IMG/VR virus record: IMGVR_UViG_3300021400_002728
Coordinates: 197,154-261,153 of that record
DNA: 64,000 nt
Direction: 5' to 3' (one strand)
DNA from: a virus
Lineage: Duplodnaviria; Heunggongvirae; Uroviricota; Caudoviricetes
A program made the translations under genes and the position numbers. The notes under the pieces are model-generated. The model was not told the DNA's origin, ran no database searches, and was given only the letters and a program-made list of their open reading frames with translations. Below, one piece after another: positions 1-64,000 of the stretch. Positions within the stretch are counted from its first letter, which is position 1, and each line of letters opens with the position of its first letter.

Positions 1-200
1 TCATCTTCAAGCATTTCAGGTAAGTAATCTGGTAAGTTACGATTAACTTCTTCCTGAGCTTCCTTAGCAGTCATACCATCTATTTCTATATTTACTGGGA
101 TTTGTTCAAGCTCACCCATAAGTTCAACTACCATTCCATTTGCCGCATCAGCATTTAATGCAATATCAAGATATTTTGATAATGTTTCTCTAGAATACAT
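1..200 (-). CDS. hypothetical protein, 3' end runs off window
   Basis: ATG at 200 after AGGAGG; frame open to position 1 (MYSRETLSKYLDIALNA...). Confidence 0.7.
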   Translation of the reverse strand, partial: MYSRETLSKYLDIALNADAANGMVVELMGELEQIPVNIEIDGMTAKEAQEEVNRNLPDYLPEMLED

Positions 201-217
201 AATATAATCCTCCTTTA

Positions 218-424
218 TTAGTATATACAAATTTCAATAGTTAATGTAGTTCCATCAACTTCCCATCTTAAAACATCTGCATCATTCCAACCTTTATCTA
301 CGATTGTAGATGCAAGATCACCATATTTGCCATCATATAGTTGATTGTTGGAATCTTTCCATCCATCTAAAAGAATGACTCGTTCAATATTTTTAGCTGT
401 AGCTAAGAACATTTTCAAATTCAT
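218..424 (-). CDS. hypothetical protein
   Basis: ORF with GGAGG RBS. Confidence 0.75.
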   Translation of the reverse strand: MNLKMFLATAKNIERVILLDGWKDSNNQLYDGKYGDLASTIVDKGWNDADVLRWEVDGTTLTIEICIY

Positions 425-440
425 GATTATACCTCCCTTA

Positions 441-510
441 AAAAATATGACTTGCTTCCTATTATAAGAAACAAGTCATTTTTCACCATCCACTATTATA
501 ATTAAATAGT
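441..510 (-). promoter_or_regulatory. repeated promoter-like + hairpin element, copy 1
   Basis: minus strand CTATTTAATTATAAT..GTGAAAAATGACTTG-loop-CAAGTCAT-TTTT. Confidence 0.8.
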
Positions 511-529
511 CTTTGTGATGGATTTAGGC

Positions 530-784
530 TTAATCATCATCTCTACCAATAAATGTAAGAGATTTTACTGGATGTATTCCATATTTTTCAAATACTAACT
601 GTGCTTGATCTACTTGTACATCAGAAAGTCTATCATAGAACATTCTACCATTAGTGGTAACTACATAACAGTCGTCACCTCTAACTAAATCACACTTACC
701 AACTGTACCAGTAATAATAAAACAACCTGCACCAGTTAAAAATGATAAGTTACCAGAAGCGAAACTGCAAAAGTACTTATTCAT
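530..784 (-). CDS. hypothetical protein
   Basis: ORF with GAGG RBS. Confidence 0.7.
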   Translation of the reverse strand: MNKYFCSFASGNLSFLTGAGCFIITGTVGKCDLVRGDDCYVVTTNGRMFYDRLSDVQVDQAQLVFEKYGIHPVKSLTFIGRDDD

Positions 785-798
785 ATTACTTACCTCGC

Positions 799-1302
799 TT
801 AATCAGCTACAAGTTTTACTGGATTATCATACTCATTATCTAATACTTTTTGAATATCTATAATATCTTGATTAGATAATTCAAAAATCTTTTTAATTTC
901 ATCAAATGTTAATGGATCCTTAAATTCAGTCGGTTCGTACTCATAACAATCTGGTTCAATCCAATATAGATCACCAGATGAATCAAATTCATCATATTCG
1001 TCCTCATCTCCATATTGGCAAGCTAATGAATAACAACTATCATATATGTTTTCAGCGATATCAGCTGTAACATATCCATTAGATTGATAACCATCAGTAT
1101 ATAAGCTTAAGTTTTCAGCTAATGTCATAAATTTGTCTTTTAATTCATCTGGTACGTTCTGTGTTCTTAATTCATAAATATCATCTCTTTCATGGTTCCA
1201 ATCAAAATATTCCAATACTTCAAAAAATTGAGATTCTGTTTTAATGTCTTTATTTATACTTTGGAAAAATTCAGCATAAAATTCTAATATTTCTTGTGTC
1301 AT
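799..1302 (-). CDS. acidic hypothetical protein
   Basis: ORF with GGAGG RBS. Confidence 0.8.
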   Translation of the reverse strand: MTQEILEFYAEFFQSINKDIKTESQFFEVLEYFDWNHERDDIYELRTQNVPDELKDKFMTLAENLSLYTDGYQSNGYVTADIAENIYDSCYSLACQYGDEDEYDEFDSSGDLYWIEPDCYEYEPTEFKDPLTFDEIKKIFELSNQDIIDIQKVLDNEYDNPVKLVAD

Positions 1303-1316
1303 AATAAAAATCCTCC

Positions 1317-1790
1317 TTAATTATACCAACCTGGTTGTTCATATTTCTTTTTCATTTCAGGAAGACAATCTGGACAACATCTACCTGCAAATGAATATCT
1401 TTTCTGATCCTTATAAGGAACTACTTTTCCACATACTGGACATGTTTCCATTGCCGTTCTAGCCTTACCAACTACATCTGATAAACTACAACCACCATCT
1501 AGATCATTGATGATATTCTTTCCAGAATAAATAGAACCATTACGTTCAATAGCTTCCCAAACATCAATGCCACGTTTTCTAGGACAAATATATAGACCTA
1601 ATATATCCTCACCCATATCTTCAATTCTATAGATAATATTGATTGATACTGGGCCAGATGATTCATCTAATAAAATGTCAGCCAAACCATTTTCACCGGC
1701 TTCTCTATAGATAGGATCATTTTTGATGTCCATATTGTCCCAAACTCTTTCTATGGCACAAGCATCTTCAAATGAAATTATTCTACTCAT
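1317..1790 (-). CDS. hypothetical protein with C-terminal Zn-ribbon (CPVC...CPDC)
   Basis: two CxxC pairs; start moved to the ATG behind GGAGG. Confidence 0.75.
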   Translation of the reverse strand: MSRIISFEDACAIERVWDNMDIKNDPIYREAGENGLADILLDESSGPVSINIIYRIEDMGEDILGLYICPRKRGIDVWEAIERNGSIYSGKNIINDLDGGCSLSDVVGKARTAMETCPVCGKVVPYKDQKRYSFAGRCCPDCLPEMKKKYEQPGWYN

Positions 1791-1801
1791 AATAACCTCC
1801 A

Positions 1802-2143
1802 TTAATAATGTACTAATTTAACTACCAAACCATAACTATCATCATTATAAGAGCTTTCTACGTTATAATTATCAAAGAAATATTCTCTTAAGAAAGCTTC
1901 ATCAGATAATTGTTCTAGTTTAGTAAAATCTTCATCCTGAATAAAGATATTTTCATGCCACAGATCAATATCATGATTTTCTAAATATGACTGATGATCA
2001 CCATAATAATCTACCATATGATCATCTGTTGGATCATAACCAGCTCTTTCTGCCATATCACAATAAATATCCCAATCAAATGAAATACAGAACCCTGATG
2101 TAGGATTAAGTTTATGTTGTTTCTTAAATTCTTTGAAGGTCAT
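1802..2143 (-). CDS. hypothetical protein
   Basis: ORF with GGAGG RBS. Confidence 0.75.
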   Translation of the reverse strand: MTFKEFKKQHKLNPTSGFCISFDWDIYCDMAERAGYDPTDDHMVDYYGDHQSYLENHDIDLWHENIFIQDEDFTKLEQLSDEAFLREYFFDNYNVESSYNDDSYGLVVKLVHY

Positions 2144-2144
2144 A

Positions 2145-2435
2145 TTATCTACCTCCCTTCACGATTACCCAAGCTCTAACCCAATCATCAGAATAATCTC
2201 CATCTTGACATCCATCTGCTGGCTTAACAATAGTAAGATCATTCTTTTCAGCAAAACGTTCAATCCATCTTTTGGCCTTTTCTACAGAGGTATTTTTGAA
2301 ATCAGCTTCAATCTCAAAGGTACCGTCCTGTTTCTCATATACATTTATTGTATCTGCTTCACCAGATGCAGGATAATCTCCTCTACGATGCTGATAATCA
2401 TCTGTGGCTAATGCTAGAATTTCTTCTCTATTCAT
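2145..2435 (-). CDS. hypothetical protein
   Basis: ORF with GGAGG RBS. Confidence 0.75.
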   Translation of the reverse strand: MNREEILALATDDYQHRRGDYPASGEADTINVYEKQDGTFEIEADFKNTSVEKAKRWIERFAEKNDLTIVKPADGCQDGDYSDDWVRAWVIVKGGR

Positions 2436-2445
2436 ATTAGCCTCC

Positions 2446-2765
2446 TTATAAACTACCTATTACTTCGCCGTTGATTTCTATATTATCAGTGTCATATACT
2501 TTTATATAACCTACTGGTTCTACTTTTATATCATTAAAATCAGTAATTTCATCAAATAAATGTACATCAAAGAAATCATCTTCAAAAAATCTTTTATCTG
2601 AATTATAAGTATTTGCTAATTCAATTATATCATATACTTTATTAGATTTAGTAAGATAATAATCATCATCTATGTTATCTATTAACCAATCTTGTAAAGT
2701 ATCATAATCATCATCGTCAATATATGAAAGTACAAAGTTGGTGATCTAACAAATGTTAAAAGCAT
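2446..2765 (-). pseudogene. frameshifted hypothetical gene
   Basis: RBS+ATG at 2765 (MLLTFV) but the long frame (ITNFVLSYIDDDDY...GSL*) is offset by 1 nt near 2747. Confidence 0.6.
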
Positions 2766-2778
2766 AGGTTATACCTCC

Positions 2779-3027
2779 TTATCCTACAGCTGACTTTAAT
2801 TCCTTAAAATCATAGTAACGTTTCTCATTATATTCTATATAAGAACAATCACCATCAGAGTTTAATACAATTTTCATAGATCCAGCTTCAAACATATTAA
2901 AGTATGGTCTATTAAACTCTTTTATTTTTGACAGTTCATCTAAATGAAAAGGCATTCTTTTACCATATCTTTGAAGTGTACGATTTATGTTCTTTTCAAG
3001 AATTTCAATTACTTTCTTGCCATCCAT
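2779..3027 (-). CDS. hypothetical protein
   Basis: ORF; start at MDGKK behind GGAGG. Confidence 0.7.
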   Translation of the reverse strand: MDGKKVIEILEKNINRTLQRYGKRMPFHLDELSKIKEFNRPYFNMFEAGSMKIVLNSDGDCSYIEYNEKRYYDFKELKSAVG

Positions 3028-3040
3028 AACTCTACCTCCA

Positions 3041-3331
3041 TTAACCATCCTCTTCTACTGAATTACATCCACTACAAGTAATAGGTTTTGTAGTAAGATA
3101 TATACTTGCAAAAGGCTGTGTTCCATCTGCTTCAACTTTTACTATGTGATACGTATCATTATCATTAAAATTTGTAACATTAGGTTCTTTAAATGATAAT
3201 TCACCACTTTCAAATCTGTCATAGTCACCTTTACGAAGAACTTTTGTAAGAACTTCATTTATATCACCATTTGAAACTGGTGCAATACGAGTGTCCATAC
3301 TACCGAAAAATGTACATACAGCAATATACAT
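3041..3331 (-). CDS. hypothetical protein
   Basis: ORF with GGAGG RBS. Confidence 0.75.
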   Translation of the reverse strand: MYIAVCTFFGSMDTRIAPVSNGDINEVLTKVLRKGDYDRFESGELSFKEPNVTNFNDNDTYHIVKVEADGTQPFASIYLTTKPITCSGCNSVEEDG

Positions 3332-3345
3332 AATTTTTTACCTCC

Positions 3346-3729
3346 TTAAAATTCATAATATTCATCACACGGTATACCATTTTTATTTAACCACTTAGCT
3401 ACTAAATGTCTATGACAGAAATCAGACGGTTTCTCGTAACATATAAGAGCAATATCTTTTCCTCTAGACATTTTAGAAAGTTCTTCATATATAGTTTTAA
3501 CATCTAATAGATTTAAGACTTCTGAATCAAAATGTTCTATATAATAATCATTATCATGAGTCTTTTTCCATTCCATAAAGAATCCATACTTAGGTGCTAA
3601 CTTCTTATATTGAAGTCCAGTATACCAGTCAGGAGCCTTACCACATATAGATATTGGAACTATACTTTCTGGAAGGCTCCTCAATTTTGCAAAATAAGAC
3701 GTATATATTTTCATTTTTCTCATCCTCAC
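3346..3729 (-). CDS. DUF488-like protein
   Basis: IYTSYFA N-terminus and LICYEKPSDFCHRHLVAKWL motif. Confidence 0.7.
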   Translation of the reverse strand: MRMRKMKIYTSYFAKLRSLPESIVPISICGKAPDWYTGLQYKKLAPKYGFFMEWKKTHDNDYYIEHFDSEVLNLLDVKTIYEELSKMSRGKDIALICYEKPSDFCHRHLVAKWLNKNGIPCDEYYEF

Positions 3730-3738
3730 TTTTTATGA

Positions 3739-4785
3739 TTATTTTTTAGGCTTAACTAAAACTCTAAAATGATAGCATTGTCCATGGCGTCCTGAATCAA
3801 GAATAACATGTTCATTATAACCACCTGCTCCGATAGTTTCGACTTCAGCTTTTCCATCTTTACCAATAATGTAACCATTAAGATTACCATCATCTGCAAT
3901 GTAAAGATATTGAGCATCAATAATCTCACCAGTAATCTTAGAAACTCTAGTCATAAGATCAATAAGTTTGTTATTCTTTTCCTGTTCAATTTGTTTATCT
4001 AACCAATCAGGATCGAACTTACGAGATAACCATGCCTGGAAGAATCCGTCTCCGAATTTAGCTTTCCACTGCTCTTCATTTCTGACATACTTAGGATGCT
4101 CATCTGGATCATTCTTATCTCTATAACCGAAGTGAATTAAGTTAATGTATTCATAATTGTTGTTAGGTTTGAATCCTTCATTAAGAGTGTCAATGATTCT
4201 ATTGAATCTGTCTTCACTCTTCCAGCAATACTTCTGAATAAACTCTTCTTTATTCTCTTCAACAAGTCTATTGACTATTTCTACGAGACATTCATAATAT
4301 AGCTTATCTCGAGTCTCTTGGTATTCCTGTAAGGCCTCAGGATATTCTTCTGCTTTCTTAGTATAATATTCTATTACTCTAGATTTCCATTCATTCAGGA
4401 ACTCCTTGATAACTCTAGGGACTGAATCTTGAATATACTGTAACTTAACTTCTTCAAGTCTAAGTTTTTCTTGCCAAATCTTAACACCTTCTTGTGCAGC
4501 TTTAAGCTTTTTAAGATTATCATTAATAGATGATTCCTTATCTCTTATATCACAAGCCGTCCAATATAATTCATGATAGAAAGGTTGATTTTGATAGTCA
4601 TAATACCAATTTGGATTATCACATACATCATCATAAGTTATTCCAAGGTTATTTTGCTCCATGATCTTATTGAGAGCCATAACTTTCTTTTCACCTTGAG
4701 TCTTATGACGTTCAATAGTCTTTTCGATCTTTGCACATTTTTCTTCTGCAAGTCGAACTTTTTCTTTTAGCTCATCAATAGTCAT
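3739..4785 (-). CDS. coiled-coil-rich phage hypothetical protein
   Basis: 348-aa ORF, RBS, C-terminal VETIGAGGYN..QCYHFRVLV. Confidence 0.8.
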   Translation of the reverse strand: MTIDELKEKVRLAEEKCAKIEKTIERHKTQGEKKVMALNKIMEQNNLGITYDDVCDNPNWYYDYQNQPFYHELYWTACDIRDKESSINDNLKKLKAAQEGVKIWQEKLRLEEVKLQYIQDSVPRVIKEFLNEWKSRVIEYYTKKAEEYPEALQEYQETRDKLYYECLVEIVNRLVEENKEEFIQKYCWKSEDRFNRIIDTLNEGFKPNNNYEYINLIHFGYRDKNDPDEHPKYVRNEEQWKAKFGDGFFQAWLSRKFDPDWLDKQIEQEKNNKLIDLMTRVSKITGEIIDAQYLYIADDGNLNGYIIGKDGKAEVETIGAGGYNEHVILDSGRHGQCYHFRVLVKPKK

Positions 4786-4796
4786 AGTTATGCTCC

Positions 4797-5246
4797 TTAT
4801 TTAATGATTGCTACACCAAATATATTTTCAATCTTATCAATCTGCTCATGCGCGTTAACAATATTAGTATATGTGTCTTTAGCATACTGATTAAGTTTTT
4901 CACCAATTGAGGTAAATTCTACATTGATCTCAGTAGTATCTTCAATATAATTTGGATAATAAGATATTCCATTTCTGGTTATAATCATTTCAGAATATGG
5001 ATCTCTACTTGGCTTAATATCAAAAGGTAATCCAGCAGGAACCCAAATATCATCACCATTTGAATCAATTCTGCAACTAAATTTTTCTGCAGCTTCTTTA
5101 GCGACAACTTTATCATTATTATCATATAAACTAAGTTGATCAATCATAATTGGTTCAGCAAAACTAAACTTACCACTTTCAAATATAAGTTCAAATAATT
5201 CTTTATTGTCTGAATATAAAATTGGTTTAAGATCTTTATAAAGCAT
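4797..5246 (-). CDS. hypothetical protein
   Basis: ORF; start at MLYKD behind AGGAGG. Confidence 0.75.
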   Translation of the reverse strand: MLYKDLKPILYSDNKELFELIFESGKFSFAEPIMIDQLSLYDNNDKVVAKEAAEKFSCRIDSNGDDIWVPAGLPFDIKPSRDPYSEMIITRNGISYYPNYIEDTTEINVEFTSIGEKLNQYAKDTYTNIVNAHEQIDKIENIFGVAIIK

Positions 5247-5267
5247 ATATATGCCTCCTTTCAAACC

Positions 5268-5330
5268 AAATGACCCGCCTCATATGAGACAAGTCATTTT
5301 TCGCATCTACACTATTTATAATTAAATAGC
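5268..5330 (-). promoter_or_regulatory. repeated promoter-like + hairpin element, copy 2
   Basis: same motif as 441-510. Confidence 0.8.
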
Positions 5331-5339
5331 ACTTAATAT

Positions 5340-5795
5340 TCATACATGTACATCTTCTTTATATTTTATAATGTGATCCCAACCTTCCATATAAGTAGGT
5401 TCTTCATATACACTAACCATTCTATCAAACTCAGCATCTTCAACCTTAGCATAACCAGTTCGCATATTGTTTCTATACTTACATAATGACAGAGGTGTAT
5501 CTACTAGACAACAAGTTTTATCACAGGCAAAGTCTCGAATCAAACTCAGGAACTTTCTTCTACGTCTGACTGTTAGATTAGTAGAATCATAAACTATATC
5601 CTTTTTAGCCATCATATCTACTAATATTCGTTCATGTAGAATATCAAACACTCTCTGAGTATCATCGAGACTATGCAAGTTTAGTTCATTTCTTATTGTA
5701 TCAGGTGAATGAACTACATAACCTTTATTTTTGTATTCCTTAGCTAGAGTACTTTTACCTGCACCAGGAAAACCAACTAACATAACTAATTTCAT
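5340..5795 (-). CDS. P-loop kinase (AAA_33 / polynucleotide-kinase-like)
   Basis: GFPGAGKST Walker A, SPDTIR, DSTNL, C..RN..R lid. Confidence 0.8.
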   Translation of the reverse strand: MKLVMLVGFPGAGKSTLAKEYKNKGYVVHSPDTIRNELNLHSLDDTQRVFDILHERILVDMMAKKDIVYDSTNLTVRRRRKFLSLIRDFACDKTCCLVDTPLSLCKYRNNMRTGYAKVEDAEFDRMVSVYEEPTYMEGWDHIIKYKEDVHV

Positions 5796-5831
5796 TTTTT
5801 AATCATCCTTACTTTTCATATTAAGCACATC

Positions 5832-6233
5832 TTAATTACTTACACTAATAACTAATAGTTCTGAATCAATTATATCTGTACCAGTATTTTCAGTAAATTC
5901 AATAATATCATGTAGTATTTCTAGTAAAGTGTGTTCAGTTTTATATTTACAAGTTAATATAATTTTTGATTTTTTATTATCGGATTTTTCTAGTTGTACA
6001 TCAGTATAAATATGGTTATACTTGCTATAGTTATCATCCATAGTATTATTAATTTGTTCTAATATTTCAGATTTTTTATCATCAAAAGTTTGGATATTAG
6101 TATCAACAAATTTAGCTGAATCAAAATATACTGAAAATTGAACATTATATTTTGTTGTAGTATCAGCATATAATTCAGAAAATTTTAAAAGATGTATTAT
6201 ATCAAGTTGTATTATATCACCTTCATGCCACAT
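5832..6233 (-). CDS. hypothetical protein
   Basis: ORF with GGAGG RBS. Confidence 0.7.
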   Translation of the reverse strand: MWHEGDIIQLDIIHLLKFSELYADTTTKYNVQFSVYFDSAKFVDTNIQTFDDKKSEILEQINNTMDDNYSKYNHIYTDVQLEKSDNKKSKIILTCKYKTEHTLLEILHDIIEFTENTGTDIIDSELLVISVSN

Positions 6234-6293
6234 AATTGTAACCTCCGTATTTTTATAAGTTTTGCTTAGTTAAGATTATCTATATTAATCTCC

Positions 6294-6512
6294 CTAAAAA
6301 TCATTTTCTATAAAGTTTTTGAATAGGTCTATAATGTCTCTAGAATTAGCAATAACTTTACGATCTTCATAACCATCCTCAGTACCAATATATGCCATAT
6401 AATTTCCATCTTCAAAATGTAAAGCTACTTTAATAACTGTATCAAGTTTAGCTTCAGGATCTACTTCATAATTTTCATGCCATCTTTCTTCTAATTTTTC
6501 TACAGGTACCAT
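6294..6512 (-). CDS. hypothetical protein
   Basis: ORF with AGGAGG RBS. Confidence 0.7.
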   Translation of the reverse strand: MVPVEKLEERWHENYEVDPEAKLDTVIKVALHFEDGNYMAYIGTEDGYEDRKVIANSRDIIDLFKNFIENDF

Positions 6513-6522
6513 ATTATACCTC

Positions 6523-7224
6523 CTAATGATAATTTTCTACATTAGTTACTACGAATACATATTCTTTTTCATTACCAAATTTACCTTTATAAGTATATTG
6601 AGCAAGCATTGGATATTTTTCAGAAGGACCGCCGTATTCATTTACTATAAATACAGCTTTCTCATCATATACATTACTTATTGCCTGTCTAATAGTAACA
6701 GAATCTGGCATATAAGCAATTTCATCTGATACTTTACCAATTTCTCGTATACTCTTATGAACATTTGAGATTATATCATTTATTTTATCTTTTACTGTAC
6801 TTATAGTTGAGTTAGTTAACATAATTTCTCCACTATGTTTATCTAACCATGTAAATGATACATTATTAAGTTTAAGCTGTACAAAGATATATAATCTATC
6901 ATAATTTTCCTGTTTAGCATCAATAACTTCTGGTGCAAAATTTTTAGTATGACTCATTACAAAATCTTCTACTAATGATGGATCCCAATTACGTTCATTA
7001 CTGCCATAAATACTTACTACAATAGGAGTAGTTATAATAAGATCTCCTTCATAAGTATGTTTTTCAATATTCTTTTCATATTCAGCTTGTTTCTTCTTTT
7101 CTTCGGCTTCGCGGTTAGCTCTATAAGCAGCCTCTCGACCTTCATCAGTTATTTCACTTTTACCTATATCAAATGGATTACCACCAGCATGACTCATAGA
7201 CCAAATGGTAAAATAAGCTCCCAT
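6523..7224 (-). CDS. hypothetical protein
   Basis: ORF with AGGAGG RBS. Confidence 0.8.
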   Translation of the reverse strand: MGAYFTIWSMSHAGGNPFDIGKSEITDEGREAAYRANREAEEKKKQAEYEKNIEKHTYEGDLIITTPIVVSIYGSNERNWDPSLVEDFVMSHTKNFAPEVIDAKQENYDRLYIFVQLKLNNVSFTWLDKHSGEIMLTNSTISTVKDKINDIISNVHKSIREIGKVSDEIAYMPDSVTIRQAISNVYDEKAVFIVNEYGGPSEKYPMLAQYTYKGKFGNEKEYVFVVTNVENYH

Positions 7225-7242
7225 AATAACCTCCTATCAGAT

Positions 7243-7305
7243 AAAATGACCTACCTCTTTCAAGATAAGTCATTTTTCACAATCCATACTATTATATATA
7301 AATAG
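7243..7305 (-). promoter_or_regulatory. repeated promoter-like + hairpin element, copy 3
   Basis: same motif as 441-510. Confidence 0.8.
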
Positions 7306-7308
7306 TTC

Positions 7309-7842
7309 TTAATAGCTAATGTTATCGTAAAAAACATCATCATCGATTTCTTCACCATAGACATGCTCAATTTCGATGATTTCTATCCAACCTTGATTAT
7401 GGAAAAGCTTTAATATATCATCTTTTACTTTATTTCTAGCTGGACATTCTTCTTTCTTAAGTGGAAATCCTGTGTAGTCAAATTCAAGCTCTGCTGGTTC
7501 TGGTGGAGAATATCTATCTCCTGGATATGCAGGTGATACTACATGAATATCAGCTGAAACATCAGCTGTAATAGTAATATCGTCATCATCGAAGTTATCT
7601 ACTTCAAAATCATCTGCATCTTCCATAAGTGAGCTGAGAATATCAAATACATCCTCTTCTACTTTATAGAAGTCACTTTCTAAAATTTCATTCACGCGTT
7701 CTTCAGTAACATCATCAGCCCATTTAAGAATGATTCTAATAGTTTGACGACCATGAGTAGTAGTTGGTCCATCATCATAATCGTCATATCTATCTGAGGA
7801 AGAACTATTAGTTTCAAATAATTTATTTCTAATCTTTAGCAT
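7309..7842 (-). CDS. FETNSSS-motif family protein 1
   Basis: N-terminus MLKIRNKLFETNSSSS behind AGGAGG. Confidence 0.8.
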   Translation of the reverse strand: MLKIRNKLFETNSSSSDRYDDYDDGPTTTHGRQTIRIILKWADDVTEERVNEILESDFYKVEEDVFDILSSLMEDADDFEVDNFDDDDITITADVSADIHVVSPAYPGDRYSPPEPAELEFDYTGFPLKKEECPARNKVKDDILKLFHNQGWIEIIEIEHVYGEEIDDDVFYDNISY

Positions 7843-7843
7843 G

Positions 7844-8230
7844 TTATTTACCTCCTTCAAAAATTGGTCTACCTAAGAATCCACCAAATTTAGTAAGTAC
7901 AACTACTTCATCTGTTGGTTCAAATGTTAGATTCTTTGTATTAACTGCTTTGCCTTCAGGTGAAATAGATAATGTTATATGTGGTACTGGAATAGCATTA
8001 TATAACTCTCTAAGTTCATCTGACTCGCATAATACTAACTGAACTTTATAGCCTTCGTTCACATTATCATTACCATATCCAGTAACAATAAACTTAGCCT
8101 CTTGACCATATAAATGTTCATGACTTACGGCAGGCTTATATTCAGTAGTTACATGCTTAAATTCAATATCTTTAGATAGTTTACTAGGTAATGTACCTTG
8201 TACAAAGAATGCTTCATATACTATATTCAT
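7844..8230 (-). CDS. 2H phosphoesterase-like protein
   Basis: two HxT motifs (KHVT, PHITLS). Confidence 0.65.
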   Translation of the reverse strand: MNIVYEAFFVQGTLPSKLSKDIEFKHVTTEYKPAVSHEHLYGQEAKFIVTGYGNDNVNEGYKVQLVLCESDELRELYNAIPVPHITLSISPEGKAVNTKNLTFEPTDEVVVLTKFGGFLGRPIFEGGK

Positions 8231-8242
8231 AATAATTCTCCA

Positions 8243-8638
8243 TTAAGATTCTAATATTAATTCTAACTCTTCAAACATATTTGACCAGAAGTAATCTCCA
8301 TCATTATGATACCAGTCTTCGATAATTTTAAGCTCTTCATCAGTTAATTTTCTATTTGTAGTAACTTTTACATACCAATAACCCTCATTACCAAGACCCT
8401 CATCGTCATATATGTCATTGTCTCTAATATAATCTTCTTCTGATTCATAACCATCAAAGTCATTAGTTATTGCTATAATAGCGTCACTTAATGATTCTAC
8501 TATAGTATCATCAGATTTAAATGATTCAGTAACATCTTGATCTAATGTATTATACATAACATCTGATTTTTCTGCAAACTCACCTTTTGCGCCTTTAAGA
8601 TCAGATAACCATATTCTACCTGTGTAATTATATTCCAT
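8243..8638 (-). CDS. acidic hypothetical protein
   Basis: ORF with AGGAGG RBS. Confidence 0.75.
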   Translation of the reverse strand: MEYNYTGRIWLSDLKGAKGEFAEKSDVMYNTLDQDVTESFKSDDTIVESLSDAIIAITNDFDGYESEEDYIRDNDIYDDEGLGNEGYWYVKVTTNRKLTDEELKIIEDWYHNDGDYFWSNMFEELELILES

Positions 8639-8692
8639 TTTTATTATACCTCCTAATTATCAACTAATAATTTAATATCACTAATACTATGC

Positions 8693-9103
8693 CTAAGCTA
8701 ATCCGTATTGTTCAAGATCATCTTCAGTAATGTCATTAATAGTATATCTGAACTCATTTTCGAGCTCAGCATAATGTTCCATAATGTAGAATATAATGTC
8801 ATTAGTAAGGTTATTCTTAGAATAACTACATACTACATTCATATTATACATATTAGTAATACCAGAATACTGAACTACAAGATAATCTTTCCACTGTTCC
8901 TTTGAAGGTTTATTGGTTACTTCTTCGTCTTCGTCAGAATTGAATACTAATACATAACCCTCATTTATGGCTTCAATAATATGTTCTTCAATAAACTTCT
9001 GAAGCTTAAAAATTTCATCATTTTCAGTCGGTAATAAACCTCTATTTCGTCTATTTTTAATAGAGAGTTCTCTATATCTTTTAATTGCATCTAAAATAGT
9101 CAT
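8693..9103 (-). CDS. hypothetical protein
   Basis: ORF with GAGG RBS. Confidence 0.75.
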   Translation of the reverse strand: MTILDAIKRYRELSIKNRRNRGLLPTENDEIFKLQKFIEEHIIEAINEGYVLVFNSDEDEEVTNKPSKEQWKDYLVVQYSGITNMYNMNVVCSYSKNNLTNDIIFYIMEHYAELENEFRYTINDITEDDLEQYGLA

Positions 9104-9111
9104 AATCTACC

Positions 9112-9426
9112 TCATTGTAAATTCTTTTCCCAGGCTACGTATACAATCCAATCAGAAGTTATAGATGTTATGACTAAGTCTTTTACATCCATATTCTTAA
9201 GTCTTATTTCAGGTACTCCACCTTGTATACCAACAAGATCTAATTCATCGTGAAGATCACAATAATCTTTGATTTTATCTACAAGATCTGTAAATCTGTT
9301 TGGTAAGTTCTGTACATCAAGTCTATCTCTTAAAACTGTATATGTGTCAGGAATAGAGTTTATACGTACTTCAAATGGAAAATCTACTACCTTTTGTAGA
9401 TCTCGTACTCTCATATTACCACTCAT
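9112..9426 (-). CDS. hypothetical protein
   Basis: ORF; start at MSGNM. Confidence 0.7.
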   Translation of the reverse strand: MSGNMRVRDLQKVVDFPFEVRINSIPDTYTVLRDRLDVQNLPNRFTDLVDKIKDYCDLHDELDLVGIQGGVPEIRLKNMDVKDLVITSITSDWIVYVAWEKNLQ

Positions 9427-9649
9427 AGTATTCACCTTCCTCAAAAGCTAAAACTACTGATACATTTGAAGTATATCTAGACCAATAGAAATCCATCATA
9501 TTTTCAAACTCTTCTTTTGTATTAGCCTCGTAGAGTTTCTGTCCTTCTTTTTTGACAAATCCTAAACTAATTCTTTGTCTATTGATACCATTTTGATCTA
9601 AATAGTCTTCAAGTGTTCTTTTATCTATCAACCAAATTTGATAATCCAT
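9416..9649 (-). CDS. hypothetical protein
   Basis: ORF with AGGAGG RBS. Confidence 0.7.
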   Translation of the reverse strand: MDYQIWLIDKRTLEDYLDQNGINRQRISLGFVKKEGQKLYEANTKEEFENMMDFYWSRYTSNVSVVLAFEEGEYYEW

Positions 9650-9673
9650 AGAAATACCTCCTTATATACAAAG

Positions 9674-9738
9674 AAAATGACCTGCCTCTAGTGAGACAAG
9701 TCATTTTTCACTTTCATACTATATTATAATTAAATAGC
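9674..9738 (-). promoter_or_regulatory. repeated promoter-like + hairpin element, copy 4
   Basis: same motif as 441-510. Confidence 0.8.
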
Positions 9739-9762
9739 ACTTTACAATCAATACGAAAGTCT

Positions 9763-10878
9763 TTATTCATGTCCAGCTTTCTTTCTAACCTTGTGAAAGA
9801 TTGTATCGAATGTATCTCCAGGTTCAAGATCAAAAAGTTCAGTTTCCATAGACGAAATAGCGAACTTATTATTTTTCCAGTCATATCCACGATACCAACC
9901 TTCTTTAGAATATTTAGTTTCCCATTCTTCTAAAGATACGTATTTTGCACCAGTTTCATTATTTATTCTAATAAGTCCTTTATTTTTATTAGTATTTTTA
10001 TTTCCAGTGCCTTTAGTCCAACCTTGTGGTTCATATATAGTTATAAATTCTTCTTCTAAAACATATTTATAAGTTTTTCCATTATTTATTGCTATTTTAC
10101 CTCTAATATGACCACATTTTTCAGTATTACCTTTTAGTGTTTTTGAAATTTTAGCTTTACACTCTTTAGATAATTTTTTACCTTTATTACTTTTACTAAT
10201 ATTTTCATTCCATTCTTTATTATGTGGTAATGGTTTACCTAAATGTGCTTTTCTATTCTTTTCATTAGATTGTTTGTTTTTAGGTGGACCTTTAATTATT
10301 GCACCGGATTTAACTAATTTTTCTAATTCATTAGCTTTTACTAATTTATACTGATTATTATAATAAATCCAAGTTCTACCTAAATTTTGATGTAGTGTTT
10401 TACTTAAATTTTTAAACCGTTCTTTTTCTTTTTCAGAACAGACGTGTTTAGATCCAGTTAATCTTTTAGACATTAATTCAGAATTTATTTTACTTATTTG
10501 ATTTATTTCTTCTTTATTGTTAATAATAAAATCTTCTAAATTATATGTAATACCATTAGCTTTATGTTGTCCTAAAAATCTAATAACTGCAGTTGAATTT
10601 GCAAGTTTATATTTATTATTGTAACTACAAAAACACAAATATAAATGTGCTAAAATATGATCAGCTCTAGATAAATATACTAAATTATCTTCGGTATTAT
10701 CTAATTTTTTAGATATACTTTTATAATAATAGTTAGGAATGATATGATGTAAATCATATCCTCGTTGTTTAATATTAGATTTATTTTTGACAATTAGTTT
10801 CACATATTTAGATAAATATTTATTATTAATACATAATTTTAAGTCTAATAGTTTATTTTTCAGATCTTTCTGTGTCAT
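9763..10878 (-). CDS. HNH/NUMOD3-type homing endonuclease, ending in a second copy of the radical SAM C-terminus
   Basis: DLHHIIP..NLVYLSRADHILAH HNH-like core, NUMOD3-like 'KAKISKTLKG' repeats, Lys/AT-rich; last 33 aa match the end of 10853-11767. Confidence 0.8.
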   Translation of the reverse strand: MTQKDLKNKLLDLKLCINNKYLSKYVKLIVKNKSNIKQRGYDLHHIIPNYYYKSISKKLDNTEDNLVYLSRADHILAHLYLCFCSYNNKYKLANSTAVIRFLGQHKANGITYNLEDFIINNKEEINQISKINSELMSKRLTGSKHVCSEKEKERFKNLSKTLHQNLGRTWIYYNNQYKLVKANELEKLVKSGAIIKGPPKNKQSNEKNRKAHLGKPLPHNKEWNENISKSNKGKKLSKECKAKISKTLKGNTEKCGHIRGKIAINNGKTYKYVLEEEFITIYEPQGWTKGTGNKNTNKNKGLIRINNETGAKYVSLEEWETKYSKEGWYRGYDWKNNKFAISSMETELFDLEPGDTFDTIFHKVRKKAGHE

Positions 10879-11767
10879 GACCTGCTACCTCTCGCACATG
10901 CTTAAACATGGAGTCCAAAGTATCATTTTCTTTAATTGGAAAAATATTTTCAGTTTCCATTGAACTAATTGCATAAGTATTATCAATTAAATTTACAAAA
11001 AATGTATATTGTCCTTCGGCACCCATATTATGAAGTGCCCATTTCTCGGGACCAACCTTCTCTTCCATATGAAGATCTATAGTAGCAAGTGTGTCAAATC
11101 CAATACCATTGAATCTATCCTTGTTTTCCATAAGATGTTTATCAAGGTAATCGATGTTGGCATCTACTTCATCTTTATGCTTTTCATAGTACTCAACACC
11201 ACGACCCTTATGTTTGAATCCTAGCATAAGAAGCTTAAGATTATGATCTGCCATATTCTCAAGATCTTCTTTGGTGAAGCATCCATCAATAACATGAACT
11301 ACTACATTCTTGAGACCGTTCTCCCAAAGAATAGAATCTGACGAATTAGTAAGAGAAACACCAATGCCCCATACTAACTGTCTATTCTGCCAATCTTTAA
11401 GAGTCTCAACATTATCCTTAAGATGTTTCTGGTTGATTGTAATGTTTACAAATACACCTTTTTCTTTCATCTTAATAAGGAATGCTTCAAGTCCAGGATG
11501 AGTCATATCATTTGCATTGATTGCCATCTCTGTACCAGGATGTACAGTGTCAAAGATCGGATTAGTGAGATCTGCATGAGGCTTATCCATATTGCAGTTC
11601 AAATAACAGTATTCACAACCACCATTACACTTTTCTGTGATTGTGACATCCATACTTTCTGCAAAATCTGGAGTAAGATTGTCAAGGTCATTCATACGAA
11701 TCTTTGTGCCGTCATCAAAAAGACGAACAGTATAATTTCCATTTTTATATTTAGCAAGAAGCTTCAT
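10853..11767 (-). CDS. radical SAM protein
   Basis: CxxxCxxC (CNGGCEYC). Confidence 0.9.
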   Translation of the reverse strand: MKLLAKYKNGNYTVRLFDDGTKIRMNDLDNLTPDFAESMDVTITEKCNGGCEYCYLNCNMDKPHADLTNPIFDTVHPGTEMAINANDMTHPGLEAFLIKMKEKGVFVNITINQKHLKDNVETLKDWQNRQLVWGIGVSLTNSSDSILWENGLKNVVVHVIDGCFTKEDLENMADHNLKLLMLGFKHKGRGVEYYEKHKDEVDANIDYLDKHLMENKDRFNGIGFDTLATIDLHMEEKVGPEKWALHNMGAEGQYTFFVNLIDNTYAISSMETENIFPIKENDTLDSMFKHVREVAGHDTERSEK

Positions 11768-11794
11768 ATCTAAGTTCCTTTCAATTTTTTAGAT

Positions 11795-11830
11795 TATTAT
11801 AACATAACAAATTTAGTTTGTATATAGTTT
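11795..11830 (-). promoter_or_regulatory. sigmaA-type promoter
   Basis: TATACA-N17-TATAAT with TG extension. Confidence 0.7.
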
Positions 11831-11838
11831 AAACTATA

Positions 11839-12453
11839 TTATTTTTTATATTCTTTCCATTTTTGATAAAATGCATATATATTAAGTTTACCTTTGGTAA
11901 AGCCTTTACCATACCAATCAGTATATTTATCACTATATGTGTTAGCATCACTGTTAATTGCTACATAGGCAGGTATTTCATTTATAGCATTTAATGTTCC
12001 TATTGGTAATGAGCTGATTGTGTCTATATATACTACGTCAGCATCTGCACATCCTTTAGTTACATCATAATTACCATCTACATCTATTTCAGTAATTAGA
12101 TCATAGTAGTCTGTATGTAAAAATGCTTCATCAATTGTATAGTAATCTCCATTTTCTTCAGGTTCACCTATAAAAACATGAAAAGCCCTAGAATATGTTT
12201 GAGGTTCCCAGTCTCTACTCAATAAAACATTAATATCTTTTTCAATATCATGTATTTTTGCTACTCTATCTTCTCTATCTACACCTAAATATTTATATGG
12301 TAATTCAGTTTCAATATTATCTGCAATTTGCTTGTTTATAGTAAGTCTAAAATTACCTAAAGTTACAGTAAAACCACTATCTATATCTTCAATTGTGTAT
12401 TTTTTACTATTTTTATTATCTAGTATTAAATCTTTTACTTCTTCGACTGTCAT
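11839..12453 (-). CDS. hypothetical protein
   Basis: ORF with AGGAGG RBS. Confidence 0.8.
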   Translation of the reverse strand: MTVEEVKDLILDNKNSKKYTIEDIDSGFTVTLGNFRLTINKQIADNIETELPYKYLGVDREDRVAKIHDIEKDINVLLSRDWEPQTYSRAFHVFIGEPEENGDYYTIDEAFLHTDYYDLITEIDVDGNYDVTKGCADADVVYIDTISSLPIGTLNAINEIPAYVAINSDANTYSDKYTDWYGKGFTKGKLNIYAFYQKWKEYKK

Positions 12454-12467
12454 GGTTTTCCTCCTAT

Positions 12468-12500
12468 AAAATAGAGGACCTAATCGCTTAGATCCTCTTT
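12468..12500 (-). terminator. intrinsic terminator
   Basis: AGAGGATCTAA-GCGA-TTAGGTCCTCT followed by ATTTT. Confidence 0.65.
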
Positions 12501-12518
12501 GTGCTATTTATGTCTTCC

Positions 12519-12899
12519 TTAATCTCTACCACTGAAGCTAAATGCAGTAATATCACCTTCAGCTACATCAGCATATTCTTCCATTTCTTCTATAGTCTGA
12601 TCAAAAGTAAAGTAATCTCGGTTATTTGCATATTGTTTTAGATAATTAAGATCTAATGGTACGTCATCATCAATTAATCCTTCTGCATTCATCTCATCAA
12701 TAAAATCTTTTCCAGTCTTAAATTTTTGTTCGCTAGACTGTGTTCCGCTGTCCCATCTATTCCAAAATACTATATCTTCTAAATTATCATAATTTTCTTC
12801 ATGTTTACTAAATCTAATAAAATCAGTAGATTTCATCATAACTAGAACATGTACGCTGGAACTATTGGTTTCAAACATACTTGGTCTAAATTGAATCAT
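12519..12899 (-). CDS. FETNSSS-motif family protein 2
   Basis: true start MIQFRPSMFETNSSSVHVL behind AGAGG; upstream part of the ORF-track call overlaps the neighbour. Confidence 0.8.
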   Translation of the reverse strand: MIQFRPSMFETNSSSVHVLVMMKSTDFIRFSKHEENYDNLEDIVFWNRWDSGTQSSEQKFKTGKDFIDEMNAEGLIDDDVPLDLNYLKQYANNRDYFTFDQTIEEMEEYADVAEGDITAFSFSGRD

Positions 12900-12912
12900 A
12901 TTATACCTCTCT

Positions 12913-13623
12913 TTATCTTTTTCTGTTTTTCTTTTTATTGTGACGGTTTTTCTTAGTAAGATAGAAGTCATCATCTTCCCAAGCAGCATCTTCTTCCTGA
13001 AGATCTTCGATAGTTTTATTTTCGTAACCATCATATCCGTCGTATTCGCTTTCAATATCTTCATCATACTCTTTCTTATGTGCGAGATATTCTTTTTCAG
13101 CTTCAACTTCTTCATCAGAGATGACCATCTTAGCGAATCTAGTTGATTCCCAATCAATCTCATTACCGTCTTCGTCTATACAAATAATAAGATATTTTGG
13201 ATCTTTAATTAATGTCTGAACAGTTTTAATCTCACCTTTTGTTAAATACTGTGAATTATCCCATTCATCATTATAACCATGCCATTCACTAAAACTCTGA
13301 AAATCACCAAAACATTTAGCAAGAAGAACTTCTTCTCTGCAGAAAGTAACTCTTCTATTTTCAGGATCAGCATTTACTGGTCTACCATCTACATATATTT
13401 CTTTGACACCTGCATGTTTAAGTAAACCTAAGAACTGTTCTTCTTCCTGTTTAATTGCTGCCCAAGCGTATACTCCATTTAGATCACTTTTCCAATGATC
13501 TCCATTGGAATCAATTCTAACTACAGGTGGAATTTCAAGTTCAGCTACTTGACAAATCTGTACAGCAAATGTCATAGTAGACGAACTATTTGTTTCAAAT
13601 AATCCATATCTTACTTGAATCAT
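12913..13623 (-). CDS. FETNSSS-motif family protein 3
   Basis: MIQVRYGLFETNSSSTM; acidic then basic tail. Confidence 0.8.
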   Translation of the reverse strand: MIQVRYGLFETNSSSTMTFAVQICQVAELEIPPVVRIDSNGDHWKSDLNGVYAWAAIKQEEEQFLGLLKHAGVKEIYVDGRPVNADPENRRVTFCREEVLLAKCFGDFQSFSEWHGYNDEWDNSQYLTKGEIKTVQTLIKDPKYLIICIDEDGNEIDWESTRFAKMVISDEEVEAEKEYLAHKKEYDEDIESEYDGYDGYENKTIEDLQEEDAAWEDDDFYLTKKNRHNKKKNRKR

Positions 13624-13638
13624 AATTATTTCTCCTTA

Positions 13639-14673
13639 TTAATTCTTCTGCATATCATTTCCAACTATATTTAACAGTTCTACTTTTAATGCATTACCCA
13701 TTTCTAATACTTGACTTATCCAACTATCGATTATGTGTCTTGGTGGAAATTCTGATTCAGGTTTGTCAATTAATGATACCATTAATTTTATATCGTCTAT
13801 TTGTGAAATAACCATATTGATTGCTTTATTTGACTTACTTATTTTATTAGCTTCAAGATCGTCTAGTAGATCTAATAAATTCTGATATTCAGTTAAATTA
13901 GGAACTTCAGCTAGCATTATAGCAAGTAAAAAGTTGGTAAGTAAATTTCTGCTTATTTTAAATAATCTGTGAATATCATCTTCATCACAATCATCAATGC
14001 GCTTGTTAGAATATGCTATATTTAAAGATGTGAGTAGACCACTACCCTTGTTAAAATAATGATTAATATTTTCTACATTAGATAAATCATCTGAATTAGC
14101 TACATCATCAGTTACAGTAAAAACACGAATCATACTACTCATATTTTCACAATAATCTACTAATGACTTAAGATGATATATTTTAAGACCATTATCAGTT
14201 ATAGGAATATTCCAATACTCACCATGATAGTCAATATCTTTTAAATCATGTGTTTGTCCAACCGTAAATTTTTTTAACCACATATCCAAATCTGGTGTAA
14301 GTTTACGAATATCATTGGCTAAATTTTTGAGTCCATAAAATTTCTCTTCATCAACCTTAGCACGATCAAATGGTAGTTCAAATACTTTCCCTCTATTTTC
14401 GGGATTTTCACGAAATTCCTCTCCATATTTTACAATAACATTTTCAAAACTATTTATAGACTTCATAGCTATAAATGTTCCAGTGTATAAAATAGCATTT
14501 TTTGTAACATCATTATCTGATCTATTAAAATCAGTTATTGCCTCTATAGCTTGTTGATAATATGCCTGAGCCTCTCTAAAGTCTATAATTTTATCAAAAT
14601 CAGCACCAAATAACTGATATTTATTTAAGTACTTTTTAAGTAATTCTTCATTTTGTACTGTTTGACTTTTCAT
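13639..14673 (-). CDS. helical hypothetical protein
   Basis: long ORF; start at MKSQT behind AGGAGG. Confidence 0.8.
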   Translation of the reverse strand: MKSQTVQNEELLKKYLNKYQLFGADFDKIIDFREAQAYYQQAIEAITDFNRSDNDVTKNAILYTGTFIAMKSINSFENVIVKYGEEFRENPENRGKVFELPFDRAKVDEEKFYGLKNLANDIRKLTPDLDMWLKKFTVGQTHDLKDIDYHGEYWNIPITDNGLKIYHLKSLVDYCENMSSMIRVFTVTDDVANSDDLSNVENINHYFNKGSGLLTSLNIAYSNKRIDDCDEDDIHRLFKISRNLLTNFLLAIMLAEVPNLTEYQNLLDLLDDLEANKISKSNKAINMVISQIDDIKLMVSLIDKPESEFPPRHIIDSWISQVLEMGNALKVELLNIVGNDMQKN

Positions 14674-14697
14674 GCTGGATCCTCCTTTTATATAATA

Positions 14698-14760
14698 CAA
14701 ATAGCGTACCTATTGCTAGATACGCTATTTTTCACATTCATACTATTATATATAAATAGC
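14698..14760 (-). promoter_or_regulatory. repeated promoter-like + hairpin element, copy 5 (covaried stem)
   Basis: stem AATAGCGTA/TACGCTATT replaces ATGACTTG/CAGGTCAT; flanks conserved. Confidence 0.75.
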
Positions 14761-14762
14761 TT

Positions 14763-14990
14763 TTAATTATTCATTTGATCTATTTTATCAAATATATCTG
14801 TAAATAGTCTCATCTTAGTTTTTGCATTAGTAAGTAGCTTCTGGTAGGTATATTCATCTATATCCAGAACTGACATTACTTCTACTATGTTTAATTCTTC
14901 ATAGTAGGTTAATATTAAGACCATTTTCTCTTGTTCGGTCATATAAGACATGCCTTTAGTTAAGGCTTCTACCAAGCTTTCTTTGTTCAT
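14763..14990 (-). CDS. stand-alone sigma-70 region-4-like protein (FliA/SigD-like)
   Basis: MTEQEKMVLILTYYEELNIVEVMSVLDI resembles the sigma28 region 4 HTH. Confidence 0.6.
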   Translation of the reverse strand: MNKESLVEALTKGMSYMTEQEKMVLILTYYEELNIVEVMSVLDIDEYTYQKLLTNAKTKMRLFTDIFDKIDQMNN

Positions 14991-15002
14991 ATAATTTACC
15001 TA

Positions 15003-15452
15003 TTAAGAAAGTCTAAGTGAGATAAATTTCTTACCTTCACCAAACTCATTATCTACTGCTTCCTGACAAACTTCAAAGTCTTCCATTGTAGTGAGTTTAG
15101 TAGTTTCATTGAATAAAACCTGAATAAGACCCTTTTTATCATAACAACGATAGTTACCTCTTTCTTTGTATAATTCAAATAGCTTTACTACGTTCTCATC
15201 AGAACATCTTACATTCTGAACACCAATTGCAAGAAGACTATTAAGGAATCCTCCTATATAATCATCTTCAAACTCTCGTTCAGGTCTATACCAACAGTAA
15301 TAGTCGTTAAACAATATTTGAAGCATAGAATCTTCACTGTTAGGTATCAGTGTAACAGTTTTCTGTACTGTAGCATTACCTTTAGGGTCATATACAAATA
15401 CATGACAAGATGAACTGTTTGTTTCAAACATAGCGTTTCGTATTTCTAACAT
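15003..15452 (-). CDS. FETNSSS-motif family protein 4
   Basis: MLEIRNAMFETNSSSCHVF. Confidence 0.8.
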   Translation of the reverse strand: MLEIRNAMFETNSSSCHVFVYDPKGNATVQKTVTLIPNSEDSMLQILFNDYYCWYRPEREFEDDYIGGFLNSLLAIGVQNVRCSDENVVKLFELYKERGNYRCYDKKGLIQVLFNETTKLTTMEDFEVCQEAVDNEFGEGKKFISLRLS

Positions 15453-15457
15453 AATAA

Positions 15458-15907
15458 CTAATTCTCCTTATCCATAGTTTCATCTTTACATTCGCCTATT
15501 CGTATAAGTTCTTCTATAACTCTATGACATTCCGCTTCTACGTCTTCTGTAGTAGCATACATATTATAGTATTCTGAATCTCCACTCATAGCTCTAGCAT
15601 ATTCAAGTATATCTTCTATGTTAGGATCATTTCCATGTAGTTTACGAATACCTTCTTCATCAATACCATCCCACAAATGATGATGATCCCATCCAATAAA
15701 CCAACCATTAAGTCCTTTAATATGACCACTAAAAGTTAATCCAACTGAGTTAAAGTCAAGTTCAGTAAAGTGGATTTCATAAAAAGGATGAGTTTCTGGA
15801 ATATGAACATATCCGCATCTATATCCCTGAATATCATGAAACCATACAGCATATAAATAATTTTTATATTTATTTATTACTTCATAGTCTTCGGTTGGTT
15901 TAAGCAT
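15458..15907 (-). CDS. phage hypothetical protein, paralogue of 46982-47473
   Basis: GYRCGYVHIPETHP...WFIGWD motif. Confidence 0.75.
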   Translation of the reverse strand: MLKPTEDYEVINKYKNYLYAVWFHDIQGYRCGYVHIPETHPFYEIHFTELDFNSVGLTFSGHIKGLNGWFIGWDHHHLWDGIDEEGIRKLHGNDPNIEDILEYARAMSGDSEYYNMYATTEDVEAECHRVIEELIRIGECKDETMDKEN

Positions 15908-15910
15908 ATA

Positions 15911-16276
15911 TTACTCCTTAATCTCTGGAAATCTTACATTCTGACCAAAATAACCCACAATATCTGTATTCCAATATCTAATGAATGCTTCAATTTCAGT
16001 TGTTCTGAAAAATAATCTTTCACCTTCTTGATCAGCAACTCTAACAGAATAATGATTGTCCCAAATATCTACTATAATATATGGTTCAGTCATAAACTTA
16101 TAAATTGTTCCAGAATCCTCTTGCGTGCAAATTACTAATTTGCTATCATTATAAAGCTCCATCATTTCAGTTTCAGACATTTCAGAAAGTTCTGCATATT
16201 CTTTAACCATACCTAAAATGGATTCTTTTACATCATATTCAAAGAATCTTTCAAGTTCTCTATTTCTAGGATTCAT
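15911..16276 (-). CDS. hypothetical protein
   Basis: ORF with AGGAG RBS. Confidence 0.75.
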   Translation of the reverse strand: MNPRNRELERFFEYDVKESILGMVKEYAELSEMSETEMMELYNDSKLVICTQEDSGTIYKFMTEPYIIVDIWDNHYSVRVADQEGERLFFRTTEIEAFIRYWNTDIVGYFGQNVRFPEIKE

Positions 16277-16288
16277 ATTATATTCTCC

Positions 16289-16660
16289 TTATCGTACAAA
16301 GTATTTCCAGCCATAAGGGAAATTATAATCAACTCCACAACAAATGTCTCTAATTTTGATTTTTATAATGTCACTTGCTCCACCATAGCCAGAGATACTA
16401 AGTTCTTTTTCCATTTCTCTACACTTCTGAGCAAATTTGATATATTTTGAATAGAATCTACCTTTATCGTCATCATACTTCATATCTATAGAATCTATAG
16501 TGTTCTGATTAGGAAACTTAATATAGTCTTCCATGCATACATCATACGCTGCTTTAAGAGTTCTATACCATTCATCAATATCCTCAAATTTCTCAGTGCT
16601 AGTGAACTTAAGAACTTCATTAGGTATCTCAGGATCGATGAAATTAGTCATTTCATACAT
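16289..16660 (-). CDS. hypothetical protein
   Basis: ORF; start at MYEMT behind GAGGAGG. Confidence 0.75.
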   Translation of the reverse strand: MYEMTNFIDPEIPNEVLKFTSTEKFEDIDEWYRTLKAAYDVCMEDYIKFPNQNTIDSIDMKYDDDKGRFYSKYIKFAQKCREMEKELSISGYGGASDIIKIKIRDICCGVDYNFPYGWKYFVR

Positions 16661-16673
16661 AATAAATACCTCC

Positions 16674-17006
16674 TCAACCTGCACCTACGTATGCGTCAAT
16701 ATATAATACCTCTCGTTTCATTTGATAATCAACAGTAAGTGCTTGTATTTCATTTCCATTTACATACGCAACTGAACCAGTTTGATGATAGATATTTTCA
16801 AACATCTTCATATCCCATTCTTTATCTACAATTCGAACAGAATCTGCATGAATCTCTTCTCTAAATTCTCCATTAGGACCTTTCCATTCAACAGGTCTAC
16901 CATGTGAATCCCAGTAATAGCTAATAACTACATCTATATCTTGTGCAGTAAAAACTATTTCTTCTACTTCATTCATTTTTTCGAATTCAAAACTAATAGA
17001 TTCCAT
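16674..17006 (-). CDS. hypothetical protein
   Basis: ORF; start at MESIS. Confidence 0.7.
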   Translation of the reverse strand: MESISFEFEKMNEVEEIVFTAQDIDVVISYYWDSHGRPVEWKGPNGEFREEIHADSVRIVDKEWDMKMFENIYHQTGSVAYVNGNEIQALTVDYQMKREVLYIDAYVGAG

Positions 17007-17007
17007 A

Positions 17008-17241
17008 CTATATTTCCTCTTCAGTTTCCAGTATAACACGTTCTACATAGGGATATAATGTGTCATAGTAATCACATGCCCATTCAGTAAGATCACAAGT
17101 ATCTCCACCATAATTCTCATCAAATGGTACAAATCCAGACATAATGTTCATTATAATAGAAGAAATATTACTTTCAACAATTTGTTCTTTAGTCATATAT
17201 TTCTTCATGTAGTCTCTAACCTTTCTTTCATCAGAAGTCAT
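17008..17241 (-). CDS. hypothetical protein
   Basis: ORF with AGGAGG RBS. Confidence 0.7.
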   Translation of the reverse strand: MTSDERKVRDYMKKYMTKEQIVESNISSIIMNIMSGFVPFDENYGGDTCDLTEWACDYYDTLYPYVERVILETEEEI

Positions 17242-17243
17242 AT

Positions 17244-17624
17244 CTAATCCTCCTTATTAACTGTAATCTTTATAATAAATGAATCATGTTTATATCTGTC
17301 TCTATCTTCTACTTTTACCTTAATTCTAACTTCTTCAAGTTCAGTATTATCATGATATTGATCTATCCAATACTTAGCCCATCTAGTAATTTCTTTCTTC
17401 ATACCAGATAAACTTGTACTCCATTCTTCTTGACATAACCAATATAACATAATGTAATCATCTTGAACATATATATCACTATCTTTATCACGTAATGGCT
17501 CATACTTATTATGATTAAACTCATAAATATTTATAGAGTCTTCATTAAAACAAGGAACAGGCGCATCTGCATGTGCTTTCCAGTTTATCTCAAAATTATC
17601 TACTAAATAAGAAAGAAGTTTCAT
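17244..17624 (-). CDS. hypothetical protein
   Basis: ORF; start at MKLLS behind AGGAGG. Confidence 0.75.
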   Translation of the reverse strand: MKLLSYLVDNFEINWKAHADAPVPCFNEDSINIYEFNHNKYEPLRDKDSDIYVQDDYIMLYWLCQEEWSTSLSGMKKEITRWAKYWIDQYHDNTELEEVRIKVKVEDRDRYKHDSFIIKITVNKED

Positions 17625-17634
17625 AATAACCTCC

Positions 17635-18156
17635 TTATAATACAAATTTAATTATACAACCAATAGTTATATCTAAAAATACGAATACCCAAGTAAATAC
17701 TACACCAGCAGTACTATTACCGTCAATTCTAGCAAGACTAATTCGTTTAATTGGTCCACAAGGGATTCCTTTTCCATTAAATATATCTAAGAATAAATGT
17801 GACATACAACCTAAGAAGAAACCTATCATAGGTGTAAAAAAGAAATAACATAATACTAATCCAATTGTATAAGTAATTGGATCATGCAGAATTCCTCTGT
17901 GGTTTGAGCCAACCTTACCAAGTTTCTTATTAATAGCACCTATAACTGTAGACACTGGTGCAGAAAGCTGTCCCATATGACTACTAGGATTATCTATGTC
18001 TGGAAAAATACCACCTAAGATACCACCAAGTATAAATAATGTAGCTGTCTCAGGTGTATTAGTTACATTAGGAATTATTGCAGCTACTTTATCTAAGTTC
18101 ATTGTTACTGCTGTACCAACTGCTGCTCCATATACAAAATGACAATTTCCATTCAT
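17635..18156 (-). CDS. membrane-bound metal-dependent hydrolase (YdjM-like)
   Basis: PDID, HRGILH, SHLFLD motifs with hydrophobic segments. Confidence 0.8.
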   Translation of the reverse strand: MNGNCHFVYGAAVGTAVTMNLDKVAAIIPNVTNTPETATLFILGGILGGIFPDIDNPSSHMGQLSAPVSTVIGAINKKLGKVGSNHRGILHDPITYTIGLVLCYFFFTPMIGFFLGCMSHLFLDIFNGKGIPCGPIKRISLARIDGNSTAGVVFTWVFVFLDITIGCIIKFVL

Positions 18157-18180
18157 AGATTAAATACCTCTTTTTGTTTT

Positions 18181-18215
18181 ATTATAACAAGAAACCGTCA
18201 ACTTGTAAATAGTTT
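18181..18215 (-). promoter_or_regulatory. sigmaA-type promoter
   Basis: AACTA-TTTACA-N17-TATAAT with TG extension. Confidence 0.8.
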
Positions 18216-18241
18216 CTTATTATAACTTAATGTAATCTTCT

Positions 18242-18607
18242 TTACTTATAAATGCTAATCTTTTGTAAGCAATCTACAGGAAATTCAATATCGTCTTCTT
18301 TTCTGATATTGATTTCTCTACAAAGATCATACAAGGTCTCATACTTATCAGAATTACTGTCGAGATTAGCTATCATAAGACTAAATGTATTAGGACAATG
18401 TTCCTCAAAGAACTTAGTAACTGCCTCAAAATTCTCTCTAGAATCTGAAAGTGCATACTTCAAACTTTCATGAGTTTCATGTAAATCGCCTGAAATACAT
18501 CCAGCTTGTTCCATCTCATATTCACTATAACCTCTACTAGCTCTTTCATAATCTTTAGAGGCCTTGCTGAAGAACAATAATTGCTCTTCTAACTCTACAT
18601 ACTTCAT
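18242..18607 (-). CDS. hypothetical protein
   Basis: ORF with AGGAGG RBS. Confidence 0.75.
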   Translation of the reverse strand: MKYVELEEQLLFFSKASKDYERASRGYSEYEMEQAGCISGDLHETHESLKYALSDSRENFEAVTKFFEEHCPNTFSLMIANLDSNSDKYETLYDLCREINIRKEDDIEFPVDCLQKISIYK

Positions 18608-18617
18608 TGTATACCTC

Positions 18618-18806
18618 CTATACTTCTAAATGAACTATAAATTTAGATCCTTTAGGTTCAATAGAATAAATTATTTCTGTTAATAATTCCGGCTTATTCA
18701 TTCTAATTGCATTCTTATCTGCTTCATAGATTATATCACCACGATCACCACGTTCAACTCTGATAATCTCTGAACCAATGACTTTAAGGAACTGTTCTAA
18801 TATCAT
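18618..18806 (-). CDS. hypothetical protein
   Basis: ORF with AGGAGG RBS. Confidence 0.7.
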   Translation of the reverse strand: MILEQFLKVIGSEIIRVERGDRGDIIYEADKNAIRMNKPELLTEIIYSIEPKGSKFIVHLEV

Positions 18807-18818
18807 AAATATTCCTCC

Positions 18819-19154
18819 TTATGTCCAATCGTTATTGATAATATAATCATTAACTCTCTTAGCAAAAGCAAGAGCAGATTTGAGAACTTCAATATATTCT
18901 TCTGTATCAGCAAAAGAGTCTGCGCACATTCTCATACCATGTGATACTTCAGTTCTTTCTGGATCATATCTATGCTTTACTGGTGTACCATCAAATCGAG
19001 GATTACCTACACTAGAAAGTCTTACTTCTACTACATGTTTTTCTGCTGCATCTGAACTTTTTACTTTAAGGCCTTCCCAAGGTGTATCATTTACTCCAAT
19101 ACCAGAGTCCTTTACTAAGGTAAAATCACCTTCTGAAAAAATTACTTCTAACAT
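18819..19154 (-). CDS. hypothetical protein
   Basis: ORF with AGGAGG RBS. Confidence 0.75.
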   Translation of the reverse strand: MLEVIFSEGDFTLVKDSGIGVNDTPWEGLKVKSSDAAEKHVVEVRLSSVGNPRFDGTPVKHRYDPERTEVSHGMRMCADSFADTEEYIEVLKSALAFAKRVNDYIINNDWT

Positions 19155-19289
19155 ATTTATACCTCCTATTCTACAAGCTGATATACATAAGATTGTTCTA
19201 GTAAATCACCTATAGAGTAACCTCTTGAAAAATATGAATGTTTTTCTAAAAACTTACGATAAGCTTTTACAGTGTAAGCTTTTTTAGTT

Positions 19290-19661
19290 CTATATACAAT
19301 CTCCTGAATAAATCTTTTTTCTTTTACCAATATCATGTATACTTATTGAATCAAATTCTGGTCCAATAAAGTCAAAGTCTGCTATTTCTTCACAGCCAGT
19401 TGAAAACTGATTTTTGAATATTTGTTCTAATGCTTGATCATCTTCAAATGTTTCTTCAAGTAAATTATCAAAACAGTCGTATTCATCTTCAGCATCATAT
19501 ATCTCTGTAATGATGTTTGTACCATTTTTAGACTTATACTCTACTATGGTATTATCTTCAACAAATTCTCTAAATTCAAAAATATACTTATGCTCATTAT
19601 ATTCTTTAGCATTATAATCATCTATCTGCGAATTTAATGAATACTTAGTATTAAGCTGCAT
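19290..19661 (-). CDS. hypothetical protein
   Basis: ORF; start at MQLNT behind AGGAGG. Confidence 0.75.
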   Translation of the reverse strand: MQLNTKYSLNSQIDDYNAKEYNEHKYIFEFREFVEDNTIVEYKSKNGTNIITEIYDAEDEYDCFDNLLEETFEDDQALEQIFKNQFSTGCEEIADFDFIGPEFDSISIHDIGKRKKIYSGDCI

Positions 19662-19684
19662 GATGAATACCTCCTTTATCAAAC

Positions 19685-19729
19685 AAAATGACCTGCTTCT
19701 TTCGAAACAAGTCATTTTTCACATTCTTA
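19685..19729 (-). promoter_or_regulatory. repeated element copy 6 (hairpin half only)
   Basis: GAATGTGAAAAATGACTTGTTTC-GAAA-GAAGCAGGTCATTTT; matching promoter-like half lies at ~20031-20050. Confidence 0.75.
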
Positions 19730-19999
19730 CTTATCTAAAACTAATTTCATTCCTTTGCCCCAAATCATAGTCTCAACTGGTGCATATAGATCATTGAACT
19801 TCTGACTTTTCTTAGGCTTGATATTGATTAGTGTAACTTTATTACCATCTAAGCTAATATCTCCTTTCATCTGAAGTTCATTAAGTTCATTTTCAACTTC
19901 TTCTTCCGTCATTTCTGATACATCAGCAATTTTTGGAATATCTAATTCAAACTCGTTACTATTAAAGTAACTTCCTAAATAACTTAAAACTTTATCCAT
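19727..19999 (-). CDS. small hypothetical protein, possible winged HTH
   Basis: IPKIADVSEMTEEEVENELNELQMKGDI pattern. Confidence 0.6.
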   Translation of the reverse strand: MDKVLSYLGSYFNSNEFELDIPKIADVSEMTEEEVENELNELQMKGDISLDGNKVTLINIKPKKSQKFNDLYAPVETMIWGKGMKLVLDK

Positions 20000-20071
20000 T
20001 TTTGCTCCTTTGCTAAATAATTATATCTTACACTTATATAATTAAATAGCACTTCAATATGGAGCAAAAAT

Positions 20072-20105
20072 AAAAAGGTGTACCACTTTTATATGATACA
20101 CCTTT
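20072..20105 (-). terminator. intrinsic terminator
   Basis: AAAGGTGTA...TACACCTTTTT inverted repeat. Confidence 0.6.
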
Positions 20106-20110
20106 ATTAT

Positions 20111-21184
20111 TTATAAACAGTTTTCCAAATCATCTGCATATTTACTAAATTGCTCATATAGATTTAATGTATCAGCTATTTGCTGAATAAATTTAGTTAA
20201 CTGCGTTTGTGACTGTATAAATGATTCTACATTAAAATGTTCTCCTTTATCAGTCATTATATCTATTATAAATTTATAATTTATTTGATTATCAGATTTT
20301 AACTTTTCAACTTTAAATAAAGGAATTTTAGTATCTACAGCACAAATAATTATTGTATTCATTTTAATGTCATCGTCTATTTCTAAACTAAAAAATTCAT
20401 CAATAGAATCATAGTATGATTGAACGTTTAATTTATTTGATTCACTAATTTTATAAATAAAATCTTTTACAGCGTCTTCTACACCTAAAGCACACTTATC
20501 TGGATTTTGTTCCATCCATTGGCTAAGTGTTAACTTATGGTCTTCTAAATATTCTTCTACTGAAGCTTGAACGTAATAGTCTTTATCATTGATAAGCTTA
20601 TCAAGTCCATATCCGTATCTTGCTACTTCTACACGAACCCAATTAACTTCATCATTGATAAGTGTATCTAAACTATAACCTTGTGCAGCTACTGCCTTTC
20701 GAACATGATAATTTTTATCATTAACAAGAATATCAAGTCCATATCCTTTATAAGCTACGCTAGCGCGAACAACTCTATCTTCATCATTAACAAGAATATC
20801 CAGCCTATAACCATGTCTTGCTACTTCAGCACGAATATGTGATTCTTTATCATAAACAAGTTTATCTAGACCATAACCTTGTTTTGCTACTTCTTTACGA
20901 ACGTCATAATCTTCATCATTAACAAGAATATCAAGTCCATATCCATGTTTTGCTACTTCCCATCGAATCCAAGATTCTTTATCATAAACAAATTTATCTA
21001 GACCATAGCCATGTTTAGCTAATTCGAATCGAATACTAAATTCTTTATCATAAACAAGTTTATCTAGACCGTAGCCTTGTTCAGCTACTTTGTATCGAAT
21101 ATTAATATCATCACTATCAACTTGTTTATCTAATTCAGGATCTGTACCATAAGGTGTCCAATTACAATTTTCTGATATATACAT
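20111..21184 (-). CDS. tandem helical-repeat (LRV/HEAT-like) protein with shared C-terminal domain
   Basis: nine 22-aa repeats LDxLVxDxxxxVRxxVAxxGYG; termini resemble 53077-53751. Confidence 0.8.
   Translation of the reverse strand: MYISENCNWTPYGTDPELDKQVDSDDINIRYKVAEQGYGLDKLVYDKEFSIRFELAKHGYGLDKFVYDKESWIRWEVAKHGYGLDILVNDEDYDVRKEVAKQGYGLDKLVYDKESHIRAEVARHGYRLDILVNDEDRVVRASVAYKGYGLDILVNDKNYHVRKAVAAQGYSLDTLINDEVNWVRVEVARYGYGLDKLINDKDYYVQASVEEYLEDHKLTLSQWMEQNPDKCALGVEDAVKDFIYKISESNKLNVQSYYDSIDEFFSLEIDDDIKMNTIIICAVDTKIPLFKVEKLKSDNQINYKFIIDIMTDKGEHFNVESFIQSQTQLTKFIQQIADTLNLYEQFSKYADDLENCL
20540..21133 (-). repeat. 9 x 66-bp coding tandem repeat
   Basis: near-identical DNA blocks such as CATTAACAAGAATATCAAGTCCATATCC recur. 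Confidence 0.85.
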
Positions 21185-21230
21185 AATAATCTCCTTATAA
21201 ATTTCTAAATTATATATATATAATTTTTAG

Positions 21231-21956
21231 TTACATGTTCATTTGATTATATAAATCTACTATAGGTTCGAATATATTTCTAAATTCATCAATCCATGAT
21301 TCAATGACTTTTTCTAAATCTGAATCTGAATCTGAATCAAAATAAACTGAAGTACCAGTACCAAAATCATTTTCACATGTAAGATCATAATCACCATCTT
21401 GATCTCTGGTTATACGTATTTTAGAAATACTATTAACATTAATTATAAATTCATCATCGTCTCTTTTATCAATATCTTCAACTTTTATATTATATTTTTC
21501 AAAAATTCGTCTAATGTCACTCTCACTAATTTCATCTACTATGCAGTCATCATAGTTAGTTGGTAATTCAAAAAATTGAAAAATATCGCCAGATCTAGCA
21601 AATTCTTTTTGTTCTTCTACTATCTTTTCTACACAATCCCAATAAGTAGGATCATCTTCATCAGGTAATGTTGTATATTGTAAACCACTAGCACCCTCTG
21701 CTAAGTCTTCTTCAGAATAATCAATATACTCAATACTCTCTTCAGCTCGTCCATCTTCATAAATTAAAAACTTAAAAGTTATTTTACCAAAACCGCATTG
21801 GTTACTAGAAGATCTTCTATCGTTAGCGCTTATAGTAACTTCTGCACCTTCTGAATTATACTCTATATTATCTACTTCTACACTAGCAAATCTAGATTCA
21901 TCATATATTTTATTGTATAATTTTTCTTCAATTATTTTCATAATATTTTTCTTCAA
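21231..21956 (-). CDS. acidic hypothetical protein
   Basis: 241-aa ORF; start uncertain. Confidence 0.7.
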   Translation of the reverse strand: MKKNIMKIIEEKLYNKIYDESRFASVEVDNIEYNSEGAEVTISANDRRSSSNQCGFGKITFKFLIYEDGRAEESIEYIDYSEEDLAEGASGLQYTTLPDEDDPTYWDCVEKIVEEQKEFARSGDIFQFFELPTNYDDCIVDEISESDIRRIFEKYNIKVEDIDKRDDDEFIINVNSISKIRITRDQDGDYDLTCENDFGTGTSVYFDSDSDSDLEKVIESWIDEFRNIFEPIVDLYNQMNM

Positions 21957-21958
21957 TA

Positions 21959-21991
21959 ATAAAAAGCGCCTTAGTTTTCACTAAGACGCTG
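21959..21991 (-). terminator. intrinsic terminator
   Basis: AGCGTCTTAG-loop-CTAAGGCGCT followed by TTTTT. Confidence 0.75.
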
Positions 21992-22012
21992 TAATTATTT
22001 ATTTGTTAATTA

Positions 22013-23149
22013 TTACAGAATAGCACCGATAGCGTTCTGTACACAATCTACATACTCATTCATGTCATTCTCTTCAAGTACCTCAATAAGATCTTCAAGA
22101 GTCTTCTTGAGTTCTGCCTTGGTAGCGATCTGTCTTACAGGTCTCTTACCACCGGAAGTGATGTAGAGAGTGAAGGTGTAGAATGCATCTGTAGGTTCTA
22201 CCTTAGAGATACCACAAAGTCTACGTCTACCATTATCGCTGCCATCCTTATCTGCGGTGTAGATAGATACGTTCATTGCGTCCTTTGCATTTGATCTAGA
22301 TACAACCAACTTAGTACCTCTACCACCTCTTTCAAGGTTATCACAGAAGTCTTCGATGTTGGTATAGAGTGCTTCCCACTCCTTCTGATAAGCTTCAGGT
22401 GTAGAGCTAGTAAGGTGAGCTACAAGACCATCAACATATCCGTCAAACTCAGAACCATCTGCATTCTGGATTGCCTTAAATACCTTAGAGTTAGATCTAA
22501 CAAGAGAAATAACCTCGTCCTTAGGAACCTTAGGACATACCCAAGTATCTTCAGGAAGACCTACTTCTTCGTTGATCTTCTTTCTAAGTGCTGCATGAAT
22601 GTCCTTAAACTCTGCCTTGCTGATAACATTACCAGGTCTCTGAGGAAGAGTACCACGAAGATCATCGTCATTTCCATATCTCTTAGAAAGTTCTACTGCT
22701 TCCTTATACATAGCCATCAGATCTGCAACTGACATACCACTGAAATCAGGATGATATGCTGAGAAGAATCTAGTTGTAGGAATATCACCTACTGCGATAG
22801 TAGAAGAATTCTGCTCGAACTCATCAGGATGAGCTGCCTTATATTCCTTCCACTTCTTATCTGCTGCTTCGATCTGAGTCTTATACTTAACTCCCCACTC
22901 AGCATTGTGCTCATGCTCTGCCCAAGTGTCCTTGACCTCATAATCAGTCTTAGCAGTATGAGTTACATAAGTAGGATCGTCAGTACCAATAACGATTGCC
23001 TTAATATCAGCTGCAACATCTCTTGCCACATTGTGGATAAAAAGAGGAGTAGCCTTATAGGTACCGTCATCGTTAGGCTGGAAGTATCTCTCATCGATAT
23101 TTCCAGAAAGCTGGAACTTCTTGTTACTAAGCATTTCAAATAAAGTCAT
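22013..23149 (-). CDS. hypothetical protein, likely highly expressed; paralogue of 49202-49954
   Basis: own promoter and terminator; visibly more C/G-ending codons than neighbours. Confidence 0.85.
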   Translation of the reverse strand: MTLFEMLSNKKFQLSGNIDERYFQPNDDGTYKATPLFIHNVARDVAADIKAIVIGTDDPTYVTHTAKTDYEVKDTWAEHEHNAEWGVKYKTQIEAADKKWKEYKAAHPDEFEQNSSTIAVGDIPTTRFFSAYHPDFSGMSVADLMAMYKEAVELSKRYGNDDDLRGTLPQRPGNVISKAEFKDIHAALRKKINEEVGLPEDTWVCPKVPKDEVISLVRSNSKVFKAIQNADGSEFDGYVDGLVAHLTSSTPEAYQKEWEALYTNIEDFCDNLERGGRGTKLVVSRSNAKDAMNVSIYTADKDGSDNGRRRLCGISKVEPTDAFYTFTLYITSGGKRPVRQIATKAELKKTLEDLIEVLEENDMNEYVDCVQNAIGAIL

Positions 23150-23200
23150 GATAATTACTCCTTTCGAATTATAGGTTCTTTTATTTGATTTGATATAATT

Positions 23201-23234
23201 ATTATATCACGATCTAACCTATTTGTAAATAGTT
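23201..23234 (-). promoter_or_regulatory. sigmaA-type promoter
   Basis: AACTA-TTTACA-N17-TATAAT. Confidence 0.8.
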
Positions 23235-23258
23235 ATTTGTAAACTTTTAGTATTTATA

Positions 23259-23471
23259 TTAAATACCCAATTCTTCAGTATTCAACCATAAATATCCAGA
23301 AAAATCTTCATCAAGATAAGCTTGTCCATCTTTTGGATTGTAGATAAGCTTACATTTTTCAGAACCAAATGGATGAATGACTGTATCAGATGGAAGTTGG
23401 CTTAAAGCCTTTACTAATTGACCAGTAGTATTAACATTTTTTAATAATACTTGAACATCAACTTCGCTCAT
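23259..23471 (-). CDS. hypothetical protein
   Basis: ORF; start at MSEVD behind AGGAG. Confidence 0.7.
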   Translation of the reverse strand: MSEVDVQVLLKNVNTTGQLVKALSQLPSDTVIHPFGSEKCKLIYNPKDGQAYLDEDFSGYLWLNTEELGI

Positions 23472-23490
23472 TTTGATCTCCTTTCCAAAC

Positions 23491-23557
23491 AAAATGACTA
23501 ACCTTATATTTAATAGACTAGTCATTTTTCACATTCATTCTTATAATATTAAATAGC
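23491..23557 (-). promoter_or_regulatory. repeated promoter-like + hairpin element, copy 7
   Basis: same motif as 441-510. Confidence 0.8.
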
Positions 23558-23559
23558 TC

Positions 23560-23691
23560 TTATTGAACTGTACTCATCCATAAATCATTAAGTACTTCAC
23601 CAGGTACGTTATAGTATAAATAATAACCTAAAACCATACCTAAACCAATTGCAACTAAAATAGCTATTCCAATTATAACTTTCTTTTTCAT
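23560..23691 (-). CDS. small single-pass membrane protein
   Basis: MKKKVIIGIAILVAIGLGMVLGYYLYY. Confidence 0.6.
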   Translation of the reverse strand: MKKKVIIGIAILVAIGLGMVLGYYLYYNVPGEVLNDLWMSTVQ

Positions 23692-23692
23692 T

Positions 23693-24049
23693 TTAACAAT
23701 ATTTCCTTCCACTTCCATACGGTATTGGTGATCTAGATCCTCTATAGATAAAGGTACCATCATCATTAACAATAAACTCTAACCAAACATTGGTTTTAGG
23801 ATTACCTAAATTAAAAGAATCATCACCTGTAATTTCAATTCCTTCAAGTTGGTCAAATAAATCTTGTAGACTATCTTCATCGTCAAAACTCATTTGACTA
23901 AATAGAAAATCTTTGCCTCTGACAATATTTCTACCAAGAGCGCGTATAATACTGTATTGGTCAAAGAAATTTCTTTTCTCAGAGGCGTCAATCATTTCTT
24001 TATAGAATCGAATTTTCTTAAATTCATTATTCTTAATCAATTGACTCAC
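23693..24049 (-). CDS. hypothetical protein
   Basis: GTG start overlapping upstream stop. Confidence 0.7.
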   Translation of the reverse strand: MSQLIKNNEFKKIRFYKEMIDASEKRNFFDQYSIIRALGRNIVRGKDFLFSQMSFDDEDSLQDLFDQLEGIEITGDDSFNLGNPKTNVWLEFIVNDDGTFIYRGSRSPIPYGSGRKYC

Positions 24050-24333
24050 CTTCTTTTTATATACTCATAATAAATCTTTTTAATCTCTTCCTGATCTGCT
24101 TTACTTATTTCAGTTTTATATGTTTCTGCACTACCATCTTCAAAGCCCTCTTCTACAAAGAAATGGAATGAATTATTGTCATCTTCCCAGACTTCAAAAC
24201 CAAATAAAAGATAACCGTTGTCTCCATTATCTACAATATAGTCAGAAAACATATAGCTGCCTTCTCCAGCATATTCTTTTAGATGTTCAAGATCTACATT
24301 TTGGCATAAACCATATTGTGTTTGAACTACCAT
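24046..24333 (-). CDS. hypothetical protein
   Basis: ORF with AGGAG RBS. Confidence 0.7.
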   Translation of the reverse strand: MVVQTQYGLCQNVDLEHLKEYAGEGSYMFSDYIVDNGDNGYLLFGFEVWEDDNNSFHFFVEEGFEDGSAETYKTEISKADQEEIKKIYYEYIKRR

Positions 24334-24344
24334 AATTGTACTCC

Positions 24345-24821
24345 TTAATCTGCACTATATTCTCTGTACCAATTTTCATCATCAGAGTCTAAGTATTTAT
24401 ATTCTGGTGCAGGACCTACATTTGGTCTAGTTTCACCATCACTAAAATGTTGTATTTCTGACTCATTTCCAAAGAGAGCGAACTTAAGCACTTCTTTGTT
24501 CCAACCATCTGGAACTCCCATATCTTCTGGATGATCTTTATACTGTTCAATGGCTCTTTCAAAATAAGAATCATGACCTCCGTAAACAATCTCTTCTACA
24601 CCTGAGATATAGAGGAAATTGACTAATTTATCTATATTCTCACGATCGGCTTTCCAACCATGAATAATAGAATAGATAACTTTTTCTGACGGCTTCAAAG
24701 AAGTTTCATCATCTACGTAAATGAATCTCTGTGGTACATGAATACCTTGACTCTTAGGAATGATTAAAATATTAGCACTTGAGCTGTTTGTTTCAAAACA
24801 ACTTGTTCTAATCTGTATCAT
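24345..24821 (-). CDS. FETNSSS-motif family protein 5
   Basis: MIQIRTSCFETNSSSANIL. Confidence 0.8.
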   Translation of the reverse strand: MIQIRTSCFETNSSSANILIIPKSQGIHVPQRFIYVDDETSLKPSEKVIYSIIHGWKADRENIDKLVNFLYISGVEEIVYGGHDSYFERAIEQYKDHPEDMGVPDGWNKEVLKFALFGNESEIQHFSDGETRPNVGPAPEYKYLDSDDENWYREYSAD

Positions 24822-24832
24822 ACTATACCTCC

Positions 24833-25033
24833 TTATTTAAGTAACAATATAATTACACCGTCATACGCTCTTATCTGATCTACATCAGATTCAAGTAATT
24901 CATTCTTGTCTTTCTCAGGCATAGTAGCTCTAAAATCTGCACAAGGACCGTTATATTTAACTACACCTTGTCCATCATGAATACTAATCTTATCTATAGC
25001 TGAGATCATAGAAATAATTTTTGATAAAGGCAT
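24833..25033 (-). CDS. hypothetical protein
   Basis: ORF with AGGAG RBS. Confidence 0.7.
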   Translation of the reverse strand: MPLSKIISMISAIDKISIHDGQGVVKYNGPCADFRATMPEKDKNELLESDVDQIRAYDGVIILLLK

Positions 25034-25048
25034 ATTATAGTCTCCTCT

Positions 25049-25159
25049 TTATAATTTATAAAATAACTTAAATTCTAATGCTAAACTAATAAGCTCTTCA
25101 TTGTTTAAGCAATCAGTTAACTCATACTTTTCATTAAATTCATTTTGTAAATATTTTAT
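25049..25159 (-). pseudogene. orphan duplicate 3' end of 25163-25888
   Basis: startless frame IKYLQNEFNEKYE..ELISLALEFKLFYKL* aligns with LNFLKTKFSENYE..ELPVLAVEFNVMRKL*. Confidence 0.6.
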
Positions 25160-25162
25160 CCT

Positions 25163-25888
25163 TTATAATTTACGCATTACATTAAATTCTACTGCTAAAA
25201 CTGGAAGTTCATCACGTATTCTACTATTTGGTTCGTAATTTTCTGAAAATTTAGTTTTTAAGAAATTTAACACTTCATCTAAATTTAATCCATATGAATC
25301 ACAAAATTCTTGAACAGTTCTAATATCCATTATATAAAAATAATCTTTTACTTGCTTTTCATTTCTATAATACCATTCTTCAGTAGATGTTCCCCAACCA
25401 CTAGGTATATACCAGTTATTTAGACTTCCATAAGTATTTAATAAATTAACTACAACTTCACGTCCACCTAAAAATGCTATATCTTCACTATCTAGGCTAT
25501 CTGAATACAAGCCTGCTTCTTCATAACTACCACCACTTTTAGCACCAACAGTATCTATATCTATACCTAAATTATAAAAAATATTGTAAATAGTTGCTCC
25601 ATTATGTATATCCATAAGAATATTAGGTGGTAATTTCATATTCATAGGAATCCAACCTTTTTCTCTACATTCTTTAATATTAAGTGAATCACTAGATAAT
25701 AACTCTATAATAATATTTTTATCTAAAATTTCAAATGCAATATCTAATATTCCATTTTCAGCAAAAACTTCTATTAAATCACTATCATATTCAATTTCAT
25801 CTTTAAGATCAGATAAAATAAGCTTAATTGTAGCTTTATCTATATGATTCTTAACAAGACTTTCTATAAGACTATTTTCATATATCAT
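25163..25888 (-). CDS. hypothetical protein
   Basis: ORF with AGGAG RBS. Confidence 0.8.
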   Translation of the reverse strand: MIYENSLIESLVKNHIDKATIKLILSDLKDEIEYDSDLIEVFAENGILDIAFEILDKNIIIELLSSDSLNIKECREKGWIPMNMKLPPNILMDIHNGATIYNIFYNLGIDIDTVGAKSGGSYEEAGLYSDSLDSEDIAFLGGREVVVNLLNTYGSLNNWYIPSGWGTSTEEWYYRNEKQVKDYFYIMDIRTVQEFCDSYGLNLDEVLNFLKTKFSENYEPNSRIRDELPVLAVEFNVMRKL

Positions 25889-25900
25889 ATTATTATCTCC

Positions 25901-26143
25901 TTATTCAATCATAACTAAAAGATAGTCATTAGTATATTTCTGAGCAATTACACTATATTCAGATAACTGTCCATAGTTACTTCTTGATACCTTATAAAAA
26001 TCTCCAACATTAAAATCACTTAAAGATGATAATAACTGCTGCATCTTTAACTGCTCACTTGCAGGAACATTTGCGCTCCAAGTAAATAATACTTTGTCAT
26101 TCTCAATGTCAGTGAAGCTTAAAAACTGTGGAAATGTCATCAT
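25901..26143 (-). CDS. hypothetical protein
   Basis: ORF with AGGAGG RBS. Confidence 0.7.
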   Translation of the reverse strand: MMTFPQFLSFTDIENDKVLFTWSANVPASEQLKMQQLLSSLSDFNVGDFYKVSRSNYGQLSEYSVIAQKYTNDYLLVMIE

Positions 26144-26156
26144 GTTAATGTCCTCC

Positions 26157-26624
26157 TTAATAACCTCCGTCTTCTGGATCTTCTAAATTTGTTTCACATT
26201 CCTCTTCAAATGTACACATAACAATCTCATACATATCAGTACCTTTGAAAGTATGTATGTTCTGAAATGGTTCATTTGCCGGATTACATTCTTGAAGTAA
26301 ACTTCCTGGAATATCTGCCTTATAAACACATGAGTTGATGTCTTTATAATATTCGCATCTATTATTCCAATCATACTCAAAATTATTTTGGTTTAATGAG
26401 TCTATATCAACTTTTAGAACTACTATATCTTCTGGACACTCATCAGCGCATTCTGCATAAGCTTCAGCCGCATCAGCATCTAGTGCTAGAAATATCTTAC
26501 CTTTAAGAGCTGCTACACCTATTTCCTCTTTAAACGCATGTTCAGGTGGATTAATTAGCAATCCGTTTTGTTTGATAGACTCTAAATTTTTTCTGTCTGT
26601 TGCATGATAGAGATATAAACTCAT
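26157..26624 (-). CDS. ADP-ribosyltransferase-fold / Tpt1(KptA)-like protein
   Basis: LYHAT..NLESIKQNGL, IFLA, VVLKVD, IP motif order. Confidence 0.6.
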   Translation of the reverse strand: MSLYLYHATDRKNLESIKQNGLLINPPEHAFKEEIGVAALKGKIFLALDADAAEAYAECADECPEDIVVLKVDIDSLNQNNFEYDWNNRCEYYKDINSCVYKADIPGSLLQECNPANEPFQNIHTFKGTDMYEIVMCTFEEECETNLEDPEDGGY

Positions 26625-27061
26625 GTTGTTACCTCCTCATCACAAGTAAGACTAATATAAGACTCTTTTAATTGCTGATAAATAGTAATAAACTGTTCAG
26701 CTACATCCGAATCATATCTATCGAATCTTTCATAATAACCATCATCCAAAGCATCTTTCATAGCCATAAGATCTGACTTATTAGTTTTATGACTAGCTAC
26801 AAATAAGAATAAATCTGTACGACTATCCACCTCTGTAAGATACTGAATCATCTTTTGAAGTTGATCATTATTTAAGATTCCTTTATATATAGGCATATCA
26901 TTAAACAAACATTCTAATACATGCTCATGAATAGCATTATATGCCTTCTTTTCAGTTTCAAATATAACTTCATCACCATCCAGTTGAACAGTAAAATAAG
27001 GTCCATCAGTAGAAATATCATAATCACCATTGAAGGTATGAATAGTTTTTAATATTTCCAT
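26621..27061 (-). CDS. hypothetical protein
   Basis: ORF with AGGAGG RBS. Confidence 0.75.
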   Translation of the reverse strand: MEILKTIHTFNGDYDISTDGPYFTVQLDGDEVIFETEKKAYNAIHEHVLECLFNDMPIYKGILNNDQLQKMIQYLTEVDSRTDLFLFVASHKTNKSDLMAMKDALDDGYYERFDRYDSDVAEQFITIYQQLKESYISLTCDEEVTT

Positions 27062-27080
27062 ATTAACCTCCTTAATAAGA

Positions 27081-27142
27081 AAAAATGGCTAATCCTTTCA
27101 GATTAACCATTTTTCGCATTCATTCTATTAATATTAAATAGC
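27081..27142 (-). promoter_or_regulatory. repeated promoter-like + hairpin element, copy 8 (covaried stem)
   Basis: stem ATGGTTAATC/GATTAGCCAT. Confidence 0.75.
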
Positions 27143-27145
27143 TCT

Positions 27146-27358
27146 TTAGCCACCATAGTGGGAATCTCTCCAGTCCTGATATTTTTCTCTAGCAACTTCA
27201 TACTGTTCAGTATAATATTTGAAAGCAACATCCATTACTTCAGAACTATATTCTTTTATGAAATCATCCTTACTCATAGGATGCATGCAAGAAAAATCTG
27301 AGCTGGACCTTAATTGAATTGTTTTGAGTATATCCTTTAATTCATCTTCACTTTTCAT
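27146..27358 (-). CDS. hypothetical protein
   Basis: ORF with AGGAG RBS. Confidence 0.7.
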   Translation of the reverse strand: MKSEDELKDILKTIQLRSSSDFSCMHPMSKDDFIKEYSSEVMDVAFKYYTEQYEVAREKYQDWRDSHYGG

Positions 27359-27367
27359 ATAAACTCC

Positions 27368-27843
27368 TTACTGAACGAAGTCCTTGAGATCAGTAAAGAC
27401 AAGAGTCTTAATCTTATCCTTATACTTAGAAGCCTTCTCGAAGTCTTTGATATACTTATCACATCTCTTAAGAATTACGTCCTTATCTGTGTCCTGAGGA
27501 ACCTTGACATAAAACTCCTTATAACCGTCTGTCATAACTACGATAGAAGCATATCCAGCTTTGACTGCTTTCTTATAATACTTCTCATAATCTGCGAGAA
27601 CTAAGATCTCATAAAGCAGACACTCAAGACCATAAATGCTATCCGGTCCATAAAACTCTTTTGCTACTGCATCAAGTTCCTTAGTATCAAATTCATATTA
27701 ATCAGGTCCACCCCCCAACCGTCTTGAGACCAGAAACCTTTCTTAACTCCATTGAAGTAAATATTTCCCTGATAATTAGTCGGATATTCATGACCTCTAA
27801 AAGTCTTTACATTCTTTATCTCGATTCCTTTTATACTTGCCAT
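27368..27843 (-). pseudogene. paralogue of 59960-60433 frameshifted in a G6 tract
   Basis: MASIKGIEIKNVKTFRGHEYPTNYQG..WSQDGW, then G6 (27711-27716) shifts frame; other frame continues to ..VFTDLKDFVQ*. Confidence 0.8.
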
Positions 27844-27884
27844 AACAATACCTCCAAATATTGTGTTTGATTTATTATGGTTTA

Positions 27885-27918
27885 ATTATAACATAGAATC
27901 TAGATAATGTAAATAGTT
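27885..27918 (-). promoter_or_regulatory. sigmaA-type promoter
   Basis: AAACTA-TTTACA-N17-TATAAT with TG. Confidence 0.8.
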
Positions 27919-28218
27919 TTACCAGTCATCTCCAACTAAAATATCAAGACATTTGTCACCATCATGATCAAACCAATTATAGCCAAGTACTTTAACTTTT
28001 TCAGAATAACTATCTCCATCTAATGAAATAAGAATATTTTTATCCCACTTAAATACTCCGCAGAATCCAACTATAGTATCAGCTATAACTTCTACACTAT
28101 GTACCTGTACAACGTTAATAGTAGTATCTTTGAACATCTCATTAAAAGACATTGGATTTTCTACTATAGTAAAATTCTTGTATCTAGGTAATTTCTTTAT
28201 AATTTCCTTCCAATTCAT
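27919..28218 (-). CDS. hypothetical protein
   Basis: ORF; start at MNWKE behind AGGAG. Confidence 0.75.
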   Translation of the reverse strand: MNWKEIIKKLPRYKNFTIVENPMSFNEMFKDTTINVVQVHSVEVIADTIVGFCGVFKWDKNILISLDGDSYSEKVKVLGYNWFDHDGDKCLDILVGDDW

Positions 28219-28252
28219 TATAATTATTTTTCTCCTTAATATAAAGTTCTCT

Positions 28253-28786
28253 TTATTTAATTGAAAATTTTGGATTAACCGCGATCCATAGATCTTTGCC
28301 GTCATTACTTTCAGATTTTTCCCATTTTTCGGCAATAACACCAAATTTTTCTGCCTCTTTAATCATATCTTCTACGCTACTAGCTATATGACTACGGTAA
28401 TGTGCATGATTCGCGGTGTAAAGAATAAGCTCCCACGAATTATAGTCATCATCATAAATAATTCCAGCTTCTGTAAAATGTTCACCGCAATAATCTAAAG
28501 CTATATAGTTTTGTTCAATAAAAAGCTCTACCTGTTGTTGTAATTCTTTTAGGTCATCACCAATTGGTGTATGGTGATCAAAATCAAATGAACTACCATC
28601 TTTTTTAATAACTTTTATTCTTCGATCACGGTCAGTACCACGAATTACGGTAATATACTCATTATCTCCTGAAATAAATGGATATTGTGCTACTTTTAAA
28701 GGACTGTCAGCATGCACTTTAATAATTACTTGATTATCGTCAACTTCTGCTATTGAAAAAATATTGTCTAAGTCATAAGTTCTCAT
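28253..28786 (-). CDS. hypothetical protein
   Basis: ORF with AGGAG RBS. Confidence 0.75.
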   Translation of the reverse strand: MRTYDLDNIFSIAEVDDNQVIIKVHADSPLKVAQYPFISGDNEYITVIRGTDRDRRIKVIKKDGSSFDFDHHTPIGDDLKELQQQVELFIEQNYIALDYCGEHFTEAGIIYDDDYNSWELILYTANHAHYRSHIASSVEDMIKEAEKFGVIAEKWEKSESNDGKDLWIAVNPKFSIK

Positions 28787-28814
28787 ATTAAATTTCTCCT
28801 TTTCTCATAAATAT

Positions 28815-28866
28815 AAAATGACTTGTCTATTATTAGACAGGCTATTTTTCACATTCATACTATTAT
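28815..28866 (-). promoter_or_regulatory. repeated element copy 9 (promoter-like half truncated)
   Basis: AATAGTATGAATGTGAAAAATAGCCTGTCTAA..TAGACAAGTCATTTT. Confidence 0.7.
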
Positions 28867-30006
28867 TTACCATCTATTAGGACCATTTTGTTTTTTCTCA
28901 TCAATTGGATATAAGAAGTCTGCTTTTTTAGCTGAATACTCTTCAGTAAAACCTTTTGTCATATAACTGTTTCGATCATGCCTTGCTATTGCAATAGCAT
29001 CTTCCTCTGTCTCAGCTGCCACATTAGATTTCCAAGTGTATGTAACTTCCCAAACACCAGTATTTGCGTTCGTATCATTATTGTCAGGTATTATTTCATC
29101 TTTCTTCTCTTCAAAGATAGCTTTACCTATAAACTTGATAAGTTCTGGCATTATCTGTCCAGGATTATGATATGTTGTAGCAAGCTCAGCAATGACATTT
29201 TTGTCTATATATTTTTCTGTATCAGTTGCCTTAATATATTGTCTTATCATAGCATTAAGTTCAACTGTAGTCATATTCTTGATCTCATGCTTTATAGAGA
29301 GTCTTCTCATAAGAGCATCATCTACAATATCAAGACGATTTGTAGCTGCAATCAATACTACATGATTAGGTAGTTTGTCAAGTTCCTGCATAATAGAGAT
29401 TGTTGTTCTTTCTAGTTCACCATCTGCTCCTTTGCTACCACCAGAACTTCGCTTTGTAGCTACACAATCAACTTCATCAAGCATCAAAACACATGGAATA
29501 GTATTACAAAACTCGAATACTTTATGAATATTCTTTGCAGTACCACCCATATATGAGTCAATCATAGATGAAAATGATATATAGAAAAATGGCAAGTTGA
29601 GCTTATACGCAATATACTTACCAAGTTCTGTTTTGCCTGTTCCAGATTCTCCATATAAGAGTGTTGTATTCTTATATGGGATATCTCTAAGTGACATTTC
29701 ATCAGCAACATACTTCATCTTTATTATGTCATCAACAATCGCAGATTCGCTTTCTCTAACATAATAGCGATCTGCTTTGAATCCACCAGGAGAACTTCCA
29801 ACAAGGAATGTCTGTATATCACTTGGTAGATTAGACATAAGAATGCTTGCATTACCGACAAGAAGTTTGCGATAATACTTTATCATATCAGCATTTTTCT
29901 TCGATGTATCTTCTGCAAGAGAAGCCATAGCTGCCATTCTTGCTCTGTGTATATCATTTTTTGCTATTGCCTTGATTATCTCAAGATTATTATTTGTAAG
30001 AGCCAT
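28867..30006 (-). CDS. AAA+ family ATPase
   Basis: GESGTGKT, LMLDEVD, AATNR, second region of homology DDALMRR. Confidence 0.9.
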   Translation of the reverse strand: MALTNNNLEIIKAIAKNDIHRARMAAMASLAEDTSKKNADMIKYYRKLLVGNASILMSNLPSDIQTFLVGSSPGGFKADRYYVRESESAIVDDIIKMKYVADEMSLRDIPYKNTTLLYGESGTGKTELGKYIAYKLNLPFFYISFSSMIDSYMGGTAKNIHKVFEFCNTIPCVLMLDEVDCVATKRSSGGSKGADGELERTTISIMQELDKLPNHVVLIAATNRLDIVDDALMRRLSIKHEIKNMTTVELNAMIRQYIKATDTEKYIDKNVIAELATTYHNPGQIMPELIKFIGKAIFEEKKDEIIPDNNDTNANTGVWEVTYTWKSNVAAETEEDAIAIARHDRNSYMTKGFTEEYSAKKADFLYPIDEKKQNGPNRW

Positions 30007-30079
30007 ATATTTCTCCTATACTACAATCTGACATATAAAATAATATGTCATAAATTATTGTTAAATTTCCACACTTATT

Positions 30080-30637
30080 TCATGAAGCTTTTAATTTATA
30101 TGTCGGATGATTTCTATGCATAGTATCATCTATAAAATACTGATTATAATCTCCAGTGGCTTCAAGCATTTCTCTAGTAACTACATCAAAATACTTAATT
30201 AGTTCAGCTAAAGTGTCATCTTTCTGATTATACATTAAACGTTCAAATTTATGATTTAATTGTTCATTTATAGGTCGATTAACTAATAATCTTCCCCAAC
30301 CTTCTATATCATTACAATTAAACTCACCTTGTTTAAATGAAAAATCAAATAATTCATCATAACTAGAATGTTTTCTATAGTTCTTTACAATTTTGCTAAC
30401 AATTCGTTCAATATATTGTTTAGATTTAGGACTATAAGGCTTAACTTTACGCTTTTTCATTAGAGGTTTAACGATTGGCTTAAGCAAAAATAGAATTAAA
30501 CACAAAACCCAACATACAGGTCCAGCTATAATAATGTCAAGAGTCTCAACGATATAATAACCAGAACTGTCTTTATATAAGGTTACAATCGTTAAAATCA
30601 ACGAATAGATCAAAATCGTAATTATTACTTGCAGCAT
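30080..30637 (-). CDS. membrane hypothetical protein
   Basis: two N-terminal hydrophobic segments. Confidence 0.75.
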   Translation of the reverse strand: MLQVIITILIYSLILTIVTLYKDSSGYYIVETLDIIIAGPVCWVLCLILFLLKPIVKPLMKKRKVKPYSPKSKQYIERIVSKIVKNYRKHSSYDELFDFSFKQGEFNCNDIEGWGRLLVNRPINEQLNHKFERLMYNQKDDTLAELIKYFDVVTREMLEATGDYNQYFIDDTMHRNHPTYKLKAS

Positions 30638-30666
30638 CTAAATTAGTCCTTTCTAAATACTTAAAT

Positions 30667-30725
30667 AAAATGACCTGCCTAAAAGACAAGTCATTTTTCA
30701 CATTCACACTATTAATAATAAATAG
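30667..30725 (-). promoter_or_regulatory. repeated promoter-like + hairpin element, copy 10
   Basis: same motif as 441-510. Confidence 0.8.
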
Positions 30726-30767
30726 TTTTTCTTATATTTAGTTTACATAAATTAATGTTTATTTGAT

Positions 30768-31316
30768 TTATGCTATTAAAGAAGAAATATGATATCCTCT
30801 AACAAAATCATATGTTTCTTCAACATTTAAAAGTGTTTTAGCTGTATCTTCAACAAAAATTATTTCTTTATTGTGCTTATTATAAATTTCTTTTAACTTT
30901 TCCAGTTTTTCTTTTGAATTTCTGACATGAATAACATTTTCTTCTTTTACCGTTGGAAAAAATTTTTTTATAGCTTTATTTTTTCCTTTTTCAACATTTT
31001 CTTGTGTTACTGTTAAAATATAAACATCTTCTTCATATAATTCATTTAATATATATTGCATTGTTTTAGGAATCTTAACGTTTTCATAAATATTATTTAA
31101 CTTTGAATACTCATTTATATCGTCATCCTTACAAGGAAGAAGTCTATCAGTTGCATAATCAAAATGTGTTAATGTTCCATCAAAATCAAATACAACTGTT
31201 TTAAATTTTAATAAAGATATAAGGTTCAAAACATTTCTTATATATTCGTCTTTTAAGCTAGATATATCAATATCATTTAACATCCTTCCAGCGTTCATAA
31301 TATTATCGCCAAACAT
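30768..31316 (-). CDS. HAD-superfamily hydrolase
   Basis: VVFDFDGTL motif I, ILT motif II, K, FVED motif IV. Confidence 0.75.
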   Translation of the reverse strand: MFGDNIMNAGRMLNDIDISSLKDEYIRNVLNLISLLKFKTVVFDFDGTLTHFDYATDRLLPCKDDDINEYSKLNNIYENVKIPKTMQYILNELYEEDVYILTVTQENVEKGKNKAIKKFFPTVKEENVIHVRNSKEKLEKLKEIYNKHNKEIIFVEDTAKTLLNVEETYDFVRGYHISSLIA

Positions 31317-31405
31317 ATATTAAGCCTACTTTCTTTTAGAATAACTTTGATAAAACACTTTTTATAATATATAAGTTATTCTACATATAAAATTAGTTTT
31401 TTCTT

Positions 31406-33223
31406 TTATATAATAAACACTTGAATTGACTCATATTCTTTCTTTTGATTACCGTCTTTTCTAGTAAAATGACTAGATTTCTGTTGTAAAATAATCTCTT
31501 CTACAAAAGAATAACCTAAATCCAAGATTTGTTTATTCATATCTTTCTTAAATCTTTGATTGATTTGATAAGCAACTATCTTACAATCAGATTTCTGAAT
31601 AACTGATTTCCACCAAGTTAAAAACTCTTCATAAGAAAGATTCTCTGCACCATTATCAGTATAGATTTCAGTATTCCAATATGGTGGACAAGTAAATAAT
31701 ATATTACTAGTAAAGCTACCTTTACTTGAATCCCCATACTTAACTGTAGCATTGATATTATACTTATCAATCAAAGTATTAAGACCTTCCACAACATTAT
31801 CATTTATATCAAATCCTAAATATCTGATTCCATATTGATGACAAGTAAGCAGTCTCTCACCCCAACCAGAACAAGGGTCATATATAGTAGAAGGCTTATA
31901 TTTTTCAATAAACTGTATCATACCAGTATTATCAAATGTACTATACTTTCTAAGTTTACCAGAAATACTAAGTCCATTTAATAAGGCAAGATTAGAAAGT
32001 TGATGTGGTAACTTATCTAAATACTTGTATCTGTTTATGAATAGCTCACCTAATACCAATGGATTATCAAGCATTTCAATTTCTCTTTTAAAATACTCAT
32101 TCCAGTTAGCAAGTTTAGCTATTTGAGTCACATTCTTAATTTTGTCTGGAAGTGTGTCATGTTCAGAAAAGTCTCTGTTAAATATAAACATAAACTCTTC
32201 TTCTGACCAACATACTAGATAATTAAGATTGTTTTGCTGAGCAGTCTCTAACTTCTTTAAGTCTGATTCAGTCCATACATGAATAGCTATGTCAAAAAAT
32301 TTAGTATGCTTTGCTTTCCATTCTTCTAAAACTTTAATATCTTCTGAATTATTAGAATCAAAGAAATGACCACCATGTGTCCAAAAGAAATTACATTCTA
32401 CATATAAATCTAACTCAGGCACATACATATCACATTCAAATGGATAAACATCTGAAGTATAATGATGTACAGCATTAGGAAATATAGACTGTAATAAATC
32501 ATAACATTTATCTTCTGACTGAGATTTTCCATAGGTTCCATGCTCATGTAGAGTTCTTCTACGTTTAACCTTAAATTCTTCAGAACCTAAATATTGTCTA
32601 CTTTTGTTAGACTTCCCATAATTATCATAGCCATATCTGGACAGCATTGTAGATTTACCTTTTTCTCTAACTTCCTTAGATTTCATAGGGTTATCTACAC
32701 CATAATGCTCCATATATGATTGTTTCTTCTTTTCAAGAACTTCTGAGGAAGCATAAACATTATCTACTCCATAACGTTCTTGAACTGTTTGCTTACACTT
32801 TTCTCTATTAGTAAAAGTAGAGTTGCCATATCGCTTTTCTTTAGTAGCAGCAATTTTCTTAGCTGTTTCTGAACTAGCCATTCCAACTCCACCATGATTT
32901 TCAATAATAGTTTGTTTAATTTTCTGTTTTACTTCATCTGCTTGAAATGGATTTTCTACTCCATACTTTTCTAAATTAGTCTGTCTAGCTTTCTTTAGTC
33001 TAGACTTAGCATTTGCAGAATTTTTTTCTGACATTATTTTAGCTCTACATTTTTTACAACGTCCTCTTTGTTGATAAAGTTTACTTGGTAATATTTCAAA
33101 ATCACCATGTTCTTTACAAGTAACAATAATAGGAGTTGTATAAGATTTCCAATCTATATTAGAAAAATCATACTCTGGAAATAACTTTTCACATTTTTCT
33201 AAAAATTGTTCCTTTGTAATCAT
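31406..33223 (-). CDS. homing-type endonuclease (Zn-ribbon, KYGV repeats, Vsr/PD-(D/E)xK-like) fused to an amino-DNA-methyltransferase domain
   Basis: CKEHG..CKKC; repeated 'TNLEKYGVEN'; CDMYVPELDLYVECNFFWTH; IYDPCSGWGERL (SAM motif) and FTCPPYW (catalytic-like motif); start at MITKE behind AAGGAG. Confidence 0.8.
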   Translation of the reverse strand: MITKEQFLEKCEKLFPEYDFSNIDWKSYTTPIIVTCKEHGDFEILPSKLYQQRGRCKKCRAKIMSEKNSANAKSRLKKARQTNLEKYGVENPFQADEVKQKIKQTIIENHGGVGMASSETAKKIAATKEKRYGNSTFTNREKCKQTVQERYGVDNVYASSEVLEKKKQSYMEHYGVDNPMKSKEVREKGKSTMLSRYGYDNYGKSNKSRQYLGSEEFKVKRRRTLHEHGTYGKSQSEDKCYDLLQSIFPNAVHHYTSDVYPFECDMYVPELDLYVECNFFWTHGGHFFDSNNSEDIKVLEEWKAKHTKFFDIAIHVWTESDLKKLETAQQNNLNYLVCWSEEEFMFIFNRDFSEHDTLPDKIKNVTQIAKLANWNEYFKREIEMLDNPLVLGELFINRYKYLDKLPHQLSNLALLNGLSISGKLRKYSTFDNTGMIQFIEKYKPSTIYDPCSGWGERLLTCHQYGIRYLGFDINDNVVEGLNTLIDKYNINATVKYGDSSKGSFTSNILFTCPPYWNTEIYTDNGAENLSYEEFLTWWKSVIQKSDCKIVAYQINQRFKKDMNKQILDLGYSFVEEIILQQKSSHFTRKDGNQKKEYESIQVFII

Positions 33224-33312
33224 TTTTATTTCTCCTTCATAGAAATATAATAAGCAGCTTAGTGATGAAGGCACTATTACTCAAAGGCTCATGACTTCCT
33301 TTGCTCCCTGCA
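33224..33312 (-). ncRNA. structured 5' leader (3-way junction + kissing loop over the RBS), copy A
   Basis: covaries with 35258-35345; loop CCTTCAT complementary to loop ATGAAGG. Confidence 0.65.
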
Positions 33313-33320
33313 TTATTAAC

Positions 33321-34164
33321 TTAATTGTAGAGATACTCGTATATCTCCAATGCAGTCATTTCTTTTTCTTCGCCGGCTACACGAACTTTAATTTTTTCGT
33401 CTTTATCAAACTCACGACCGGTAATCCAAATTTTACCAGTCCAGTCTGTGGGCTTATAGTCTGCGACGTCATTCAAACCAATTTTCTGCATCTTCTTATT
33501 ACGAGAATACATAACTGAACGTCCAATTCTTAAAATCTCTGCAGCCTCTTGAACAGAGTTAGCAACGGCAACTACACCATTCATTCCCTTAAAAGGATAA
33601 ACATTATTAGACTATATCATATTCTCTAATTAGAGAACCCTACCACTTCGATTTAATAGACTGATATTAGACTAATCTCATCTAAATGCTAACCATATTG
33701 GCTCTACTCTACTTACTTCGTGCAAATGCCTTATTTTCATACCGTATTTCAGGTCCTATAGCTTTCGATAGTCGTTGAACCCGTCTCTGTTACCAAGACT
33801 TGGCTGCTGATTTTCCATTCTTATAACCCTTAGGATTTAACCATAGGTCATCCAAATTATTTTTTCTGCTTTCGCTGCATATCACGTTTAGTATTTCTCT
33901 TACGTTGTAGCTAATTTGGCATTAGGTTCGTATTCATTATAAGAATACTGTTCCAGCAATTCAATAGGGAATTTTTCACGCATGTCACCATACGCGGGAG
34001 CTTCATCCTTTAAAAACGCACTCCGTTTGCTTTATGTCTACAAGCGCAACCGATATTTTATTATTATGTTCGATTCTTTAGGCTTTCGCCTAAATACAAT
34101 GGAATATGACATTCCTCAAAGTGACACTATTGTGCGAAATGAGTCCTCGTTTAGCTGTCTCCAT
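33321..34164 (-). CDS. fragmented FtsK/SpoIIIE-like ATPase middle segment with N-terminal intein C-tag; join(34164..34093, 34071..34020, 33601..33321), 134 aa
   Basis: GGAGG RBS; reconstructed METAKRGLISHN|SVTLRNVIFHCI-EHNNKISVALVDIKQTE-FYPFKGMNGVVAVANSVQEAAEILRIGRSVMYSRNKKMQKIGLNDVADY follows the FtsK pattern between Walker A and Walker B. Confidence 0.75.
33602..34019 (-). mobile_element. group I self-splicing intron (418 nt, no internal ORF; IA-like)
   Basis: P AATTGCTGGAA (33961-33951), Q AATCAGCAG (33812-33804), R GTTCAACGACTA (33780-33769), S ATGATATAGTCT (33620-33609); P1 GGAGT/GCTCC with U.G at the splice site; P10 AAAGGATGAA/TTTATCCTTT; terminal G; splicing restores the frame. Confidence 0.9.
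34072..34095 (-). other. candidate translational bypass (ribosome hop) element
   Basis: ATT TAG GCG AAA GCC TAA AGA ATC: Ile take-off, stop inside TTTAGGC-GAAA-GCCTAAA hairpin, Ile landing 21 nt later. Confidence 0.6.
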
Positions 34165-35257
34165 TGTAATCATCACCTCCTTTTATAAACTGTTTAGTTT
34201 GAGCTATATTTTTACATTTTCTACAACAGTACATTTGATAACCTCTAGTGAAGTTAATATACTTAGTAGGTTTATTACAAACTAAACATTTCCCTTCATT
34301 ATTAGATTTTATATATGTATCATAATATTCTTTGCAAGTAATCTGTTCATTAAATCTAATATGTGCAGACAGATAATTACCATTTTGAAAAGTCTGATTA
34401 CATATTAGACATGTCATTGGATTATTTTTTATTTTAGGTACATATACAATAGTTCTTGGTTTATCATACTTAAATTTTTTATACCAATATTTATCTTTAT
34501 ACTTCTCTTCACAATACTCTAAATATTGCTTAATATCACTATATGACCATACTATAATGTTGTTTGTATCAATGCATTTTTGTTTATCAGAGTCTTTTAA
34601 TGTGCCATCTGAATTTAGATATTGATTACCTTTAACTTCTATAATATCAGCATTTATTTTAAAGTCAGGAAAATATTTATGTGTAATATTATTTGAGTCA
34701 GTATAAGTCAATATGATAGGTAAACGTTCTATAGGTATATTATGATCTTTATGCCAAATATATACGGCAACTTCCCAAGATGAATCAAATAATTGATTAT
34801 CATAACTATAATATTTTCTAGACTGTTGGATATTTTTGTCTTGCATTGGATGTTCAACACCATATTTAGCTAAACTGTTCTTCTTATGTTCAACCTTAAA
34901 ATAATCAGTTTTGAATATTTCATCTTGTCCATATTTAGCTTTTATAGTTTTCCTAATCTTAGATCTAACTTCTTTAGAACTTAATACACTTTCTACACCA
35001 TATCTTTCTAGATTAGTGTCTTTATGTTTCTGTTTACATTGTTCTGTATTATGAGAACATCGTAAGCAATATTCAAAATATCCATATATAACATTTTTGA
35101 ACTTAGTAGGTTTTCCGCAGGTTTTACAAAATCCATCATTGGTTTTATGTAAATAAGTATCATAGTATTGTTTAGTTTCTATTTTATGTGCTTGCTTAAT
35201 ATGTCCTCCAAATCCAATATTAGATTCAAATTCTTTTCCACAAATAAGACATTTCAT
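34151..35257 (-). CDS. homing-type endonuclease (Zn fingers, KYGV repeats, TnsA-like PD-(D/E)xK)
   Basis: CLICG..H...H, CKTCG; FDSSWE, YFPDF, IIEVKG; duplicated Zn module at C-terminus. Confidence 0.8.
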   Translation of the reverse strand: MKCLICGKEFESNIGFGGHIKQAHKIETKQYYDTYLHKTNDGFCKTCGKPTKFKNVIYGYFEYCLRCSHNTEQCKQKHKDTNLERYGVESVLSSKEVRSKIRKTIKAKYGQDEIFKTDYFKVEHKKNSLAKYGVEHPMQDKNIQQSRKYYSYDNQLFDSSWEVAVYIWHKDHNIPIERLPIILTYTDSNNITHKYFPDFKINADIIEVKGNQYLNSDGTLKDSDKQKCIDTNNIIVWSYSDIKQYLEYCEEKYKDKYWYKKFKYDKPRTIVYVPKIKNNPMTCLICNQTFQNGNYLSAHIRFNEQITCKEYYDTYIKSNNEGKCLVCNKPTKYINFTRGYQMYCCRKCKNIAQTKQFIKGGDDYNGDS

Positions 35258-35345
35258 GCTATTTCTCCTTAATAGAAATATAATAAAGCAGCTTGATGAT
35301 TAAGGCATCATTATCTCTTTGGTTAGCTAGACCAAAGCTACCTGT
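35258..35345 (-). ncRNA. structured 5' leader, copy B
   Basis: same architecture as 33224-33312; loop CCTTAAT complementary to loop ATTAAGG. Confidence 0.65.
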
Positions 35346-35408
35346 TATATTATTAAATAGCCTATATGAAAAAGAGACATACCAAGCTTGATATGTCTCC
35401 TTTAAATG

Positions 35409-35744
35409 TTAATTTGTCCAAACTCCATCTTTGTAATATACCGTACCTAAGTTAAAACTAAACTTCCAACCAGTTTTCATATATTTGTCGTCATATAATC
35501 CAGCGTCTATAACAGCTTCATAGTCATTTTCTGTACCACCTTCAAGTGGATTTAAAGTAAGTCGTACAAAGTATGGTTTTCCATCTCGCTGTGTATCTGG
35601 TGCAATAGAATAATAACACTGATCAGTTTCATTATAGAATAAAGTTGGAAATTTGAGTTTAAACAAAGTAAAGAGTACAATTGTTGCATCAAAAAAATCA
35701 TCTGTGCGAATAAGGTCAGTGTAGAAATCAGCGTCTTTTGTCAT
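35409..35744 (-). CDS. hypothetical protein
   Basis: ORF with AAGGA RBS. Confidence 0.7.
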   Translation of the reverse strand: MTKDADFYTDLIRTDDFFDATIVLFTLFKLKFPTLFYNETDQCYYSIAPDTQRDGKPYFVRLTLNPLEGGTENDYEAVIDAGLYDDKYMKTGWKFSFNLGTVYYKDGVWTN

Positions 35745-35841
35745 AATAATTTCCTTTCTTTTTAATTAAATAGTTCCTGCCTATAAGCATAAAAAGTTTA
35801 GGCAATGGTAAAACACATCAACCTAAACTTTTTATTATATA

Positions 35842-35875
35842 ATAATATCATGCTCCTTAATATTTGTAAATAGTT
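35842..35875 (-). promoter_or_regulatory. sigmaA-type promoter
   Basis: AACTA-TTTACA-N17-TATTAT with TG. Confidence 0.65.
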
Positions 35876-35888
35876 TTTTTGAAAAAAC

Positions 35889-37382
35889 TTACTCATTTGT
35901 GTAAGATAAGTATAAAGTTTCATCAAAAGCTCTATTAAACATAGCGGTAAACTCACCTAATCGTCTACCATCTACATCAGTATCTTCCAGTTTGTAGGTA
36001 ATAAAGTCAAAGATATAACTATTGTTTTCGCCTTCAGTAATATCGAGAATACGCGTATGTTCATTTTCATCATTGAATATAGCCATTATACCGCGCATCT
36101 TTTCAAGTAAGGCACTACCATATTGTACAGTAGAATCAGTTTTTTGCCATTTACCTTCCTGTTTAGTATTATAGACTGATTTTCTAATATAGACAGTTTT
36201 TCTGATTCTATAAGTAGAGTCAATAGGCATACGTTCTGCAAACTGTTTTCTTTGATCTGACGTAAATATTGGCCACATTGCTTGTACTGAGTCTGACCAA
36301 TCACATAGATCTGACATAAACTTACTCTTAGATATTTTATTATTTATTAAGAACTCTGATAAGTAAGTATGATTTTTCTCACTAGGATGATTAAACTCAT
36401 AGTATAGCTTAAGTAACTGTAATAATAACTTTTCCAGTCGTTCAGGAATAGTTTCTTCTATAAAAGCTCTATTAACTAAATCCTCATATGAATCTTTTCC
36501 AAGTTCAATGAGTTGGTTAACATATCTGAAACTTCCTAAGTTTAAAGAATCATCTACTTCAACATTTGATACAATTGTATCTATACCATCAGTTTCAAGT
36601 CTATGAATTAAACTTTTTCTTACATATCTAAGACTTTCACGTACATAAATATTATTTAATATAAGATACATAGAATATTTGAAACAGTTGATGTATTTTT
36701 CAGAACAATTCGCTATAGTAACAATTTGTTCTACCATAGGATCCAGTTTACCATCAATAAAATCTTTTATTCTATAAGAACTCACAGCATCAGTTAAATT
36801 ATACTTTATATTAGTACTAGCGTCTCTAAGATAAGCATTTTTTGACTTAAAGGTTTCAATATACTGTTTAAATGTTTTATAATTAGTGCATAAAGTTAAA
36901 TTGTACTTTATATCATCTAAAAAGTTATGACAATCTACAATGGCTTTAAAATAATTAGATTCTTTGCCATTAAGTTCTTTATCATGTGTAGCTTTATATT
37001 TTATTCTAGCTGATTCATAATCAGATTGATTTACACTCTTGTACTGAACATATCCATTTTCATTTACACCATCTGGAATCAAATAAAAATGTAAGCAGTG
37101 ATCAGTTAAACTTCGAGTAGCATTCTCAATAATAACAATTTCAAAATGATTTGGAGTAGCCTTATAATCATCTAGAGCAAGTACTCCCCAAATATGACAA
37201 TAAGATGCTAAGTTAAGAAATTCACTTTTATATAAAAAGTCACAAAGTCGCTGTACAACTATTCTTAAGCTAAAACGATTATAATGATTAACAATATTCT
37301 TCTCGAGATAACTCTTAGATTGCTTAAGCTTCGCAAACTCATGATCTCGCTGTGTATTATAATCAATTTCTATGCCACCCAT
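35889..37382 (-). CDS. large hypothetical protein
   Basis: 497-aa ORF with GGAGGAGG RBS. Confidence 0.85.
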   Translation of the reverse strand: MGGIEIDYNTQRDHEFAKLKQSKSYLEKNIVNHYNRFSLRIVVQRLCDFLYKSEFLNLASYCHIWGVLALDDYKATPNHFEIVIIENATRSLTDHCLHFYLIPDGVNENGYVQYKSVNQSDYESARIKYKATHDKELNGKESNYFKAIVDCHNFLDDIKYNLTLCTNYKTFKQYIETFKSKNAYLRDASTNIKYNLTDAVSSYRIKDFIDGKLDPMVEQIVTIANCSEKYINCFKYSMYLILNNIYVRESLRYVRKSLIHRLETDGIDTIVSNVEVDDSLNLGSFRYVNQLIELGKDSYEDLVNRAFIEETIPERLEKLLLQLLKLYYEFNHPSEKNHTYLSEFLINNKISKSKFMSDLCDWSDSVQAMWPIFTSDQRKQFAERMPIDSTYRIRKTVYIRKSVYNTKQEGKWQKTDSTVQYGSALLEKMRGIMAIFNDENEHTRILDITEGENNSYIFDFITYKLEDTDVDGRRLGEFTAMFNRAFDETLYLSYTNE

Positions 37383-37400
37383 ATTTACCTCCTCCTTAGT

Positions 37401-37685
37401 TTAATACATAAGTCGTGTTTCTCCATGATTAGTAAGAACAAATAACGTTTCTTCTGAGTTCTTAATCTTATAATCTTTGAGTTCATACTCATAGATCTGA
37501 ATCTCAGTATCTGTAGGAATAGATTTAAGGTATAACATATCCCACTTAATATTCATAACTTTTTCTAAGTCGTCTTCAGATGCAAAATCTTTGAATCCTA
37601 AAGTTTTTCCTGAGCTATACATAAGGCCTATAAGATTTCCAGCTTTAGAAAGTTTATAGGCGTCTCTAATCAATTTTTCTAACAT
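37401..37685 (-). CDS. hypothetical protein
   Basis: ORF with AGGAGG RBS. Confidence 0.75.
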   Translation of the reverse strand: MLEKLIRDAYKLSKAGNLIGLMYSSGKTLGFKDFASEDDLEKVMNIKWDMLYLKSIPTDTEIQIYEYELKDYKIKNSEETLFVLTNHGETRLMY

Positions 37686-37730
37686 GGCTATATCCTCCTA
37701 TTTAAGTCTTTTTGACTTTTATATCATTAA

Positions 37731-38114
37731 TTAACCTCTTTGATCAAATTCCCAACCTTTTCTATCATCATACCAGAAAGTGAGGAAAGTACAACCGTTA
37801 GATCCACCAGATGGATGAGTATATCTAAAACTTGCAGTTCCACAATAATGAGGTATAGATTCTTCTCCATCATCTGATTTACAGTATACTTCAGAGTTAA
37901 AATTAGCAATATAGATTTCTTTAAACATAAGCTTTAAGAATCCAACCTGATCAGCTAAATCTTGAGATTCAAAATCAATAATTATAATACCTCTAGATTC
38001 TTTTACTTTCTTAGTAAATTTAAGATCAGTTAGACCAGTAAGTCTTCTAAGTTCTGAATATAACTCCTCCATAGGAATATTTTCTGCCCATTCTAATAAT
38101 TTATCCTGATCCAT
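37731..38114 (-). CDS. hypothetical protein
   Basis: ORF with AGGAGG RBS. Confidence 0.75.
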   Translation of the reverse strand: MDQDKLLEWAENIPMEELYSELRRLTGLTDLKFTKKVKESRGIIIIDFESQDLADQVGFLKLMFKEIYIANFNSEVYCKSDDGEESIPHYCGTASFRYTHPSGGSNGCTFLTFWYDDRKGWEFDQRG

Positions 38115-38179
38115 ATTTATGCCTCCTTATAAATAAATGGAAGTCCAACATTAGACCTCCATTATAAATAAATAGTTTA

Positions 38180-38512
38180 TTAGTCTTTAATATAACAATA
38201 TTCGACTTTCCATCCATCTTTACCACCATGCTCAAGTTCCATATATCCCTCAAGACGAACACAAGGATCTGTACCGTCGAGACAAGATGCATAGATAGAA
38301 TAACCACCCATACCATCGAGAAAAGCTTTATTGTCACTAGAAACAATATAGCTTCTTGATTCTTCTGAATACTCCTTGTTAAAGCTATCTTGAGTAAATA
38401 CGACAACTACATGAGCTGTTTCCTTACAGATGCTATTACCGCATTTGTAACCATGCTGTCTATTGAATTCTCTCAAGTATTCTTTTGCTTCATACCAATT
38501 GATTCTTTCCAT
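38180..38512 (-). CDS. hypothetical protein
   Basis: ORF coupled to upstream gene. Confidence 0.75.
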   Translation of the reverse strand: MERINWYEAKEYLREFNRQHGYKCGNSICKETAHVVVVFTQDSFNKEYSEESRSYIVSSDNKAFLDGMGGYSIYASCLDGTDPCVRLEGYMELEHGGKDGWKVEYCYIKD

Positions 38513-38514
38513 GC

Positions 38515-39012
38515 TTAATTTCCTTTCTCAATAGTATCGTAAATATTATGATCGTATTTATCTTCATCTGGACAATCATCATCATTATCATTGCCAGTTT
38601 CAACAAAAGAATCATTTCCAAATAAGAATCTATCAAGAAGATTTTCATTAGCAAAAAGATCATCTAAAGGAATTTCTCCACAATGGTCAATATAACCATC
38701 ATTATTTTCAGCATACTCATATTCTTTACCATTCCATTCAGACTTTACCCAGTTAATTTCCGGTGCATGAATTTCTTCTACACCTTTTCTTTTAAGATAT
38801 TCAAAAAACTTATCAAGTTCTTCTCGTCCATTATCTAAGCATGCCTGATAAAAATAGTTTAACGTATCATATTCAGTATCTGCGCTCCATCCATACTCTC
38901 CACCTGAAAGAAATACTTTATGTGGTATACTGATAGAAGTATCTTTTGGAATTACTAATACATGTACACTAGAACTATTAGTTTCAAACATGCTCTGTCT
39001 AATTTCAATCAT
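38515..39012 (-). CDS. FETNSSS-motif family protein 6
   Basis: MIEIRQSMFETNSSSVHVL..GEYGW..GYIDH..FLF..S..TGNDN. Confidence 0.85.
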   Translation of the reverse strand: MIEIRQSMFETNSSSVHVLVIPKDTSISIPHKVFLSGGEYGWSADTEYDTLNYFYQACLDNGREELDKFFEYLKRKGVEEIHAPEINWVKSEWNGKEYEYAENNDGYIDHCGEIPLDDLFANENLLDRFLFGNDSFVETGNDNDDDCPDEDKYDHNIYDTIEKGN

Positions 39013-39328
39013 TGCTATCTTCCTCCATAGTATCTACGTAGATATTGCTAATTTTGCAGTAATAATTTAAGTCTTTTATAAGATCATTGACATTATCTAC
39101 AACTTCTTCATATGTTAGATCATAATCTTCAAAATATTGTAAGTTATCTGCCTCTCTTTCAATATCATCAAGATTATTTGCTAAATCAATTTCGTCATAC
39201 TCCTCAGGAAACTGTTCTCGAATTTCTCTCCAACATTTCTCAAGTATAGAAAGTACTTTTTCTACTTCGAGTTCCTCAGCTGCATTCTTTAATGCTTTTC
39301 CATTTTTTAAGGAATATCTATATGTCAT
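39005..39328 (-). CDS. hypothetical protein
   Basis: ORF with AGGAG RBS. Confidence 0.7.
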   Translation of the reverse strand: MTYRYSLKNGKALKNAAEELEVEKVLSILEKCWREIREQFPEEYDEIDLANNLDDIEREADNLQYFEDYDLTYEEVVDNVNDLIKDLNYYCKISNIYVDTMEEDSND

Positions 39329-39343
39329 TAGTATTCTCTCCTC

Positions 39344-39718
39344 TTAAAGTGAATTTCTAAAATTAACCATTTCTTTTTTTAAGTAATAATTATGAAAATC
39401 TTCATCTATGACTTGACCACCGAGAAATAGATGATTATTTTTTGTTTCAATATGTCTTACTATACAATTAGTCATAATGACGAATTTCTCAGATGAATTT
39501 GAATAATAAACCTCATCACAAAATACAATTTTCACTTCATCATTTAATTCAATTGATAATTGTGATATGTCTATGTCGGAATCTATTGTAATGCCTATCC
39601 CTAACTCTGAAATATCATGTACATAACCAGTAACCTCAAAATTTACACCATCTATATACAGTAATATAGGTACATCAACAATAGACAGACGAGTATAATT
39701 TCGTCTATCGTTAATCAT
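39344..39718 (-). CDS. PilZ-domain protein (putative c-di-GMP receptor)
   Basis: RxxxR (RRNYTR) and DxSxxG (DISELG) motifs, then VRH. Confidence 0.8.
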   Translation of the reverse strand: MINDRRNYTRLSIVDVPILLYIDGVNFEVTGYVHDISELGIGITIDSDIDISQLSIELNDEVKIVFCDEVYYSNSSEKFVIMTNCIVRHIETKNNHLFLGGQVIDEDFHNYYLKKEMVNFRNSL

Positions 39719-39743
39719 AATTTACTCCCTCTTTTTAATATTA

Positions 39744-39932
39744 TTAGCTTTCCTGATCCCAAGGCTCGAAGTCTTTTCTGCATAAATTATCCTGAATAAT
39801 ACCAGTTTCATCATTCTCTGCAATGAAATAATCACAATTTAACTGACTAGGTCCAAGATAAGTAAAGAACTTATAAGGCTTAGTCTTAGTCTGAACAGTT
39901 TCTCCGCGCTTGATGTTAGAATCAGTAATCAT
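39744..39932 (-). CDS. hypothetical protein
   Basis: ATGA overlap with upstream gene, AGGAG RBS. Confidence 0.7.
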   Translation of the reverse strand: MITDSNIKRGETVQTKTKPYKFFTYLGPSQLNCDYFIAENDETGIIQDNLCRKDFEPWDQES

Positions 39933-40504
39933 TGTATTCTCCTTTGTATGCTATCAAACATTATATTGACAAAATCTAATGTAGGACTTGCTAATATAGA
40001 TTTATCATACTTATATATAATATTATTGTCTATACTTCTAATATTGCCTGCAATTATTATTCGATCATAACCTTCTTTAGAAAAATCATAACCTTGAAGT
40101 GTTAACCCAATTAGTTCTGCTGAAAATCTAGTATATTCTTCATCAGGAAAATTGTCAATCACTACTGGTAAATCAGTTATTTCATCTCTAAATGTTGCAG
40201 TCTCATTTACAATATCAATATATGTAGTAGTGATATTCAAATTGATCATATAAATTGAACTTATACAATCAGCGTAAATAGCAGAACTATCGTGTACAAA
40301 ATGACCACTTAAACATATGGCACTGGGAAAGAAACTATCATTTGTATATTGTTTCATAGTCTGTACACATATATTATATTGTGCTGGATCTAATAACACA
40401 GGTAAATTTGAACATATATCAGTAAATCTATGTAATATCTGTCCATTTGTTGGATTATAAATCATAGACATACGACAGATTGTAAATATGTCATTAACTG
40501 TCAT
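39929..40504 (-). CDS. hypothetical protein
   Basis: ORF with AGGAG RBS. Confidence 0.75.
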   Translation of the reverse strand: MTVNDIFTICRMSMIYNPTNGQILHRFTDICSNLPVLLDPAQYNICVQTMKQYTNDSFFPSAICLSGHFVHDSSAIYADCISSIYMINLNITTTYIDIVNETATFRDEITDLPVVIDNFPDEEYTRFSAELIGLTLQGYDFSKEGYDRIIIAGNIRSIDNNIIYKYDKSILASPTLDFVNIMFDSIQRRIQ

Positions 40505-40514
40505 TATATCTCCT

Positions 40515-41039
40515 TTAATTTACCCAAATATTATCAAACAACTGACTAGTATCAACTTCTGTGTCAATTGCAAAATCTACATATACGGGTACATGTTTAT
40601 TATTAATAGGACTGATTCTCATGTAAAGAGATCCATCCTTATAGATAAGCTCTTCATTAATTGGATATTTGATCTGCTTAAGAATGTCATTAAGCTCCTT
40701 AATGTATATAACTAGCTGTTCTTCTAAGAAGCGAATAAACTGAGCGTCTTCAGCTAATCCATCATACCAATCATCTTCATTAAAATTATCTCTAGAGTCA
40801 TTGATTTTTACACGAATTTCAAACTTACCATCCCTATCATCCAGCGGCTGATCTATATACAAAATAATTTTAAGATCACCAAACTTATTTGACTTATAGT
40901 TAAGTTTCTTTTCTAGATCATTAGTAAGCTTATATATGGTATCATTAAGGTATTCAATATATTCGTCCCAATTATCAATGTCACTTGTATCTGTTGATAA
41001 TATAGTAGCAAACTTAACCTCAGATCTAATTTCGTGCAT
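40515..41039 (-). CDS. hypothetical protein
   Basis: ORF with GGAGG RBS; weak similarity to 50962-51480. Confidence 0.75.
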   Translation of the reverse strand: MHEIRSEVKFATILSTDTSDIDNWDEYIEYLNDTIYKLTNDLEKKLNYKSNKFGDLKIILYIDQPLDDRDGKFEIRVKINDSRDNFNEDDWYDGLAEDAQFIRFLEEQLVIYIKELNDILKQIKYPINEELIYKDGSLYMRISPINNKHVPVYVDFAIDTEVDTSQLFDNIWVN

Positions 41040-41066
41040 AAAATCATACCTCCGTCATTTTTATTT

Positions 41067-41100
41067 ATTATAACATGACTAAATTAATTTGTAAATAGTT
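41067..41100 (-). promoter_or_regulatory. sigmaA-type promoter
   Basis: AACTA-TTTACA-N17-TATAAT with TG. Confidence 0.8.
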
Positions 41101-41299
41101 TATTATACAGTCTTTTAACTGCATCGATATCCAATCTACCAAAATCTAAGTCTCCGTATTCTTCATCTCCAATATTATTCGCAGCTACAATAAGTTTCAT
41201 GCACACCTCACGTCCACATGCTTTCATTGTTCCATCTTCATTAAATACATCATTGTAAGCTGCTTCAAATAGCGCTAAATTTAATTCTGTTTGATTCAT
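41084..41299 (-). CDS. hypothetical protein
   Basis: ORF with AAGGA RBS. Confidence 0.7.
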   Translation of the reverse strand: MNQTELNLALFEAAYNDVFNEDGTMKACGREVCMKLIVAANNIGDEEYGDLDFGRLDIDAVKRLYNKLFTN

Positions 41300-41320
41300 T
41301 TTTCTAACTTCCTTTCTAAT

Positions 41321-41358
41321 AAAAAATTTGTGGCTACAGCTATAAAAACCGTAGCCAC
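41321..41358 (-). terminator. intrinsic terminator after the Hint gene
   Basis: GTGGCTAC..GTAGCCAC stem followed by AAATTTTTT. Confidence 0.7.
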
Positions 41359-41379
41359 GGTTTATAACACAAAAACCTC

Positions 41380-41736
41380 TTATTGCGTATATATAGCAAA
41401 TTGATGATCTGGTGCATCAGTGGTTATACACATTACAACTTCAGGATCTATCTTCTTAATAGATTTGATGATAGGTCCATCTTTAGTTCCAACGGGTCGT
41501 CCTTTATACCAGTCAAACTCTTGGTAAATGCCTTCAGCATCTATCGTATACATTTTATCATTTATGTATACGTTCCATTGATGTACATTAGAACATTTAA
41601 CTTTTCCATTGCTAAAAGTTATTTCATACATATTGTAGGATAACTTAGCTTTAGTCTTTTCAATGACTTTGTGAAATTCGCCATCAGTTCCTAAGACTAA
41701 ATCACCTACTTGAACATCTGCGATAGTCTTCTTCAT
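41380..41736 (-). CDS. free-standing Hint/intein middle fragment (class-3-like), lacking both splice junctions
   Basis: KTIADVQVGDLVLGTDG..KV (end of block A/N2), VKCSNVHQW (block B H-x-W), VMCITTDAPDHQF (block F with Cys); own RBS and terminator. Confidence 0.8.
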   Translation of the reverse strand: MKKTIADVQVGDLVLGTDGEFHKVIEKTKAKLSYNMYEITFSNGKVKCSNVHQWNVYINDKMYTIDAEGIYQEFDWYKGRPVGTKDGPIIKSIKKIDPEVVMCITTDAPDHQFAIYTQ

Positions 41737-41763
41737 TGAATAATTTCCTTTCCTTAAAATACA

Positions 41764-42135
41764 TTATTTATCTGAGATCTGAGATACTACTTCAGCGGGT
41801 ACAATATGATTTAATAGAAGATTAAGATCAACCATTACATCAACTAAGTATTCAATCTCATTAGGATCATAAAATTTATTAAATCTAATAGTATCGGTTA
41901 AAATTCTGATTTTATTAAGAAATACCTCTACATCGAGTCTATTTAGATATTGTTCTATCTTATCTACTAATTTTTCATCATTATACTTTAATAATTCTTG
42001 TATCAATAATTGAGTAAGATAATCATTTTTATCTAATACTCTTTTTATATAAATAGTTATTTCTTCTTCTAAATTGTTATAATTGAATTTTAACGCTTCC
42101 ATTGGATATAATTTGAGGGGTATAACAATTTTCAT
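41764..42135 (-). CDS. hypothetical protein
   Basis: ORF with AAGGA RBS. Confidence 0.7.
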   Translation of the reverse strand: MKIVIPLKLYPMEALKFNYNNLEEEITIYIKRVLDKNDYLTQLLIQELLKYNDEKLVDKIEQYLNRLDVEVFLNKIRILTDTIRFNKFYDPNEIEYLVDVMVDLNLLLNHIVPAEVVSQISDK

Positions 42136-42145
42136 AGTAAATTCC

Positions 42146-42454
42146 TTATTCAGCTATCTCACCTGTTATAAATACAAATTTGTCTTCTGAAATATAAGCA
42201 GTTCCAATTGATTCGACTTCATCATCTTCTACATCAAATATAGATGGTTTGTTGTTTTTAGCCATTACATCTGCAATATCGTCCCAGTCAAAGATTTCAT
42301 ATTTCTGTCCCGGATTCAAACTTTCATTTTCTTTAAGTCTTATATTGTATTCAGGACGTCCTATTGTCTCGAATGCTTTACTAACTGAATCGTAACTATT
42401 ATCTGCAACTTCAACTACACTAGTAATATATTTGGTTTCAATTACAAGCAACAT
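42146..42454 (-). CDS. hypothetical protein
   Basis: ORF with GAGGAGG RBS. Confidence 0.7.
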   Translation of the reverse strand: MLLVIETKYITSVVEVADNSYDSVSKAFETIGRPEYNIRLKENESLNPGQKYEIFDWDDIADVMAKNNKPSIFDVEDDEVESIGTAYISEDKFVFITGEIAE

Positions 42455-42599
42455 GATATTATCCTCCTCTATTCATTATAAATGTCATCTTCATCATAAG
42501 ACTCATCATCTTCGTCAAACCAATATGGTTTGATCTTCCATTTTGTTTTATCAACTAAAGTAAATGCTAGTTTCATATTTAACCTCATTATATTCTTTA

Positions 42600-44918
42600 T
42601 TATGCATCGAATAATTTAGATAATATATTATTAGGTTGTATATATGTTTTTACAAAATCTTTGCAATCATCTTCAGTCATAGACTCTCCAGAAAATACAA
42701 ATGTTCCAGCACCTATAGTTATTTTATCTATATTATACTTATTGACTAAATCAACTAAAATATCAGATGTAAATGGTTTCTCTTCATTAGCCCAACTTTT
42801 TTCATAACTAGCATTATATCCATATCTATAACATGCTCTAAAAATTTTTGTTGGTTTTGGTTCATTATCATTATTCTCATAAATTTCTACATCAAAACCA
42901 TCTGCACTAATTCCAGATTCTGTTCGTATGAAAAGTATATTATTAAATTTTATATTTTTAGCTTCAATTTGTTTACGAATATCAGCTGGACAATTAGGAT
43001 TTTTTGCAATATAATTATAATAAGATTCATCACAAATATTATATATATTCGTAAGTAACTCGCTATCAATTCTATCACTGCTAATAACCTCTTTAATTTT
43101 AGTAGCAATTTTTAATAGTGTTTGTACTGGACAATTAGGATTAGACGCTACTGCTGATTGTACTGTAGAATCTTCATCTTCGGCTAATTCATTAAGAATA
43201 GTAGCTGGACACAATTTATGACTAGCTGCAAAAGCTCTAAGGGACCAATGTTTACATTTAGATAGCTGACTAATATTATCTTCAGTTAATTCTTTATTTT
43301 TAAGTGATTCTATAATGTTATTAGCATAATTAACCCTCTCACAATCTATAGCATGGTCTATTAGAAATTCTAAAGAGCAATTGGGTAAACTAAATAAATA
43401 TTCTTGTATTTTATAATTGCTTAGATCATATAATTGCTTAATTTGCTCAGTAGTTAAATCTAAAGCTTTTAATTTATCAAGTATAACTTTACATGTAAAA
43501 TCTTGTATACCATAAGGTGTATTGTTTAATACTGTACATATTGTAGTAACTGTACAATTTTTATGATTTATTACTGCTTCAAGTATATCAAATGCAAACT
43601 TATCTCCAATTTTATATAAGATTGATTTGTTAGTTAATTGTGCAAAATTTTGTTCTGTTAAACTCATTTTAGCTAACTTTTTTAATGCTTCTTTTGACCT
43701 TGTATTTTGAATTAAAAGAATTAAGTTATCTACTGAATCAATATTTTTAACTATTTTTGTTATATCATCTTCATCTACATATTCAAAATTTGATAGCGCA
43801 TATATATCTATTGTATCTTTAAATCTATTTTCTAATAATTCATATACAGTTTTATTTAGATTTATTACTTTAGGTACTACTTCAACAGGAAAATTTTTAT
43901 GATTTATAATATATGATAATCTACGTTCATCATCTAAATTTTTTTGTATAAATATTTCAAATATTTCTGAAGTACAATTGTCTAAATCAAGTATAAAACT
44001 GCCATTATAAGTTTCACATATATCTGTCTCTTGTACTAAACGCATTAACTGTTGTGTAGTTAAATTACGCTTTTTTAAACCCTCTATTACCTCATTTTCA
44101 TGCATATATGAAACAAGACGTGACATAGAAACATTAATTATAGTATCAAGTGAACAATTTTTATGCGCTAATATTTGTTCTTTAATTCTAATATCATCAT
44201 TAAGTAATAAATTATCAATAAATTCAGATGTTATAACATCAGGAAAACGTTCATTAAGTTCATTCCAAGCATTTGTTGGATTTTTTACCCAAGATATATT
44301 ATTTATATAATTTACTAAAGTATTTACAGTTACTAACTTATGTTTTATTACTTTATCACAAATTTCGTCGTTATCACCAGTTTGTGCTGAAATATGCTCT
44401 AATACAGCTGAAGTACAATTTTTATGCTCTACTGCAAATAAACAGCTAGCCTTAGAATAATTAGTTATTTGTAGTATAGATAATAGTTGTTCTTCATTTA
44501 AGTCGTGTTTTAGTAAAACATCAAAAATTTGTTGACGAAGTCTATAGGATTTTTTCATAATATCAATAGCAATATTAGTTGAACAAAGTTTATTTTGAAC
44601 AATTGCTAATAAAATTGTTTCGTCTTTATCTGTATTATTTGATATTTTATTTAATATTTCCAGTGTACATGACTTGTGATTAACTACTAAAAGTTTATTT
44701 GAATCTAATTTTGATTCTGCTAATTCTTCTAATATATTTGATATATCATAAGTAGTAAAATCGGCATTATCAATAATATATTTTCTATTATCTTTAGTTA
44801 AATTAGGATTATCAAATAGGGTTAACAATAATTCATTATTAGAAAAATCTAATATCATTTGAATAGTACTAGTATTATTTGTAGTTTTAGCTAGTTGTAA
44901 AATTTCTTCTTTAGTCAT
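42600..44918 (-). CDS. large helical-repeat (leucine-rich-variant-like) protein
   Basis: recurrent 'HKNCT/NPNCP..L..L' repeats over 650 aa plus a distinct C-terminal domain. Confidence 0.8.
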   Translation of the reverse strand: MTKEEILQLAKTTNNTSTIQMILDFSNNELLLTLFDNPNLTKDNRKYIIDNADFTTYDISNILEELAESKLDSNKLLVVNHKSCTLEILNKISNNTDKDETILLAIVQNKLCSTNIAIDIMKKSYRLRQQIFDVLLKHDLNEEQLLSILQITNYSKASCLFAVEHKNCTSAVLEHISAQTGDNDEICDKVIKHKLVTVNTLVNYINNISWVKNPTNAWNELNERFPDVITSEFIDNLLLNDDIRIKEQILAHKNCSLDTIINVSMSRLVSYMHENEVIEGLKKRNLTTQQLMRLVQETDICETYNGSFILDLDNCTSEIFEIFIQKNLDDERRLSYIINHKNFPVEVVPKVINLNKTVYELLENRFKDTIDIYALSNFEYVDEDDITKIVKNIDSVDNLILLIQNTRSKEALKKLAKMSLTEQNFAQLTNKSILYKIGDKFAFDILEAVINHKNCTVTTICTVLNNTPYGIQDFTCKVILDKLKALDLTTEQIKQLYDLSNYKIQEYLFSLPNCSLEFLIDHAIDCERVNYANNIIESLKNKELTEDNISQLSKCKHWSLRAFAASHKLCPATILNELAEDEDSTVQSAVASNPNCPVQTLLKIATKIKEVISSDRIDSELLTNIYNICDESYYNYIAKNPNCPADIRKQIEAKNIKFNNILFIRTESGISADGFDVEIYENNDNEPKPTKIFRACYRYGYNASYEKSWANEEKPFTSDILVDLVNKYNIDKITIGAGTFVFSGESMTEDDCKDFVKTYIQPNNILSKLFDA

Positions 44919-44949
44919 GATTAATTTCTCCCTTTATCATCATCTATAC

Positions 44950-45240
44950 TTATTTCTCCAAATACTGTAATAGTGTATCGCATTCAGTAAGATAATGACC
45001 TATATAATCTGGATCATCTTTATCAATTTTACTCATGAGTTCTGACTTAATATTATTTAGCCAATCTCTAATCCAAGAATCATTATGATTAACGAGATCA
45101 GCTTCAATACTTCTAGCATTCTGTTCTAATACTTCGTCATCATCTCCGCCGTTATCAAGAAAATCATAAGTATCAAAAGCTTCAGCTAATTTGATAAGTC
45201 TTTGAGCAAAATCACTATTATTTGCAAGAGTATCGCTCAT
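44950..45240 (-). CDS. hypothetical protein
   Basis: ORF with AGGAG RBS. Confidence 0.7.
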   Translation of the reverse strand: MSDTLANNSDFAQRLIKLAEAFDTYDFLDNGGDDDEVLEQNARSIEADLVNHNDSWIRDWLNNIKSELMSKIDKDDPDYIGHYLTECDTLLQYLEK

Positions 45241-45263
45241 AATAATATCTCCTTCTTAACTAT

Positions 45264-45809
45264 CTACATTATATGTTTTATTCCTACCTTCTTATTAAGC
45301 TCATCTAATAAATCTTCTATACAAGGTATAATTTTATCTAATGGCTCATCATTTTTATATTTTTTATAATTATAATCGTGATAGCCATCTCCAAATGCAG
45401 CTTTCTTAAATGAATACTCAGCATAATTATCACTACAAGATGTCCCATCACCCTTTGAAACCCTTGGAAAATAAAAAGAATAATTTATATTAAGCTTATT
45501 AAAACCATATAAATCTTTTGGATCTTTTTCATCGTCAGGTTCAACATCAAATGAAAAAGTTAATCCTTCATAACTATCATAAGATATTTCATTTATAGTT
45601 ATTTTTAGATAAAACTGTCTATCACCATCAGTCTCATGTTTAGTAGGATAATATAAAAATTTATCTGATAAGTGTTTATCGCATAGTTTACATAGAAAAT
45701 CATCAAACTTATCATCATTATACCAAAATTTTTCAATATCTTCAGTGTAAACATATTCATTCTTATATTCAATGAAATAAAATTCATCTCCATCTTCTAG
45801 GTCATACAT
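45264..45809 (-). CDS. hypothetical protein
   Basis: ORF with AGGAGG RBS. Confidence 0.75.
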   Translation of the reverse strand: MYDLEDGDEFYFIEYKNEYVYTEDIEKFWYNDDKFDDFLCKLCDKHLSDKFLYYPTKHETDGDRQFYLKITINEISYDSYEGLTFSFDVEPDDEKDPKDLYGFNKLNINYSFYFPRVSKGDGTSCSDNYAEYSFKKAAFGDGYHDYNYKKYKNDEPLDKIIPCIEDLLDELNKKVGIKHIM

Positions 45810-45865
45810 ATAATTACCTCCTTAACTACTAAGTATATCAATAAAATTGCCTATAGTAAATTGTC

Positions 45866-46069
45866 TTAATGATTAGGATTATTTACAATAGCAACTAATT
45901 TATTATTGATAATTCTAATATTCTTTACTTCAGTGTTATAATTAGCACGAAGAAAATTAGGTTTAGCTTCATCACTAATCTCACGATCCATATTCATATT
46001 GTAATCAAACCAACTAATAACAAGCTGATCTAAGTTAGCCATTTTATCTGCAAGTTCACCTATAACCAT
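45866..46069 (-). CDS. hypothetical protein
   Basis: ORF; start at MVIGE behind GGAGG. Confidence 0.65.
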   Translation of the reverse strand: MVIGELADKMANLDQLVISWFDYNMNMDREISDEAKPNFLRANYNTEVKNIRIINNKLVAIVNNPNH

Positions 46070-46085
46070 TTTAATGTCCTCCCTT

Positions 46086-46334
46086 TTAATATACAAAATT
46101 TTCATTAATTTGTACATTAAGAACTTGTAATATATCTGGATTATTAGAACTAATACAAGTTCTTATTGCTTGTTTAATTTTATCAGTAGTAATTGCTGGT
46201 GGTAACATTTCAGTAGGAATACATTCATGAAACTTATCTTCAAACTGTTGTTCAAGATTATCGTATTCAGGATCAGTAGACTGAATTGGTATATCAGCAA
46301 TTTTATTCATATATTCTTCTACACTCATTTTCAA
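46086..46334 (-). CDS. hypothetical protein
   Basis: ORF in operon. Confidence 0.65.
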   Translation of the reverse strand: MKMSVEEYMNKIADIPIQSTDPEYDNLEQQFEDKFHECIPTEMLPPAITTDKIKQAIRTCISSNNPDILQVLNVQINENFVY

Positions 46335-46344
46335 TTCCCATTTA

Positions 46345-46779
46345 TCAATCTTCTAATAAATTCTGTTTTCTTAAATATTCTTCAAACTCTTGTTTATTAT
46401 CAAATGTATCTTTATTATTACTAAAGTACAACTCATTAAAAGATTTGATAATAGAATCTAAAGTTTTGCTATTTATAGTAATTTCATTGCCATTTACTAC
46501 TAAAGTGGAAACACTTAAGATAAAATCTACTAAATCATTAACTGAAGTGAGACCATACTCTTCATCAGGATAGATCTTAAATTCATCTGATGATGCACCA
46601 TCTTCATCACTTTCATCTAATACACCTTCAAAATTTGGAAATTCTATATCAAATGGAGTATTAAGAATAGTAACATAAAAAGTAGTAACACCACCCATAG
46701 AATTATAATATTTTATATCACTTATTTTAAAGTTAACTCTGTCTTGTAGTTTATTTTTAAGCTCTTCTAAGACATTCAT
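46345..46779 (-). CDS. hypothetical protein
   Basis: ORF with AGGAG RBS. Confidence 0.75.
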   Translation of the reverse strand: MNVLEELKNKLQDRVNFKISDIKYYNSMGGVTTFYVTILNTPFDIEFPNFEGVLDESDEDGASSDEFKIYPDEEYGLTSVNDLVDFILSVSTLVVNGNEITINSKTLDSIIKSFNELYFSNNKDTFDNKQEFEEYLRKQNLLED

Positions 46780-46790
46780 AATTATTCTCC

Positions 46791-46985
46791 TTATCTATTT
46801 CTACTTGCAGTGTATCTACCACATTCAAATTCTGTTCTAATATAATCACTAGAATCCAAGACTATATCTTCACTATCATATTGTTTCTGTACAATATCAA
46901 TTGCTTGATATTCATTTTCTGCCTCAGCTTCATCAATAAGAACTTCTCTTTCAAGAATTTCTCTAACAATTACTTTGTATTTCAT
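46791..46985 (-). CDS. DpnD/PcfM-like small protein
   Basis: YKVIVREILEREV..AENEYQAIDIVQKQY.SEDIVLDSSDY pattern. Confidence 0.65.
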   Translation of the reverse strand: MKYKVIVREILEREVLIDEAEAENEYQAIDIVQKQYDSEDIVLDSSDYIRTEFECGRYTASRNR

Positions 46986-47473
46986 ATGTTACCTCCTTTG
47001 AATTTACCATCTAAAAAATCCTGTTCAATTTGATCTAACTTTTTAAGTAAGTCTTCGTCTACTGTAGGTGTGTAGTTAACTAGCTGCACTATTATGGCCA
47101 GAATATCGTCTTCGACTTCCTCAGCAGTCCATACATGACCTGAACATTGATATTTTTCATTTGTAATAAGCGAATCTAATTCATGTTGACCGAAATAACG
47201 TCTATAACTGTTTGTATCAACTGCGTCCATAGGATAGTAACCACAATCAAATCCAATGATCCATTCATCATCAGCACGTTTTCCTGCAAGTTCATGACTA
47301 GCAAAATTTATTCCACCATGACAATTGATAAACTCAAATGACTCTACAGGTGCTTCAAATAAAGGATGATCTTTAGGTATAGCAATATAACCACATCTAT
47401 GACCGGCTTCAGTAAAGAAAATAAACCAATCAAAGCCTTTATGTGTACTATGTCTCTCTAACATAACAATCAC
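46982..47473 (-). CDS. phage hypothetical protein, paralogue of 15458-15907
   Basis: GHRCGYIAIPKDHP..CHGGINF..WIIGFDC. Confidence 0.75.
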   Translation of the reverse strand: MIVMLERHSTHKGFDWFIFFTEAGHRCGYIAIPKDHPLFEAPVESFEFINCHGGINFASHELAGKRADDEWIIGFDCGYYPMDAVDTNSYRRYFGQHELDSLITNEKYQCSGHVWTAEEVEDDILAIIVQLVNYTPTVDEDLLKKLDQIEQDFLDGKFKGGNI

Positions 47474-47476
47474 TCC

Positions 47477-47950
47477 TTATAAATCTAATGAATGTACATA
47501 TACACTATAATATGGAGTATTCTCAAGTTTAGTATCTACAAGTTTACATACTTTACCATCTACTCTAATAGTACCATTACAGTTACCATAAGCCACTAAA
47601 GTCTCATTAGAGAATGGACAATAATCTTCAAACTTAGTAGGTTTAGTAATAATAGGTCTTCCATTATTATGTCTACAAAGTTCATCAATTCTATTACCTA
47701 AAAGAATACATACATCATCGCAAAGAGCCTTAAAGTCTCTTCGATTACAATCAAACTCTGCAGCATTCTCAGACAGCCATCCAAAATCATATTGTTTTTC
47801 TGTTAAAAACTTTATACTGGCTATACAAGTATCAAACTCTTCTTTTTCATCAACATATGACTTAGACGTAGCATTTAAGTAATGTTGAAATAATTCAAAC
47901 GAAGTATCATCATAACTACTAAGTTTTGTAAGTAGAACTGCTTTATCCAT
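47477..47950 (-). CDS. hypothetical protein
   Basis: ORF with AGGAGG RBS. Confidence 0.75.
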   Translation of the reverse strand: MDKAVLLTKLSSYDDTSFELFQHYLNATSKSYVDEKEEFDTCIASIKFLTEKQYDFGWLSENAAEFDCNRRDFKALCDDVCILLGNRIDELCRHNNGRPIITKPTKFEDYCPFSNETLVAYGNCNGTIRVDGKVCKLVDTKLENTPYYSVYVHSLDL

Positions 47951-47970
47951 ATAATCCTCCTTATATAAAC

Positions 47971-48030
47971 AATATGTCTAGCCTATTTCTAGACTAGACA
48001 TTTTTCTCTTCCACTATTATAATTAAATAG
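47971..48030 (-). promoter_or_regulatory. repeated promoter-like + hairpin element, copy 11 (covaried stem)
   Basis: stem ATGTCTAGTCTA/TAGGCTAGACAT. Confidence 0.75.
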
Positions 48031-48363
48031 TCATTGGTTGTATTTTCCTAAAGGTCGACTAACTACATTATCAATCTCAGGTAATCTAGTTATATTAGGT
48101 AAATATTTCTCACTAGTGACATAAAATTTAAGATCAGGAAATGCTCGTTCACATTTCTCGCAATAATCAGCATATTCATCATATGTATCTAACTCAATTC
48201 CTTTTTCAAGTAATGGACTCACATTAAGTTCACCATTCTCTAACCACCTAACAATTTCACAATCATTAGTATTAGGATCTGTACAGATAATATACATCTT
48301 ATGATCTAATCGTCTCTGTTCAAATGGTTTATCTGATTCACTATTATGTCTCCAGCTAAACAT
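48031..48363 (-). CDS. hypothetical protein
   Basis: ORF with GAGG RBS. Confidence 0.7.
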   Translation of the reverse strand: MFSWRHNSESDKPFEQRRLDHKMYIICTDPNTNDCEIVRWLENGELNVSPLLEKGIELDTYDEYADYCEKCERAFPDLKFYVTSEKYLPNITRLPEIDNVVSRPLGKYNQ

Positions 48364-48364
48364 A

Positions 48365-49132
48365 TTATTCTACCTCGTATCTACCATAACCTGCAACATG
48401 TGCATATTTATAATCATCACTAATTACAATTCCATATGCCTTACCTTTAGCGTGTACAATTTTACCATCTCCAAGATAAATTGCTACATGCCCAATATCA
48501 TTTACATTAGGACCATAAAAGATTAAATCACCTTTTTGTAATTCATCTTCTGAAATATGTGTAGCAGCGAAATATTGGCAATCAGCTGTTCTAGGAATTT
48601 CAATTCCATATTCTCCATAAAGTGTTTGAATAAACCCTGAACAATCTGCACCTTTAGTAAGAGATGTACCACCCCATACATAAGGATTTCCAACAAATTC
48701 ACAAGCATAATCAGCAATTTGTTCTTGGACTGTAAGTTTGTTAGGTATCAAATCAACAGAAGGTTGTAAATAGATATTAGAGGATCCATTATGCATTTCT
48801 TTGGTATAGCCAAATTCTTTAGATTCTAATGCTATTACTTCACCTTCTTCTACATGTTGGTTATTGATTACCTTAACTTCATCCAGTTTTGAGTATGTTG
48901 AAACAATTGGTGCATTGTCATAAGTAATTGTAACTACTCCTTGATTACTTACAGACACCGTACCATTTGCATCAGCTAATACCTCAGTACCTTCTTCGCT
49001 ACATTCAATCGTTATTAAGTTGTCCGTCTCTGCCGCATAGACAGTCATTGGCATCATCATAGTAGTAGTAGCGAGTCCAATGGTGGCCAATGTCGTAACT
49101 ATCTTCTTCAATAGTTCATAATTTCCTTTCAA
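48365..49132 (-). CDS. secreted NlpC/P60 (C40) cell-wall peptidase
   Basis: signal peptide ending VYA; PYVWGG, DCSGF, GDLIF, GHVAIY, H. Confidence 0.9.
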   Translation of the reverse strand: MKGNYELLKKIVTTLATIGLATTTMMMPMTVYAAETDNLITIECSEEGTEVLADANGTVSVSNQGVVTITYDNAPIVSTYSKLDEVKVINNQHVEEGEVIALESKEFGYTKEMHNGSSNIYLQPSVDLIPNKLTVQEQIADYACEFVGNPYVWGGTSLTKGADCSGFIQTLYGEYGIEIPRTADCQYFAATHISEDELQKGDLIFYGPNVNDIGHVAIYLGDGKIVHAKGKAYGIVISDDYKYAHVAGYGRYEVE

Positions 49133-49152
49133 ATTTATTTCTTAACTTACAA

Positions 49153-49186
49153 TAAAACAGTCCCCAGAAATAACTCTAGGGACTGT
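49153..49186 (-). terminator. intrinsic terminator
   Basis: ACAGTCCC..GGGACTGT followed by TTT. Confidence 0.65.
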
Positions 49187-49201
49187 ATGTAAGATTAAGT
49201 T

Positions 49202-49954
49202 TTATCGAAAATTCTTAAGGTACTCAGTAGCATTTGAAGAAGTAATGTAGTTGATAAGTCCTTTATAGAATCCTTCGAGTTCAGATTCATCAACTTCAAT
49301 TTCACTACACTTTTTATTATCAATCTTATAGATCATTTTTTCTACTTTGCCAACTTCAGGTGCCTTAGGAATACCGAGCTCAGAATATATCTTAGCTTTA
49401 ACTCCTTTATGAACAGCAGCAAATTTTTCTCTAGAATATAATGGCTCTTCCATAGGAAGCTGGTTGTAGTAAATACCAGTAGACTTATACTTAGCATATA
49501 ACTGTCTAGCAGCATTATAAACCTGAATAGTACTAATAAGATTAGGTGTAATGAATGGTGTATAACTAGCAAAGAATCTAGCTTCACCAGGTCCGCCTAA
49601 TCTAACTCTTTTACCTTTGCTCATAAATTCATCAGGATGTTCTTCTTTGTACTCTTTCCATCTCTTACTAAATTCTAACAACTCGTCTGCATACTTAGCA
49701 TCAAGCTTTTTGTAAGTCTCATTCTCTGTCCAAATATCTTTAACTTCCTGAACAGATTCAGAGTGATACATCTTATCTTCGTCAAGCAAGAAGATTCTCT
49801 GTTTGAAATAATCTTCTGCATCTCTTGCGATATTACGAATCATAAGAGGTGTAAGTGAGTAGGTACCGTCTCCATTATCCTTAAAATAGTTAGGACTAAT
49901 GAATTTTCCGGTGAGTGTCATAGGCTGATAAAGTTGTTCAATAATTTTGCCCAT
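49202..49954 (-). CDS. hypothetical protein, shorter paralogue of 22013-23149
   Basis: YF..N.DGTY..TPL.I.N.ARD, EVKD.W.E, WKEYK..HPDEF, RFF shared. Confidence 0.8.
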   Translation of the reverse strand: MGKIIEQLYQPMTLTGKFISPNYFKDNGDGTYSLTPLMIRNIARDAEDYFKQRIFLLDEDKMYHSESVQEVKDIWTENETYKKLDAKYADELLEFSKRWKEYKEEHPDEFMSKGKRVRLGGPGEARFFASYTPFITPNLISTIQVYNAARQLYAKYKSTGIYYNQLPMEEPLYSREKFAAVHKGVKAKIYSELGIPKAPEVGKVEKMIYKIDNKKCSEIEVDESELEGFYKGLINYITSSNATEYLKNFR

Positions 49955-50016
49955 AGTTTTGTTCTCCTTTGAGATAAATAATTTATTTATAAGGCAGTCA
50001 GAGCCTTATATGCAAT

Positions 50017-50352
50017 TTAAAGATCTAATATTTTTGGTACAGTCATATTACAAAATTCAAAAGTCATATAACTAATTTCCCAATTTCTTTCATCACTAGG
50101 AAGAGAATCATTTTTACTTAAATCTGAATACTTATTTCCAGATACACCATATAAATAATATTTTTGATCTGGGTCTAAACTTGGTGTGAATGTAAAAGCT
50201 TCTCTATTAATAACACCTATTACAAGGTCTTTAGAATCTACAATTAAAAGTGTTTCACATCCATATTTATCTGCAAACCAAGCTAAAGCTTTTGCTAGTT
50301 CAGGTGCTTCTCTAAACTCAAAGATTCTATTTCCTTGAATTATACCAATCAT
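50017..50352 (-). CDS. hypothetical protein
   Basis: ORF with AGGAGG RBS. Confidence 0.75.
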   Translation of the reverse strand: MIGIIQGNRIFEFREAPELAKALAWFADKYGCETLLIVDSKDLVIGVINREAFTFTPSLDPDQKYYLYGVSGNKYSDLSKNDSLPSDERNWEISYMTFEFCNMTVPKILDL

Positions 50353-50375
50353 CTGATTTACCTCCTTAACTAAAC

Positions 50376-50441
50376 AAAATGATTAGCCTACAAGCTGTAC
50401 ACTAATCATTTTGCTCATCCTCTCTTATATAAATAAATAGC
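50376..50441 (-). promoter_or_regulatory. repeated promoter-like + hairpin element, copy 12 (covaried stem)
   Basis: stem AAAATGATTAG/CTAATCATTTT. Confidence 0.7.
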
Positions 50442-50444
50442 TCT

Positions 50445-50957
50445 TTATTTATTCTCTACTTCATATTCTGTCTGAAGAATTGAAATAGATATTTCACTAC
50501 CTTTTAAGATTTCATCACTAGTACGCATAAACTTCTGTTCTGCTCTAGCTTTAATTACATCTACTCCGACTGGATCCTGTTTATTTACATTAATAGGATT
50601 AACTTCTAGTACATCTACACCATTTACTGCAAATGACCTATTATTTAGCTGCTCTACAGATGCATTTCCAGTCTGCATAGCCTTAATAAACGAGTCAGTA
50701 CTAAATGACAATATTCCATGAATTACTGCTATAATTTCGTAAGTACCAAGATAAGTTTCCTCAATATGAGCAATTTTACCTTTTGATACATAATGAATAT
50801 CTAGATCAATAGATGTAATTGCACCATTCATGTCAAGCTTAGTAGGTATTACATTTATTCCATATGTACCATTAGTATCTGCGCCTTTAATATCAGAAAA
50901 TTCGATACTAGCAGTAGTCTTTTCTTTCACATTAGCTTTCTTTTCATTCTTAGCCAT
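50445..50957 (-). CDS. hypothetical protein
   Basis: ORF with AGGAG RBS. Confidence 0.75.
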   Translation of the reverse strand: MAKNEKKANVKEKTTASIEFSDIKGADTNGTYGINVIPTKLDMNGAITSIDLDIHYVSKGKIAHIEETYLGTYEIIAVIHGILSFSTDSFIKAMQTGNASVEQLNNRSFAVNGVDVLEVNPINVNKQDPVGVDVIKARAEQKFMRTSDEILKGSEISISILQTEYEVENK

Positions 50958-50961
50958 AACT

Positions 50962-51480
50962 TTACTCCTTCATAATCTGATCAATTAACTTATCTACATC
51001 TGGTTCTTCAAACTGAATTACCATTTCTTTTACTTCTGGAACATCTAAAAACTTATCAGTACTAAAATCATATATAGCAATATATAATTTACTGTTATGT
51101 ACATCAGAAGTATTTGTACTTTCTTCAAAATACTTAACTTTACTCTGTAAAGCATTAACAGCACTAATATATTTATCTACACACTGTTTGATAAAGTTTC
51201 TAAATTGACTATCAGATTCAAATAACTTAGCTAAGTCACTAACAGGAATATTATTATAATCAGAATCATATGCTTCTGCATTTAATGTAAAAGTTCTAGA
51301 ATGCTCTGATAGCCTACCTATATATATAAATAGTTCATATCCAGAGTCACCTACAGTAAATTGATGATCTACTGAGTCATTTCGAATATTTTTGATAATA
51401 GTATCAATGTCCATAAATACATAACCACTAACTGAATTTAAGTTAGATCGTATAGGTATTCGTTTTCTATATTCATGCAT
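50962..51480 (-). CDS. hypothetical protein
   Basis: ORF with AGGAG RBS. Confidence 0.75.
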   Translation of the reverse strand: MHEYRKRIPIRSNLNSVSGYVFMDIDTIIKNIRNDSVDHQFTVGDSGYELFIYIGRLSEHSRTFTLNAEAYDSDYNNIPVSDLAKLFESDSQFRNFIKQCVDKYISAVNALQSKVKYFEESTNTSDVHNSKLYIAIYDFSTDKFLDVPEVKEMVIQFEEPDVDKLIDQIMKE

Positions 51481-51492
51481 AATAATATCTCC

Positions 51493-51657
51493 TTAATCCA
51501 TTTTAGGCCATGCATCAATAACACATTCGTCTCTTAATTTCTTACAAATGTCTTCAGTTGTTTGTAAACAATTGGTAGATTCATCTTGAACATTTTTAAT
51601 TATGTTTATTGCATGACGTATTTGTTCTTGAATATACTTATCATTAGGATCATACAT
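51493..51657 (-). CDS. small hypothetical protein (54 aa, absent from ORF track)
   Basis: MYDPNDKYIQEQIRH..WPKMD* behind AAGGTGGTG; fills the gap exactly. Confidence 0.6.
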   Translation of the reverse strand: MYDPNDKYIQEQIRHAINIIKNVQDESTNCLQTTEDICKKLRDECVIDAWPKMD

Positions 51658-51669
51658 AGTATCACCACC

Positions 51670-51894
51670 TTAAATTCTATCAGCGTCTTTAGCTGATTTA
51701 TAAGCTGCAGATACTGACCTTTCAGACACTCTAAAATAAAAAGTTCCATCAGGCATATCACATTCTGCAATAAGGCATGTTTTATCTTGACTAGCACCTA
51801 AAAAATGTGGTCTAAATTCAGGATATACTTTTAAAAATGATTTCTTACATTCTTCTACTATACTTTCATCTACATATTGTTCTAAGTCCCACAT
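51670..51894 (-). CDS. hypothetical protein
   Basis: ORF with AGGAGG RBS. Confidence 0.7.
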   Translation of the reverse strand: MWDLEQYVDESIVEECKKSFLKVYPEFRPHFLGASQDKTCLIAECDMPDGTFYFRVSERSVSAAYKSAKDADRI

Positions 51895-51906
51895 AGTAAT
51901 ACCTCC

Positions 51907-52491
51907 TTAATCTAATGATCCATAACAGCCATCTTTAATAGATCCATCACTATATAAAGTTCTATCATATGCACCAGTTCCACTTCCATATGCTGCATTA
52001 TATTCATATGAATCTACAGCTACTACTTCACCTGCTCTGAACTTAGCAATAGTTTTATCTCTATGTTCTTTAGCTTGATCTGTCCAGAAGTTATTAGGTC
52101 CCCACTGTTCTTCAGTAAGCTGTACATGTCTATCTAAAAACATTCTAACTTCTGATTCAGTTAACTGACGACCTTCATATATTTCATATTTGTATTTAGC
52201 CTGTTCAGCTTCAAATTCATCTCTAGCAATCTGTTGTAATTCTTTTAATCTATTAAACTCTTTTAAAGTTAATGAACAGTAAGGTTCACTTAAAGCATAA
52301 TCGCTTAAATAATAATTGATGAACTTATGTTTATGACCAGCATCTGACCAACCATAAGTCTTTTTCTCAGCAAATTTAAGAAGTTCAGAATCAGATGTAA
52401 TTTCTTCGAATCCTCTTGCTTTGAAAATATATTCATCTCTTGAATATACAGCCTTGCCATTTACATAGCCATATACATTTGTTTCATCCAT
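51907..52491 (-). CDS. hypothetical protein
   Basis: ORF with AGGAGG RBS. Confidence 0.75.
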   Translation of the reverse strand: MDETNVYGYVNGKAVYSRDEYIFKARGFEEITSDSELLKFAEKKTYGWSDAGHKHKFINYYLSDYALSEPYCSLTLKEFNRLKELQQIARDEFEAEQAKYKYEIYEGRQLTESEVRMFLDRHVQLTEEQWGPNNFWTDQAKEHRDKTIAKFRAGEVVAVDSYEYNAAYGSGTGAYDRTLYSDGSIKDGCYGSLD

Positions 52492-52501
52492 AGTGACCTC
52501 C

Positions 52502-53050
52502 TTAATATAACTGTTCTAAGTTATAATGTAATCTGCATAATGGTACATAACTTTCATTTCCACCTAATTGTAATTGCTCACCAGTCTTAACTATATGACC
52601 GTCAACAACTCTAGCATTAAATCTTGCCTTCTTACCACACCAACAAATAGTAGTAATTTCTTGAAGTTCATCTGCAACTTCAATAAATCGTTTCGAACCT
52701 TCAAATAAGTGCCCAGTAAAATCTGTCTTAAGACCAAAAGCAATAATAGGAATATCCATATTATCAGCAATTCTTACAAATTCATCTACTTGTTCAGTTG
52801 TTAAGAACTGAGCTTCATCAATAAGAATACAATCACAAGGTTTTATGTTATCTAAGTAGTCTTCAACATACTGACATTTGGCCTCTAAACCTATACGTGA
52901 TTTGATCTTTTTATCTCCATCTCTATTCTCAAGCCTAGGTTTAAGTAAAATTGCTTTCTTGCCTTTTTCTTCAAAGTTATACTTAATCATAAGTATATTT
53001 GCTGTTTTTGAGCTACCCATTGCTCCATATCTAAAACTAATCTTTGCCAT
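52502..53050 (-). CDS. tdk: thymidine kinase
   Basis: YGAMGSSKT, SRIG, LIDEAQFL, FGLKTDF, LFEGS, CWCG, IGG-like LGGNESY..LCR.H. Confidence 0.95.
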   Translation of the reverse strand: MAKISFRYGAMGSSKTANILMIKYNFEEKGKKAILLKPRLENRDGDKKIKSRIGLEAKCQYVEDYLDNIKPCDCILIDEAQFLTTEQVDEFVRIADNMDIPIIAFGLKTDFTGHLFEGSKRFIEVADELQEITTICWCGKKARFNARVVDGHIVKTGEQLQLGGNESYVPLCRLHYNLEQLY

Positions 53051-53076
53051 ACTTTCTAATTTCCCTTCTAAACTAT

Positions 53077-53751
53077 TTATAAGCATTGCTCTAAATCTTC
53101 TGCGATTTGTCTAAATGTAGGATAACGATATAAAGCTGATACTGTAGACATAAGAGCTTTGTCAAAATCATCTTTAGTTTCAATATCACTTTTATATCTA
53201 AATTCTTCTCTACCAAAAGTTAAATCCACTAAAAATACAAATATCTTTTTAGAATCTACATATTCTCTATGTAACGTAAATATGTCTAAGTGTGAGTCAG
53301 TATCAAATATTGTTAACTTATTTATAGAATCTATATCATCTAAATTTCCATCAGCTAGTAATTTTACAGTATGACTATTAGTATCTATCTTATAAATGAA
53401 ATCTTTCACAATTTCATCGGCCTCAGTGTCAATAAATCCTGTAGAATCTACAAACTCTTCAGGAAGTTCTTCTGGTAAATATTCTTTAGCATCATATACA
53501 CTACAATAGTAATCTCTATCTGGACAATGAAATCTATAAAATTGCCCTGTTTGTTTATCTTTTCTTCCACCATCATGAGGAATATATGCATGTGGAGTAT
53601 ATACACCTCTACGTTTAACGATCAGTTCTTTAGCTTTTTTATCATAATAGAATGCTTCTGCTCCGCCATTAAAACGATTCACATACATAAGTGGACCAAT
53701 ATCATCCGTAGAATAAACAGTCCAATTGTCTCTATGTATCATTGATGACAT
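53077..53751 (-). CDS. hypothetical protein sharing termini with 20111-21184
   Basis: NWTxYxTD N-terminus and VKDFIYKI...A.DLE.CL C-terminal domain. Confidence 0.75.
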   Translation of the reverse strand: MSSMIHRDNWTVYSTDDIGPLMYVNRFNGGAEAFYYDKKAKELIVKRRGVYTPHAYIPHDGGRKDKQTGQFYRFHCPDRDYYCSVYDAKEYLPEELPEEFVDSTGFIDTEADEIVKDFIYKIDTNSHTVKLLADGNLDDIDSINKLTIFDTDSHLDIFTLHREYVDSKKIFVFLVDLTFGREEFRYKSDIETKDDFDKALMSTVSALYRYPTFRQIAEDLEQCL

Positions 53752-53791
53752 CTTAGATTCCTCCCTTTAGTATTATATAAAGTTAATTATA

Positions 53792-53819
53792 AAGGTCCCC
53801 AGATTGTCTCCAGGGACCT
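53792..53819 (-). terminator. intrinsic terminator
   Basis: AGGTCCC..GGGACCT then TT. Confidence 0.55.
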
Positions 53820-53829
53820 CAGAATGATA

Positions 53830-55035
53830 TTATAATGTCTTATCAAGTAATTCTTGAACTTCATCGAAAGTAATAAAACCACTACAATCTCTATGAGATA
53901 CTTGAGCAACTTTGCTCTTACCTTTAAATAAATACAATCTACCACTTCTAATAGCCTTTTCACCATAATGTTCTTCAAACTTGTTTAAAGGCATCGGATC
54001 ATAAACTCGGCTAATATTACTAAGTTTAACCTTGTCTACACACATATCATCTTTAAGTTTCTTTTCTTTTGCTTCATCGTCAAGATCATCCATATTGACG
54101 TTCTCTTCATCATTAACATGACGAAGCTTAGCATTATATGTGTAAAGTAAACTCATAGAATTAAATCCTTCATACTTAATCAAATGCATAAGATCATAAT
54201 TACCCATAATTCTGTAAATATGATTTACTTCATCATGATAAACTACACCATTCTTAAGCATAATTTCTGTATAGTTAGGAATTTTTGAAATAGGAACTTG
54301 TCTATGAAGATCTACCGCGCCATTTCCACCTGCATTGTTGTTAGTATGGAATTTAGAATTAAATATACCATCTGGATCTTGCATAGCATCACATAAATAC
54401 TCATCTATAATAGCATCTCTAAGTTCTACTGGATCTGAATCTTTATTTGATACATAAAGCTTTCGCTCATACACAATAAACTTTTTAACAACATGCAGTG
54501 TAAAGGTATTTTCGTTATTTCTACGATCTTCTAAAGGTGTATTATCCACAAACTCTTTAAGTTCCTTAAGACATCTATGATTATCTCTAACATTAATAAT
54601 CGCATTAAATGTAGGTAAGAAAATGTCATTTCCACCATATTTAACTAAACCTGCATCTAATATCTTAATATGTTTAGCATGAAGATAATCATAAACTTCC
54701 TTATTATATCTGTATAAATGTCTTTCTACTGCAGTATCAAATCCATCATAACAATCGTCTTGGATCTCAATGTTTTCACAGTACTTATCAAGTTCTTCTC
54801 CAGTGAATTCATTAAGTTCCTTATAAAGACGTCTATCACCAACAATCTTAGCACAGATCATATATTGAACAGCAGTTTCAATATGTTTGATGTTCTGTAC
54901 ATTTGTCCTTTTATGTTCTGTAAAACGTCTAGCAATCAACTGTATATTTGATACTTTAGCATAATCAGCATTAAATGACTGATCTGGATGATCTAGTCTG
55001 AGCTCTCTGGCTCTTGCTATAATATCACTTGGCAT
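53830..55035 (-). CDS. hypothetical protein, paralogue of 57131-57997
   Basis: shared TNV..IK....VQY.I.AK..G and G..YLFKG.S.VA. Confidence 0.8.
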   Translation of the reverse strand: MPSDIIARARELRLDHPDQSFNADYAKVSNIQLIARRFTEHKRTNVQNIKHIETAVQYMICAKIVGDRRLYKELNEFTGEELDKYCENIEIQDDCYDGFDTAVERHLYRYNKEVYDYLHAKHIKILDAGLVKYGGNDIFLPTFNAIINVRDNHRCLKELKEFVDNTPLEDRRNNENTFTLHVVKKFIVYERKLYVSNKDSDPVELRDAIIDEYLCDAMQDPDGIFNSKFHTNNNAGGNGAVDLHRQVPISKIPNYTEIMLKNGVVYHDEVNHIYRIMGNYDLMHLIKYEGFNSMSLLYTYNAKLRHVNDEENVNMDDLDDEAKEKKLKDDMCVDKVKLSNISRVYDPMPLNKFEEHYGEKAIRSGRLYLFKGKSKVAQVSHRDCSGFITFDEVQELLDKTL

Positions 55036-55060
55036 GACTAATCCTCCTTCTCAATATTCA

Positions 55061-55297
55061 TTAATTCATTTGATTAAACCAACTATCTTTCTTATACCAA
55101 AGATCTTCCCAATAATTGGCTTCTTTTCTAGAAAGTTCTAATTCATTAGCAACCTCATCGAAGTCACTACTATATGTATCTAAACCTGTACCTAAATAGA
55201 ATGCTTTCACTGTAGCACCAAGTCCAGCTTTTTTACAATTGGAATAACCAAGATCTTCAATAAACTGTTTTAAGTCTTTCTCAAACTGTTTATCCAT
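55061..55297 (-). CDS. hypothetical protein
   Basis: ORF with AGGAGG RBS. Confidence 0.7.
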   Translation of the reverse strand: MDKQFEKDLKQFIEDLGYSNCKKAGLGATVKAFYLGTGLDTYSSDFDEVANELELSRKEANYWEDLWYKKDSWFNQMN

Positions 55298-55307
55298 GTG
55301 GTACCTC

Positions 55308-55775
55308 CTACTGCATTTTAACTGATAATAAAATTGTATTGTCTACAATAATATCATCAATATACTCAAAGATTTCTTCTGCTTGATCTTCAGTAAGCAT
55401 TGGGCCAGATACAACATCAGTACTAATCATTTCCTGATTAAATTGTATACAGTTTTCAACTTTAGCTTTAGTTAACTCTCCTGTCTTGAGAGCTGTATCA
55501 AAGTCTCTTTTATCAATGACAATAGTATGACTTGTAACATATTTCTGAAGCATCATGGTAACTTCACCATTATCATGCTCATACTCATTTGGAGTTTTAT
55601 CAGCATACTTACGTACAATGTTCATTCTAATCTTAGAATCAGTTATGTCTACGCTTGTAACATCATAATCAATGTTATTGTCATTAGAATACTTAGGATG
55701 TCCGTCGCAGTCATAATCTTCATAAACTTCAACTTCAACCTTTGATTTTATGTCATAATCAATAACCATACTCAA
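55308..55775 (-). CDS. hypothetical protein
   Basis: ORF with AGGAGG RBS. Confidence 0.75.
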   Translation of the reverse strand: MSMVIDYDIKSKVEVEVYEDYDCDGHPKYSNDNNIDYDVTSVDITDSKIRMNIVRKYADKTPNEYEHDNGEVTMMLQKYVTSHTIVIDKRDFDTALKTGELTKAKVENCIQFNQEMISTDVVSGPMLTEDQAEEIFEYIDDIIVDNTILLSVKMQ

Positions 55776-56221
55776 CCTCCTATTTCTGATTTAATATCCA
55801 TAAGCTGATCAAGTATTTTTCTTTGCTGTCTTTCATCAAACTCAATTTCATCAACTGCTTCTTCATAAAGTTTAGCTGTATAATAAAGTACTACTTTATC
55901 TTTGAAAGCTTTACCAGCAAATTTAGTATCTTTCATATATTCTTGCGCAGCCTTACCCCAAGCATGATGTCCAGGTTCAAATATATCAGTTCCAGATTCT
56001 TCATAGATAGTATCATATACATCTCTAGCATTTTCAAAGAAATTCCATGAAGATTCTTGATCGCCATCATAATATGAATTAACCCAACACCATTGACTAT
56101 CTGCACAATTTTTAACATTTTCTACAAGTTTTTTCTGATGCTGATCATATTTTTGATCATCAGCCATACCAAGGTAAGTTTTAAGTTTGGTACCAAGACC
56201 AAGCTCTTTTCTATAGTCCAT
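55772..56221 (-). CDS. hypothetical protein
   Basis: ORF with AGGAGG RBS. Confidence 0.75.
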   Translation of the reverse strand: MDYRKELGLGTKLKTYLGMADDQKYDQHQKKLVENVKNCADSQWCWVNSYYDGDQESSWNFFENARDVYDTIYEESGTDIFEPGHHAWGKAAQEYMKDTKFAGKAFKDKVVLYYTAKLYEEAVDEIEFDERQQRKILDQLMDIKSEIGG

Positions 56222-56286
56222 AACTATACCTCCTTAATAAAATCAAAGTAGATTTATCTATAGCTACCACATGAATATTTTTCTTA

Positions 56287-56487
56287 TTATCTTATTTCTG
56301 AATATGTTTTCATAATAGTGCTTTTGGCAATTTCAAGATCTCTAATAGTATTATTAAGTTTAACTTCCATAAACTCTAAACTATTATAACCATCAAATTT
56401 GTCCATTTCTTTCTTTATTTCTTTGATTTTATACTCTGCCTCATCACAATATGATTTAATACATTCAAGTTTAGTTTCTATCGCCAT
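56287..56487 (-). CDS. small coiled-coil protein, paralogue of 59110-59316
   Basis: ECIK.YC.EA.YKIKEI.KEMD.FDGYNSLEFME shared. Confidence 0.8.
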   Translation of the reverse strand: MAIETKLECIKSYCDEAEYKIKEIKKEMDKFDGYNSLEFMEVKLNNTIRDLEIAKSTIMKTYSEIR

Positions 56488-56545
56488 AATTGAACTCCTT
56501 ATAAATCTTCATCTACATCAAGTAATTTATCTACAATATATATTA

Positions 56546-57112
56546 TTATAATCTATACCATTTATATAATTTTTCTGGTAATTCATTATCAAATGAATCA
56601 TCAGACCAATAAATTTGTTCTGACCAATGATCTGCAATATAAAAATTATCTTCACAATAATCTTTAAGAAGTTCTACACCTACCATTTCTACTACATCTG
56701 TATCATTAACATTTGTATCAATACAAGCAAACTTATCAGACATAAAATCTTTTAATTTTCCAGTTGCATGATTATTACCAAATGCACCAGCATTCTTTTT
56801 AAAATCTGATGCTTTATAAATATCTATATGAATATTCTTTAATATCATACACATATACTCATTTTTATTAGGTTGTTTACGAATAATATTATATAATGTA
56901 GTCCAAATATCGTTAAAAGTATATTCAAACTCGTAAGGCGATTTGCCATCATATAAAGCATATGTTTGATCATTATACATAAAATATCTAATGTCATCAA
57001 ATTCGTTCAATTCATATTTAAGCATGTCGCCAGATTCTATTAAATTAGTATAGTATTCTTCTAAATCTTCTTTAGTTATAATAAGTTTATGCCATTTATG
57101 AATATTTCTCAT
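56546..57112 (-). CDS. hypothetical protein
   Basis: ORF with AAGGA RBS. Confidence 0.75.
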   Translation of the reverse strand: MRNIHKWHKLIITKEDLEEYYTNLIESGDMLKYELNEFDDIRYFMYNDQTYALYDGKSPYEFEYTFNDIWTTLYNIIRKQPNKNEYMCMILKNIHIDIYKASDFKKNAGAFGNNHATGKLKDFMSDKFACIDTNVNDTDVVEMVGVELLKDYCEDNFYIADHWSEQIYWSDDSFDNELPEKLYKWYRL

Positions 57113-57130
57113 AGTTAAATCCTTTCTTTT

Positions 57131-57997
57131 TTATACAGTTTTTTCTAAGAGTTCAATTAATTTTTCAAAGGATAAATTATTATAATAACCATCCCAATCG
57201 CCTCTAATATGTGCTACTTCAGAACTACCTTTAAAAAGATAAATATTTCCTTTAGTTACTGGATCATGACTTCTATTCCAAACACAATTTTCGATACGTT
57301 CGCCTCTACCATATTTAGAAAAAGGTTCTGTACATACCCAAGCTGAGTTACGTAAACCAGAATATCTAGCAACTAAATCATATCCATCAATCTTATAATC
57401 AGCAAATAATTCAACATTTTTAATTTTATATTGGTTATTTACTTTATCTAAATATACATGGCCAGTATAAACTATCCAAGGAACAGATATATTTACACCA
57501 ATCATACCTAATGGCGCTTTACGAAAATACTCAAAAGTGTTCCAACAGTTATGATCAACACTAATATCATATTGTGTTGCCATATATAAAACAGTATCAT
57601 CTTCACAAATTAATTCTATTCTATTAGAATTTTCATCAATCATATAAATAACACCCTGATCATAAACTAATTTAGGATTTCCAATATTTTTTATTTCAGG
57701 CGTTTCATATGTGACTTCATCAAATATATTCTTAAAATCAAACGCAAGAATCATGTCTTTTACATAATCGTCTATTTGTCTAATAAGCGTATAACAGCCT
57801 AACATTTTAGCTGCAATATAGTATTGTACTAATTTATGAACAGATTTAATTGATTTAACATTAGTACCTTTATTATTATTCTTTCTATCTAATATTTTAT
57901 CATAATATTTTTGCTCAACGTCTTCATTATGTAATTTGTTATTCTTATTTGCTTGATACCATTGATATAATTCTTCAATGAAATTAGTTTCAGCCAT
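57131..57997 (-). CDS. hypothetical protein, paralogue of 53830-55035
   Basis: shared termini. Confidence 0.8.
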   Translation of the reverse strand: MAETNFIEELYQWYQANKNNKLHNEDVEQKYYDKILDRKNNNKGTNVKSIKSVHKLVQYYIAAKMLGCYTLIRQIDDYVKDMILAFDFKNIFDEVTYETPEIKNIGNPKLVYDQGVIYMIDENSNRIELICEDDTVLYMATQYDISVDHNCWNTFEYFRKAPLGMIGVNISVPWIVYTGHVYLDKVNNQYKIKNVELFADYKIDGYDLVARYSGLRNSAWVCTEPFSKYGRGERIENCVWNRSHDPVTKGNIYLFKGSSEVAHIRGDWDGYYNNLSFEKLIELLEKTV

Positions 57998-58010
57998 TTA
58001 TATCACCTCT

Positions 58011-58307
58011 TTATACAAATGTATTGTCTACAACAGCAGTTATATCATAATGTTCAAGACGAGTAAGTAAGTCTTTCATAAAAGAAAGTTCTTTCTCTTT
58101 AGTATTAAGACCTCTTGCCCACCAGTCATCATAATCATCATTTAGACTTCTAAATTCTTCAATAACATCTTCTGTAGTAATTTTAGTTAAAGTACCTTTT
58201 TCGAGTCTGTTTTTAAGATAATAAGCAACTTTATTAGCAATCCATTCCATATCTTCTGGCTCAGGTCCACGGGGTGGTTTATATGATATATAATCTAATT
58301 CACTCAT
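58011..58307 (-). CDS. hypothetical protein
   Basis: ORF with AGGAGG RBS. Confidence 0.7.
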   Translation of the reverse strand: MSELDYISYKPPRGPEPEDMEWIANKVAYYLKNRLEKGTLTKITTEDVIEEFRSLNDDYDDWWARGLNTKEKELSFMKDLLTRLEHYDITAVVDNTFV

Positions 58308-58318
58308 ATCGATACCTC

Positions 58319-58645
58319 CTATTTATCAAAGTACAGTATCTTACTCCAATCTGATGAACATGTTTTATTAATCAGTTTATGTAATTCATATTTTTCACTT
58401 AGATGCAATCGATCATTAACATCTATATTCAGCTTAAATAAATACGCCGGAACATCAGTACATTCATCTGCACCTAAAAACCAATCATCTTCAGTAGTTA
58501 CATAGATTTCTTCAATTTTGTCAGCAATTTCAGGCAGTTCATCTTTAATTAGATCTTTATTAAAATGATATAGATCTCTATCAGCAGATTCTTTATAGTC
58601 ACTATATTTTGACTGTTCTACTTTTAATTGAACGTAATATTTCAT
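58319..58645 (-). CDS. hypothetical protein
   Basis: ORF; start at MKYYV behind AGGAG. Confidence 0.7.
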   Translation of the reverse strand: MKYYVQLKVEQSKYSDYKESADRDLYHFNKDLIKDELPEIADKIEEIYVTTEDDWFLGADECTDVPAYLFKLNIDVNDRLHLSEKYELHKLINKTCSSDWSKILYFDK

Positions 58646-58658
58646 TTTTATTACTCCT

Positions 58659-59105
58659 CTATAATTTAGATCTATCCGGAGTTTCAAACTCTTCACCTTT
58701 TCTAAGTACTAAGAATCCTATAATATCATAATCAGTACTTCCAAAGGATTCACCGTCATAGAAATCAGCTTCAGTATATCCAGCATGAATAGAACGAACG
58801 TCTAATTCTCTTTTTCTAAGAATATCCATAATTTCTGAATTGAATACAGATTTCTTAATAATTTTACCGATTAGCAAATCTGCTAAAGATATTTCTTCAC
58901 CATTGTGATAGATATAATCTCGGTTAAATTCAAATCTATCAATATTCACATTCCAATCATATGAATATCCATATCCAGCTAAACTACCTTTTTCTAATAC
59001 TGAACCAGTATAAAGTTTTTCACATCGACCATCATAGTCGAATACACCATATTTAATTAAAATTTTTAAGTCAGTTGTATCATCTGATCTAGGAAAGAAT
59101 AACAT
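58659..59105 (-). CDS. hypothetical protein
   Basis: ORF; start at MLFFP behind GAGGAGG. Confidence 0.7.
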   Translation of the reverse strand: MLFFPRSDDTTDLKILIKYGVFDYDGRCEKLYTGSVLEKGSLAGYGYSYDWNVNIDRFEFNRDYIYHNGEEISLADLLIGKIIKKSVFNSEIMDILRKRELDVRSIHAGYTEADFYDGESFGSTDYDIIGFLVLRKGEEFETPDRSKL

Positions 59106-59109
59106 AAGT

Positions 59110-59316
59110 TTAATCCTCCTCAATCTCGTCATACGCAAGCATAACATTATTTTTTACATTTTCAAGATCTTCAATTGCTCTGGAAACTTTCATTTCCATA
59201 AATTCAAGACTGTTATATCCGTCAAATTCATCCATTTCTTTCTGAATTTCTTTGATCTTATATGCAGCTTCACCACAATAAGTTTTAATACATTCCTTTC
59301 TTGTTTTAAGTGCCAT
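59110..59316 (-). CDS. small coiled-coil protein, paralogue of 56287-56487
   Basis: see paralogue. Confidence 0.8.
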   Translation of the reverse strand: MALKTRKECIKTYCGEAAYKIKEIQKEMDEFDGYNSLEFMEMKVSRAIEDLENVKNNVMLAYDEIEED

Positions 59317-59328
59317 AGCTAATCTCCT

Positions 59329-59823
59329 TTACTTATTTGAAAATATATACTGTACATACTCATATGCAGAGTTAAAGAACATTGGTGGAACAGTATTACT
59401 TACATTATATTTTTGTAAAATAGCAGCAACTCTTTGAGGTGTCATCTGGTTTTTGATCTCTTTATATGCCTTCTTATAGTTATCTTTATTATCACTATTA
59501 GAGGCATCTTCTTTTAGTTGTTTGAGAATAGCCTTTTTATAATCCTCAAATGAATCTATATATACAATATGACAAGAAGTTATACCATATACTGGTTTAG
59601 GAATTATAGATTCAACTTTTATTTCATTTTCTAATAACTTACTAATAAATCTAGAGTAAGTTTCTTTTTGTGCCATTTCTAATATTTCAGGTTCTACATC
59701 TTTATGAGAGTAAGATGATTCATCTAAATCGCATTCACCAAGTTTAATCATTAAGCATTCAATAAGATAACCAACATGTACTAACGGATCACAATTAGGA
59801 CTAAAGTATGCAATATATAACAT
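59329..59823 (-). CDS. hypothetical protein
   Basis: ORF with AGGAGG RBS. Confidence 0.75.
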   Translation of the reverse strand: MLYIAYFSPNCDPLVHVGYLIECLMIKLGECDLDESSYSHKDVEPEILEMAQKETYSRFISKLLENEIKVESIIPKPVYGITSCHIVYIDSFEDYKKAILKQLKEDASNSDNKDNYKKAYKEIKNQMTPQRVAAILQKYNVSNTVPPMFFNSAYEYVQYIFSNK

Positions 59824-59881
59824 GTTAATCGGCCTCCTTATAAATCTTCATCTATATCAAGTAATCTATCTGACACATAAT

Positions 59882-59947
59882 AAAAATACCTAACCTCTTT
59901 TGAGATTAGGTATTGTTCACATTCATACATTATTATAATTAAATAGC
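59882..59947 (-). promoter_or_regulatory. repeated promoter-like + hairpin element, copy 13 (covaried stem)
   Basis: stem AATACCTAATCTC/GAGGTTAGGTATT. Confidence 0.75.
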
Positions 59948-59959
59948 TCTTATTAGAGA

Positions 59960-60433
59960 TTACTGAACAAAATCTGAAAGATCAGTAAAGACTGAAACTT
60001 TGATCTTATCTTTACTCTTAGATTTCTGTTCAAACTTCTTGATGAAAGATTCACACTTCTGAAGAATAACTTCCTTATTCTTATCCTTAGGAACTTTTAC
60101 ATAAGATTCAAAATAACCATCCGTCATGATAACCACAGAAGCATAACCTTCTTTTACTGCTTTTTTATAAGTGGTTTCATAATCACGAAGAGTTAAGAGT
60201 TCACCAAGTAAACATTCAAGTCCATAAATACTATCAGGACCATAATAATCCTTTGCCACTTTATCAAGTTCAGAAGTGTCGAAATCATACTGATCAGGTC
60301 CGCCCCAACCATCTTGAGACCAGAAACCTTGGTTCTTACCATTAAAGTATACCTTTCCCTGATAATTAGTGGGATATTCTGTACTTCTGAAAGTCTTAAC
60401 ACTTTTAAGTTCAATTCCTTTAATACTTGCCAT
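59960..60433 (-). CDS. hypothetical early protein, intact paralogue of 27368-27843
   Basis: MASIKGIELKSVKTFR; own sigmaA promoter. Confidence 0.85.
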   Translation of the reverse strand: MASIKGIELKSVKTFRSTEYPTNYQGKVYFNGKNQGFWSQDGWGGPDQYDFDTSELDKVAKDYYGPDSIYGLECLLGELLTLRDYETTYKKAVKEGYASVVIMTDGYFESYVKVPKDKNKEVILQKCESFIKKFEQKSKSKDKIKVSVFTDLSDFVQ

Positions 60434-60466
60434 AATAGATACCTCCAAAATATTTATTATGGTTAT

Positions 60467-60500
60467 ATTATAACAAGGATTTTGATTAATGTAAATAGTT
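60467..60500 (-). promoter_or_regulatory. sigmaA-type promoter
   Basis: AACTA-TTTACA-N17-TATAAT with TG. Confidence 0.8.
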
Positions 60501-60511
60501 TTTTGATAAAT

Positions 60512-62128
60512 TTAACTAACTTTCATTTCAGCTAATACTGCATTAATGGCGACATTTTTAAGTTTACAGAATGGTCCAAGTGGAACATATTGAGGAGCTT
60601 TTTGTCCAAGAATATATTCACGAGTCATATCTCCAGGATCTCCACCTTTTTCTACCCATCTTGCCCAAGCCTGTCTACATCTCATAGCAATTGCTTCAGC
60701 TACTACTTTTGCTACAAGTTCTTTTAACTCACAACTATATCCAGTAACAACAAGATCTTCTGGACGAATATCATTAGGTGGAATATAATCAATAATTTTA
60801 CTACCTCCACCAGCTATTCCAGCTTCATTAGGATTACTAGCAAGTTTCTTTTTATTTAACTGTGCAAATCTTGTTTTTTCTTCTTTAGTTAATCCAATAA
60901 ACTTACCAGTATTAGGATCAGTTGTTTGCATCTTAATAGCCAATTTTTCAAATTCTTCTTGTTCGGCTTGAGTCATATATTGAGCTGACTGTTCGTTTAA
61001 TAACTCATATACTGACTTTCTATGAAGATTGTCCACTATATCAAATACTACTTTTGCTTCAGAATCGCCAGTACTGATAGCTCTACCAAGCTGTTGTGAA
61101 TATATAATACCAGAATAAGTACCTCTGTACATAATAATTCCAGTAAGATCATTTGCGTGATGTCCCATGTTCATCATATTAATTGTATAGATAAAATCAA
61201 TATGATTTTCTTTTCTAGTTAATTCTGGTAATTTGTCTACATTACTTTCATATTCTGAATTTTCAGAAGAAACAATAAGTTCATTAATTGTATGGTTTGG
61301 AAATACTGTTTTGAACCATTTTTTAACATTCTTCTTAGCACGACGCATGTGAGCAAAATCTTTAAAAAATACAATATATTTTTGGTATGATGTATCTACA
61401 TTAGATTCTATTAAGGTTTGCTGAATTGCAGTTTCCATTTTAGATAATCTAGCAATTTCAAGAAGTCTAGCGTTAATCAACTCAGAAAAATGTGTACGTT
61501 CAGCAATATTTAAGTCTTGTACTTTTATCATTAGATCTTTTTTAAGTCGAGCTAATGTTTTTGGATCAGACTCTCCATAAGCACAAAATGTATAAATTGG
61601 TTTCTGTACTATACCATCTACAATAGCATCATGTAATGTATATGGACTAGTGCAGTGATCATCAAAATAGTAAGAAATTTCATCTACTAGATCCATTCTT
61701 TCAGGAGTAGCTGTCGCGCCTACAATATGTGGTTTTGGATTCATTTCTAATAAGTCATTTAATCCTATCATAGTCATAGGTGCGCCAATTCTATGACATT
61801 CATCACAAATAATCAAATCAGTACCTTGAAGTTCTTTCATATCAGATTCACTTAACTGTGTAAGTTTCATATAAGTCATAAAAGTTACATTATTAATAGA
61901 ATCATGATTTTTAGGATTGCTGTAATAGAAATTCAACACTGCTTGTTTAATTACTTCAGTTGGATATAAGTATAAAATTTTCTTATATCTATGGCTTTTA
62001 ATAAGTCTAGTAAGTAGACCAGTTTTACCAAATCCAGTAGGTCTAACTACCGCACATTGACCATACGTTTTAAGAAGATATATCATTTCTTGATATGTTT
62101 GTTCACGTAACTGTTCTATTTTAGTCAT
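60512..62128 (-). CDS. superfamily 2 helicase (ResIII/DExH-like)
   Basis: Q motif, PTGFGKT, DECH, TATPER, QQLGR. Confidence 0.9.
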   Translation of the reverse strand: MTKIEQLREQTYQEMIYLLKTYGQCAVVRPTGFGKTGLLTRLIKSHRYKKILYLYPTEVIKQAVLNFYYSNPKNHDSINNVTFMTYMKLTQLSESDMKELQGTDLIICDECHRIGAPMTMIGLNDLLEMNPKPHIVGATATPERMDLVDEISYYFDDHCTSPYTLHDAIVDGIVQKPIYTFCAYGESDPKTLARLKKDLMIKVQDLNIAERTHFSELINARLLEIARLSKMETAIQQTLIESNVDTSYQKYIVFFKDFAHMRRAKKNVKKWFKTVFPNHTINELIVSSENSEYESNVDKLPELTRKENHIDFIYTINMMNMGHHANDLTGIIMYRGTYSGIIYSQQLGRAISTGDSEAKVVFDIVDNLHRKSVYELLNEQSAQYMTQAEQEEFEKLAIKMQTTDPNTGKFIGLTKEEKTRFAQLNKKKLASNPNEAGIAGGGSKIIDYIPPNDIRPEDLVVTGYSCELKELVAKVVAEAIAMRCRQAWARWVEKGGDPGDMTREYILGQKAPQYVPLGPFCKLKNVAINAVLAEMKVS

Positions 62129-63388
62129 TTACATGCCCTCCTTATTTGCACAGATATGACTATTTATTTCCTCTATAGTTCCAATATCATGGTGGTGACA
62201 GCATTTACATACATAGAAAAAATTTCTTTCTGAACCATAATTATATGCACGCTGTTCAATTTGACACTTACCTAACATATATGGATATGGATGTTTAAGT
62301 GTGAGTTCAGTAAAACGCTTATAGTCTGTATTTACTTTATATCCATCTTCAAATGTAACTTCTATATCAGTAGCACTATTATATTTAGTAATAGTCATAT
62401 TAAGACCGTTTAAGTTAGTTAAACTTTCGCCAAGTCGTTCTTTGGGATATTTAATAGTGCCATCTAAAAATCCTTTATAATAAGTAGAAATTATAGTACC
62501 ATCATCAAATTGTACATCTATGTCAGAATTATTTTGAAATCTGACTATAGTCATTTTTAAACCTTCATTATTAATATTAGTTTCTCCAACTCTAATTTCT
62601 TTTATATAGTCAGATATATCAATTCTGCCATCTTTAAATTTTTCATATTTTCGATGTGCGAGAATAGTCCCATTTGGAAGTTGTATGTCTATATCTTTTC
62701 TATTTCTATATACAACTATTTTTATTTCTACTCCGTCAATTATAACAGTTTCACCAACTCTAGATGATTTTTGAGTATTAGCAAATATAGTTCCAGTTAA
62801 ATTTGGATTATTGATCTCACCATTCTTAAAATGCTGATAACGTTTATTTCTAACTATAGTACCATCTTCAAATTGTACATCTAAATCTTTAGAAGACCTG
62901 TAGTCTATAATAGTCATTTTCATACCATTTTTAGATATTATAGATTCACCTTTATGTGTAAATTTAGGTTTACTTATTTTTACGGGTTTAGACTTAGCAT
63001 AATTGGGATTTTTATATTTGCCTCTTTTAAAAGCATAATAATCTTTATGAGTGAGAATTGTGCCGTCTTCAAATTGTATATCTATGTCTGTAGATAGTCT
63101 ATATTCAATACAAGTCATTTTGAGACCATCTGAATTATATACAGTTTCGCCTTTACGTAAAAATTGAGAATCTGATCTAGTCTTACATATATTACCTTTT
63201 ACAAAATTACTATAAGACTTATGACAAACTATAGTTCCATCTATGTCTACATCAATATCCTCGGCATTTCTATATACAACAATGGTCATAGGTAAACCAT
63301 ATTTAGATTTACCATGCTGACCTAATCGTTCCACTTTATTTAGTTGTAAAATCTCTTCATTTGTTTTTCGATTTTCCCAATTATTCAC
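62129..63388 (-). CDS. tandem-repeat putative DNA-binding protein with C-terminal Cys/His module
   Basis: six ~55-aa repeats RxGE..GxxMTIxxYRxxxDIDVQFEDG..YxxFxxG; CKCC..HIC end. Confidence 0.75.
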   Translation of the reverse strand: MNNWENRKTNEEILQLNKVERLGQHGKSKYGLPMTIVVYRNAEDIDVDIDGTIVCHKSYSNFVKGNICKTRSDSQFLRKGETVYNSDGLKMTCIEYRLSTDIDIQFEDGTILTHKDYYAFKRGKYKNPNYAKSKPVKISKPKFTHKGESIISKNGMKMTIIDYRSSKDLDVQFEDGTIVRNKRYQHFKNGEINNPNLTGTIFANTQKSSRVGETVIIDGVEIKIVVYRNRKDIDIQLPNGTILAHRKYEKFKDGRIDISDYIKEIRVGETNINNEGLKMTIVRFQNNSDIDVQFDDGTIISTYYKGFLDGTIKYPKERLGESLTNLNGLNMTITKYNSATDIEVTFEDGYKVNTDYKRFTELTLKHPYPYMLGKCQIEQRAYNYGSERNFFYVCKCCHHHDIGTIEEINSHICANKEGM

Positions 63389-64000
63389 AAATATGTTTCT
63401 TAGCCTCTTCTATGGTCCAAATATCCTTATGACCACACTTAGTACAAGTGCAATAAAAATTTCCTATATCTTTTATATATGCAAGTTTTTCAAGTTTAAC
63501 ATCATTTATAAGTATTGGAAAATTTTGTAAATGACTTGAATGATGACCTATAAAAATATAGTCATAATTTTGATTTGTTAAAATTAATCCAGTATCAAGT
63601 TTAATAGTAATGTTACTGTGTTTATAATACTCAATTATCTCTGCAGAAAAACCTTGTTTAGTTATAATTTTTTGACCTAATCTAGATCTATCTGTAAGAG
63701 CATGTAAAGTAGGATGTTTTATAATTCCTTCTAAAAAATTACGATACGATTTATGTTCTACAATAACACCGTCTTCAAACTGAATATCTATGTCGACATT
63801 AGATCTATATGCAATAATAGTCATCCATAAACCGGTTTTAGATAACTGCTTTTCTCCTAATCTAACTTTAGGTAAATCTGAATGTTTTATTTTACTTTTA
63901 TGGCGTATTCGTCCAGATCTAAATTGATCATATCTAGTATGCTTTACTATATATCCATCTTCAAACATAACATCTATATCATTATTTCGTCTATAATCTA
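63381..64000 (-). CDS. second tandem-repeat protein of the same family, 5' part outside the window
   Basis: frame open to window edge (DYRRNNDIDVMFEDG); same repeat and CTKCG..HIC end. Confidence 0.75.
   Translation of the reverse strand, partial: DYRRNNDIDVMFEDGYIVKHTRYDQFRSGRIRHKSKIKHSDLPKVRLGEKQLSKTGLWMTIIAYRSNVDIDIQFEDGVIVEHKSYRNFLEGIIKHPTLHALTDRSRLGQKIITKQGFSAEIIEYYKHSNITIKLDTGLILTNQNYDYIFIGHHSSHLQNFPILINDVKLEKLAYIKDIGNFYCTCTKCGHKDIWTIEEAKKHICE

Follow-up and report, generated by a model that had tools for sequence, protein, structure and literature searches.

A 21-Nucleotide Stop-Codon Hairpin in a Fractured Jumbo-Phage ATPase Gene Is a Candidate Miniature Translational Bypass Element

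How is a conserved phage protein made from a gene whose reading frame is closed by a stop codon only 24 codons after its start? The question arises in the window, the 64,000-nucleotide stretch analyzed here; it covers bases 197154-261153 of a phage genome (G000) that is complete, has terminal repeats, and measures 394,266 bp. On its minus strand, at 34098..34069, the sequence TGT ATT TAG GCG AAA GCC TAA AGA ATC GAA sets a stop directly behind an Ile codon. We consider it somewhat more probable than otherwise that the 21 nt following ATT are a coding gap crossed by programmed translational bypassing, not homologous to the gap of T4 gene 60; both the hop and its efficiency are what we infer from comparison of sequences.

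The layout of the interrupted gene, in window positions and in the direction of transcription, is as follows.

34173..34183, minus strand: Shine-Dalgarno sequence AAAGGAGGTGA, read directly; strong, with 8-nt spacing to the ATG.
34164-34162, minus strand: start codon ATG, read directly.
34093..34164, minus strand: coding piece 1, 24 codons, METAKRGLISHNSVTLRNVIFHCI, the last being the take-off codon ATT (34095-34093); the homologues P0004 and P0006 go on ...FHCIEHNN.
34077..34094, minus strand: predicted take-off stem-loop UUUAGGC-GAAA-GCCUAAA, a perfect 7-bp stem (centroid structure, -8.9 kcal/mol).
34072..34092, minus strand: putative 21-nt coding gap TAGGCGAAAGCCTAAAGAATC, absent from uninterrupted homologues.
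34020..34071, minus strand: coding piece 2, EHNNKISVALVDIKQTE plus the first base of a Phe codon, collinear with homologues.
33602..34019, minus strand: putative group I intron of 418 nt; its match to Rfam RF00028 lies below the gathering score, and its removal restores a homologue-like reading.
33321..33601, minus strand: coding piece 3, (F)YPFKGMNGVVAV...EIYEYLYN plus the stop codon; 158 homologues found.

The homologues were collected with the downstream frame 33321-33584 as the query; a tblastn search of coding piece 3 against GenBank phages gave no match. In the uninterrupted homologues (P0004, P0006, P0014, P0087, and others), the protein runs ...GLISHNSVTLRNVIFHCI-EHNNKISVALVDIKQTE-FYPFKGMNGVV.... 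Since these proteins join HCI directly to EHNN, the window gene carries exactly 21 nt extra at this point. By this alignment, the window gene is a conserved gene with two interruptions, the 21-nt gap and the 418-nt group I intron, and the product with both taken out has 134 aa.

The gap begins with TAG (34092-34090), contains a TAA (34080-34078), and has a 3' tail rich in A; its last triplet is the landing codon ATC (34074-34072), and GAA follows directly at 34071. A sequence-only reading of this DNA had placed ATT and the following TAG in the 5' arm of a perfect TTTAGGC-GAAA-GCCTAAA hairpin, and this was confirmed on the minus strand at 34094-34077: the 5' arm consists of the last two bases of the take-off codon, the UAG, and GC, and the TAA lies in the 3' arm. 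The same reading held that one tRNA serves both the take-off codon and its synonymous partner ATC, and indeed the phage encodes the tRNA-Ile(GAU) that reads ATT and ATC. Its statement that protein-like sequence resumes after ATC holds for only 17 codons, after which the group I intron begins at 34019 and runs to 33602.

The stem-loop has a fold z-score of -2.8. Perfect hairpins with a 7-bp stem and a 4-nt loop number 17 in the window, against about 9 expected, and 4 of them have GNRA loops, against 0.65 expected. Because such hairpins are common in the window, the hairpin proves nothing by itself, and its significance comes from its context, an insert in a conserved gene. A chance hairpin was considered and set aside; the other three GNRA hairpins of the window were accounted for by a terminator and by chance palindromes in coding sequence. 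We also rejected the hairpin as the P1 of the downstream group I intron, since 17 exon codons lie between them and the true P1 and P10 are found at 34024-33997.

The intron starts 51 nt downstream of the gap. Its predicted P1, GGAGU/GCUCC, places a U-G pair at the splice site, and its P10 (GGAUGAA/UUUAUCC), beside the guide sequence, has 7 bp. A P3-P8 core follows, and the 3' end is a terminal G at 33602, with 8 nt between the P7 3' strand and this G and no P9. Against Rfam RF00028, the element scored 25.3 bits (E 6e-4), which is below the gathering score of 50 bits. Unannotated stretches of Staphylococcus, Enterocloster, and other phages match the core at 74-79% identity, and two paralogous introns are present in the genome at G000:C1:265063-265560 and G000:C1:267164-267606. 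Removal of the 418 nt restores E-F-YPFKGM, as in the homologues. With the U-G pair in P1, P10, the P3-P8 core, the terminal G, and the restored frame, the element has the predicted features of a group I intron.

The interrupted gene belongs to a larger ATPase. An FtsK/SpoIIIE-like profile (Pfam PF01580, positions 53-135) matched residues 10-88 of the homologues, just after Walker A, and all coding pieces lie within this one FtsK-like domain. Longer unsplit relatives (P0244, 385 aa; L196-L199) read ...CVGSTGGGK-SVTLRNVIFHCI..., which identifies the window gene as the C-terminal fragment of a fractured ATPase. The N fragment, of 430 aa, was found at G000:C1:318668-319960 on the minus strand (locus L227), 88 kb from the C fragment. 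The split falls at Walker A, and the N fragment ends TGGGK-AIYIDQSVEVQSDEV*. Between CVGS and TGGGK, the N fragment also carries about 155 aa of Hint-like inserted sequence. The C fragment starts METAKRGLISHN|SVTL, and its opening 12 residues look like an intein C terminus (..GLISHN|S); in P0249, an intein-like ORF ends GLIHHN|SVTL. P0121 and P0122, which lie directly upstream of the endonuclease gene, were both rejected as the N-terminal partner.

Two endonuclease-like genes flank the C fragment.

34151..35257, minus strand: gene for a free-standing homing-endonuclease-like protein of 368 aa, DUF7487 (Pfam PF24308 at 1e-16; PHROG "homing endonuclease").
31406..33274, minus strand: second DUF7487 endonuclease-like gene, directly downstream of the interrupted gene, assigned by sequence matches.

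The end of the upstream gene overlaps the start of the interrupted gene. Its orthologues stand directly upstream in L121, L192, L195, L209, L210, and L126, and a site-1 insert is present in every one of these loci. Gaps occur in nearly all split loci, and the split alleles adjoin DUF7487 endonuclease genes; the four unsplit loci (L196-L199) have no gaps and no intron, and the unsplit P0244 has no insert either. The downstream gene is a fusion: its N-terminal half is of the DUF7487 endonuclease-like type, and its C-terminal half (DPCSGWG ... TCPPY) is like a DNA methyltransferase.

Because the window gap of 21 nt stays in frame, its length by itself does not discriminate between readings. Homologous loci were drawn from IMG/VR, ENA/Logan, and JGI metagenomes; of the 37 obtained, 33 are distinct. 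In each, four conserved N-terminal peptide segments were located. Short inserts were found in 28 of the 33 distinct loci, only at three fixed sites within the first 40 codons (after SVTL/TLR, after FHCI/V, and after VDI), with up to three inserts in one gene (e.g. L125). The 34 unique inserts are 5, 6, 7, 9, 10, 11, 15, 17, 18, 21, 24, 25, 26, 29, or 38 nt long, and 16 of them (5, 7, 10, 11, 17, 25, 26, 29, or 38 nt) have a length not divisible by 3. Examples are an insert of 29 nt in L125, one of 5 nt in L126, and one of 6 nt in L204. The 28 insert-bearing loci are otherwise free of frameshifts and stops.

The boundaries of the inserts follow a rule. TAG, the rarest terminator in these phage genomes (4-13% of genes), is the first triplet of 30 of the 34 unique inserts and TGA that of one more; a scripted call gave a sense triplet in the remaining three. 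Two of these, starting with ATA and CCG, reach a stop within four codons, and the third, in L189, is CGC|TAG when read by hand, the scripted CGC being a boundary error. The last triplet of the insert is cognate to the codon that precedes the insert in 20 of 34 cases and agrees with it at two of three positions in the other 14. Among 446 internal triplets, by comparison, 0.4% are fully cognate to the take-off codon and 13.7% match it at two positions. Whatever the frame, no cognate triplet comes between the take-off codon and the landing triplet in any of the 20 cognate cases, as would be expected of a scanning peptidyl-tRNA.

Take-off and landing codons also covary by site and lineage (CTT>CTT/CTC, TTG>TTG, CGY>CGT/AGT, GTA>GTT), and the take-off codon ATT is paired with ATT or ATC and also with ATA, CTC, GTC, and ACC. 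The 6-nt gaps take the forms ATT TAG ATC, CTT TAG CTT/CTC, and ATT TAG CTC. The window's own insert recurs in L195, L209, L211, and L212, at 21 or 24 nt and with TAGGCGAAAGCCTAA invariant. An exact-pattern scan of viral contigs for TAGGCGAAAGCCTA gave at least 111 unrelated matches and was uninformative.

The coding sequence around the inserts is under purifying selection. In the 28 insert-bearing loci, the N-terminal 45 codons have pN 0.118 and pS 0.81 (pN/pS ~0.15), and the C-terminal part has pN 0.121 and pS 0.74. Such selection on the pieces between the gaps indicates that each is translated in its correct frame. In the insert family that the window shares with L195, L209, L211, and L212, synonymous sites of the flanks are saturated (pS 0.79), whereas the insert is 92% similar. 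Conservation of this insert suggests either that the gap is under selection or that it is spreading as a unit.

The stem is retained in three related insert families whose loops differ. All inserts of at least 15 nt have a stem whose 5' arm includes the take-off codon; in inserts of 5-10 nt, the stem is weak or absent. At site 0, the 3' arm of the hairpin is complementary to upstream coding sequence. One stem pair has changed on both sides, ACACTT/AAGTGT in L216 and ACACTC/GAGTGT in L201; this compensatory change is compatible with selection and also with an origin by fold-back repair synthesis. We recognized no nascent-peptide motif like that of gene 60 and no similarity to the gp60 peptide, and found no clear Shine-Dalgarno-like element 5' of the landing codon; the nearest sequence is UAAAGAA in the gap tail UAAAGAA(AAA), which is A-rich and weakly Shine-Dalgarno-like.

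Taken together, the window element shows what is expected of a gene 60-type bypass mechanism, namely cognate take-off and landing codons, a stop 3' of the take-off codon, and a stem-loop, and the relatives add gap lengths independent of frame between conserved flanks. The proposal of a programmed hop in the sequence-only reading is thus supported by the recurrence of stop, stem-loop, and cognate landing codon in related loci, by gap lengths of 5-38 nt without regard to frame, by codon covariation, and by selection on the flanks. The survey that it called for, of the same and similar inserts in related genomes, yielded the family of L195, L209, L211, and L212, the inserts in 28 of 33 loci, and those of a second gene described below.

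In the proposed mechanism, the ribosome would pause at the end of the 24-codon piece with AUU held by peptidyl-tRNA-Ile(GAU) and with UAG, a poorly decoded codon, in the A site. The compact UUUAGGC-GAAA-GCCUAAA stem-loop, holding the take-off codon and UAG in its 5' arm, would then form at the A site, the tRNA would release AUU, the mRNA would slide, and decoding would restart at GAA. Hop and group I intron splicing together would give the 134-aa protein, collinear with its uninterrupted relatives. The gap itself may have arisen by fold-back repair of homing-endonuclease cuts and may persist as it destroys the nuclease target while the protein is kept.

Some observations argue against bypassing. 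The 14 landing codons that agree at two positions are near-cognate, and the gaps of 5-10 nt have little or no hairpin. The lack of a recognizable gene 60-like peptide motif and of a clear Shine-Dalgarno-like element counts on the same side, as does the yield of just two gap-bearing genes in the four-genome screen described below. Matched flanking triplets, and hairpins whose arm is complementary to coding sequence upstream, would also arise from a mutational origin, such as target duplication or fold-back synthesis, without selection for hopping.

Could the gap instead be removed from the RNA? The phage is rich in self-splicing elements, with three related group I introns, and the site-0 hairpins draw the two junctions close together. 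Removal by a non-canonical route, through an unknown endonuclease/ligase pair or a trans-acting ribozyme, nevertheless appears unlikely to us. A 5'-exon U together with a terminal G at a frame-restoring boundary occurs in just 4 of the 34 inserts, with none for that of the window, and 25 of the 34 unique inserts lie in intron-free genes. On the same three counts, we rejected a core-less mini group I intron, so that the tiny excised RNA element considered in the sequence-only reading falls in its group-I-like form, since no U...G boundary fits the window insert, and is unlikely in any other. Bulge-helix-bulge geometry is absent, and removal from the RNA predicts neither a stop as the first triplet, a cognate last triplet, nor a gap interior free of cognates.

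A different outcome would be that translation does stop at the UAG and that separate or truncated pieces are made by re-initiation near the "landing" codon or at the internal Met of KGMNGV, the inserts acting as attenuators. In favor of this, the landing codon at site 0 is in some loci a start codon (TTG in L130, ATG in L187), and gene callers start many homologues at TTG or at the internal ATG. We hold re-initiation to be improbable, because most landing codons are not start codons (ATY, CTY, CGT, AGT, GTC, ACC, and CAC), and none has a Shine-Dalgarno sequence. At the internal ATG, AAGGGA abuts the start with no spacing. The selection described above acts on pieces of only 7-17 codons between gaps, and all pieces belong to the single FtsK-like domain that PF01580 matches.

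Read-through by a suppressor tRNA would turn the 21 nt into seven extra residues, and the genome has a candidate for it: aragorn predicted tRNA-Stop(tta), with the anticodon UUA and of the ochre-suppressor type, at G000:C1:114279-114350. A phage suppressor tRNA(UUA) that reads both stops in this genome would also fit the window's insert family, whose members, of 21 or 24 nt, are in frame. We regard this as very unlikely, however. Relatives carry inserts of 29 and 5 nt with the same kind of hairpin at the same site, the length of 16 of the 34 unique inserts is not divisible by 3, and the related genomes G001, G002, and G003 carry inserts and no predicted suppressor tRNA. Efficient ochre suppression would be costly in G000, where 75% of genes end in TAA, and we found no general use of in-frame stops. 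Reassignment of TAG or TGA found no support either: aligned in-frame stops show no consistent codon-to-residue pattern and all three stops serve as terminators.

Damage to a decaying gene, or to its N-terminal part, might be suspected from the fact that the gene is a fragment of a fractured ATPase, that a nearby window gene has a frameshift and a nonsense codon, and that G001 has nonsense codons in several conserved genes, but we find a pseudogene hardly credible, and the inactivating insertion with neighboring decay of the sequence-only reading was rejected, given that pN/pS in the interrupted N-terminal region equals that of the rest of the gene, that the 28 loci are free of further lesions, that the insert is more conserved than saturated synonymous sites, and that its anatomy is non-random.

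Programmed bypassing, the reading that we prefer, may extend to a second gene. Four related complete genomes were screened for gaps by nucleotide alignment gaps (which proved too noisy), adjacent tblastn HSPs, in-HSP stops, and upstream-continuation tests. This homology screen, which is insensitive to short flanks, found only two genes with gaps, the window gene and a gene at G000:195537.

G000:C1:195534-195580, minus strand: insert-bearing portion of the second gene, a conserved gene of about 140 aa (locus L219), 1.6 kb outside the window, before its start; found by the homology screen.

The second gene is unrelated to the ATPase and is interrupted after codon 15 (...NCAARI). The insert reads ATT TAG GTC in G000 and ATT TAG ATC in G001, and G002 has none. 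Its database homologues show further variants: AAC-TAGTTTTAG-AAC, a 24-nt insert with a GTAA-loop hairpin between CGA and CGA, a 13-nt insert from ATT to ATA, and a 9-nt gap. Across relatives, the inserts of this gene are 6, 9, 12, 13, and 24 nt long, with matched flanking codons. Tentatively, and with slightly less than even confidence, we propose that a clade of gut and rumen jumbo phages harbors a family of miniature bypass elements distinct from that of gene 60, each 5-38 nt long, spread over two or more genes with as many as three in one gene, made at homing-endonuclease targets, probably by fold-back repair, and kept through efficient early hopping without the gene 60 signals.

How does this element relate to the known systems? 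In T4 gene 60, a 50-nt translational bypass occurs with a MobA homing-endonuclease cassette (Huang 1988; Bonocora 2011; Manning & Atkins, bioRxiv 10.1101/2022.08.31.505936). The MobA element splits the topoisomerase gene, and the 50-nt gap protects against MobA (bioRxiv 10.1101/2022.08.31.505936). In phages, programmed bypassing has been reported just for T4 gene 60 and its homologues among topoisomerase genes (Manning & Atkins 2022, bioRxiv 10.1101/2022.08.31.505936); in the papers on jumbo gut phages that were consulted, introns and inteins are reported and bypassing is not. T4 gene 60 and the window family have in common matched take-off and landing codons, a UAG directly after the take-off codon, a short stem-loop, closed by a tetraloop, whose 5' arm includes the take-off codon, and an A/U-rich 3' part of the gap. 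In both, the split gene has a free-standing homing endonuclease beside it, the gap falls in the downstream fragment, a few dozen codons from its start, and unsplit alleles lack the gap. The stem of L130, UAGCC-GCAA-GGCUA, has what we take to be the stem sequence of T4 (UAGCC...GGCUA).

Unlike gene 60, the window family has as its host an FtsK/SpoIIIE-like ATPase fragment and not a topoisomerase, its endonuclease is a DUF7487 protein, and there is no sequence homology to the T4 cassette. Given this host gene and endonuclease, the element is analogous to the gene 60/MobA cassette and not a member of its family by homology. Its gaps are 5-38 nt as against ~50 nt, at three alternative sites and up to three per gene, and take-off comes after only 16-37 residues, with no recognizable nascent-peptide signal, gap Shine-Dalgarno sequence, 5' stem-loop, or forward slippage barrier. 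By mechanism, the element is thus best described, on somewhat better than even grounds, as a probable miniature, multi-site form of programmed bypassing tied to a gene split by a homing endonuclease.

The byp elements of Magnusiomyces capitatus mitochondria are 27-55 nt long, in 81 copies, with up to 12 per gene (bioRxiv 10.1101/2022.08.31.505936). As in the window family, one gene can hold several short gaps, whose palindromic cores are G+C-rich against an A+T-rich background; the flanking codons match, the codon in the A site is decoded poorly, and the gaps look like miniature mobile or recurrent insertions. The window family differs in that it belongs to phage/bacterial translation, has shorter gaps and a stop in the A site instead of an unassigned sense codon, is linked to homing endonucleases, and is known from two genes so far.

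Short hops in E. coli offer another precedent: ribosomes are said to hop over a slow codon such that 9 nt specify one amino acid (CUU-UAG-CUA), work attributed to Weiss et al. in 1987. The 6-nt gaps of the window family are exactly such a configuration, which here is fixed in natural, selected genes and there was a low-efficiency laboratory event. Fractured genes with split inteins and an intervening free-standing endonuclease were reportedly described by Dassa et al. in 2009. The window ATPase resembles them in its split Walker A, in a C fragment that starts ..GLISHN|S, in an endonuclease gene directly upstream, and in relatives with an intein-like ORF at the same point; it differs in that its N fragment lies 88 kb away and in that its intein-like tails, of about 15 and 12 residues, are too short for a Hint fold.

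If bypassing is confirmed, the locus would be an independent counterpart of gene 60, with dozens of natural variants in gap length, hairpin, codon pair, and frame relation, and these would form a ready mutational series for the minimal requirements of the ribosome for a hop. Bypass gaps would be tied to conflict with homing endonucleases for a second time. For annotation, "broken" phage genes in which a stop is followed by a matched codon should not be called pseudogenes. Were the miniature bypass family real, short-range hopping would be a routine, selectable route by which phage genes become immune to selfish nucleases.

Apart from the inserts, other stops and an apparent frameshift were observed in these genomes. 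In G001 (IMGVR_UViG_3300011005_000632), stops interrupt the frame at six or more conserved Trp or Gln positions, spread over at least five conserved genes (for example at 30348, 34129, 46227, 46704, 54635, and 116240, of which 46227 and 46704 lie in one gene). Each stop is one base from a Trp or Gln codon (e.g. TGG to TAG/TGA, CAA/CAG to TAA/TAG), which suggests G:C-to-A:T hypermutation, sequencing errors, or tolerated nonsense codons. In the window, at about 27698-27727 on the minus strand, a conserved gene seems to be broken by a frameshift in a run of six Gs and by a TAA where the relative G001 has CAA; the disruption is either a sequencing error or a pseudogene. Finally, aragorn reported a tRNA-like gene with a 2-base "anticodon" at G000:C1:105702-105775, and similar odd tRNAs are present in G001 and G003.
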